The notes under the pieces were generated by a model. That model searched no databases. It was not told the origin of the DNA and saw only the letters and a program-made list of their open reading frames with translations. A stretch of DNA of 64,000 nucleotides from Ylistrum balloti (lineage: Eukaryota), in NCBI RefSeq assembly GCF_031769215.1, contig NW_026782083.1, forward strand, positions 1,364,001-1,428,000. Reading direction: 5' to 3'. Both the position numbers and the translations under genes were made by a program. Position 1 is the first letter of the stretch. Each line of letters starts with the position of its first letter. This document shows positions 1 through 64,000 of the stretch, one piece after another.

Positions 1-916
1 TGAATTGCTCACCTGTTCTGCAGCCCTTGGTAACACTTAAGGTTTAGTAGCCCTTCATCTGATGCTACAGACTCAGTATAAGTGTCAAGGATAATTTTAC
101 TACAGTGTAATGAAAAAGTGTTTGAAGATTTCAACATAACTGACCCCAGTGACTTTGAAAGTGGGGTCAAGGTCAAATGTGGAAGTAGCAGTACCCTGGG
201 CCTTTTCCTTATTGAGAAAGGTAATTTCAAAATTTTAAAACACAACCCTATACGACCTTAAAAGTGGGCCAAGGCCATTCACTTGAACAAACTTTATAAC
301 TTGTCATTCCAGCATGCTACAGGTCAAAGATCAGTATTCTGGGCCAACACATGTTTTAGGCAGGTGAGCTAATGAATGAAATTGAAATTGTAAATTACCA
401 GGTTTCATTTTTTAAGTTCCTGGTGACTGGTGTTTATAATTGTCTCCTATGTCAAGGGAAATCTGACCTGCATTATACAAGATTTCAGACATGAAAGGTA
501 TAGGGTCATCTGCTTGACCACATGGGAATTCCCACGCACTTCAGTTTCCTTCCACAGAAAGATTTCTTGTACACTTCCATTCAGGCCAACAAGAGTGATT
601 AATTTAAGATGGAATAACTGGTTTCGCAATTGTTGTAAAATAAATGAAGTTTGATTTTTAAATTTCACCAGATTTCATTTTTCAGTCCTGGTTACTGTAG
701 ACTTTATAACTGTCTCCTTCACTAAGTGACATTAAACCTTTACCTTCCTGGTGACCATTTGGTGTATTTATGTGTCCCCCTGATCTTTGTCTGTTAATGA
801 AGTTATAGACATTTTAACCTTTATCAGATACCATACTTCAATATTTACATAATGAAGAAATTACCCAATTCCTGGACAGCAGTACGTAACTTTAACATGG
901 TATAGTGAATCCTTAC

Positions 917-3900
917 CTCTGAATATCTTGGATGGCTAGAAGATATGACAGCTGACTTTGATGAAACAGTGGTGTCGGCTAATGACCCAACCTCCAACCT
1001 TGGTCCTCCACTGACAACTGTTGTTGAGGTAACCATATCAATGTCTCTTGTACTTGACGACAGACTTGTTGGTTCAGATGATGCAGACGTCACAGAGTGG
1101 GACTCGGGTGATTGTGGAAGTTCCCCCTCTTGACCTGGATGCCTGTCTGGTGGCCTCGGAATGAACTTGTCCGAGCTCTCCTTTTCTGCATTTGCATTGC
1201 TGGTATCATCATTTTCATCCTCTTCGTCATCCTCATCATCTGGGTAGTCCCACTGTGTGTGCTTGCTCTTCTTGCTCATGTAGAAGTAACGCCTGTAAGC
1301 TCTACACAGGAAAACACCCATGAGAGGAGAAGATAAAAGTGATGAAATTCCTGTTCATTAACATTTTCTATTCTCTGTAAAAGGTTACTATTACCACACC
1401 TGTACAAATCTCAATTTATACTGTAACATGACTGATCAACTCCCTTATATGGTAGTTAATAAGTTAATTCCCATAGATAATGGATAAAATTCATTGGGAA
1501 ATGATATTAACTCCTTATTAATTTATGAACTTTCTTTTTTAAATAAGTTAGGTCCTTCAGGAAATATGTTAATTTAATTGTATAATGAGTTTACCCCTTA
1601 AGGAAATGAAATCTGCTTTAGTAGGCAACAAAAATTTGAAATTGTTAGCCTATTTCTGGTGGGGTAAAAAAATAGTAACAATAATAAACTGAAAAAAATA
1701 CTAACAATAGTATGACGAGTAAATCTCCTGAACAACAAACAAAACACGAACACAAAAAATATTGTTTGAAAACTTTTTGTCGAACCATCTTTCATTCAAG
1801 TACTTTCAATTATAGAAGAAGAGAAATTAAAAATTTATGTTTTTTTCAGGATTGAGCTGGGAACTAAAAGAATGCATGCCTTTTTGAAATTAGATATATG
1901 GAGTAACTGATTTGACTTTGAGTATAGTTACATCAGCTGTTAAATTTTAAATTTTTACTTTTGAAATTTAGATTTCTGATAAAACCACTAAATCTTGCAG
2001 AAAACGGTTGTCTAATCCACTATAACAGGGGGCATACACACCCTAACCCCAGTGTTCAAATTTGTTACACAGAATACAAAATATTACAGTATAAATTGAA
2101 TAGATTTTCTGACAGGGTTTGTAGAAAGAATGTTCCATGCATTTTTCTTTCTTATTCTTCATTTTTTTCCCATTTGAAACAAACAATAGCGAAAAACAGA
2201 GCAAACGAAAGAAGGACAAACTGATCATAAAACGTCTTTCCTACATTTAGTAGATATCAATTTTGATGAACTAAAAACTGTAACGTATAAATGATACAGT
2301 TGGTATATATCACTGAATATATCAACAGATGTCATGCAATTTCTTTAATAAACTACTGAAGGAGGATCATACTGTAGTTCTTATGAAGCTTATAACAGAT
2401 AATCATATTTTTAAAAAAAAAAAAGGCAGAAAAACTTGCATTTTCAATACAAAATACCAGTACTTCTACATTCTTCAACATGAGAATTAGAATTTTCAAT
2501 ATGTTTTTTTCAATGATTTAAAGATTAAATCCAAACGCCAGTCTTTTTTTCTCTTTTAACACTGTTGATTTCCATTGCCACTGATAACAGGTTTGGCATG
2601 TAATCAGTCATCAGGACCTGTATGACCTGGAACCCAAGGGTCTTAATAGCTCACCTGTTCTTTACTAAGCATTTAGGATACAAAATGGACAAAATATCTA
2701 CCAGTTAAGAACACACAGGACTGGGCTATAATATAAAGTCCCATCTTTGGCGTCTAATCAAATGTTAAACATAAATACACACTTGACCAAAGTATACTAG
2801 CTTACTTTTCGCAATTTCTCTGGGGAGATTGGATATGTTCAATAGACAATTGGATCATAAATATATTTTTTATCCTTTCCTAAACTATACTCTCATGCAT
2901 GATACATGAAGTTTATGAAATCAGAGCCAAGATCATGATGTTTTGAAACGATTAATTCATAGACTTCCTTTAGATAGACTTAACTTTAAAAACAAAACAT
3001 AAAAAATGTTTTTGAAGCTGCTCTTTCTGGTGAAAGAAGTTTATTTTTGAAATTATTAACAATTTAACAGTCACTTTTGGTCATGACAGTCTTTATACTA
3101 AATGAACTTTTTAAATTTCATAATCCAAATAGAAAGAGAATAGATTTATCATCCATCTCTTCCCTTCATTATCAAATATTTAAAAGTCTCCAATTGTGAC
3201 CTGTCTCCTGGCTGCCTCGGGATCCTATATCATACATAAGTCTACTCCTCTTTCCCATTGTTTATTCAGCATTATTTCCTATCAGACTGATGAATCTTTA
3301 ATACCAGGTTAATATTATTTCACTGACCAAGGAAGATTTCAAAGATTAACAAGCATTTCCCATTTTTGGAGGAGTCCCTCAGGGACCACAACCATTAATA
3401 GAGTAAGATCTACTAATGTATAAAAAAGACGACAGACAAAGGCTGCAGAGCCACAAGGTAAGCTCACTTGCTCTTCAGGCAGGTGTCTTAACAATTATCA
3501 ATGATGGACTATCTTGATAAAGAGAACATTGCTATAAGTCTCATGATAATTCAATTTGACTGAATGTAATTATAAACTTATCTAATGCTACTACACCTGC
3601 AAATCAATCAATGACAGGATACTTTTAATTAAATGCTATCAAAACTAATGTAGATGACTTCATACTGGAGTTGAAACCTTAGATACCTTCAATAAGTATC
3701 ATACCTACCAAATCGCGATAGTATATTTTTAAATGAAAATAAACCTTAATACAAAGTAGTATGACTAAAACCAGCTGAATTTGGTTTTCAAACGGTATAC
3801 CTTCAATCGTAATACACATGTATAGTAGTGATCCACATGATTAACACACTAGCATTAGCACAAAAAACACCAAATTACCTTTCTTTTTGGAGGGTAAAAA

Positions 3901-3948
3901 GAAAAAAAATCTATGTTCAATATGGCTTCAATGAAACTTCTGAATTAG

Positions 3949-3979
<31 letters not shown>

Positions 3980-6900
3980 AAACTTTAGAGACTTCGGGTG
4001 CAGGATTTCTGAGAACTAAAGTCAAGATGGAATAGAATGAAATATCTTGTTTGTGTCAACTGACATTTTTCACAGACAAGAGGCCTAGCAGCTTTGACGG
4101 TCACCTGAGATAAACACTATTGAATATAAAGGTTAAAGGATGGTTATCAAGTATCATGAAACTGAAATTGTGACACTGAATATAGTAAGCCAGTGTCAAT
4201 ACATGCATACCTTCAAAATTGTCATTCTATACTGAAAATTCTTACAAAGTTATTTCCAGTGGGAAATAAACAATGTTGTGCTCAAAAATGCAATTTTTAT
4301 ATGAAATTTACAGTTAAGTCTAAAAAAAATTTTTCCCCAGGTAGAAATGTGAGACTCATATTGGTAATCAAAGCACCTTAAGATGCTTCCATTCATGAAG
4401 AACATTTGATTCTACCATATCTGGGTCTTGAGAAGAAGAGTTTTGAAATTTAAGTCAATTTGACAACTTTTGGCCCCGCCCATCAGTCCCTGGAGGTAAG
4501 CCATGATCAATGTGGGCATACTATCATGCCATCATCATTCACTCATAATTCTAACCAAGTTTGAAATATTTCCAATGGAAAATAAACAAATTATGCTCAA
4601 AAATACAGTTTTCCTATATAAACTAAAGTAAACTTTACCCTTTCCCGACAGGGAAATTTGAGACCCTGAGGCCATGAAATTCACAATTTTGGTAAGGTAC
4701 AGCACCTTAAAATGCTTCCATTGATGAAGAGTATTTGTTTCTACCATATCTGGGTCTTGAGAAGAAGATTTTTGAAATCCAGATGAATTTGACCCCTTTT
4801 GGCCGCACCCCTCAGACCCCTGTGGGGTGGGGACTGTATAATCCACAATTTGATTCATTTTAGGCCTGGGAAGGTTTCTGAAAAATTCATTGACATCAGA
4901 TCAGACGCTTTTGAGAAGAAGTTGAAGATGTTAAATTGTTTAGGGAAGCACGACACATGACGCGTGATGAAGGCGATTTCAATAGTTCACCATGAGACTT
5001 TATCACAGGTGACCTAAAAAGTTTAGAGATTTCTATGGTAATAAAGACATGGTAATAAGTTAGACAAGTTACTAGAGAAGCATATTTGTACTGAGGTATA
5101 GTGTGTACGGGTTGGTATTTCTCAGCTGTATTCTAATCTTAAGTATATCAAAGATTAAAACTTATGTACAACACAAAAATTTTACTGACACAGGTTAAGT
5201 TGGTGATTTCTGTTTCAAATATGTTAGGTTTTTTTAAGACATATTTTGACCCCACTAACAACATGAGGACTTTGCGATCTATATTTTTTTCTCGTTCTCT
5301 TTTTGCTGGACTTTCAAGCCATTTCTTTTTAACTTCAAACATAAAAAATCTTAATGCTATGGATACATAATTCTCTTTTTCCACATTACAGTAAAGAAAA
5401 AAGATGAAAATTCATGTGTAGTCAGATTTTTTCAGAACGAAACAGCCTATTTCTTTTTGTGTAGACATTTTAAATTCACTTCCTTCAAGTCTTTTTACCA
5501 TTTTGGTAAGAACTGTAGTATCTGTTCTGATCAACTTGATCAAAGAAGAAGCTCTTTTTCATGATGTTAGCTAGAACCATTTATATCTGTCATATCAAAC
5601 TTTAATTGAAGCCCATTCAGAATGTGGTCACTCTCCTAGACCAGTAAAGTGAGCATGGCTACAATCCTGTTGATGCCAGATTTTAAAATACATGTACCAT
5701 CAACCTTGACCTTCGATAGACAATACTGACCTTGACACTGGATAGACATCTTGATATGTGTATTAGAAGTTTCCAATGATAGATACACTTTGAGTGATCA
5801 CAAGCAATTTTCTGTGAAATTCTACTTTTTTTTTCAAAGGCTATCTTTTATTGACTGCTAATCCATGATAATGGAACTGTCAAGAGTGAATACTCTGTGT
5901 GGGAATGACCCGCCAGTAAGATGACATTGAGATTCATGACCTTCACTTTGACCAATACCGCCAATATTTAAACTTTTCCAAAGAACATATATGCATAAAG
6001 TTAATACAATAAAGATGCTTGAGCCATGAAAAGAATCTCGAAGAAAGACAGACTTGACAAAAACACAACATCTTTTGTCTCTGTAGAACCAGTGGTATGA
6101 TTACATCAAAATCTACTTATCCAATCAGCATATCTATGGAATAATATACTAGGATTGTGTTAACAAATATCAACAGTAAATCATAGCCAAATAAATTGGA
6201 CATAATGTCTGTATTTCCCTGTATATTGGCTCCAGAGATGTTTCATGTAAGTTGTTTACACTGAAAGTATATATATGTAGTACTGTATCATCCAGTGATA
6301 AACACTGGGGCCAAAACATCACCAGTTTGCAATAAGTGGGTGGGCTTATTACAGGACAATTGTATAAGATTTGTTGGTGTTTTTACTTGGATGTGGGTGT
6401 TTATTGCCAGGCATGGACTTAGTGTGGGATAAATAACAAACATATGAAGTAAATCAGATTTATATTTATACAAAAATCTTAAATGTGAAACTTGAAAAAA
6501 GAATGGCAAGAGTATAAATACCTATGAAGGAAATTTGCCTTCTTTATAAACACTACTTACATGGCAGTTGTCATTCTTTCTGTGATAAAGTACATTTAGA
6601 AATGATTCTAAAGCAGACCCTTTACAATCAGGAACTCTCTACAAACCGAAAAAATCACCTGGTCCCAGTGATGTCCGGAATAAAGTAGTCTACTTTAAAG
6701 TAGCATTTCTTTCATACAAGTCTTCTTCTCTGATCTTGAAAGCTGGAACTTCGGGAAGTATACCACATTTGATATGACGTTAACTTCAAAGGACATTCTT
6801 GCTTTCTTAAAAGGTCAGAAAGTCATGCCATTCAATGGAATGAATTTCATGGGTTATCTTTCCGTTCTTCAAATGAAGTTTCTGTGATTTTGAATGTCTA

Positions 6901-9900
6901 ATCAATCTTCAGAAGTTCCTGGTTGCAGACCAACAAAATCTTCTTTTGAAAGTGCATATGGTTGACAAGTAAACTGACTCTTGTGAGATATTTTCCACAG
7001 GTGGTCCAAATCTTCATCTAGGTTTGACTTGATGAGAGAATATTTTCTTCTTTAGTGAGTCTTTGCTATAATGGCGCAGGTGCTCCTGGTTTAAATGCAG
7101 AAATATTCAAATTCTTTGTAGTCAGCTTACTTTCTGAATTCTTTGGGGTTCTCTCCAGCTGTACCACTATCAGATAAATTCTCTGTGACAAGGCAGCACA
7201 CTACATGTTACAATTATACAACTTTCAGCCCACTCTGGCACTAATTATTGGAGTTCTCTCTGCCAAGCTCTTGTTCAATATGAATCTTCTCAGACCGGTC
7301 AATACATAACACTGATACAACTTCCGGCCCATTTTGGTCAGAATTAAATAGTTCTTTGCCAAGCTCTAGTTCAATTTTAATCTTCTCAGACCAGCCAGCA
7401 CATAACACTGATACAACTTCAAGCCCATTCTGGCCAGAATTGTGTTTTCTTTGCACTATCGGAGTACCTGATCTGTTGGATCCTCTCCTTCAGTCAAGAA
7501 CATTTAAGCAGTAGTCCTCATTGGCCAGTTTACACACTACCACAGCCTGAATCCTCTCCCTCAGTGTTTCCACTAGAACAATCTTTCAAATTGAAAGCAA
7601 TTTAAGTATGTTCAGAGCTTATGTCTTTTCATAACACAACAAGCATACACATGCCAATTTAATTGTCGACAGAATGTTGAACATGTGGACCTTAGATACA
7701 TGTGAATCCATTAGTCTTTAGTCACTAGTCTTTTTTTTAAGTTTATGATCTTCATGTAAATCCAAAGTTCCTCTGACAGAGAGTTTATCAGGTTAGCATA
7801 GATATGTCATACCTTTCATGTTGATGGTTTCAAAAGCTGTACAACTTGTAGCAAGGTACAAGACACTGTATGATCACGTTTGTCAAAGCCCTTCCAGTTC
7901 TTTCTCCTCTTCATGAATGTCATTGAATTGCATCAAGACTCCATGTCACTTTTTCTTCTTTTTAGATGGAATTTCAACAATCCAGTGATATCTTCAGGTA
8001 TAGCTGCCAATATGTTAGATCATAAGTAGGTGTGGAACAGTTGATAAGACTGTGACTTCATTGAAAATCCTTCATTTAAATACATATCATTAACCAAATC
8101 TGAAAGCCATTCCAAAAAGTTTGTTCTTTTGTGCAAATCTAAGATATCTAAATAGAGAGATTTTAAACATAATAAGCATGTCAACTGAATTGTATAAAGT
8201 TCTCCTTCATTGCAATAAAAAAAATGCTGAGTCAGATCTATTTTCACTGGTCTAAAGTTCTCCTTCAGTAAAAAAAGATTTTAAGAACTACTTATGGTTT
8301 CAAATTTGACATTTGACCTTTAGCCTGCTTTAGGCTAGAGGGCACAAAAACCCAAATAATTTTCTTTTCCTCAATGTATACTGCCCAGTAATTTAAATAT
8401 CTTTAAAATCAAGTATTCTTTAGCCTTCAACCTGTGTATATGTAGATATAGTGACCTTAACCTTTTGACCTTGAGAACATATACAGATTAAAAGTGTACA
8501 ATCCTAAACCTTTTGACCTTGAGAATAAATATATATAAAGTGAGTACAAACAAGGTAACACATTAACATGCTCTAGAAATTCAACCCAACAATTCCAAAG
8601 TCAAAAAGAACAAGGACATCAAGCAAGTTTTCATTTATTTATTGTCTTTTTTTTTGGAAATCACATCACATTTTTTCACTGAAATCTTAAAAGTGATTAT
8701 TAGCTCTGTAAAAGGAACGACATTTCATCAAATAACAAAACATTGCTACACCCTAGCAGTATATGGATTAATTTGACTTCATTGCAGGTCAAAAGAAAAA
8801 TAATCTGAAAGTTTGCAATACAGGAAGGTAGACATTACAGAACGATGGAAAATACAGAAAGTTTGCCATTTAAGTAAGGTAGGCATTACAGAAAGATTGG
8901 CAAAACAGGAAGGTTGACAATAAAGGAGAGTTGGCAATACAGAAGATTTAAAATACAGGAAGGTGGACAACACAGAGAGCTTGGCAATACAGAAAAGTTG
9001 GCAATACAGAGAGGGTTGACATTAAGGAAAGTCTGCCAATGTAGAAAGGTTGACAATACGGAGAGAAGGACGATACAGAGAGGGCTGGCAATACAGGACA
9101 GTTTGCAATACAGGAAGGTTGAGACTAAGAAAAGGTTGTTAATGTAGAAAGGTTTGCAATACATGAGAGTTTGCGATATAGGAAGGTTGAGACTAAGGAA
9201 TGGTTGTTCATGTAGAAAGGTTTGCAATACATGAGAGTTTGCGATACAGGAAGGTTGAGACTAAGGAAAGGTTGTTAATGTAGAAAGGTTTGCAATACAT
9301 GAGAGTTTGCGATACAGGAAGGTTGAGACTAAGGAAAGGTTGTTAATGTAGAAAGATTTGCAATACATGAGAGTTTGCGATACAGGAAGGTTGAGACTAA
9401 GGAAAGGTTGTTAATGTAGAAAGGTTTGCAATATATGAGAGTTTGCAATACAGGAAGGTTGACAATACAGAAAGCTGTCACTTTAGAAAGGCTGACAAAA
9501 TGTTTAAATGAACAAAAATCATCTGATAGATACTATTTCAAAATGAGTGCCCTATCATATGCTCATATTTCCACAAAATGACCTTTATATTAATATCCTT
9601 GATATAATTAGCATCCAAACCTTACAGAAAGTGACTGTTTAAATATCGTTCCAAAGAAAAATATTTCTTAAAAAGCCTAAGAAGATCTTGATAGCCATTA
9701 TCCCCCTTTTTTAATTCCCCGATATAGGAGCCCCGTCGGGTGGGGAAAGGGATCTATTACAAAATAATGTAAAATGAAATGACAGAGGAAAGAAGATACA
9801 AAGCCAAGTGAAAAGACGAGACCATGAAAAAGGAAAGGCAACACAAAACAATGAGAAGAAAGTGTTTGTGTAGTGATATACACCCTCATGATCAGAGGAG

Positions 9901-12900
9901 TTTAGATCAAAGGAAAATGTTATAGAGACGATGGAAATTAAATGACAGAAAATGAAAATATAAAACAGAGGAAATGCAGAACACAATGAAGAGAAATGAA
10001 TCCATTCACTTGTTTACTTCCATATGAAACTTCTGTTGATGCCAGTCACATTTCTAGTTATACAAAGTTAAAACATTTTATTTCACATCTTATACATCAT
10101 CAAATTACAATCTAACAAACAGATTCTCTTAGCCAGAGAGTTGAGAGGGTCATTATATCAGCTCACTTGTGAAAAAGGACTTGAAAATGAATAAAATTAA
10201 ATGTATTACATGTTGGAAGTTTTTTTTTCTACTTTTTAAAATTGAAATCTTTAATTGTTTTTAATGATACACCAAATAATGTTTACTTTCCATTCAAAAC
10301 ATTCATGACTGACATCAACCTAAGAACATAAACTTTCCTTTCTGCAGCCAAAATTTCAAAAAAATTCAATTTTACAATTTACCAAATAAAATATATACTG
10401 TTTTACTCACCTTCATCCTTACAAACCAGTTTCTAGAATCAATTTCTTCTCTTTCTCCTCCTGGATTAGGATGTTTTATTGCCATGGAAACCATATCTGG
10501 CAGTCAGATCATCAGATGTCATGAAAACAAAGGTCCTGCACATTTCACAAAAGTCTGTGATCTTTGAACTGCGGCCAGTGACAGTTTTTAACACTGTCTT
10601 CAGAGCTACCACACAATGGCAGTGAGTCAATCTGTCCAAATGTTGACACAATGCTTTCAAGTATGGACCTGGATCTATTTATGGGGTTTTTCTTACTTCA
10701 AAACTTAAATAAAATTCTTCTAATTATAGTTATTTGTCCCACTTCTTAGTGCATGAGAGTTCTATGATGCCACAGAACAATCAGGCAAACTAAATTAAGT
10801 AAGGTTTTTCAGAAAACAATTTCTCATTTCTGAAGTGAAATGCATCAAAATCAATGATTTCTATGTTTTGGTAGATCATTGCATGGGATGGGTAGCAGAT
10901 CCATACTTGGCAGCACAAATGAGGATGTAGATGAGAGTAGAAAAAACAAGATGGCCGTACCTGTCCCAGTGACACGTCCATCCAGGGGGTGCTGCACTCT
11001 GCTCATACTGCTGTAATTGCCAGTTTGCCTCCTCAAGTTTGGCAACAAAGAATTCTGTGTTTAGACCACCTGCCTGCCAGTCTTGATGTCTAGTCTGCAA
11101 ATATTTTGTAAATTCTTACTTTCTAATTATCATAGATGAAAATTGGTTTATGGATAAAAGGCTGAAACATATAGACTTATTTGCCCTTGATATGAGACAA
11201 ATTTTATTCAAAGTTTTCACTATTCTTTTTTCTTAATTGAATTTTTTACTTAGGATTTTCACAAACAATTAGCATTTTCACCCAAGAATGTTTTCATTAT
11301 GCATAATATTCCAACTGTCTGACACCTTTGCAAACTGAAATCTTTATAACTATATACCTCACAATGAATGAAACAAGTAAAGCATTCATAACATGGTACC
11401 TACTTCCAGCTCTATTAAAAGAATCTGTAGCTTTGAAAGGCCTTTCTTTGTGACTTCAAGAAACTCCAGCTTGCTGAGTGCCAAATCTGCCAACTCTGAT
11501 GCTTGCATCTGTGAAGAATCAAGATTTTCATTTCAAACAGCAGTTAAAATACTTAATTGAATTTATCCAATTCACCAGTGTATCAGTTCAGTCACTGTTA
11601 TATATTATCTGCTTCCTTAATTATACATAGAGCATTGCCTTGTGAATTGTTTGTTTTCTGGAATGTATCAATACTTCAGTTCCTCCTTTTCAATTTCATC
11701 AGAAACTTGCATTGGATTTCATATGCACTTAATTCTTATTGTGAGCTCACTAAACATATCCCTTTTATCAAAAATGTTATGTAATATACCTTGAGATTGG
11801 CTAGTTGAACCTCCTTTAACCTATATCCCTTTCATCAAAAACGTTATGTAATATACCTTGAGATTGGCTAGCTGAACCTCCTTTAACCTATATCCCTTTC
11901 ATCAAAAACATTATGTAATATACCTTGTGATTGGCTAGCTGAACCTCCTTTAACCTTTATTCCTTTCATCAAAAATGTTATGTAATATACCTTGTGATTG
12001 GCTAGCTGAACCTCCTTTAACCTATATTCCTTTCATCAAAAATGTTATGTAATATACCTTGAGATTGGCTAGCTGAACCTCCTTTAACCTATCTTCAGAC
12101 TTGACCATAGCTTTCTCTAGGAATTTCTCAGTCTCTGGGGGCAGCTCCTCCACCACAGGGACATTTTTAACACTGTCATCCTCTACTTTAACAACTTTTT
12201 CTTCTTTTATTTCCTTTACTTTTACTTCAGTATCTTCCTTTTGCTCCTTCTTCTCTTCTTTTTTACTCTCTTTCTTCTCTTTGTCTTTCTTTCCATCTTT
12301 GTCTTTCTTTTTCTCATCACGATCTCTATGCTTATCTTTCTTTTTCTCATCTCTGTCTTTGTCCTTGTCTCTGTCTTTTCTTTTTTCTCCCTTTTCATCT
12401 CTATCTCTAGAATGTCTATCATCTTTTTTCTTTTTCTTGTCCTTCCTGTCATCATGTTTTCTCTTAGAGTCTCTGTCATGATCTCTCTCACTTGATGATC
12501 GATGTGATCCTGCATACATAAAATCAGAGTTAAACACACAGTTGAGTATTTAATGTAATATTTAAATAAAGTTAGAAACTGAAGAATATTGGATCCAAAC
12601 ATTGCTCAAACTGAGTTGGATAGTATATATAGTTGAGCATGTCAGTAGCGGTGCTCTAAATAACTTTCCATGCAGTTGCATTCAAAGTACAGACAGTCTA
12701 GTTCTGGAATATTTCTCTCACTTTTTCTTAATTAGATATTAAGACAATTCAGCACAACTATGACATGTAACAATTCTTCATGCAAAGCTCAAAAATATTG
12801 ACATCAAAAACAAAAAATTCAAAATCTAATACAAATATGGAACATGATGACAGACGTTTTGTCAAAATCTGACTATGAATGCCTAAGTGTACAACATAAT

Positions 12901-15900
12901 AGTGATATCATTTAAAGGGTTTTCACAAATTGTGCTCTGAAATGTTAAGAGAAATTATATGATCATTCTTTGATATGTTGTATTTTTAAATCTCAATGGT
13001 TCTGTGTAAAGTATATACCATGTTCGTGATCTCTCTTTCTGACATCTGAGCCTCTGGGCCTCTTACTATCCCAAACTGTCTGTGGAAGATCTTCTTCACT
13101 TGACCTCTTTCGTGGTGGTCCAACACGCCTCTCAAGCTCCCGTGCCATCATCTCCTCAATGGCTGCTTTGCGTCTAGCTGCATTCCGTGCCTCCATCTCC
13201 TGGCGTTTCTGGACCTGCACACATTGGAGAAGTTACGATTATAGTGTGTTATCAGACTTTTTAATAGGAAAAATATATTTGAAATATTGTAATAACTTAT
13301 TAACTTTCTTATGAAAAGAAATTTTTGTGAGAACAAAATGCAGTTTTATAACACTTGATTCCTCCAAGACACAAAATATACTTAAAAATATCTAAATGAT
13401 CACTTCTATACTTTTAACATCAATATAGTATAACTAACTAGATGACACTTAAACAATTGTCTGGTTTATAGAAGTGTACCATTGAGGGTTAAATTGATTG
13501 CAAAATTTGAAAATAAAGTGAAACATAAAACTTTTACAAACAACAAAGTGGAAAATGCATTCAACAATTTAACTCACTTCTTTAAAAGTATTAAGTGGTA
13601 TTGCTGCTGTAATCAACACACAGAGACTGAGGCCCGATATTCTAAGGAAGTTAATACCATAAGTACTAGTATAAAAAAATAAGTACTCCAGCTGTAATCC
13701 TCCCCACCAGAGATTGAATTCAAATTCACTGAGGTAAGTGACATGATTTAAAGAAATCAAATTATATCAAACTTTACCCATTTTACAACGACTGCAAAAC
13801 AAGATACTCCAACTTAAAATTTATCGCTCTTGTTGGCCTGGATGGAAACGCAGGAGGGCCTTACTGTGGAAGGAAACCAGAGTACCCAAAGAAAACCCAT
13901 GTGGTCGGGCAGGTGACCTATACCTTTCTACTTTCATTCTGGGAATTGCACCTATCCTAGCTGCTTTACCACAGCACTACCCGATCACTCAAGTTTATGA
14001 TTAGTACTAGTATGAGAGGAATTGGTACCCCTGCTGTAGCCCTCTCTTGGAGAAACTAAAACCCAACTCACTCAGGGAGGTAATACAATTAGGACTAACC
14101 TGTTCCTTCATTTCCTCCACCAAGCTCTTCTGCTTCAATCCTTTAGGTTCCTTCTTTTTCTCTGCACTGCTAGATTTTGACTCCTCTTTGGATGACTTCT
14201 TGCTTTCAGTCTGGTATAAAAAATACGAAAACATTCATCAAATATTGGAATATCCATTGCATAACAAGGTATTAGCAATACTCACCACTAATACACAGCC
14301 TAATTATAACTGTTGTAAAAAGTTGTCTTTTGTTTTATATCAATTCATTTTGCACCTCTAAATAATAAATTAATTTTACTTCACTTAATCACTATCACTG
14401 AATCCAAGTATAATATACATTATGGCACCAAATGTACAGTACAAATATCCAGACTCCATAGAATATTAATTCTTTTAACACGATCACTAGAAACTGCAAG
14501 TATAACATTATGCTGACTACACTGTCACCTTCATCAGACAAATGACCAGTGAGAAGTGTATTAGCATTGATGACCGTACAAGATGGTATGAAATGACCAA
14601 CTTTTTTGACTGTACTGTAATCCTATTCTATTCTACTGAGATATCTAACCAAAGAAAATGTTTCAGAATATCCAGACTCTATGACTATTTTCTTACCACT
14701 TTTCATATGAAATTAAATTTCAGAAATGTTTTGTAATGTTTGATTCACAGAAGTCACCTTTTTGGTTTCTTTATTGTCAAATGCCATGTCCAGGGCTGCA
14801 TCAATGTCGTCGAGATCCATGTCTACCTCAGCACTGTCAGAGTCCTCCTTGTTCTTCTTGGTAGACTTTTTAGGTTCGTCACTGTCGTAGGCACTACTAC
14901 TACTATCATCATCACTGTTGTCAAAGTAAGTAGCATCAACCAGTGGTGCTTTAGAGGGCTTTGTGCTGTCTGGCTTTGGAGAATGCTGGTGGTCTGTGTT
15001 TTTGAGAATACCACTGGTTTTCTTCTGAACCAGGAAACTGGAGGTTGATGAAACCCCAGAATTGTCTCCTCCTTCAAGAGATGAAACACTTCCAGATGGC
15101 AACTCTGGACCAAACAGGCTACTTTTTCCAGAACTCACACTGTCAGGACTGAAAAAAAAAAAAATTTACCAACCTGACATAAATTTTGCACCTTCAGTAA
15201 ATCAGATGAAATCTTCTGAGACCTTTAAATGTAACCTTTCGGGCATAAATTGAGATATCAATACAGGTCTGGAAAGACTATGTTAAAGATCTGCAGGTCA
15301 GTCGTTATTTCATAAACAACCCTGGTCCAACTGGTTAAACCAATAAATGGCTTTGGTTATCATTAACCTTTTTTTTTCCAATATCAGAAAATTGTCACAT
15401 GAAAAGGCAATCTGTTCCTAAATTTTCACCAAAAATGAAAGTAATTTTATTCCCATATTAATCCATATTTGGACATTATTGCTCTACATCAGTTTACTAA
15501 CTTGTCCTGTTTGGGCTTTGTTGGTTTGACACGGCCTTCCTTGGTGAGTCGCTCAACTTTCTCCTCATACTCTTTGCGTAGTAATAGATACTGGGTGAAT
15601 TCTGCTGGGATCTCCCAAGTAACTTCATTAGTGACTGTGTTCCAGTAGTAGAAACATTGAGTGTGTTCATCCAGTGTTTGCTGCCAAACTGACACAGGCT
15701 CTATTGAAGAAATGCCATAAGTGTAAAACAAATACTGAAAACAAACTTGATTTGGCACGATTCAAATTATAGCATACAATGAAACCTCACCTAAAGACAA
15801 CTTCAAAATCAAAACCGTCATGATATTATGAACACTTACTTTCAGTCTTACATTGGTCCCCTCCGAAATATGACTATCCTGTCACTTATAGTATGACAAG

Positions 15901-18759
15901 TTTTTGCAGTCCCAAAGACCACTAATTCAGGGTAATTGACTCCATGATCGCGACTAGTCACCAATGGCAAAAATGAACAATAATCCGAAACCATAACTGC
16001 GCTAAATTTAGCCTTAAAACCTTTAGCGAAATTCTATTTTTTCTACACGTCAAAAAATCAAACATTGTATTATTTGTCAAAATTCTGACAGTAAAAATTC
16101 TGTTTTTCCTCACTTCTCAATATTTTGTTCAAGAAAAAAGATGTAATAACTGAGTTTGATATCTTAGTAACAATGTTGGCTTATTTCACACTGATGACTT
16201 ACCTTCAGGCCATTGCTCTTCCTTGGATTCTTTAGCTACGGCTTCTGTATTTTCCTTCTGTGTCATGAACTCAGATGCCCCCTTCACAAACATACTCTTG
16301 TACTTGGATCTAGATTCCATGTCTTTAGCTGCTTCTTCCCTTTTATTGTAAGTCTTCGTGTGTGAAGTATCGTTCCTGAAATTCCTTACAGAGTTTTCTT
16401 CCTGATCATTGCTACTTTGCGCATTTGTGTTGAGTTTGAAACTAGGTGGAGGAATTTCTACCTTAAAGCTTGGACGGGCCTCTTCATCCTCATCCTCTTC
16501 CTCTTCATCATCTGGGACAGGTAAGGCATCAATTTCCTGAAAACAAAAAACATCACACATATAGACTAGATGATTACATTTGTTTACTCTACAGACACAT
16601 TTCAGCTCCCTTTCTTCAACACCAATGTCAAATAAATAATGTTTTGTGTAATGCTCTCTACTCTGTTCAACAATTTTTGTTTTTTTGGTTTTATTTGTTT
16701 TGTTTTTGTGAAAAAAAACCCCATTTAGCTTAAAGGCTTCAGTGTTGCTTGTGTCTTAACATGGTTGATGATAGGTTTTTCTCCTCAATGAATTTTCCTA
16801 TTAATTTAGGCATTGTCCCTGGTTACAACTTACAGCCAGGAAGTCAGCCACTTTGTCATCTATGTCTGTTTTCCCACCATTCACTTGGCCAGGTGGTAGG
16901 GAGTCAGAGGTTCCATCCCTTGTAGAGGGCCCTAGAATGGAGGAATTTCAGCTTCATTCAAAACATAGTAAGTGACATATGATAAGTCACATGTGCCTAA
17001 GTATATTTAACTCTGTTTAACGCTTAACATTTCCGTATTATTTTTAGTATTTACCTTGTACCTGCCGTAAAATTTTATATGAAAACTGAAGGAATTCTTA
17101 CAAATACCATAATTACTTTGGAAAAGATATAAGAAACTATGTGGTCACTTGTACCATTCTGTATGATTTCCTGTAATAATAATTTCTCTGGCAGCGACAA
17201 TTTTTACCTTCATCAAGCTCTTCATCAGATCCTTGTTCATCCTCATCATATCCACCATCAGCATATGCACCTAAGACCAAATAAATCAATAAGGTTGAAT
17301 TTCCTGACTTGATGACAATTTCACAAGTATTTATGATCTAATAGAGAAAAACATTTAAACGGTTGTGTTTCAGTCTGTAATAGAACATAAGAAGTCCAAT
17401 CAGCCTGTACTGCTCATGCATTCTGTAGCCTGTATTACTTATGTGTTCTGCAGCCTGTATTGCTCACATGTTCAATGGCCTGTACTGTTCACCAGTTCTG
17501 CAGCCTGCATTGCTCACATGTTCAACGGCTTGTACTATTCACCAGTTCTGCAGTCTGTACTGCTCATGCGTTTGCAGCCTGTATTGCTCACATGTTCTGC
17601 AGCCTGTACTGCTCATGCCTTCTGCAGCCTGTACTGCTAACAGGTTCTACAGCCTGTACTGCTCATGTGCACTCAAGCCTGTACTGCTCATGCATTTGCA
17701 GCCTGTACTGCCCATGTTTTCTGCAGTCTGTATTACTCACAGGTTGTGCAGCCTGTACTGCTCATGTGTTCTCAAGCCTGTAGTGCTCAGATGTTCTGCA
17801 GCCTGTACTAATGACGTGTTCTGCAGATTCTGTCATTAAAAAGAAATTTTATAGGAAGAATTTGTTCATGCAACCAATCTTGTCTTTCCAGTTCCAAGCA
17901 TCTCATTCTCCTACGGGTCATTCAGGAGGGGATTGAAATGCATTTAACCCTTGTTACCTTAAAAGTAGGTCAAGGTTATCCATTAAAAGAGACTTGATAG
18001 CCCCTTATCCTTACATTCTGCTACTTAAACATCATGACCCTTTGACCTCTTATTCAGGAGAGGTTGTTTAGAGAATTTCATGTCTAATAGACAAGGTAGG
18101 CAACAACGAGTGATAAAGTCACTTTATACATGTGAACAAAACATACCATTTCTACTGCACTGCAGATATAGACCTATTGTTGAAAAATACTATGATCTCA
18201 AAATATTTATTCTACATATAAAATGTTTACCTCTGGAATCATCATCTTCTTCATTTTGTCGACCATAGCCATATCGAGCTGTAAAGACAAAATGATAATA
18301 AGGTATCAAAACAAAAGATTGAGATATATCAACAATTATATGATTTTAGAGTTATGATCCTGGAACACAAATAAAACATACATGTAAATATTTTTTTCCA
18401 ACTAAGTTAAAATCATGTCATTGTCAGAAATGACAGAGCAGAGTCCCATGGGTTTCAGAAACCGGTATAATATAAGCTAAGGTACATTGCAGTATATAAT
18501 CATTTCTTCAACTATATTGGTAATCACTCAAAAGCTACTTCCTCACAATATGATAGACAACAAGTATCTATTTCAAATTTTCACTTCACAAATAATTACT
18601 TGTTAAAATGCCATCAATGTGATTGTACCATTATATCAATTTTTGTTATGTGTATAGACAAAATGTGCTGTTCATGCAGACAGCATTCCTACCTAGAAAA
18701 CTGTCCTTGTTATCACTCAGTTGTAGTACCGTTCTTCTTTTCCCCCTCTGTTTTCCCAT
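917..18759 (-). CDS. FNBP4: Formin-binding protein 4 (FBP30-like, two WW domains); 3'-partial, continues beyond position 1
   Basis: Coding exons on - strand, all GT-AG and phase-consistent: 18693-18759 (MGKQRGKRRTVLQLS), 18231-18278, 17208-17270 (GAYADGGYDED), 16834-16931 (TDIDDKVADFLA), 16203-16536 (EIDAL), 15502-15700 (WW1: WQQTLDEHTQCFYYWNTVTNEVTWEIP), 14758-15148, 14100-14210, 13019-13214, 12058-12509, 11404-11508 (ELADLALSKLEFL), 10961-11094 (TRHQDWQAGGL...PPGWTCHWD), 917-1301 (RAYRRYFYMSKKSKHTQWDYP, completes WW2). Motif order matches human FNBP4 as recalled. 861 codons in window. Confidence 0.93.
4076..5020 (-). mobile_element. Non-autonomous Helentron/HINE-like element with two internal ~330-bp repeats
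   Basis: Terminal motifs ACAAGAGGCC...GGTCACCTGAG at 4076 and CACAGGTGACCTAAAAA at ~5005-5020, typical of bivalve HINE-like ends; internal duplication (CACCTTAA.ATGCTTCCATT...CTACCATATCTGGGTCTTGAGAAGAAGA at ~4374 and ~4703). Confidence 0.5.
6640..8280 (-). pseudogene. Decayed coding-like segment inside the 9.7-kb FNBP4 intron
   Basis: Minus-strand translation gives protein-like blocks in changing frames, broken by stops (DCSSGNTEGEDSGCGSV*, TEGEDPTD, about three copies of a ~33-aa NSGQNGLEVVSVLC repeat, TPKNSESKLTTKNLNISAFKPGAPAPL*, CGILPEVPAFKIREEDLYERNATLK). No recognisable family. Confidence 0.35.
8800..9480. repeat. Minisatellite: degenerate ~17-bp monomers grading into a 68-bp higher-order unit (~5 copies)
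   Basis: Unit GGAAGGTTGAGACTAAGGAAAGGTTGTTAATGTAGAAAGGTTTGCAATACATGAGAGTTTGCGATACA at 9113, 9181, 9249, 9317, 9385. Confidence 0.9.
11757..12090. repeat. 67-bp tandem repeat x5 spanning the FNBP4 exon-10 donor site
   Basis: Unit starts at 11821, 11888, 11955, 12022 plus one near 11757; on the - strand each unit reads AGGTTAAAGGAGGTTCAGCTAGCCAATC(T/A)CAAG|GTATATTAC... Confidence 0.95.
13850..13990 (-). mobile_element. tRNA-derived SINE relic
   Basis: GGAAACC.GAGTACCC..AGAAAACCCA core-like motif and a degraded tRNA-like head at the right end. Confidence 0.35.
17385..17825. repeat. ~24-25-bp minisatellite (CAGCCTGTACTGCTCAT...TTCTG) in an FNBP4 intron
   Basis: Direct reading; it explains the Cys-rich ORFs at 17365-17839. 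Confidence 0.9.
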
Positions 18760-19199
18760 GCTGGAAAGGAATATACCAATAAATATACTTCAAGTAAATG
18801 GAAATGTCCAAATTGTACCAATTTGATCAGCAAGGCAACACAATTTTTCTATAAACTAAAAAGGACCTGTAAGACATGAATGCTTCTGGCCTGCTCTAAG
18901 CATGTTCATAAGAATCATTGTGTGATGAATTTGCATAAGCTGTAAAATGTGACTATAGACTTTTTGATTCTATAACATTACCTCATAAGGTGCCAAACAC
19001 CACTAATATTATCAAGATTTTTTACCTTGTTAGAATTTCTTTTTTTGTTCTTTAACTTTGATGTTTTCCAGTCTTTTCTCTTATTTTCCTCATGATTATA
19101 ATATTAAGATATTTGATAATTCCTTTTAAAAAATAGCAATTATAACTACTGTATCTATAAAATCAAAGATGTTTGAATATTGACCATCTTATTTTTCTT

Positions 19200-19600
19200 A
19201 TCAGTTCCAAAATAGACTAAGGCAGAAGAGTGGAACCTACAAATAAAATCTGAGAATGATCCATCCTGTATTTCTCAAGAAATAGTGATTTAAATCATTT
19301 CCTTATCAAAATAAAATATGGCTGCCTTTCAGCCCTTTTTTCTTATCAGTCCCAAAATCAACAAGGCACAACTAGGGACCAACAAAACCTTACATATCAG
19401 ATTTGAGAAAGATCCATTCAATCCCTCTCATGTAGTGATAGGAAACTTTCATGGTCAAAATCTAGGATACCTTTCCATCTTCCGCCATACTGATAAGCTC
19501 ATTAGTCCAAAAATCAAAAGGGCACAAGTGGAGGCTATAAGGAACCTTCACGTGAAATTTGAGAATGATCCATCTGATACTTCTCAAAAGATAGCTTGGC
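19200..19600. repeat. Copies of the ~154-bp satellite-like unit, in reverse orientation relative to 49835-50445
   Basis: AAAATATGGCTGCC...ATCAGTCCCAAAATCAA.AAGGCACAACTAGGGACCAA...ATTTGAGAAAGATCCAT is the reverse complement of the unit near 49.9-50.4 kb; it explains ORFs 19318-19800 and 49909-50091. Confidence 0.7.
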
Positions 19601-20290
19601 TTGAGAAGAATTGTAAATGCAATGTGTTTAAGAACTTAATCCCCCATCCCTGCTTTGTAGGGCATGATTGCTTCTTTTTGCAAGGTTATGCTGAGGCCAT
19701 AGACAGGGCAATTATTTGCAAGCATTCATGTCTAAGTACTGCATACCAAGTGATACATATAGTGCTTAGTGCATGTTATATTCTTATGTATGAAAAATGA
19801 TTTGCAATGTGAAGCTATCAGAACAATTGTTAATACAATGTATCAGAATCACAAAATGGTCTTTAGATTTCTATTTTAAAAAAAGAAAAACTAAAAGTTT
19901 TGATATTGTGCTCGTTCAGGTATTGCACATTTCCTCTTAATTCAATGGAACAAACATATATCTGCTTCCTGTACAAATATTGATACATATTTTTTTTTCA
20001 TTTTCGATAGGATGGGCCATAGGTAAGCAAATTTTGTACACCTTTCATGTCCTGCCTTTTCCATATAAATTCTTAAACAATAACAAATTTTATTGTAGCG
20101 TCTTCTTTCAAGTTCTAACAAACAGAAGTGTCATTACGAAGATTAGGTTTGGTTCTGTTAAGACATTTTCGTCTGTAATATATACTTTTAGCTCACATTT
20201 TCATTCATATGTATGGTATACAGATAAAGTTAACACGAAATGAAAAAAATGAGCAAGCAGAACCTATAACTTGTCACGACGTTAATATAC

Positions 20291-20525
20291 AACAAAACTA
20301 AAAGACTTGAGATACAGCAAGTCTGCTGCATCAGACAAAGTGGCATGACAACAAAACTAAAAGACTTGAGATACAGCAAGTCTGCTGCAGCAGACAAAGT
20401 GGCATGACAACAAAACTAAAAGACTTGAGATACAGCAAGTCTGCTGCATCAGACAAAGTGGCATGACAACAAAACTAAAAGACATGAGATGCAGCCAGTC
20501 TGCTGCATCAGACAAAATGGCATGG
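20291..20525. repeat. 59-bp tandem repeat x4
   Basis: AACAAAACTAAAAGACTTGAGATACAGCAAGTCTGCTGCATCAGACAAAGTGGCATGAC at 20291, 20350, 20409, 20468. Confidence 0.95.
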
Positions 20526-21882
20526 TGCATTAGACTAAGAAACACGATTCCAGCAATCGATCGGCTATGTATGCAGACGGGTGACCTGGCCATGTAAGGT
20601 CTCGCTTCACGCAACTGAAACTATTTTGTGATGATGTAAAATTCTCACTAACTTTCTGGAGTCTATATGCTGTTTGTAAGCTGATATTTCCGTCCAGTGT
20701 ATCACATTTTTGGCGTTTTAATTCGTGTAAAATGTCAAAGCGATCTCCACCTGACCCAAATCCTTTCCGAGACTGACCGAATTTTTGCTGATGTTACCAA
20801 GGCTATGATTGGTCGGAAATAAATTACAAATCGTACTCAGTCTAAAACATCATTTTAACCGAACCGGTGATAGGATTTAATCCGGAAAAGATTTTAACCA
20901 ACCCGAAGATCAGTGAGCCAGAATGTCGAAAGTCCTATGTTGATATATCAAAATGACATAGGCCTATCATGATCTTCTCATCATGTTTCCCTTTTTAGTG
21001 TAATCTAAGTGAAAAAATCAACAGTCATTTGAAAATGAAAAAACCCATGTTCTGATTTCATTAGCGAGACAATATCAAAAATTTTAGTTTAAATTATTCT
21101 GATGTTTTATCTCCACTTTCTTACTGATCTCAATATTGGTCATCAATTTAGAAAGTCAAAATAATTCGAACTGAAAGGCAATAAACCATTTTCTAACTAA
21201 TATTAAAGGAAATATAATTGGGAAGAATCTGACTAATTATATATTGGTTTTACACTATGTAACTGTAGCCGAAAGAGTGAACTCCACAAAATAGTTTGGT
21301 ATTATATTCGTACTTCGGGGTTCAAAAAACTTTTATCCTCTGTCCAATGTGCATTAGTCTTATTTCAATTTCACAATAGGAGCGACACATTTCTTGGTAT
21401 TGGTATATCGTTTCCGACAGCAACCATAAGTTTGGATCAATTAAATTAAAATTTAACCTTATCTATTTACAACAATTTTTGAAATGAAATAAATAACTTA
21501 ACTTCTCGCCTTATATACGCCTCAGTCCGAAGGATAGATAGTCAGAACTCGGAACCCTTACAGAGAAGATATACAGATATCTCACATGTTTTTTCTTCCT
21601 TTGATATTCAACTTCAAGTTTGTTCATGCTAAAAAAAGTTAAATGTCGGATTCGGATGTTTTAAAAATCGAAGCCCGAGTTACCTGTGTTCGTCAACTTT
21701 CGCTTCAAAGATACCTATATCTGGTGTACAACAGACGGTACACGGTGTCAGATCTTCAACGAAGTACATATTTTGCATTTGATTTTAAAATAATTTAGTT
21801 GTAATATAAGGTATATATGCCGTACTGATGAAGTATTGCGTTGCGCTTATTTGTCACGAAGTGAATTTCCAAACCAATTGTT

Positions 21883-22021
21883 NNNNNNNNNNNNNNNNNN
21901 NNNNNNNNNNNNNNNNNNNNNNNNNNNNNNNNNNNNNNNNNNNNNNNNNNNNNNNNNNNNNNNNNNNNNNNNNNNNNNNNNNNNNNNNNNNNNNNNNNNN
22001 NNNNNNNNNNNNNNNNNNNNN
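21883..22021. other. Assembly gap (139 N)
   Basis: Run of N in the sequence. Confidence 1.
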
Positions 22022-22744
22022 ACTAACACCAGTTCTTTACGTTTTTGTTTTGTTCTATTTTTAAGTCATTAAATATCGAGAATAACGAAATTTCTTAATT
22101 TATGTGTGGTTGTTGTGCCCAGGTAATAGCCTATATTTCTCGGACAATTTTCAAATTTCCAAAATCGCTTCTTACAGTTCCAAACTTTTGGCCAGCACGA
22201 GACAGCTGCATGGTGCAGTTCAATTTATTATTTTGGCTATAACCATGTAAGTCAAATTAATATGGAAAAGTGTCTTTTATCCATTTTTTAATCTTTTATA
22301 TTATTTACTGATTATTTTGCCATGATATTTTAAGTCGTTCCATACAATCACTCTAGAGAACAATTAAACGCCAACGTCTACTACAAAGCGTTGATAATCT
22401 AAATTTGTATGGAATTATGTTCATTTATTGTTCGTCTTTTGTATATTTTTTATGTCTATTTTATTTTTATCTTGTGTATCTATTTGTTTATTTGCCATGA
22501 TATTTTAATACGTGATATACCATCACCCTAGAGAATAGGGTAACGCCAACCTCTGTCACAAATAGATGCATGCTATTGATTGTACGTCGGCAACGCAGAA
22601 ATGGTTCGTCTAATGATCATTGAGCTACTCGTGAGAGTACAAGGAGGAAGCAGTGGTTCTCCTGGCGTAGTAAAGATGGAAATGTCAACAACATCTCCAC
22701 CGAATTAACAGATTTCAACACGGTCTTTGTGATTTACAACAAAT

Positions 22745-25700
22745 ATGAGCATTGACACGAATATTTTAAAAACATTGCAGACTGGAAATGAACAGGATGT
22801 ATGTTTAGTGCTCGAGGCTTTTACGACAAAGGTGAGACAAAAACATCGTTCAGAATCGATCTGAATATTTATAATGAGGTCCATTTATATCGAGGTATCT
22901 CATAATTACGCACGCGACTCATTTCATTCCAATAATGTAGTCTTACCGTTTATTTCTCTTTTTATTCTAATAACATTTGAAACATCCAGGAAACACATCT
23001 AATGATCCGTATTTAGCAGTCTAGTAATTATATAATAAGAAGTATATATTGGTGAGTATTATGACGTGATCTTTTAGATTAGTCCAAGGCATTAGACGTG
23101 TGTGTACCGTACGATAAATTTCATTGTTCTTTCACTTTGATTTCACAAACAGAAGATTTAAGTGGCAATACAAAAATATGTCCAATGCAATGTCTTATGC
23201 ACATCTTGATTAAGTAATCATGATCATGATGATGTTGAATTTTTTTTCTGACCTGCCTGTAGAGGCCCATTAGGTCCAGCAGACAGATACAACATATGCA
23301 TATGTAAACGTAAATAAGAATGACCAGGATCACAAATATTATTTACATGTGTTACTCTGTAACTCTAAACATTTGCTCATATCAGATCAAAGCCCATGAA
23401 AACCAATTATGAAGGTGTGTTTTAAAGTACATCAAGGAAAATGATTTTGTAATCAATTCTTTGCCATTAGTAAATAGTTGTTACATTTGCTTGTATTTCA
23501 GTGGTGTTCTTTTTATGTTATGTTTGTATTGAACATTGTTAAGGCTAATTAAATCCAAAATTGATTTTAGATTTTTTAAATACTTAGCGAAAGTAAAGAA
23601 ATATCAGAGGATTCTAGCTGAATTCACAATTTAAGCAGGTCATGATATGACCAATATCAAACTTATGGTATCATATGAGTTGTTGACACTGTGTAAGTAT
23701 GACATAATTGTACACTAGTACTATATGTGTAGACTTTAGATTTGGTATATATACAAATTCAGGTCCAGATATAAGTCCAAAACCCTAGTTCAAAAGTTTC
23801 AGTTGACAAGTTGCCTTTTGATGTTCATTTATAACATACATAGCAAGTGGCTATAGTCCACCTTCAGGGTGGTGTTAAATAAGGTCTTGGTCACTCATCT
23901 GATGGGTCAGTGTACAAAATGTGAATTGTACATAGTGGTATATATAGTTTCTGTCACTCAGTTTATTGATCATGCTTCTGTTGCTCAATAATTGCCTTTA
24001 AACCAAGAGAAAAAAAAACAGAAAGTTTTCTCCATTTGTCACATGACTACAGTTTTGTTAGCCAAAGCATTTCCAGTCTGTGCAGTTGATAGTTAGCAAT
24101 GAGGGAACTTCAGGTATGGATACATTATTCTACTGTACCTGTTGGGTAGGGCTAATAAAATTTCCAAAAGTTGAAACTAATCACGAAATTGACTAAGGAA
24201 ATAGCTAATTCATCAGTTATTGGTTGAGCATAGATTATCATGCAGGAACCTGGGCTTGATTCTTGTCAAGGTGTTCAGCAGGATTATGTTGTGATATATA
24301 TAAGTTACTATTGACAAAAAGCTTTGCAGCTAATACATTTCTGCACAGTATATTTATGGATGTTGTTTAGAAATTGCAAGAGGTCCTGTACTCATGATTA
24401 ATTATTAACTAATGGTAAACTAAATCAAAAGTAATCTATTTTACTATTCAATTTGATTATCCATAGTTGTAAACACAATATGCTGTGATACCAAATCAAA
24501 TCTATATTTGCTTGTACTGTATTTTTCGAAATTTTGATTACTGTTGATAAAGATCATAAGCAGAAAATAATACAGAATTTCTTTTATCAATATTGATATT
24601 TTGTGTGTATCATCATATGATATAAATATTGTGGTATGTCATCATATAATATTGATATTGTAGTATATCATCATATAATATTGATATTGTATTTGTTTAC
24701 AAAGAATAAAGCAGGAAAGTGTTTATCTAAATACATTTATAGATGCTTAGAATTACAGAATTATGTTTTTTACGACCTCTGTACTTGTCCTTAATTGTTT
24801 TCTTTAGCATGCCTGCAGTATATTCTGAAATTTTGTTCAATTAACATTTGCCTATCACAACTTTGTCAAGAATATCTCTTGTCATCAAACACTTGAACTC
24901 TGGAGCAGACATTTTTCCTTATCTTTTCAACCAATGATTCATGATCTGCCAAATTCATCAATCAATTTGATATCCAACAATTTTTGTCTGGTTACTATGG
25001 TAATGGAATACATAAACCAGGAGTCAGAGCTAGCGGTCAAATAACATTGGATAAATGATCTATTGCATTTAGTTCAGACTCTGATAATAAACAATTTAAT
25101 AAATGGTTTGATCTACAAGAGTCCACATCGCTCAGAATCATGACAGTGTTTAAAAACATGGATGGTACTAACAAATTAGTATGGCTACTAATCGGTGAAT
25201 ATATTATCTTATGTCCTGTTTGGGATATTGAAAAATACGATAATAGGATTATCTTTTGAAACACATGTTAACTGATTTGAACTAACACTAGACAGAAAGA
25301 AAAATAGGTACCTATTTCATGATTTTGATTTGTGAAAGAAACTTTGGCATGTTGTAGAAACGAGAAATATGGGAATTTTGAAATTTAGATTTGTAGAATG
25401 GTATAGATCATCTGTTTTGTGATATCTTTAATCCATGTCATGTGTTGATCAGAATGTTTATTATATGTCATTGGGTTTTGGTTTGGTATTTTTCAGAATG
25501 CACAGACCTTCAGTTTTCCTGAACTGACTTTGGATGTAAAACAGGTATATATATAATTACATATGTATAACTACAGACATTTTCTTGAAGTATTGAAAAC
25601 AATTCCATGAGAGCTTGGAGAAATCTTTTTCAATTTCTTTATGACATTATAAATTGAATGATACTAATTTATATGTTTACTCCTGTTTAAAGAAATATGA

Positions 25701-40189: not shown

Positions 40190-40560
40190 CAAAAATAGGA
40201 CTTGTATGTAGGCCAGGAATTGTACAGAAATAGGATTTGTATGTAGGTCAGGAACAGTACAGAACAGAAATAAGACCTGTTTAGGCCAGGAACAGTATAG
40301 ATGTAAGTGTTGTGTGTAGGCCAGGAACACTACAGAACAGAAATAAGACCTGTTTAGGCCAGGAACAGTATAGATGTAAGTGTTGTGTGTAGGCCAGGAA
40401 CAGCACAGAACAGAAATAAGACCTGTTTAGGCCAGGAACAGTATAGATGTAAGTGTTGTGTGTAGGCCAGGAACAGTACAGAACAGAAATAAGACCTGTG
40501 TAGGCCAGGAACAGTATAGATGTAAGTGTTGTGTGTAGGCCAGGAACAGTACAGAAGCAA
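40190..40560. repeat. 73-bp tandem repeat x~4-5 (dimer of ~36-bp subunits sharing TAGGCCAGGAACA)
   Basis: AGAACAGAAATAAGACCTG recurs at 40261, 40334 and onward. Confidence 0.9.
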
Positions 40561-43500
40561 GACTTGTGAACAGCACCTCTCAGAGGTACATGTATAAATG
40601 TAGTCACTGAGAAGCCAAACAGCAGAGAGATTTGGTATGTCGACGATAGTTTGAAGTTTGTTACTTTGAGTAAAAAGAAAAGTGTTTGGAAAAAGAACCA
40701 AAGCTATACAACTTGGAATTACATTGATTATTGATATAATGGGCATATTGATTTCAAATTCTGTTATAGATGTCATGTAGAAAATAGAAATGTCAAACAT
40801 TGTATATGTATGTCCTTCCTTTCCAGTCCTCTTGTGATTGTATGTGAAAGTTTGAACTTTTAAACATTTAATTAGCTATAAGTATTACTTTGTAAAATCA
40901 TTAATTATCTTGGGTATGTTATTTGGTAAAGGGAGGTAACCTCATAGATCGCGTTACTGTGTGACTTAATTCACCTTTTATCGTTAGGTGAAACCAAATG
41001 TGATGAGATGTCAGATTACAGTGATATGGATGAGTAAGAAGGTTAATGTCAGATTACACAGGTTTTGTATAACTGTATATAGTGATGATGTAAATAGTCA
41101 CGTCATTGTCTGGTGTTTTACAACCTAGGTTATAGAGGAGCTTTAATATATTGCTACACGTTTACAGTACAGACTGATGTTTCAACTACATAAAGTAAAA
41201 AAAAAAAAACATCTAATGGCTACTAGCAGTTGCTATGACGTCATAGTGGCATAATAACCACCAACTGTGACTCCTGTTGTGTTAAAAATGACGGTATGAG
41301 TAAGGCGTTGCTATCGCTGTTTAATGTTTCAGTGATGTATGAGTTTCTAGTCTAGCATACTGAAGGTAAATTGTGACATACTTGTGTAATGCTACTAAAG
41401 ACACATTCATGAAATTCTTTTCTCTCAAGTTCTAATGAAATTGTGTTTGCAGTTATATGACAGATTACAGAATTTTTGTTGACATGTTGATCTTTAGTAT
41501 GATATTGTAAACCAGCTTTCTTCCTCGGCTATAATCTTGAATAATTTCTACATCACAAGTTCACAGCAACTGATTTTGTAAAACAAACTATACTCTGATC
41601 TGTAACAATTGAGTTTTGTAAAACAGACTATAACTGTACTCTGTTAAGCTTTAATAGTTGTTTGTCATCCCTGTCTTAATTTGTGACTATTAACATTTTG
41701 CAAATTTATTTTTATCAATTGCATATTAAAATAGAAAGTTGGTTAACAGTAATACTCATTTAGATCTCAATTCCTACCATTATATTCACCTCCTTCAGGT
41801 GGTATAGCATAGCACCTATTGTTGTTTTATTTGTGTATTGTGTAATGTGTACTAGAGGTTCATTTTCATGTCATGGGGCCATTAAGTGTAAGATTAGATA
41901 AATACCATTTATCCTCACTTAACCTCAGATCTCAGTCAAAACTTTATAAAACTGTTAAAATATATCTCTTGCCCAAAGAATTTCTAAATTATTGTAATTT
42001 ATCTAATTTTTCAGCAAAGCAAATGGAAAGAAAGTTATTTACAGATTGCAAAATATTATATAGTACCTGTATAAGTATTTGGTTTATAAAACTTTCATCA
42101 TAGTCCACTATAGGAATGAGTGGAATACCATGAAATCATTGTTCGAGAACTAAATGTACACTGCCTACTTCTGTGAGAATGTTAAATAGGTATTACAGGC
42201 TTGACTTTAAATCATTATTGTGTTATGTGCATTATTGTACGTCGATCAGTTCTGTGGTAGTGTCTGGACTCTGTATATTAAGCTAAATCATGAGTATGCA
42301 AAGTGTGAATGTGGATCAATGAAATGGACCAATCAAAACTTGTTTTATAGTAATTATTGATATCAAAATTCAGTAAAACATTTGAGAGATGAAGTACATT
42401 GTAAATGTTATAATCTCTATGATTATTTTGTGACTGAATAGACAAGTTCGGAACTTTATGGTCGCTTACATATTTCACTTTTTGTTCAACAGAAAATGAA
42501 AACTTAATATGGTCGTGTTGTATACATTGCTTACAGTGGAGTAAAGTTGTTTTCAGGAAAAGGCAATCTTTCTACACAGATGTTGTGTTTGGAACTGCTT
42601 GGATAATGGATGTAGAGAAATGTCATTATTTTTAAAGACAGTTGATCAGTTTAAAATAGACATTTATATCACATCGGTGCTCATATTAAGTTGCTTACAT
42701 ATAGAGAGATACAGTTCATGAGACAATGTTATAGTTTTCTTAAAACTTGCTTAAAATACTCCAGAAAAATTACCTGATTCGTTTATGTAAAATATGTATA
42801 AAACAATTTCACAAAATGGGCCATGCCCACACAAAAGTAAAAAACAAATTTACAATAGACTTTATAGTATTTTGTTAATATTTCACATCTATATCAGCGT
42901 TCATGTTTTGCATTTCATGTCAAAAGCAGTCTTATAACAGACTTAAGGGTATTTTGTCTACTATTCATTAATATTTGATTGATAGACCTAACATGTATTG
43001 TTATGATTGATTTTAGACACTAATGATCTTGCCTGAAATCTATACTCTGAAAATTTGTTTTAGGAACAGAAGAACACATCTGTGACTCGACAAAAACAAA
43101 AGCACACTACAGTATTCATTAGGTGCTTCACTAATATCATGGTGATACTTTTTATCATGTAAGTGTTGAGGTTTACTTAATTGTTAACGGTAAATATTAA
43201 AAACAAAGCATTATGTCCTTGGAATTGTCTTTGTTGTATAGCATTGAGAAACATTTTAAATGGATAAATCTAGTAGGGAAAAAAAAGAAAGAAAAAGATT
43301 TTTAAAAAATGAATGCTCTTGGGTGCCTGTGTGAGAGGTCAGCCATATTTTGTGGTTAGGCTGATGTTGTAATGTAAGGTTCTATAACATATAAACATTA
43401 TTTTTTAAAAAGTGCTGATTTAAAATATTCAATATTAGCTTCAATTATAATTTATTGTGAGAATGTGATCATATAAAATCCAAATAAAGTCATGTCTGAA

Positions 43501-44469
43501 AGTACTTTTCTTGTGTTTCTTTCTACTGCATAAACCAGTAACATTTTCATCAAGACATAAAACCTATCAACATCACTGTTACTAACACTGCAGCTTAACA
43601 AATACAGCTTCACCAGTACTAAAATAAACTTCTTGATGAAGTAGCTGATACAGAACCGAGTACCAATATACAAAAAATACCCTGAAAACACTCCAAAATC
43701 AGTATGGCTTGCATATAGTGTTAAATGTACTCTCTTTCACCCAGCTGATAGAGCATGCTTTCTTGACTCAGTTGGTAGAGCCTGTTTATTATCATACTGG
43801 ATACCTAAGCTAAGGTCATTAAACCAAGATTTTGAAGATAGCAGTCACGGTGTCAATCCTGAATGTTGTACAGATCAGAACTTCATCTAGGATTATCATT
43901 GGACCAAACAGAGTAGACATGAGAGAAATTCTTTCTCTATTCAACTTTATGTTCAGGATAAAAATATTTTCCAAGACAGTTGCCACAACAACCATCTTGA
44001 ATGTTTCAAGGGTTCAAATTTTATTTATAACCACATGTGGACCAATTGAAGGTATTTAAGATGGCGGCCACGACGGCCATCTTGAAAGCAAAATGGGTTC
44101 CGTATACTGCTGTGTATCGTGGTGGATTATAGGGGTGGTAAATAAAAAATCTGATTGGGACTATCATGATCAGACGCCTTTCTGTTCAGCACGAGTAGCT
44201 ATTACAAACTACTGTCTTTGATCTTTTTGACCAGGAGAGGTCAAAATATATGTTGCTTTTGGGCTCGATACAATCTAGGTCTTCGTTTTTTTGTTTTTTT
44301 TTTAATGTATAAAAATAAAGTCCAATGCGACAATCCGGATAAAGATTAAGCAGACCTTTTCTCACAGTAGTTTACTTGTCTACTCGGAACATGTAGAATC
44401 AAATATTACGCGAGGTGCTCTGAAGGGTTCACTTTCGTTTTAATTAAATTAGTTTTTGGAGTTTCCAGT

Positions 44470-44556
44470 GTATTACCAATCGTGTGCAGTTGGCGACCTC
44501 TGGAACGACGTCGGGTTTCTGGTCCTACCATAACTGTAAACTATACTAATGTAAGT
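44470..44556 (+). promoter_or_regulatory. Candidate promoter and non-coding first exon of the DUF7918-like gene
   Basis: Locally CpG-richer patch with CCAAT (44476), CAGTT initiator-like motif and GACGTC, ending at a consensus donor AAT|GTAAGT (44551); the next acceptor (46248) lies 7 nt before the ATG. Confidence 0.4.
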
Positions 44557-46255
44557 ATTCCAGGTATAAGCACTGTATCAACTTAAGTATTGTGTATGTG
44601 CAATAGGAAAGTTCACTGCGATATGTCATGAGCTGTTGTCAAGGAGAGTACATTGTACAAGCATTGTTAGCTTAACAATACTTATTGGTGTATTTTCCAT
44701 GTTTTCATTTGTATAAACTTAAAGTTATGATTTCAAACTTTCCTTCCAATCATATGTAACATTTCATGAATCTGAAAATTAATTTAACTTTAAACTTTGA
44801 ATTTTGACCAGGCAATTTTTGTAACGAACCTACGTCATGGAATGACATGTTCTCACAACTTTTACTACTCATACACATTTAATGTAATGAGGGACTACAA
44901 TGGTGAGCGCGTCTCCAAATGTTTACACGTTTACACGTGCTTAAGATAATTTTAAGTCATTGGTATAAAGCCATTAATTTATTTCCCTAAGTGCATGGTA
45001 GTACTCTTATTTTCCAAACTGTACTGGGCTATATAATTAAGGAAAACTGAAATAAAGACAGAATGATAATTGTATGGGACCATTTGCCTGACATCAATGT
45101 GTATCAGTACCCCGATCTATTATTTTTTATTTATTTATTTTTTTTATTGGGAGGGGGAGCTTAAGACACAAGTACATAAATTTTTCTCTGGGTTTCTACT
45201 TCCTTCCCACACTACATTTTTTCTCTGGATTTTGTGACATACTGCCATCTTATATGACCCTAATTGGGACAAGGATATACAATTTCCCAATTTCCAATAA
45301 GCATTAAAACACCATTTTATCAGGAAATCTCCTAAAATTTGTTAATTTGAACTAAATTTGACCTGTTATGTCCTTGTGCCATTGATTGAAGTTGAGTTGA
45401 TTGTATCAGTCCTATCCATGCTGTGCAGTCATCCAGTTATCATTCTTAACAAAAACTCATACAATCAGGACCATATCAGAAAGTTCTTCATAAAAGTTTG
45501 ACACACTAGCTCCATCTATGTATAGATAGTGATGAGGACAAAGTCAGGACTCTTCTTTGTTGTATATTTAATATCAAATCATTCCTTAAATGCTTGGTTT
45601 AATACTTGACTTCACAATGAATAAAGGGATGTCCTATTTTGAAAACTCTACTTTGACAAATGATATGAATAATTCCAATGTACATATTTTTTCTACTAAT
45701 CTCTTTCAAACTTTACAGATTTAATCACAATAGAATGATTTATGTGTTTCACAAACAGAGTTTTGCTTAACAATCTGTTTAGCTCACATGGCACTTTGTG
45801 CCAGTGAGTCCATGGTATGGTGAAGGATCTGTTGCTTGTTATCAGTCTGTCTGTCAACTTTCTTTAAGAAATCTATAAGCAACTAACACCTGATATTTAG
45901 TCAGGATGTTCCTGGGTTAGAGTATGATGTACTTTCCTCATATTATTAACCTAGACCTATTTCAAGGTTACAAGTGTCAAATATTTTAAAAACTTCAAGG
46001 ATCTTCTTTTCAAGTTCCAGAACATCTGGTTCACTGATATTTGGCCAATGTGTACCTGATTTGGGTGCAACAAAGTTTCCTTGTATCAATGACCTTGACC
46101 TATTTTCATAGGTAAAGTTGGTTATTACCAGGTACATGTATAATATATTCAACACTACGAGATGGTAATTTGTAGTTAAAAGATATTGTTTAAACATCAT
46201 CTGTTCTTTATGTGATATTGTAATATAATCTGATCTTTAATATGTCAGAGCAAAC

Positions 46256-49200
46256 ATGCCAACAAATGGAGACTTTACCCTGTCAATACGAGTAGGAGAC
46301 ACCACCCTGCCAGAGTACAACAAAGATAACATCTGTTATGTAGAGAGCAACTTCTTCACACCATTCAGCTACCAACACGAGTATTCCGAGATTATCCACG
46401 GTGAAAATGAAATGCAGGTATGATCACTTGAATGAAAATGTCAGGGTGACACTAGTTTGGGTTTTTTTTTTTTTGATGAAAAATTTAGAGTGGCCACCAC
46501 AATGTGATTTTCTGGAAAACCTCGGGTATGGCCACAGAGTGATTTTAATGAAAAACTTGGGTATTACCGTTAAGTGATTTTGTTAGTTACATCCAACCAG
46601 AAGTTGACTTTGTAGTTAATTCAAAAGTTTTGGAAGTTTTAAAAGTGATAAAGAAATATCTGAACTAGTTTTGGGGAAATGTTTGAAGGGTATAATATCA
46701 GTATTTCAGTGAAAATTTCACCATTAGAAATGTTTACAAATCCCCCACTGAATTGAACATCTACAGAAGAGCAAATATTTTTTGGAATATCGAATAGAAT
46801 TCTTAAAAAGAAAATAAATTCCTTATTTTATACCTTCTTTTGAGACTGCCTAAAATTCTTTCCCTTTAATTAGTGTTTAAAGTTCACTAGTGAGTTAATC
46901 TCTACATTAGAGAAAACTTACATGGCAGATGTGTTACATGTCTGCAATATGGATGTCAATGCATTTCTGTTAATTAAGAAATTAAGTCTGTGTTTTCATT
47001 TTCAAGAAATGGCCTGTGACACCATTTGTGATTGCTATTTATGGGAAAGACACCATTCAACATTCATATTATCATGTGTTCGTGGATGGTCAGCTTGTCA
47101 AGAAGATTAGTGTTGCTCCAGGAAAGACCAGGTATAAAGATTGAGGGCTCTTTACTATCAGCTTTAGAAATTGGAATCAATAACTTTATGAGAATCCTGA
47201 TATTGTGGATTGTCAAGTTTGTAGTATGTAACTCAGCACTCATTTTTCACAAGACTTTCATTTTCTTTGTTGATGCTTTTAAACTTTTTAGTTCAATTTT
47301 GTTTTGGTGTGATAGCTGGTTTTTGTGTCCTGTGTAAATGTCGCAGTATGCAATCCCTTACTTGCACAGTTAATTTTTTCCCCAAAAAATCTTTTTCTTC
47401 CTGTACCACATCTACAACAGATTTTTCTTGGGGCTGTGAAAATTTGCGGACATAAACATGTTGAGCCAGACAGGTACATACTTGTTTTGGGGTAAATGGA
47501 CTTTTTTTGTTGTACAATATGGTCCTTGGTTTATATTTTTGTTTTCTTTGTCATAACTTCATCAATTTCAAACTTTGGCTTAATATAACTAGCTTATACA
47601 TTTTGTATGTTTATCTAGACTACAACAATTGATTGCAACGTTACTGTGTTAGATAATAAGACATTGAATGAACAATTAGATCTATAAGATTACAATCATA
47701 GACATACCAGTTTTACTCTCAAATGTGCTAAATTGTTTTTATGATACATGGAAAAATAATAATGATATTAACGAATAAAAAAACAAATAAAAAGACACTG
47801 AATATTTTCAACTATTTATATCTTAATTACTTTTTGTAGGCTTGTGAGAGGATTTCGAGATGGGAATAATTGTGTGGAGTTCCTGTTTTCCTTACCAAGG
47901 TTCTGTCGGGGAGAGGTTTGTATGTCTCTCTGTTGTCTCCCCTATCTCAAGTCAAACACTTCAGGGAAGTAGACACTATATTACAACTTGCACCTGAAGT
48001 CAAACATCCCTGTGAAGTAGATTCCATATAGAGCTGCCTCCCACACCACAGATAAAACATCTGAGGGTTGTAAACCCTGTGTTGTTCTTTTGCTGTCTTC
48101 ACCACTTTTTGTCAAACATCTGTGTTCAGAAAATTTAGTGTCTCTTAGCTGTACATTATACTCCAGTGCTATCAGAATGCTGACCTTTGTTGGTGAAGCA
48201 AACATCTAGCAAATGGAAGAACCAGGAAAATAAAAACCTGCAACCATACAACCAACCAATTTTACCCAACGTAAGCACCTCAGTGAAATAGATTCTATGT
48301 AATATCCCACTGCTGTTTCCCCTGTATAATATATTGTTTTTTAAAAGTTTCACCTACCCTAAGTAGTGTAGTAGTTTGTTTGTCCATCAATGGTTTCTGC
48401 TCCGCCATCAGATAAACACCACTGTTACATTGTATGTATCTATGTTATATCCCTACACAATCTAACCATTAAAAAAGGAGTGCTTGTAAAATCCAGTCTT
48501 AGAAGGGATATTTGAGTAGAGTGTACAACCATTGTTATGATGAGATAGACTTACAGAGGACTATTATATGTTTAACAGGTTCACCTAAAATTGACATGAA
48601 AGTTCAGTAGAGCCATTTGCCATTGTCAGATAGTGAACTGTACAAACCACCTTTTCTTTGTGATCCATCTTTCTTTAAACAATTCCTGTTAATACTATTT
48701 CTTCAGAAGCACTGGATGACTTATATATATATTTTTTTAAGTTGTTCCCCTTGGTCCATAGTTGTGACTATTTGACATTGGGACTGATCTGAAAATTATT
48801 GTGGCTGAAACGTAGCCACCTTGGATTTTAACAATAATAGTAAGATGGCCGAGGAGCAGCCATCTTTATTTTTGGCAATTATAACTTGTTATTGTTATTT
48901 CTGGAGAAGTACTTGATGGATTGTTCCCAAATTTCATATGTAAGTTTCCTCTGGTCTCTTGTTGTACCGTTTTGATTATAGATCAGACCAGCAAAACAAT
49001 CTTGCTGACAGGCAGCCATATCTGGATAGATCTTTCGCAAATGTCATTTGAAGGTTCCTTTTGATCCCTAGTTTTGTTAAAGTGAAAATTTGTTTGCATG
49101 ATTTCTTTGTAAGTACTAAACGGATAATTGTTAGATCTCATAAATAGGCTCTGTTAAAGGCTGACCAGAAAACACAAAATTGCAGATGGGAAGCCATCTT

Positions 49201-52014
49201 GGATTTGACAACTAAAGATCATAGGAGGAATTTGAAAATTTAATATCATAAAAGAGGTGGAAACAATACAACTTTTTCAGTACAAATAAATATCAAACAA
49301 TGGTAGGAGCCAACATCTCTATAGGATATCTTTTTCATGACAAAGAACATTTATCACAGTGAGGAAAGCAGTGTAATTTTGGGAATGGAATTCAGTCTAG
49401 CATGAGCATCTGTTTCGTGTTAAAAGTATTGTCAAGATAAATTTGAAAAAAATACAACTATACTAGTGTATCTCTGGCCTATTTGTTAGATAACTAGATA
49501 CTACAGGAACTGTAACATATCAAATTTGTACTCTTGCAGAATGACAAGCTTGCATCAGATCAGGTTTCCAGAGTTGGTCTTATTGAAGTAAAGTGCTATG
49601 AGGCAGTGAAGAGGGCTTCATTCGTGACAAGAAGAAAGAGGGATCTCCTCTTTGACCAAGCTAACAAGAAGGACTGTACTGATGTGACACAAGGTATTGT
49701 GAATGGGTTGGTTGCTATTGGGCATTGGCTTTATGTGCAGAGTGTTCTTGTCATTTGAATTAGTACTTTTTATCCCTTTTAGTCTTATTCAAATCTCTTT
49801 GCGTCAGTGGTCTGTCCATCTGTAAACCATTTTTGTTATCACTATTTCTTGAGATGTACTGGATGGATTTTTCTCAACTTGCATACATACTCTCCCCTTG
49901 GTCCCTAGTTATGCCCTTTTGATTTTGAGCCTGATCAAAAAAATAAAATTGCCGAAATGCGTCCATCTTGGATTTTGACTTTGAAAGTTTGGTATTGCTA
50001 TTTCTTGAGAAGTGTTTGATGGATCTTTCTTAAATTTCAGATGTAGGTTCCCCTTGGTCCCTAGTTGTGCCCATATATTTTTGGGACTCATCAGAAAAAA
50101 ATGTCCAGAAGGGGGCCATCTTGGATTTTGACTTTGAAAGTTTGGTATTGCTATTTCTTGAGAAGTGTTTGATGGATCTTTCTTAAATTTCAGATGTAGG
50201 TTCCCCTTTGTCCCTGGTTATGCCCATTTGATTTTGGACCTGATAAAAATCAAAATGGCTGACATGCAGCCATCTTGTTTTTTAACTTTGAAAGTTTGTT
50301 ATTGCTATTTCTTGAGAAGTACTGAATGGATATCTTTCAAATTTCATTTGTGTTTCCATTGGTCTCTTCTTTCACTTGTTTGATTTTTGGATTGATCAGG
50401 AGAAACAAAATGGCTTCCAGGTGGCCATTTTGGATTATCATCACTTTCTGCAAAGGAATCTTTAAATGTCTTAATCATTTAGAGCAAAAACAGAAAAGAC
50501 AAGAGCAAACAGGGAAAAGATTCAACATTCAAAGAGCATATAAAGATCAAACAATGGTGGACACCAAGATCTCTCTGGGATCTCTGGTTGTACTTTGTTT
50601 TTTATACTTGTATGTTTGTACACAGGCTGGTGGATTTGAGTGTTTGCTGACATCTATGTATGAATGTATATTTGTAAGCAAACACATGGATGTGTATGTG
50701 TATTGGCATGTTTATATATAGAGAGGTACATTTGTATGTGTTCTGGAATGTTTGGATATAGAGAGGTACAGACTAGTGGATATAGAGAGGTACGGACTAG
50801 TGGATTTGTATGTGTACCAGCATGGTTTGTATATAGAGAGGTGCAGACTAGTGGATTTGTATGTGTACCAGCATGGTTTGTATGTAGAGAGGTGCAGACT
50901 AGTGGATTTGTATGTGTACCAGCATGGTTTGTATATAGAGAGGTACGGACTAGTGGATTTGTATGTGTACCAGCATGTTTGTATATAGAGAGGTGCAGAC
51001 TAGTGGATTTGTATGTGTACCAGCATGTTTGTATATAGAGAGGTGCAGACTAGTGGATTTGTATGTGTACCAGCATGTTTGTATATAGAGAGGTGCAGAC
51101 TAGTGGATTTGTGTGTGACCTAGCATGTTTGTATATAGAGAGGTACGGACTAGTGGATTTGTATGTGTACCAGCATGGTTTGTATATAGAGAGGTGCAGA
51201 CTAGTGGATTTGTATGTGTACCAGCATGTTTGTATGTAGAGAGGTGCAGACTAGTGGATTTGTGTGTGACCTAGCATGTTTGTATGTAGAGAGGTGCAGA
51301 CTAGTGGAGTTGTATGTGTACCAGCATGTATGTATATAGAGAGGTGGAGACTAGTGGATTTGTATGTGTACCAGCATGTTTGTATATAGAGAGGTGCAGA
51401 CTAGTGGATTTGTATGTGTACCAGCATGTTTGTATGTAGAGAGGTGCAGACTAGTGGATTTGTGTGTGACCTAGCATGTTTGTATGTAGAGAGGTGCAGA
51501 CTAGTGGAGTTGTATGTGACCTGGCATGTTTGTCTCTTGAATATGTATGAAGACTAGCAAGTTTTGATATTCAGAATGGTACTTTCATAAGAAGGGAGTA
51601 TGTAGGGGTTACTCTATTGTAGGGGTTGAAGTTCTTTACATCAATTAGTCAGTTTTTTGTTTTAACTCATTTGACATCAGGAATTCATCACATTTCATTC
51701 CAGGTAAATACCTGATGGTGACCACCAAGGCAGGCAAGGTCCTCAAGAAGCGTGCTACCAACAAGATGACTGACCACTGGGATGTAATCAGAATGCGCAG
51801 TGCCCAGAGCGTAAAATATGTGACCTCACAGACCTTAATTGACCTTGGAATCTCTGTCATCCCCATTCCTTTCCCTGCAAATCAAAACATTGCCTCTAAC
51901 AAAAGTACAGAAACAAGTATCAAACAGGAAGCAGCTACTCAACTGATAAAGCAGGAAATCCAGGACCCTGCTGGGACTTTGGTCCCAAGCTCACGTGTGA
52001 AATTCCTGGTTTGA
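46256..52014 (+). CDS. Uncharacterised 275-aa protein, DUF7918-like (assignment from recalled motif pattern)
   Basis: Coding exons 46256-46417, 47007-47131, 47840-47915, 49540-49693, 51704-52014; all GT-AG; phases 0,2,0,1 join into one 828-nt frame: MPTNGDFTLSIRVGDTTLPEYNKDNICYVESNFFTPFSY...QKWPVTPFVIAIY...YHVFVDGQ...RGFRDGNNCVEFLFSLP...VGLIEVKCYEA...ANKKD...KYVTSQTLIDLGI... Confidence 0.8.
49835..50445. repeat. ~154-bp satellite-like unit x4 in an intron, probably the central array of a HINE-like element
   Basis: CCATCTTGGATTTTGACTTTGAAAG anchor at 49963, 50116, 50270, 50425; related copies at ~48850-49215 and 19200-19600. Confidence 0.85.
50690..51535. repeat. 50-51-bp minisatellite x~15-16
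   Basis: TAGAGAGGTGCAGACTAGTGGATTTGTATGTGTACCAGCATGTTTGTATA unit; it explains ORFs 50664-51038. Confidence 0.95.
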
Positions 52015-52239
52015 ATGATAAGTTCGTAAACTTGCATATATTCATTTTGACACATGTCATTCTCATCTTCCATTTTCCAGTACACAGATGTTTATATCCT
52101 ATCATAAAATTTTGAAACCTTCATTTTCTGCTATGTTTGTTTGATATTAAAATCTAGTCATATTTGTTTGTAGGTTTATGTGCTCATGTTTGTCATCGTG
52201 TATGTAAATAGTAATGAGTATATGTTTGTTTAATAATGA

Positions 52240-52830
52240 TTGTCACAATGTGCAGGCAGTTGAAAGTGTAATAAGCATTGTGCAGGCATTTGAATGTGTA
52301 ATAAGCGATGTGCAGGCATTTGAATGTGTAATAAGCAATGTGCAGGTAGTTGAAAGTGTAATAAGCAATGTGCAGGTAGTTGAATGTGTATTAAGCAATG
52401 AGCGGCAGTTGAATTTGTAATAACAATGTGCATGCAGTTGAATGTGTAATAAGTAACTTGCAGGCAGTTTAATGTGTAATAAGCAATGTGGAAGCATTTG
52501 TACGTGTAATAAGTAATGTGCAGGCATTTGTGTGTGTAAAAAGCAATTTGCAGGCATTTGAATGTGTAATAAGTTATGTGCAGGCCTTTGAATGTGTAAT
52601 AAGCAATGTGCAGGTAGTTGAATGTGTAATAAGTAATGTGCAGGCATTTGTGTGTGTAATAAGTTATGTGCAGGCATTTGTGTGTAATAAGCAATGTGCA
52701 GGCATTTGAATGTGTAATAAGCAATGTGCAGGCATTTGCGTGTGTAATAAACAATGTGCAGGCATTTGAATGTGTAATAAGCAATGTGCAGGCATTTGAA
52801 TGTGTAATAAGCAATGTGCAAGTGTTTGTA
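52240..52830. repeat. 30-bp minisatellite x~20
   Basis: TGTGTAATAAGCAATGTGCAGGCATTTGAA unit; it explains the VISNVQAFEC-type ORFs. Confidence 0.93.
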
Positions 52831-54695
52831 TGTACAGTTATAATGTGCACTTGTTACTAGTGTAATTGAGAATGAGGAGGCATTAATAATAATAGTCTAC
52901 TGATGGTATGCGTAATTCAGATGTTAAATGAATATTGAGCTATTTGTATGCATGCAAAAACCAAATCTTTATTACACTATTATATCCGTCATGTATATAT
53001 GGTGTTGATACATCAAACCAAATGATATTCATTGCATATACATGTTGTTTCCTATTTAGTTTGTTTTTTGTTTCATGTCATAAAGACAATTATGTCAGTA
53101 GTTCATAATAAAACAGGAAGTTGATCTTCATTTGTTGTATTGATCTTTATATACAAGTCTCAAAGAGAGCCTAAAAAGGGGTATTTCAATTGTATGTTTA
53201 TAGTGTTATATGTTTAATGTCTTGATGTTGCTTTGCATAAATTAAACCAAACTTTCTTTATCTAACAAACCACTCTGACACAACTTTTATAAATTTAAAT
53301 CACCGTTTTTTCTAGGCTTAATTTGGAACAAGATGGAGGTTTCAATATGGAACAAAACTAGAGTACTCAATAGAAAACCATGGAATCACTCTTACTTTGG
53401 TTGTGAAGAAAATCTGGAAAATGCATGCACATCACCTTGTAATGGTATGTATAGTACAGAGGGATAACGTATCATTGAAAACATCTCAGATGATGCACGA
53501 CATAGGTTTCAGAGAAGTAATGTCACACAGTTGTCCGGAGAGCGAAATGGGGACAAATTTCACAATTTAAAGTAAAGGAGCCATTGATTGAATAGAATTT
53601 GATTATTCACAGTAATCTTTCAGAAAAAAACCAGACTGAGCAATTTTTGTGTTAAGACAGTGAATATATATGATCTCCCGATATATTACCTGGTTAACCT
53701 ATTTCACTGGATTTCATGTTTACAATGCAGATTAAACACGACAAAATGTTTACGAAATATAAACAATGGTATAGATATCATTTCTGTTGAAAGGATTTTT
53801 TTAAGTTATCAAACCTGGAATGAACAAAGTTAATAATTAAAGCAATGTCCATGATACAAATCCAATGTGCATACTGAATCTCATTGTGACTCGTGCAATG
53901 ACCTTTCCTGGTCGATTCAGGAGGAGCACATTCTCATTAGGGAAATGCGATAGATTTCAGTATTATTTTCTTTGAAATTAGCAATTATTTTCTTGTGATT
54001 TCCCTTATATTGTCATTTTTTCGGCCACCCTGTAAAATTTTGTAAAGGGTATGATTGTTTAAAGGATATTTTGTGAATCTGATCAAAATCAGTTGAAAAC
54101 GGTTGTGTACTTTAGTATGCAGTAAATGTAACAGCTAATAATAAGTATAATATATATAGGTATACAACAGTATATTTCAACGAGAGAATAACAAAATTTT
54201 AAACTATATGAAAATTAAAACCATTATAATCACGATGTATCTACGCAGTAAGTGTACACGTCCAAACAAAACAAGTCACAATTTTTTATTAAAAACATTT
54301 TTATTTTCACTATTATGTGCCCTCTGTTTAGAATTCTGATTTAAATGTATTTTATTGCGACAATGGTTAAGAATGAATTACCCTTCCCTTTACAATCTTA
54401 TTGATCATCATGTCTATGATATATAAGGGTAGTAGAAGTTTGTGCTGCTTATATTGATGGACAGAAAAAATCAGGTTTTACAATGTTTTAAAAAGAACAA
54501 ATAAAAACAAACATGTACATGTAAATTGAATCATCTGTCAAAATAAGTGACATCTGAATTCTTATCACTGTATTAATAAAACTAAAAATTACTCTGGTAA
54601 TAAAAACATATATATGACTGACTCTTATCCACAAACAAACTACAAATGATCACAAAAAAAGTCTTATTTCCTTTGTCAAAAATGTTTAACATCCA

Positions 54696-57600
54696 TCACT
54701 GTCCATTAAGTTTGGCTGGGTCACCAAGTGTAGCATCCCAGATTTTCATTTTGTCTGCACCAACAGTGCTCTTTGTTTTAGTCCATTTATCAGCAGATTT
54801 ATCTCCATGGGGAACACCGAACATAGCGTCGCCAAGGTCCGAGCTTAACTCAGCCAATATCTTAGGATCTTTGTAGTGTGTTACAGCTTGAGCCATGGCA
54901 ACTGCACGTTTGGCCGGATTTGAACTTTTGAAAATTCCTGATCCTACAAATACACCATCGACACCAAGCTGCATCAGGAGAGAAACATCGGCTGGAGTGG
55001 CTACAACAGAGACACCAAATGTTAATACAAGATTTACAACACAGTCATAGACTTCTTAATTTACTTACATTAATTAAAAAAATTGGCATAGCTATTATTT
55101 ATTTTACAAATTTGAGGTTCATTTCTAATATATTTGACAGAAGGAAGTTGATTAGTGATAAAAAGACAGGACATGGTACAATTGACTGTATATTTACAGG
55201 ACTGAGAGAAGCTGATTAGAGATAAAAAAGACAGGACATGGTACAATTGACTGTATATTTACAGGACTGAGAGAAGCTGATTAGAGATAAAAAGACAGGA
55301 CATGGTACAATTGACTGTATATTTACAGGACTGAGAGAAGCTGATTAGAGATAAAAAGACAGGACATGGTACAATTGACTGTATATTTACAGGACTGAGA
55401 GAAGCTGATTAGAGATAAAAAGACAGGACATGGTACAATTGACTGTATATTTACAGGACTGAGAGAAGCTGATTAGAGATAAAAAGACAGGACATGGTAC
55501 AATTGACTGTATATTTACAGGACTGAGAGAAGCTGATTAGAGATAAAAAGACAGGACATGGTACAATTGACTGTATATTTACAGGACTGAGAGAAGCTGA
55601 TTAGAGATAAAAAAGACAGGACATGGTACAATTGACTGTATATTTACAGGACTGAGAGAAGCTGATTAGAGATAAAAAGACAGGACATGGTACAATTGAC
55701 TGTATATTTACAGGACTGAGAGAAGCTGATTAGAGATAAAAAGACAGGACATGGTACAATTGACTGTATATTTACAGGACTGAGAGAAGCTGATTAGAGA
55801 TAAAAAGACAGGACATGGTACAATTGACTGTATATTTACAGGACTGAGAGAAGCTGATTAGAGATAAAAAGACAGGACATGGTACAATTGACTGTATATT
55901 TACAGGACTGAGAGAAGCTGATTAGAGATAAAAAGACAGGACATGGTACAATTGACTGTATATTTACAGGACTGAGAGAAGCTGATTAGAGATAAAAAGA
56001 CAGGACATGGTACAATTGACTGTATATTTACAGGACTGAGAGAAGCTGATTAGAGATAAAAAGACAGGACATGGTACAATTGACTGTATATTTACAGGAC
56101 TGAGAGAAGCTGATTAGAGATAAAAAGACAGGACATGGTACAATTGACTGTATATTTACAGGACTGAGAGAAGCTGATTAGAGATAAAAAGACAGGACAT
56201 GGTACAATTAACTGTCTATTTACAGGACTGAGGGAAGTTTATACCTAAGCCCCCTGCTGCAAAATTGACGACAGGAAGTCTCCCCAACTCTGCAGTTTTT
56301 TTCAGCAGCTCATGTGGCACACGAAGTTCCTTGGCATAGTTGTATAATTCTGTTGAGTCCATGGCACTTGCTGTCTTGATCTGTTTGTTGATTGTTCTGG
56401 CATGTTTCACAGCTTCAGAAACATCCCCTGTGTAAGATACAAGATGACTAAAAATGGAATTTCTGGTGCTGATGAAGATTTATAGAATCTTACATGGGTC
56501 TGTTCCACAGACAAGGATAAAGCAAAAATCTGTAATTTGTTATGAAGCATTCTCATCACATCATCACCATTAGCAACGAAATGTGTATCAAAATTTATGA
56601 CATCAATTTGTGACACTTATGCCACACAAAATGATGATGCTACCCCATTGTGAGTCATATAAAATCACTTTGATTATTTGCTTGATAATAAACTTAAGTA
56701 GACGAGCTGGATCAGTCTTGTTCATGTTACTATCATAACACTACTGATTCATACCAGTTCCTGCTTCCCCTTTTGTCCTGATCATGGCAGCTCCTTCTGA
56801 AATTCTGCGTAATGCTTCACCAAGATCACGGGCTCCACAAACAAATGGCACTTCAAAATTGTGTTTGTTGATGTGGTTCACCTCATCTGCAGGTGTTAAC
56901 ACTGCAACAATACATGATGTAGTGTTTAAATAGCACGAAACAAAGCGTTGTCCTCAACAGTGGTTGAAAATACATGTTATTGTCATTGTGAGGTTCCATA
57001 CACAAGCTTCAATCTCGCAAGATTACAAAATCAATCTTAAGAATTTTCCGTTGTCCAACACATTTTCTAAACATAGAGACTATCACTATCAATTTTAATT
57101 TCAATCTGTTATTTTTCAAAGTTCAGATGCATACGATTAAAATTTTTCAAAATCGGTCCGTGGTGGGCTCTTACACAAACTGTACAAAACACAGGAAAAA
57201 GACTAGAGACATGGATATTTTGTTTGAGTACTGTCAAATTAAAAATAATTTCTAAAAATTTCTAACCACAATCTTTTTAAATACCTTCTGATTCATCTAC
57301 CATGTCCACCCCAAGAGCTTGAAGAATCTGAGCCTCTGCAAAATGACCAATTCTTGATTTGGCCATTACTGGGATAGTCACTGCTGCAATTATTCCCTTT
57401 ATCTTCATTGGATCAGTCATTCTAGCCACGCCCCCTTCTCTTCGTATATCAGCAGGGACACGCTCTAGTGCCATGACAGCACATGCCTGAAATTGTCAGA
57501 AAGTATATTAACAGGCAAATATCAAATAAGTGCCCAAATATCTGCCTTTGTTTGCTTCAAAAATTACACAGGATTTAGTGTAAACTTTCCCCAATCACTT

Positions 57601-60600
57601 CAGCAATTCAAGCTTCAACTGGCATAGTTACATCTGTTATGATGCCAAATTTAGATAGGATTTAGTGTAATCTTACCCCAGCCTCTTCAGCTATGCGGGC
57701 TTCCTCTGGTGTTGTAACATCCATGATGATGCCACCTTTGGCCATCTGAGCTAAACCAGCCTTGACCTTGAATGTCCCTAAAAATAAGATTCCATTCCAG
57801 TTGATTACAGTAAACCAATGATTATTTTCTAGCAGTATATTATTGCAATATTTGCATATCTCAACAATTGTCAAAATAAATCATTACGAATGATATCATA
57901 ACACAATAACCAAAGATATAACATTGTTCCCACCTGTAGCTTATCATCAGTACACACCTGTCTCCCACCTGTAACTTAATGCCAGTACACTCCCATCCCA
58001 TCTTATACATACCTGTCTGTGTGGAGGTAACATCCTTCATTGTGAGATTGGTGACATCACAGGTCACACCTGAAGCCAAGGATTGATAAGGATTGACTAT
58101 TTCGTTGTGATGTGACTATTTGGTTGTGGTCTGACTTTGTTTCTGATGTGACTGACTGATGTGACTGACTTTGGTTATGATGTGACTGACTTTGGTTATG
58201 ATGTGACAGACTTTGGTTGTGATGTGACTATTTGTTTATGGTCTGACTTTGTTTCTGATGTGACAAACTTTGGTTGTGGTCTGACAGACTTTGGTTATGA
58301 TGTGACTGACTTTGGTTGTGATGTGACTATTTGTTTATGGTCTGACTTTGTTTCTGATGTGACAGACTTTGGTTGTGGTCTGACAGACTTTGGTTGTGAT
58401 GTGACTATTTGGTTATGGTCTGACAGACTTTGGTTGTGATGTGACTGACTTTGTTTCTGATGTGACAGACTTTGGTTGTGGTCTGACAGTCTTTGGTTGT
58501 GATGTGACTATTTGGTTATGGTCTGACAGACTTTGGTTGTGATGTGACTGACTTTGTTTCTGATGTGACTGAATTTGGTTGTGATGTGACTATTTGTTTG
58601 TGGTCTGACTAACTTTGATTGTGATGTGACTATTTGGTTGTGATGTGACTGACTTTGGTTGTGATGTGACTATTTGGTTGTGGTCTGACAGACTTTGGTT
58701 GTGATGTGACTATTTGGTTGAGGTCTGACTGACTTTGATTGTGATGTGACTATTTGGTTGTGATGTGACTGACTTTGATTGTGATGTGACTATTTGGTTG
58801 TGATGTGACTGACTTTGGTTATGATGTGAATATTTGTTTGTGGTCTGACTGACTTTGATTGTGATGTGACTATTTGGTTGTGATGTGACTGACTTTGGTT
58901 GTGATGTGACTATTTGTTTGTGGTCTGACTGACTTTGATTGTGATGTGACTATTTGGTTGTGATGTGACTGACTTTGATTGTGATGTGACTATTTGGTTG
59001 TGATGTGACTGACTTTGATTGTGATGTGACTATTTGGTTGTGATGTGACTGACTTTGGTTGTGATGTGACTATTTGGTTGTGATGTGACTGACTTTGGTT
59101 GTGATGTGACTATTTTGTTGAGGTCTGACTGACTTTGGTTGTGATGTGACTATTTGGTTGAGGTCTGACTGACTTTGGTTGTGATGTTACTATTTGGTTG
59201 TGATGTGACTATTTGGTTGAGGTCTGACTGACTTTGATTGAGATGTGACTATTTGGTTGTGATGTGACTGACTTTGATTGTGATGTGACTATTTGGTTGT
59301 GATGTGACTGACTTTGATTGTGATGTGACTATTTGGTTGTGATGTGACTGACTTTGGTTGTGATGTGACTATTTGGTTGTGATGTGACTTACTTTGGTTG
59401 TGATGTGACTATTTTGTTGAGGTCTGACTGACTTTGGTTGTGATGTGACTATTTGGTTGAGGTCTGACTGACTTTGGTTGTGATGTTACTATTTGGTTGT
59501 GATGTGACTATTTGGTTGTGATGTGACTGACTTTGATTGTGATGTGACTATTTGGTTGTGATGTGACTGACTTTGGTTATGATGTGACTATTTGGTTGAG
59601 GTCTGATTTTCTTCAGTTTTGATGCTTTGTTGACTACTTATGTTGTGTCGTTGTGATGTGACTGATTATGCTGTGATTTGACTAATTATGTTATGATGTG
59701 TCTACATGTGTTGTGATGTGATTTCTTATGTCATGATGTGACTACTTCTGTTGTGATGAATCTATTTGTATTGTGACAAATATGGTTGTGATGTGACCGA
59801 TTATGCTGTGATTGATTTTGCTGTGATTTGACTAATTATGTTGTGATGTGTCTGCATGTGTTGTGATGTGATTTCTTATGTCGTGATGTGACTACTTCGG
59901 TTGTGATGAATCTATTTGTATTGTGACAAATATGGTTGTGATGTGACTGATTATGCTGTGATGTGACTACTTCGGTTGTGATGAATCTATTTGTATTGTG
60001 ACAAATATGGTTGTGATGTGACTTATTATGCTGTGATGCGACTACTTCAGTTGTGATGAATCTATTTGTATTGTGACAAATATGGTTGTGATTTGACTTA
60101 TTATGCTGTGATGTGACTACTTCGGTTGTGATGAATCTATTTGTGTTGTGACAAATATGGTTGTGATGCGACTTATTATGCTGTGATGTGACTACTTCGG
60201 TTGTGATGAATCTATTTGTGTTGTGACAACTTTTGTTGTGATGTGACACTTTTGTTGTGATGTGACAACTTTTGTTGTGATGTGTGACAACTTTTGTTGT
60301 GATGTGACTTCTACTGTTACATTGTGACAAATGTGGTTGTGATGTGGTACTGAAAACACAGCAATAATTCCTTGCTTTGGATCAGAATAAACAAACTCAT
60401 TTGATTGTTGAGTGGCTACATTAATTACTTCATGCAGTACGTGTCCTTATGTAAGCATCTAACAGACAATTTTATATAACAAATATGACTTGTAGTCAAC
60501 AAGCACAAAACTACACAAGTTGGCTAATATTTAAGCTGAATATTAAGAGCTTTCAGACGAAATGCCATTTCTTTCTAAAACATACTAACTGTATGCGTCA

Positions 60601-60777
60601 TTTATGTCGCTAATATATGTTATGAATTAAAGCCTGATATACAGCGAATATATACTGAACAAAATGGCCGTAAACTTTATGTAACCACGTGTACCTTTTT
60701 TTAGAACACACGAAGTAAACGTGGTCAAGAACTATTGTATCTGTGACATACTCACCATTGAGGAGTTTCTCCGTCAT
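54696..60777 (-). CDS. PDX1: Pyridoxal 5'-phosphate synthase, synthase subunit (PdxS/SNZ), 338 aa, complete
   Basis: Coding exons 60756-60777, 58013-58069, 57677-57777, 57285-57486, 56755-56901, 56245-56427, 54696-55000 (1017 nt, phase-consistent). Signature motifs: [113 protein letters not shown]. Residues equivalent to B. subtilis D24, K81 and K149 are present. Confidence 0.98.
55137..56238. repeat. Near-perfect 64-bp minisatellite x~17 filling PDX1 intron 6
   Basis: ACTGAGAGAAGCTGATTAGAGATAAAAAGACAGGACATGGTACAATTGACTGTATATTTACAGG; copies differ almost only in A-run length. Confidence 0.97.
58090..60340. repeat. Compound TGTGATGTGAC-based minisatellite filling PDX1 intron 1
   Basis: 19/21-bp alternating units (58560-59600) and ~75-bp higher-order units (59620-60340) share the TGTGATGTGAC core. 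Confidence 0.95.
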
Positions 60778-60954
60778 GTTTTTTCTTATATTCAGCGTGC
60801 AGAATATCTCTGTATAGCGGAGTCGTCAGTTGCGAACTGTTGAAGTCAATCACCGGAACCAACAAATAACCACACCAGGCCTGTCGGGGATATGGGCTGA
60901 GAAACAAAAACGTATCCGGAGTCCAACACGTGGATGATATTTCATCAGGTAAGT
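60778..60954. promoter_or_regulatory. Candidate compact bidirectional promoter of PDX1/PDX2 plus non-coding first exon of PDX2
   Basis: PDX1 ATG at 60777; symmetric CAGTT-gcg-AACTG (60827-60839); CACGTG at 60927; consensus + strand donor CAG|GTAAGT (60949); the next strong acceptor (63146) lies 8 nt before the PDX2 ATG. Confidence 0.55.
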
Positions 60955-62039
60955 AATCTGAGAATGGTCTTTTCTGATGAAACTTACTGCATGCTTCGAC
61001 TACCATGTACTAGTGTTTACCCTACTGGCTACTCTATAACCTTCGAGGTAGGTCGACAAACCTTGTTTACAGGGTTTCATGGACGTGCTTTCGTAACATT
61101 CAAACTACCGTTACACAACCATAATTTCTCACAGTTATATAATCTTTACAAGACAACTGGTAGGTAACGAGCATGTCGTACTGTGTTACTTATTTTCTTG
61201 TGTAATATTTTTTTATAAGTCTAGACATGTCGTCTAACCGGGCCAGCTGTTATGTTGACAGATAGAAATAGCCTGATAACATCGGTGTTTCGTCCTTATG
61301 ATGTAGATGTTTATTTGTTGGTGGTACAATCAGGGACGTGGTTTAAACACAATCGGTAATGATATGACATTTTTCTACCGCGGAGTGAGGCGAGGAAAAG
61401 ATTAGTTTAAGAAGGGAGATAATTATAGCTAATACATGTATACACAACATTACGAATCTGACGGTTTTTAATATCTAAGACTTAAAAATTGACTGGTTTG
61501 TCCGTCCTCCCCTCCCTCTCCAGTAAGTTTGGGCTATATACAATTGATGATTTAGCTTCTTATATCGCTTTTCGTTGAAACTGCCAATATGTTTTTTATG
61601 TGATGTTAGATCTAGAAGGGTTTTAATTATCACAAAATTAATGGTCGGGCAGCGCTTAACTGATGTAGAATCCATCTATTCAGAACATGTTTTTACAAAA
61701 ATAATAACCTAGTACATCCTCTCTAAAATATATCATTGTTTATTTATTGTTATTTCTTCATGACAACAGAACGTTATCTTCTCAAAGTAAGAAGTAAAGG
61801 TTTTTGATATTTTAAAATGTACAACATTAATGGCTGAAAGGAGATTTCACCGAATCTTAATTGGTACTTGTTGAAACGAAGGTATGATTGATTACATAAT
61901 ATTTTGGACACTACTCGACCTTCCCTTTTTGGAAAGAACAGAAACAGCACATGCACTTACATATATGATACTTGGTTTTTATTATCTTTTGAGTTTGCAT
62001 ATGTGGAGGTTTATTAACACTTAGATAATATATGCATTC

Positions 62040-62345
62040 AGATCGATAACATTAAACTGCGATGTGTAGACATTGGATATAGATAACATTTAAACACGGA
62101 CGATAGACACAGAATATCGATAACATAACTTACGGACGGTGGACACAGAATATGGATAACATTTAAACACGGACGATAGACACAGAGTATCGATAACATT
62201 TAAACACGGACGATAGACACGGAATATCGATAACATTTAAACACGGACGACAGACACAGAATATAGATAACATTTAAACACGGACGATAGACACAGAATA
62301 TCGATAACATAACTTACGGAAGGTAGTCACAGACTATCGATAACA
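62040..62345. repeat. 37-bp minisatellite x~8 carrying TATCGATA palindromes
   Basis: CGATAACATTTAAACACGGACGATAGACACAGAATAT unit. Confidence 0.9.
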
Positions 62346-62959
62346 TGTTACAAAATTGCAGTTGCCAGACTTTTCTCCGTTATGATCAGAGATTATAAAA
62401 CGTACGGGGTTTCTGGTCGAGTTCGAATCCTGATCGACAAGTCCAATATTAGAAGTAGTTACGGCCATTTGTGCAAAATGTTATTTAAACTTGAAGTGCA
62501 GAGATAATGTCTTTGATGTGTGGCTTCAACCTACAGGGTTACCAGTGAAGTTTGAATCGATCTTGGTTGAAAAATTAAGTTTCAGGTGCAGTTCTGGTCC
62601 TTTGTACTTCTGTTTTCCGGACTTCTTTCCATTGTGTCCAGATATAGAAACTTGGTATGGCGCTTCGACCTTCGTGATTACAGATTGATCTTTTTAATTG
62701 TTTCCCCGAATTTTTTGTTGTGTCTCGAGATATGCGGTAAAATATAATTTTTGGTGGCTAATGGTTGTTAGAGATAAAATTTTGTTACATATCACACCCG
62801 CAGTGCATTGTGGGTCATTAATTTACCATCATCCCACCGCGATTACCCATTTTCTACAACGATGAGACTGACTCGGTTAATAACCTGAAATATGTTCGGA
62901 CATCCGAAATTAAACCCCATTCCAACACAGAACCTATTCATTTATGTTTGTCTGGTTAT

Positions 62960-63070
62960 GTTATTCATAATTACTCAACAAACATTGTTTCTCCAAGATA
63001 AGTTTAGGAAAACTTGGTGGGACAGATGAAGTCTATGTGACTGGCGAGTGCGTTACCACTGCACCATCCT
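62960..63070 (-). mobile_element. tRNA-derived SINE head relic
   Basis: Minus strand GGATGGTGCAGTGGTAACGCACTCGCC (A-box-like); no intact B-box or cloverleaf. Confidence 0.35.
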
Positions 63071-63154
63071 AAAATACATGACATGATGTGAGGAGGGTGC
63101 CGACATTTCTATTTTATTCATTATTATTATTATTTCCATTTCCTAGAATTAATC

Positions 63155-63517
63155 ATGCCGCAAACTGGTCTCAACGGAAATGAAAACAGACGCAGAAAAA
63201 TCGGCATTCTGGAGGTTCAAGGTGCATTTCAAGAGCACAAAGTGGCGCTGATGAAAGCCAAAAAATGTTTGCACACGACACCAGAACTTGAAGTGATGGA
63301 GGTACGTCACCCAGACCATCTAGTCTCTGACATGGATGGCCTAATTATACCGGGAGGGGAAAGCACAACCATCAGTTTATTCCTGAAAAGAAACAACATG
63401 GAAGAACCGCTCCGAAACTGGATACAAACAAAAGGTCACGTGGTATGGGGAACATGCGCAGGAATGATTCTTTTATCAAGGTTTACTGAAAACCAAAAGG
63501 ATGGCGGACAGCCTACG
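63155..63517 (+). CDS. PDX2: Pyridoxal 5'-phosphate synthase, glutaminase subunit (PdxT/SNO); first coding exon, 3'-partial
   Basis: KIGILEVQGAFQEH, DGLIIPGGESTT, catalytic nucleophile motif WGTCAGMILL, QKDGGQ; acceptor CTAG at 63143-63146 and donor ACG|GTATGT at 63518; 121 codons. Confidence 0.96.
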
Positions 63518-64000
63518 GTATGTCGGTAACTGATAAATGTATATTGATTAATCTGAGTATATAGCTATTATCGAACTGGTGAATGGTATACGTTTGATAG
63601 TGACAGCTGGTAAATGTTTTATTCATATTAGTTGCCATCAATGTAACTTTGTAATGTTTTTTAATGAGACGCGTGACGACAAAGCACATTGTAGGGAGAT
63701 ACATACGTATATATATATGTTAAATACATATTGGTTTCTTTCCCGAAGTTCGGTTGCCGCTTGGATTATAAAATATGATATGCGAAACATAAACACAAAT
63801 GCTGGGACTTGGTCACCATACCTCTTTGTCTGGATATTTGATTGTAACACTTCCTTGTCTGGAAATATGCGTTTGATCGCCACACTTGTTTGAAAAGTCT
63901 ATTGTTTAGTTTATTTTATTACTGATATTATCTGCTAGGATAGGGCGCCCACAAAGGCTTGCTTCTTCATGTCATGTATCTCAGGTCTGGTTGGAAGCAT

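Follow-up and report, generated by a model that had tools for sequence, protein, structure and literature searches.

What kind of gene, if any, lies between positions 46,256 and 52,014 of the window, the whole stretch of 64,000 nucleotides from the scallop Ylistrum balloti that was analysed here? A preliminary description of the bare sequence had pieced together five short exons at this place and likened their product to the DUF7918 family. Our analysis favours, with a probability of roughly 60%, a DUF7918-related gene for a beta-domain protein, in which a binding module would be combined with a SUMO-controlled tail.

The five exons (Table 1) splice to 828 nt, that is 275 codons and a stop, by direct reading as well as by script, and the frame is free of stops throughout, in exact agreement with the earlier description. 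All four introns run from GT to AG with pyrimidine-rich acceptors, they are filled with repeats, and their GC content is 30-38%, compared with 41-47% in the exons. The open reading frames that hold exons 1, 2 and 3 measure 55, 42 and 42 aa and would therefore be missed by a 60-aa ORF track, in agreement with the earlier remark that these exons are absent from it. Every motif quoted at that time (LPEY, CYVES, VDG, FLFS, IEVK, RRKR, KKR and two copies of IKQE) was found. The tail-to-tail arrangement with PDX1 was likewise recovered: the final PDX1 coding exon is on the minus strand at 54696-54974, and 2.7 kb separate it from the stop codon; taken by itself this exon scores below the Pfam threshold, and its PDX1 identity rests partly on translation. 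The single run that contains the stretch consists of DNA contigs, in which splice joints occur in introns 3 and 4, all of them repeat-driven, and none over the exons.

Table 1. Exons of the five-exon gene and features of its C-terminal tail (positions in the window).
Feature	Position	Strand	Description
Exon 1	46256..46417	+	162 nt; ATG and 54 codons, residues 1-54; donor CAG/GTATGA, phase 0; invariant Met-Pro start, LPEY and YVES motifs
Exon 2	47007..47131	+	125 nt; residues 55-95 and two bases of codon 96 (AG/G, Arg); WPVTPF and VDG motifs
Exon 3	47840..47915	+	76 nt; final base of codon 96 and residues 97-121; GF..G...EFLFSLPRF motif
Exon 4	49540..49693	+	154 nt; residues 122-172 and first base of codon 173 (G/GT, Gly); G.IEV strand, RRKR (49630-49641), near-invariant QANKKD motif
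Exon 5	51704..52014	+	311 nt; remainder of codon 173, residues 174-275 and TGA stop; final part of the beta domain (until about residue 235), then the tail
Disordered C-terminal tail	51892..52011	+	codons 236-275; ends in scallop-specific R-V-K-F-L-V
First IKQE (Lys246)	51919..51930	+	fits the psi-K-x-E SUMO-acceptor consensus
Second IKQE (Lys255), followed by I-Q-D	51946..51957	+	lines up with the IKQEPED-type motif found in sponge-like and further members

Searches with the single exons, and then with the public protein P0075, corrected the earlier view that the gene is hidden. The translation of every exon agrees at 100% identity with a part of P0075, the uncharacterized protein LOC132548414 of Ylistrum balloti (275 aa), the five matching its residues 1-54, 55-95, 97-121, 122-172 and 174-275 in turn, and both split codons fit. 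RefSeq already lists this model, which is the same gene without any difference, so the annotation of the genome stays unchanged. Orthologues are annotated in many molluscs, among them LOC117335672 of Pecten maximus, LOC110441277 of Mizuhopecten yessoensis, LOC127738543 of Mytilus californianus and LOC133187100 of Saccostrea echinata, and further ones are LOC102802113 of Saccoglossus kowalevskii and Em0022g134a of Ephydatia muelleri. These entries are named just "uncharacterized", or are misnamed after their acidic tail (HMGN5-like, dentin sialophosphoprotein-like), and a Pfam domain is absent from every one of them. Our literature search returned no paper that names DUF7918, PF25534 or any of the LOC numbers.

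The locus could in principle be no working gene at all but an open frame that arose by chance, a pseudogene in decay or an ORF derived from a transposon. Such a reading can point to the repeat-filled introns and to the fact that the sole run holding the stretch is DNA and gives no RNA support, but we consider it highly improbable in view of five intact exons that equal the RefSeq model and of orthologues that extend from sponges to hemichordates. Exon-by-exon BLASTP against the orthologues of other species gave E-values of 1e-13 to 1e-41, and a family profile run against the scallop's own 648-Mb genome picked precisely these five exons (90.6, 56, 35.1, 62 and 97.7 bits for exons 1 to 5), of which exon 1 and exon 5 each have a single copy in the 648 Mb. 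The only other locus in this genome is a divergent paralogue (C417) with identical intron positions, and hence no retrocopy. A transposon origin is further contradicted by the genome and Pfam searches, which showed neither a multi-copy state nor transposase, RT or integrase domains, and both exon-wise and whole-protein Pfam scans detected no transposon domain. The CDS of the relative P0005, a protein 60-65% identical, runs without interruption over positions 69-902 of a Logan contig of 1077 nt, and this transcript contig is gapless over all four junctions. Compared with it, the gene is under purifying selection (pooled dN 0.235, dS 1.63, dN/dS 0.14). LOC132548414 is an intact, single-copy gene of Ylistrum balloti, and that it is a real and functional one we hold to be practically certain.

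Orthologues of this gene are present in both bivalves and gastropods, in a nemertean and an annelid, and in hemichordates as well as sponges; divergent relatives come from marine protists. Vertebrates, arthropods and nematodes were not seen among the relatives retrieved, and the patchy distribution that the preliminary description had suspected is borne out. Over the whole domain, proteins of other scallops show 68-77% identity and those of other phyla 31-52%, with values of 31-45% out to the sponge and hemichordate proteins; the named orthologues gave profile E-values of 1e-98 to 1e-126. Full-length collinear similarity and shared motifs (the Met-Pro start, WPVTP, VDG, EFLFSLPRF, QANKKD and TTK.G) place the protein in an animal family, 'MP-LPEY-YVES', for which there is no Pfam model. 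The gene is an old eukaryotic one, retained in sponges, lophotrochozoans and hemichordates and unseen in the usual model animals.

The top phmmer matches, giant proteins of 1,271-3,791 aa (P0001, P0002, P0004, P0006 and P0043), were rejected as relatives. P0001, the one among them that was scanned, is an SprB-repeat protein of bacterial type; each of its repeats yields no more than 20-25 bits, at 33-42% identity over about 35 residues, against the N-terminal hairpins, and the scores of the giants are large as sums over up to 17 repeats. The Pfam SprB model gave no match to exon 1. Another candidate, P0040, is translated repeat junk.

The proposed resemblance to DUF7918 (PF25534), a mainly fungal Pfam domain, stood as a remote collinear similarity, but did not hold as membership. 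None of about 85 family members scanned reached the PF25534 gathering cut-off of 27 bits; the top scores were 21.7, 19.2, 15.5, 13.8, 12.8 and 11.5 bits. The scallop protein P0075 had no match to PF25534 even when E-values up to 10 were allowed, Pfam scans of the single exons were empty, and the sole match of PF25534 in the scallop's own genome was a minisatellite on contig C201. The sub-threshold alignments to the 228-position profile are collinear: P0079 aligns over residues 72-188 to profile positions 57-188 (21.7 bits), P0161 over 61-190 to 53-186 (19.2 bits), P0017 over 60-188 to 40-188 (15.5 bits) and P0165 over 61-234 to 55-226 (13.8 bits), and other collinear alignments join residues 69-235 to positions 61-225 and residues 7-25 to positions 2-21. 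Seven of 20 further members matched below threshold, and roughly one in four of the members scanned aligns collinearly within profile positions 2-226. PF25534 is the only recurring Pfam family and the sole one matched by more than two members per batch; a well-known family or a transposon family, either of which the profile search could have assigned, was not found. Since PF25534 is recurrent but always below threshold, the gene is, as judged by sequence, DUF7918-like and no formal member.

The ESM Atlas, an independent representation, points to the same neighbourhood. PF25534 is carried by 28 of the 30 neighbouring clusters for P0075 and by 26 of 30 for P0213, with scores of 0.91-0.93 and 196-211 of 256 features in common, and the top match is an unnamed Mucoromycota cluster at 0.94. 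On this scale, scores of at least 0.9 come by chance in 4-10% of shuffles, and of the own members of the neighbouring PF25534 clusters just 25-34% pass Pfam. Three word-index searches, one of them at E up to 10, and a representative search had no fungal DUF7918 protein among their matches; the second and third of the word-index profile searches added more divergent family members. The animal branch differs from DUF7918 by its own hallmarks, namely the Met-Pro start, WPVTP, EFLFSLPRF, QANKKD and, in the tail, psi-K-x-E and h-x-h-h-D. We regard remote kinship with DUF7918 as probable, and as the function of DUF7918 is itself unknown, this kinship transfers no mechanism.

AlphaFold2 predicts residues 1-235 as a single, entirely beta domain (pLDDT 85.7, pTM 0.80), which has an Ig-like sandwich as its core and long hairpins of 18-21 residues at 50-67, 135-152 and 192-212, and the model of P0005 has the same topology. 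Neither a signal peptide nor a membrane segment is present; the protein is presumably soluble and intracellular. A sequence search of the PDB gave no match, and the structure searches (Foldseek and two VIA-align runs) returned only generic Ig-like sandwiches, with a best Foldseek E-value of 0.011 and Z-scores of at most 6.2, and therefore the fold is uninformative on function. The matches, Ig-like and E-set sandwiches such as the MSP domain, Y_Y_Y, transglutaminase C-terminal barrels and LILR Ig, cover less than half of the 235-residue domain, have no counterpart to its long hairpins and share no sequence similarity with it, and none of them stands out above the others. That the beta domain is a DNA-binding Ig fold of the p53, Rel or Grainyhead kind, which would make the protein a SUMO-regulated transcription factor, is very unlikely: the structural match is no better than that of 40 unrelated sandwiches, no DNA-binding family was detected by sequence, and most of the conserved residues are acidic or neutral instead of basic. 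RRKR and KKR, the basic patches previously taken as hints of a nuclear protein, are present, but they are weak evidence of a nuclear signal because they sit at sites of low conservation within the folded domain.

The tail that follows the beta domain has a pLDDT below 50 (residues 236-275), and outside scallops it is unalignable except for short motifs. Its two IKQE motifs, as earlier described, match the psi-K-x-E consensus for SUMO acceptors (PMC8616421) in a disordered segment, and this type of candidate site is conserved among relatives, as IKQE, IKTE or VKSE. [VILM]KxE is found in 37 of 49 family tails, 47 times compared with 6.3 expected from shuffles, an enrichment that common ancestry inflates. 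The consensus of SUMO-interacting motifs (SIMs) comprises an hXhh or hhXh core (h = I, V or L) with an acidic flank, as in IIVLSDSD of Daxx (PMC8616421). In the family, 17 of 77 members, plankton ones included, have an h-x-h-h-D terminus that fits this consensus, relatives end in VIVLD, IIVID or IEIID beside acidic runs, and a putative SIM is seen in most non-scallop relatives and in the C417 paralogue. Scallop proteins have KFLV or KFLI in place of this end, and a SIM core beside acidic residues was sought in the protein from the window and not found; by sequence pattern, it keeps the acceptor motifs, but its VKFLV end is unlike a Daxx-type SIM. Docking of the C-terminal motif in cis was not seen in P0005, where AlphaFold2 leaves the motif disordered.

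As sequence patterns, both psi-K-x-E and the SIM are short and degenerate, and the tail motifs could be incidental. In that case the protein would act in the cytosol as a beta-sandwich carrier or adaptor, with a lipid tail or a short peptide as its ligand, in the manner of PDE-delta, UNC119 and RhoGDI or of the MSP domain with its FFAT peptides. We consider this carrier reading possible, though unlikely. Less likely still is another role for the family-wide h-x-h-h-Asp-COOH end, that of a ligand for TPR carboxylate clamps of the Hsp70/Hsp90 IEEVD type instead of a SIM, which would connect the protein with chaperones or with CHIP-type machinery, a link that scallops would have lost. TPR clamps require a free terminal Asp, and the motif does stand always at the very end with always a single final Asp (IEIID, VEVID, VIVLD, IIVID), from plankton protists to molluscs, a position that a SIM does not require. 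The Hsp70 end TVEEVD, moreover, also acts as an atypical SIM (PMC8616421). On the other hand, the positions of the acidic residues at -2 and -3 of IEEVD are mostly aliphatic here, internal copies with acidic runs (IDLTFDDD, VIDLTDD; IEIDDD in the paralogue) resemble ordinary SIMs, and the motif is missing from the scallop gene of the window.

For the DUF7918-related protein with a binding module and a SUMO-controlled tail, a mechanism in two parts could be envisaged. First, the beta domain may serve as a binding module for a partner, built round the near-invariant QANKKD...G.Y.M.TTK.GR segment. Second, SUMO attached to the IKQE lysines of the tail would control the location or the partners of the protein, and in most non-scallop relatives control might also be exerted via the C-terminal hydrophobic-acidic motif of the SUMO-interacting type. 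We put forward this SUMO-linked mechanism tentatively.

These results link some 100 proteins of animals and protists that are "uncharacterized" or misnamed and have no Pfam domain, within the limits stated above, to DUF7918, and they provide their domain with a structure that is predicted with confidence and to which no solved structure is specifically close. In a broader and doubtful reading, the gene would stand for the animal branch of a beta-sandwich superfamily that is ancient and spans the eukaryotes (fungal DUF7918, Mucoromycota, clusters from diatoms and plankton, and animals from sponges to hemichordates), that would have been lost from vertebrates, insects and nematodes, and whose conserved tail code could mark a SUMO-pathway reader or adaptor not recognised before. 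If this were true, such a loss from these three groups would explain why the superfamily escaped study, and its psi-K-x-E and terminal h-x-h-h-D code would belong to a SUMO reader or adaptor whose fold has no solved relative. The gene is an example of an old gene that is missing from all main model animals, and the conserved short motifs of its family, of SUMO-acceptor type and with a fixed C-terminal hydrophobic-Asp end, make cheap and concrete experiments possible in an unstudied family.

We found that the gene is real and intact, conserved and already annotated, and that it encodes a soluble protein. The preliminary description had proposed a stop-free 275-aa frame spliced from five exons, and this frame is present: canonical splice sites join all exons, a pyrimidine-rich tract precedes each acceptor, GC content is 41-47% in exons versus 30-38% in introns, and no N stretch occurs within 45800-52500. 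Exons 1-3 lie within ORFs of just 55, 42 and 42 aa and would therefore not appear in a 60-aa ORF list, which fits their reported absence from the ORF track. The supposedly "hidden" gene is nevertheless known to RefSeq as the uncharacterized protein LOC132548414 of Ylistrum balloti (P0075, 275 aa). Searched one exon at a time by BLASTP, the five exons were 100% identical to P0075 residues 1-54, 55-95, 97-121, 122-172 and 174-275, and both split codons (AG/G, Arg96; G/GT, Gly173) are as in P0075; RefSeq thus holds exactly the same model. A family-profile search of the 648-Mb own-genome assembly, with P0075 itself part of the profile, picked exactly these exons, and exons 1 and 5 each occur once in the genome. 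When 1.84 billion representatives were searched by phmmer with exon 1, 46 matches resulted. The genuine ones were 250-540-aa proteins with a Met-Pro start that align to residues 1-54; many exon-sized ORFs on genomic contigs also appeared, whose similarity ends at residue 54, as a conserved first intron would predict. The best full-length match, used as query in a word-index search, led to the named orthologues, P0075 among them.

Coordinates of the gene, its surroundings, its paralogue and matches to PF25534 (window positions unless a contig or protein is named)
Feature	Position	Strand	Detail
Gene	46256-52014	+	828 nt = 275 codons + stop
Exon 1	46256-46417	+	162 nt; ATG start, donor CAG/GTATGA
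Met1-Pro2	46256-46261	+
N-terminal hairpins	46262-46369	+	residues 3-38
Exon 2	47007-47131	+	125 nt
Exon 3	47840-47915	+	76 nt
Exon 4	49540-49693	+	154 nt
Intron 4 repeat	49746-50730		153-bp unit at 49842-50436
Intron 4 minisatellite	50780-51533		50-bp unit x 15
Exon 5	51704-52014	+	311 nt; TGA at end
Minisatellite past stop	52246-52820		30-bp unit x 19
Last PDX1 coding exon	54696-54974	-	tail-to-tail
Paralogue exon pieces (L010, L011, L012)	C417 541156-541344, 544089-544244, 545581-545748, 548342-549145	+	profile 1-45, 53-97, 98-121, 178-346
Minisatellite L002	G000 C201:43618-43737		~20-bp unit
P0079	residues 72-188		21.7 bits; PF25534 57-188
P0161	residues 61-190		19.2 bits; PF25534 53-186
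P0017	residues 60-188		15.5 bits; PF25534 40-188
P0165	residues 61-234		13.8 bits; PF25534 55-226
P0164	residues 69-235		12.8 bits; PF25534 61-225
P0156	residues 7-25		11.5 bits; PF25534 2-21

Good, if indirect, evidence for expression and constraint comes from relatives. The CDS of P0005, the closest non-scallop-type relative, runs without interruption from 69 to 902 of a 1077-nt Logan contig, which therefore has no space for introns, and the protein aligns without gaps to the window exons over all four junctions; several further orthologues lie on 1.0-2.9-kb contigs. Nei-Gojobori counts per exon, then pooled, gave dN 0.235, dS 1.63 (saturated) and dN/dS 0.14 against the P0005 cDNA, and a non-functional ORF is effectively excluded. 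The sole public run containing the stretch is a DNA run, whose contigs traverse the introns at a divergence of about 1.6%. At 46413, the other individual's contig has C where the assembly has T, changing Met53 to Thr; since residue 53 is Thr in Pecten, Mizuhopecten and P0005, the assembly's Met53 is a derived allele. A second difference, 47111 T>C, is synonymous.

Family members occur in scallops (Pecten, Mizuhopecten, Argopecten, Ylistrum), other bivalves (mussels, unionids, one oyster, one ark clam), gastropods (abalones, Gigantopelta), the nemertean Lineus, the annelid Dimorphilus, two hemichordates (Saccoglossus, Glandiceps) and sponges (Ephydatia, Geodia), with more divergent members of 290-520 aa in Tara and other plankton data and in one Tribonema transcriptome. 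No vertebrate, arthropod or nematode member was named among the word-index matches, an absence of hits in limited searches that is no proof of loss. None of the members carries a precomputed Pfam domain, and some bear wrong names taken from their acidic tails (HMGN5-like, dentin sialophosphoprotein-like).

The suggested likeness to the mainly fungal DUF7918 (PF25534; 228 positions, cut-off 27 bits) stands as a remote, collinear and recurrent similarity, but not as formal membership: P0075 gave no match even at E 10, and the best member reached 21.7 bits. PF25534 was the only recurring Pfam family across about 85 members scanned, matched by 2/19, 3/39 and 7/20 members of batches A1, A2 and A4 and by three of ten divergent members, always in the same collinear register. 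As independent evidence, P0075 and the divergent P0213 adjoin the same clusters in the ESM Atlas, namely an unnamed Mucoromycota cluster (0.94), Basidiomycota clusters with PF25534 (0.91-0.93; 28/30 and 26/30 matches, respectively) and a diatom cluster (0.90). Just 25-34% of the members of those PF25534 clusters pass Pfam themselves, so the model is narrow. Remote kinship with DUF7918 is thus likely, with a probability of roughly 0.75. Translation of the minisatellite L002 produced a spurious 16.7-bit PF25534 match, a caution for six-frame family scans in this repeat-rich genome.

AlphaFold2 (54-sequence alignment; pLDDT 85.7, pTM 0.80) predicted residues 1-235 of P0075 as a single all-beta domain with three short helices and very long strands (50-67, 135-152, 192-212), followed by a disordered stretch (236-275); P0005 has the same predicted topology. 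The protein combines a beta-sandwich domain, remotely DUF7918-like, with a disordered tail carrying conserved SUMO-type motifs. Foldseek against the PDB gave a best E of 0.011, with TM <0.2 in the best rows. The near-invariant QANKKD...TTK.G segment would form the core of a binding module, the beta domain; alternatively, the protein could be a cytosolic ligand carrier of PDE-delta or MSP type, or an Ig-fold DNA binder. The two N-terminal hairpins resemble repeats of giant multi-repeat proteins (33-42% identity), sharing positions that include G14, Y21, D24, Y28, S31, N32, F34 and T35. Of these giant proteins P0001 was scanned and proved to be of the bacterial SprB-repeat type; kinship was rejected and the likeness judged a convergent beta-hairpin pattern because the Pfam SprB model has no match to exon 1.

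All sequence motifs of the preliminary description (LPEY and others, two IKQE, RRKR, KKR) are present in the exon translations. The basic patches RRKR and KKR belong to the folded domain and occupy positions that vary among members, which makes them poor evidence for the nuclear signal they had been taken to hint at. The IKQE pair fares better: although the tails are unalignable, strict [VILM]-K-x-E occurs in 37/49 of them (47 motifs versus 6.3 expected from shuffling); sponge-like members often have it as IKQEPED or VKSEPED. The extreme C-terminus is h-x-h-h-Asp (VIVLD, IIVID, IEIID, VEVID) in 17/77 members, a set that spans plankton protists, molluscs and one hemichordate, and internal copies such as IDLTFDDD or VIDLTDD also exist; in scallop proteins KFLV or KFLI has taken the place of this end. 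By sequence, these motifs are consistent with the SUMO acceptor consensus and the SIM consensus (hXhh/hhXh plus acidic residues), and the hydrophobic-acidic ones recall IIVLSDSD of Daxx (PMC8616421). SUMO might, tentatively, govern the partners or location of the protein through its tail. The fixed terminal Asp also recalls IEEVD ligands, and the C-terminus could instead be a TPR-clamp ligand; in the P0005 model it is not docked on the domain.

A divergent paralogue with a Met-Pro start lies on contig C417 of the same genome. Its pieces align such that the intron positions equal those of the window gene; an exon for profile 122-177 was not found, and its first intron contains a reverse-transcriptase fragment. 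Its long, acidic tail has many SIM-like motifs (IEIDDD, VQILEEVDDD, MVDLSEDI). The intron 4 repeat reaches a word depth of about 24,000 versus about 11 in its flanks in the DNA run and so represents an interspersed element present in very many copies; it gave rise to numerous false "joints" in the layout of the reads. The minisatellite beginning 230 bp past the stop codon probably belongs to the 3' UTR or adjoins it. The PDX1 neighbour lies 2.7 kb from the stop, as described; its last exon alone is below the Pfam threshold, and nothing suggests a functional tie to vitamin B6 synthesis.

The earlier interpretation of the gene is largely supported and its observation confirmed, and the gene is ordinary insofar as public annotation already has it. 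The paralogue and every full-length relative, protist and molluscan ones included, begin with an invariant Met1-Pro2; removal of Met1 would leave a protein beginning with Pro, and the invariance may be structural or a signal such as a Pro N-degron. Our literature search found no paper naming family members or DUF7918. The remaining interest is that of an old, unstudied family with a confident fold, without a solved neighbour and with testable motifs.

What the first reader, a model, noticed from the sequence alone, without database searches (positions are those of the whole stretch)
54696..63517. Intact, intron-rich, head-to-head PDX1/PDX2 (de novo vitamin B6 synthase) pair in an animal genome
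Seen: a complete 7-exon PDX1 with catalytic Asp/Lys residues intact, and a divergent PDX2 with the PGGESTT and GTCAG motifs; the ATGs are 2378 bp apart. Both genes have GT-AG introns filled with host-type repeats and sit on the same scaffold as the animal genes RIC8 and FNBP4, which argues against contamination. Established: PDX1+PDX2 make PLP from ribose-5-phosphate, triose phosphate and glutamine; vertebrates, insects and C. elegans lack them; divergent SNZ/SNO pairs occur in yeast and, as I recall, in the sponge Suberites. Inference: this probable bivalve may be a B6 prototroph that keeps an ancient operon-like linkage. Presence in some marine invertebrates is reported, so the novelty is the retained linked locus and its regulation rather than the genes themselves.
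Basis: partly seen in the sequence, partly recalled or inferred. Interest (0 to 1): 0.85.

Follow-up and report, generated by a model that had tools for sequence, protein, structure and literature searches.

The report
Mollusc vitamin B6 synthase gene pair
The window holds a real, intron-containing animal PDX1 gene and the first half of a PDX2 gene facing away from it, but the same pair is already annotated in many molluscs, an annelid and corals, so it is an ordinary inherited locus.

Summary
PDX1 lies on the minus strand as seven GT-AG coding exons (60777 to 54696), giving 338 aa with the catalytic Asp and both Lys in place. Only the first coding exon of PDX2 (63155-63517, plus strand, 121 aa) is in the window. 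It carries the PGGESTT and GTCAG (Cys) motifs. The two ATGs are 2378 bp apart.

Contamination and recent gene transfer are excluded. All six introns sit at positions and phases shared with a gastropod, chiton, octopus, jellyfish and coral. Animal PDX1 proteins form one clade. Ric8 lies downstream of PDX1 here and in a chiton.

The finding is not new. PDX1 is annotated as "SNZERR-like" or "PdxS-like" in many molluscs, an annelid and cnidarians. A 2021 paper already credits vitamin B6 synthesis to mollusc hosts. The divergent SNZ/SNO pair is a published conserved gene pair. I found the same head-to-head layout in Mytilus, Haliotis, Liolophura, Owenia and the coral Desmophyllum.

Two things stay open. 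The second PDX2 exon, which carries His/Glu, is expected 1.3-1.8 kb past exon 1, beyond the window. No RNA data were available. "Operon-like" is a misnomer: this is a divergent eukaryotic pair. Other first-reader notes on this window cover the intergenic region (s1-254432) and RIC8.

The parts
60756..60777 (-). PDX1 coding exon 1 (22 nt, MTEKLLN + first base of Gly8), donor G|GTGAGT
   Evidence: The N-terminus matches other molluscs (MTEKLANG, MTEKITNG). The intron position 8.1 is shared with Haliotis and Liolophura.
58013..58069 (-). PDX1 coding exon 2 (57 nt, animal-type N-terminal extension containing VTNL)
   Evidence: tblastn of P0288; model; intron 27.1 shared by all eight animals compared.
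57677..57777 (-). PDX1 coding exon 3 (101 nt; carries the active-site Asp of the MDV motif)
   Evidence: Pfam SOR_SNZ E = 3.6e-11; a 101-nt exon is conserved in seven animals.
57285..57486 (-). PDX1 coding exon 4 (202 nt; PVMAK lysine and DESE). It is a fusion of the ancestral 81-nt and 121-nt exons.
   Evidence: Pfam E = 1.2e-30; PDB PdxS/PDX1.3 matches at E = 1e-26; loss of the intron at 88.0 shown.
56755..56901 (-). PDX1 coding exon 5 (147 nt; RTKGE second catalytic lysine)
   Evidence: Pfam E = 1.3e-27.
56245..56427 (-). PDX1 coding exon 6 (183 nt)
   Evidence: Pfam E = 6.6e-13.
54696..55000 (-). PDX1 coding exon 7 (305 nt including the TGA stop; phosphate-binding GSGIF region and a mollusc-type long C-terminal tail)
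   Evidence: The closest database pieces are 73-88% identical.
60778..63154 (.). Region between the two start codons (2377 bp). It is the presumed shared promoter region and holds a 37-bp x 7.4 tandem repeat at 62077-62346.
   Evidence: No sequence conservation with the corresponding regions of Mytilus, Haliotis, Owenia or Liolophura. Promoter function was not tested.
63155..63517 (+). PDX2 coding exon 1 (121 aa; PGGESTT and the Cys nucleophile of GTCAG), ending at a GTATGT donor
   Evidence: Pfam SNO E = 8e-23; PDB PdxT/Pdx2; the same exon end (GGQ-P-T/S) is seen in Mytilus, Haliotis and Liolophura.
63518..64000 (+). Start of the PDX2 intron. The second coding exon is not in the window.
   Evidence: tblastn of the C-terminal half of Pomacea PDX2 (P0411) finds nothing in the window. 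It finds exon 2 at 1.3-1.8 kb after exon 1 in three molluscs.
55144..56237 (.). 64-bp x 17 minisatellite (99% matches) filling PDX1 intron 6
   Evidence: visible.
58100..60309 (.). 2.2-kb minisatellite of 20/40-bp units filling most of PDX1 intron 1
   Evidence: strong GC and AT skew.

Best explanation
This is the ordinary nuclear locus for the two subunits of glutamine-dependent pyridoxal 5'-phosphate synthase in a bivalve close to Mytilus. It was inherited vertically from at least the cnidarian-bilaterian ancestor. PDX1 (338 aa, seven coding exons) is the synthase subunit. From established biochemistry of the family, it condenses ribose 5-phosphate, glyceraldehyde 3-phosphate and ammonia into PLP through the two conserved lysines. 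PDX2 is the class I glutaminase subunit, with a Cys-His-Glu triad, that docks on PDX1 and feeds it ammonia. The two genes are transcribed divergently from a 2.4-kb region between their start codons. This layout is shared with other lophotrochozoans and a coral, and probably keeps the two subunits co-regulated. Shown here: gene structure, intact catalytic motifs, orthology, conserved introns, conserved head-to-head layout. Inferred: transcription in this species, a complete PDX2, enzyme activity, and a shared promoter.
For: Gene model and motifs.

Orthologues: PDX1 is annotated in Mactra, Mytilus, Haliotis, Dreissena, Liolophura, Mya, Lottia, Saccostrea, Octopus, Owenia, Nematostella, Exaiptasia and others. 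The window protein is 95.5% identical to P0288 and 86% to Mytilus californianus PDX1.

Introns: all six intron positions and phases are shared with Haliotis, Liolophura, Octopus, Rhopilema and Desmophyllum.

Tree: animal sequences form one clade (SH-aLRT 99), apart from the fungi, the plant and the Chloroflexi sequences. The window groups with Mytilus.

Head-to-head SNO/SNZ layout: Mytilus (1.8 kb apart), Haliotis (5.7 kb), Liolophura (6.4 kb), Owenia (0.8 kb) and Desmophyllum (0.4 kb).

Synteny: Ric8 lies convergent downstream of PDX1 in both Liolophura and the window.

Second individual: contigs from a separate DNA run, about 1% different, cover most of 60200-63550 in two pieces with a break at 62112-62280.

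Transcripts in relatives: uninterrupted full-length PDX1 ORFs on 1.3-3.4 kb contigs (P0288, P0270) can only come from spliced mRNA, and they include exon 2.

Literature: host-made vitamin B6 in molluscs (PMC7895826); SNZ1/SNO1 as a conserved divergent pair (PMC2871058).
Against: The C-terminal half of PDX2, with the catalytic His and Glu, is outside the window and could not be retrieved. No RNA run was found for this species; the one run found is DNA. Transcription, start sites and co-expression are therefore unshown. The intergenic region has no detectable sequence conservation with other species. The head-to-head partner is absent within 10 kb in Octopus and Rhopilema, so the linkage is not universal.
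Confidence: 0.88

Rival explanations
1. The block is contaminating bacterial, fungal or algal DNA mis-assembled into an animal scaffold.
For: PDX1 is so conserved that the protein is 71.6% identical to a fungal PDX1 and about 73% to Chloroflexi PdxS. No dispersed repeat links the block to the rest of the window.
Against: There are six spliceosomal introns at animal-specific conserved positions. The protein sits inside the mollusc clade. Ric8-PDX1-PDX2 synteny matches a chiton. GC content is the same as the rest of the window. No assembly gap lies between Ric8 and PDX1; the only N run is at 21883-22021. A second individual's DNA carries the same region.
Confidence: 0.01
2. The pair was acquired by a recent horizontal transfer into this lineage, as is reported for PLP-synthase genes of plant-parasitic cyst nematodes (my own knowledge).
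For: Most textbook animals lack the pathway, so a patchy distribution could suggest gain.
Against: Orthologues exist across Mollusca, Annelida and Cnidaria. They share intron positions and phases and form one clade. The divergent gene-pair layout is shared with a coral. The patchiness is better explained by loss in vertebrates, insects and nematodes.
Confidence: 0.02
3. The locus is a decaying relic: PDX1 looks intact, but PDX2 is truncated or broken downstream, so the animal is not a B6 prototroph.
For: Only 121 of about 240 PDX2 residues can be seen. The best database match to this exon is only 75% identical, so PDX2 evolves faster than PDX1.
Against: PDX2 exon 1 has an open frame, a conserved start (MPQ...), the oxyanion and Cys motifs and the conserved splice donor. 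PDX1 is under evident constraint: exon 4 is 100% identical over 67 aa to P0288. Related molluscs have complete two-exon PDX2 genes with FHPE.
Confidence: 0.07

Closest known systems
Mollusc 'pyridoxal 5'-phosphate synthase subunit SNZERR-like / PdxS-like' genes (e.g. Mytilus californianus, Haliotis rufescens, Liolophura sinensis) with their adjacent SNO-family genes
   Same: The proteins are 80-86% identical. They share the animal-type N-terminal extension, the intron positions and the head-to-head SNO partner. PDX2 is a two-coding-exon gene whose exon 1 ends at the same point.
   Different: This species has lost the intron at residue 88 (ancestral exons of 81 and 121 nt are fused). Mytilus californianus lost the introns at 61 and 177 instead. 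Intron 1 here is expanded by a 2.2-kb minisatellite.
Suberites domuncula SNZ (SNZERR) and SNO genes (Seack et al. 2001, Biochim Biophys Acta 1520:21; seen here only as a citation)
   Same: These are animal PLP-synthase subunit genes. From memory, not checked here, the sponge genes are also linked head-to-head with a shared promoter region.
Saccharomyces cerevisiae SNZ1/SNO1 and other fungal pairs
   Same: It is a divergently transcribed pair encoding the same two subunits. It is listed among the most conserved divergent gene pairs in eukaryotes (PMC2871058).
   Different: The fungal pairs are compact and mostly intron-poor (my own knowledge, not tested here). Here the start codons are 2.4 kb apart and PDX1 spans 6.1 kb with six introns.
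Bacterial pdxS-pdxT (B. subtilis YaaD/YaaE) and Arabidopsis PDX1.3/PDX2
   Same: Same Pfam families, same catalytic motifs, and about 70-85% identity in the PDX1 core.
   Different: The bacterial genes are co-directional in an operon and the plant genes are unlinked (my own knowledge). Neither has the animal N-terminal extension.

Membership tests
PDX1 / PdxS / SNZ (Pfam SOR_SNZ, PF01680) | Full-length match to the SOR_SNZ domain | tested here: met
   Exons 3-6 match profile positions 2-34, 38-100, 101-150 and 157-207 of 207, with E-values from 4e-11 to 1e-30.
PDX1 / PdxS / SNZ (Pfam SOR_SNZ, PF01680) | Schiff-base lysine in the PVMAK motif, the second lysine in RTKGE, and the Asp of the MDV motif. 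The residue roles come from established PdxS/PDX1.3 biochemistry (my own knowledge). | tested here: met
   All three motifs are present in the spliced protein. Exon 4 aligns without gaps to solved PdxS and PDX1.3 chains.
PDX1 / PdxS / SNZ (Pfam SOR_SNZ, PF01680) | Uninterrupted coding sequence with canonical splice sites | tested here: met
   Seven exons, six GT-AG introns, 338 codons plus stop.
PDX1 / PdxS / SNZ (Pfam SOR_SNZ, PF01680) | PLP synthase activity and dodecamer assembly | not testable with these tools
   Needs an enzyme assay or complementation.
PDX2 / PdxT / SNO (Pfam SNO, PF01174) | Match to the SNO glutamine amidotransferase domain | tested here: inconclusive
   Only profile positions 1-88 of 188 are covered (E = 8e-23). 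The rest of the gene lies beyond the window end.
PDX2 / PdxT / SNO (Pfam SNO, PF01174) | Nucleophile Cys (GTCAG) and the oxyanion-region PGGEST motif | tested here: met
   Both are present in 63155-63517 and align with PdxT/Pdx2 structures.
PDX2 / PdxT / SNO (Pfam SNO, PF01174) | Catalytic His and Glu (FHPE motif) | not testable with these tools
   These are encoded by exon 2, which is 1.3-1.8 kb downstream of exon 1 in Mytilus, Haliotis and Liolophura. That is past position 64000 here. The look-up for this genome's contig failed.
Conserved divergent SNZ/SNO gene pair | The two genes are adjacent, on opposite strands, with 5' ends facing | tested here: met
   PDX1 ATG at 60777 (minus) and PDX2 ATG at 63155 (plus). 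The same layout occurs in five other animal genomes.
Conserved divergent SNZ/SNO gene pair | Shared bidirectional promoter and co-expression | not testable with these tools
   No RNA run was found. There is no sequence conservation in the intergenic region.

The most novel reading that the evidence does not exclude
The divergent PDX1-PDX2 pair is a microsynteny block kept since at least the cnidarian-bilaterian ancestor, and perhaps since the opisthokont ancestor given the fungal pairs. It is held together by a shared bidirectional promoter. In this species PDX2 may start with a non-coding exon that abuts PDX1 exon 1 (candidate donor after 60948, acceptor before 63147). A systematic account of this retention across Lophotrochozoa and Anthozoa, with lineage-specific intron losses, may not yet be published.
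Probability: 0.5. Interest if true: 0.35.

Novelty: already known. Interest (0 to 1): 0.22.

Why it matters
The locus is a clean example against the textbook statement that animals cannot make vitamin B6: many marine invertebrates keep the two-gene pathway. That matters for nutrition budgets in symbiosis and aquaculture studies. However, this is already reflected in genome annotations and in at least one comparative mollusc paper. The modest added value here is a checked exon-level gene model. It also shows that the intron positions and the head-to-head layout are shared from coral to bivalve.

Tried and rejected
1. My first six-exon PDX1 model joined exon 1 directly to the GTFKV exon. It was in frame but wrong: comparison with P0288 revealed the 57-nt exon 2.

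2. I considered a longer exon 1, because the read-through [17 protein letters not shown]... looks like the mollusc N-terminus. No in-phase donor fits, so I rejected it.

3. The representative search with exon 7 returned mostly exon-sized fragments.

4. L001, the genome contig of an 83% identical relative, did not reach the first exons or PDX2 within 10 kb.

5. The exact-sequence look-up of the PDX2 exon-1 ORF found nothing, so this genome's downstream sequence was not obtained.

6. The only sequencing run found was DNA contigs of another individual, with no RNA.

7. Look-ups for Nematostella, Exaiptasia and Mya PDX1 found no record.

8. Literature searches for 'SNZERR', and for PDX1 in invertebrates, gave little.

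9. A search for conserved non-coding sequence in the intergenic region found none.

10. A search for dispersed repeats shared between the PDX introns and the rest of the window found none.
Full report
**What is there**

On the minus strand, ORFs with clear PdxS/PDX1 similarity are strung between 54696 and 57874. On their own, single exons match Pfam SOR_SNZ with E-values down to 1e-30. Together they cover positions 2-207 of the 207-position profile. The 65-aa translation of 57280-57474 (most of exon 4) aligns without gaps to solved PdxS and Arabidopsis PDX1.3 chains at about 85-90% identity.

On the plus strand, 63155-63517 encodes 121 aa. These match the first 88 of 188 positions of Pfam SNO (E = 8e-23), and the best PDB matches are PdxT/Pdx2. 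Chance is not an issue at these scores.

**Gene model of PDX1**

My first model had six exons and was in frame, but it was incomplete. A search of 1.8 billion representative proteins with the last exon, followed by a cluster look-up, gave a full-length relative, P0270. Searching with P0270 gave P0288, which is 95.5% identical to the window protein.

Laying P0288 on the window exposed a 57-nt exon at 58069-58013 between the ATG exon and the GTFKV exon. The final model has seven coding exons:
- 60777-60756
- 58069-58013
- 57777-57677
- 57486-57285
- 56901-56755
- 56427-56245
- 55000-54696

There are six GT-AG introns, and the product is 338 aa.

The motifs that carry the catalytic residues in characterised PdxS/PDX1 enzymes are all present. 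They are the Asp in MDV, the Schiff-base Lys in PVMAK, DESE, and the second Lys in RTKGE. Their roles are from my own knowledge of the family; their presence is.

**PDX2**

Only the first coding exon is in the window. It has a conserved start (MPQ..., as in several relatives), the PGGESTT motif and the GTCAG cysteine. It ends at a GTATGT donor in phase 0.

In Mytilus californianus, Haliotis rufescens and Liolophura sinensis the gene has two coding exons. Exon 1 ends at the same place in all three. Exon 2 carries FIRAP and FHPE (the catalytic His and Glu) and lies 1.3-1.8 kb further on. Here that would fall past position 64000.

I could not retrieve that sequence. The integrity of the second half of PDX2 in this genome is therefore unknown.

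**Is it the animal's own gene?**

Yes, on several independent lines of evidence.

1. I mapped the annotated PDX1 proteins of seven other animals onto their genomic loci with an exact splice mapper. All six introns of the window gene (residue.phase 8.1, 27.1, 61.0, 128.1, 177.1, 238.1) are shared with others:
   - The five from 27.1 onward sit at identical position and phase in a gastropod, a chiton, an octopus, a jellyfish and a stony coral.
   - The first intron matches exactly in the gastropod and the chiton. In the other three it lies within three residues, in the poorly aligned N-terminus.
   - The annelid shares five of the six.
   - The common pattern has a seventh intron at 88.0. This species has lost it, fusing the ancestral 81-nt and 121-nt exons into one of 202 nt.
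   - Mytilus californianus has instead lost the introns at 61.0 and 177.1.
2. In a maximum-likelihood tree of 40 PDX1 proteins, the mollusc, annelid and cnidarian sequences form one clade with four unlabelled marine-catalogue sequences (SH-aLRT 99). This clade is separate from the fungal, plant and Chloroflexi sequences. The window protein plus P0288 is sister to Mytilus.
3. Ric8 lies convergent downstream of PDX1 in the chiton. The window's Ric8 exons (36846-38403) match that gene, and another Ric8 exon is seen weakly by Pfam at 32801-33154.
4. GC content is uniform across the window, and the only assembly gap is at 21883-22021.
5. Contigs of a second individual, about 1% divergent, cover most of 60200-63550 in two pieces, with a break at 62112-62280 in the 37-bp repeat.

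The introns contain large minisatellites (64 bp x 17 in intron 6, and 2.2 kb of 20/40-bp units in intron 1). Nothing in 54.6-64 kb matches the rest of the window.

**Head-to-head layout elsewhere**

I looked at the neighbourhood of annotated PDX1 genes in seven other animals. Five have a SNO-family gene on the opposite strand immediately upstream:

| Species | Group | SNO-to-SNZ gap |
|---|---|---|
| Mytilus californianus | bivalve | 1.8 kb |
| Haliotis rufescens | gastropod | 5.7 kb |
| Liolophura sinensis | chiton | 6.4 kb |
| Owenia fusiformis | annelid | 0.8 kb |
| Desmophyllum pertusum | stony coral | 0.4 kb |

Octopus bimaculoides and the jellyfish Rhopilema esculentum have no such partner within 10 kb. 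The arrangement therefore predates the cnidarian-bilaterian split and has been lost or stretched in some lineages.

It is not operon-like. Bacterial pdxS and pdxT are co-directional (my own knowledge), whereas these are two divergently oriented, separately spliced genes.

**What is already known**

- PDX1 is named "pyridoxal 5'-phosphate synthase subunit SNZERR-like" or "PdxS-like" in NCBI annotations of many molluscs and cnidarians. An Owenia orthologue is present but unnamed.
- Lan et al. 2021 (PMC7895826) compared 19 molluscs. They state that vitamin B6 is a nutrient made only by the host in the Gigantopelta holobiont, and that the host can supply it to the symbionts.
- Davila Lopez et al. 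2010 (PMC2871058) list SNZ1/SNO1 among the most conserved divergently transcribed gene pairs of eukaryotes.
- The sponge SNZ/SNO paper (Seack et al. 2001) was visible only as a citation. My recollection that it describes a head-to-head pair with a shared promoter is unverified.
- Many reviews still say that animals cannot make vitamin B6 (for example PMC7954711). The locus contradicts a textbook simplification, not the specialist literature.

**How it most likely works**

From the established mechanism of the family, PDX2 hydrolyses glutamine and passes the ammonia to PDX1. [quoted passage not shown] Divergent transcription from a common region would help keep the two subunits balanced.

- Shown here: structure, motifs, orthology, ancient introns, conserved layout.
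- Inferred: expression in this species, a complete PDX2, activity, and a shared promoter.

There is indirect evidence of expression in close relatives. P0288 and P0270 are uninterrupted full-length ORFs on contigs of 1.3-3.4 kb. Given the intron-rich genes, these must be spliced mRNAs.

**Verdict**

The finding is a real, correctly described and well-preserved locus, but an ordinary one: it is already annotated in related species and already interpreted in the literature. Interest is low. The remaining open points are the unseen half of PDX2, the promoter architecture, and a systematic dating of the head-to-head arrangement.

Noticed in passing
window 57570-57660 (minus strand, PDX1 intron 3): A decayed tandem copy of the 3' end of exon 3 plus its donor region lies just inside intron 3. 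TRF reports period 87, 1.9 copies, 76% matches. The copy contains a stop codon. tblastx also picks it up against the exon of other species.
   Followed up: partly
window 57285-57486 versus L002-L008: Introns have been lost in a lineage-specific way. This species lacks the ancestral intron at residue 88 (phase 0). Mytilus californianus keeps that one but lacks those at residues 61 and 177. Two mytilid-like bivalves therefore lost different introns from the same gene.
   Followed up: yes
window 58013-58069 and 60756-60777 (PDX1 exons 1-2): An N-terminal extension of about 25 aa with the motif NG-x-x-(D/E)-V-(T/S)-N-L is shared by molluscs and by sea anemones (Exaiptasia, Nematostella). It is absent from Owenia, fungi, plants and bacteria. 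Its function is unknown.
   Followed up: partly
window 60900-60948 and 63110-63147: A strong acceptor (a long pyrimidine tract followed by AG at 63145-63146) sits 8 nt before the PDX2 ATG. A consensus donor (CAG|GTAAGT) follows 60948, only about 170 bp from the PDX1 ATG. There is no RNA evidence.
   Followed up: no
window 58100-60309: A 2.2-kb minisatellite of 20/40-bp units fills PDX1 intron 1. It has extreme strand asymmetry (GC skew 0.49, AT skew -0.43) and creates long artefactual ORFs on both strands. The second individual differs here by a 22-bp deletion at 60261 and a rearranged stretch near 59647-59673.
   Followed up: partly
window 55144-56237: A 64-bp unit is repeated 17 times at 99% identity and fills most of PDX1 intron 6. 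The near-identity suggests recent expansion or homogenisation.
   Followed up: no
window 15606-15686 (minus strand): An exon encodes a WW domain (Pfam WW, E = 6e-7).
   Followed up: partly
window 32801-38403 and L006 22624-25322: Ric8 lies convergent to PDX1 both in this bivalve and in the chiton Liolophura sinensis, so Ric8-PDX1-PDX2 is a conserved mollusc microsynteny block.
   Followed up: partly
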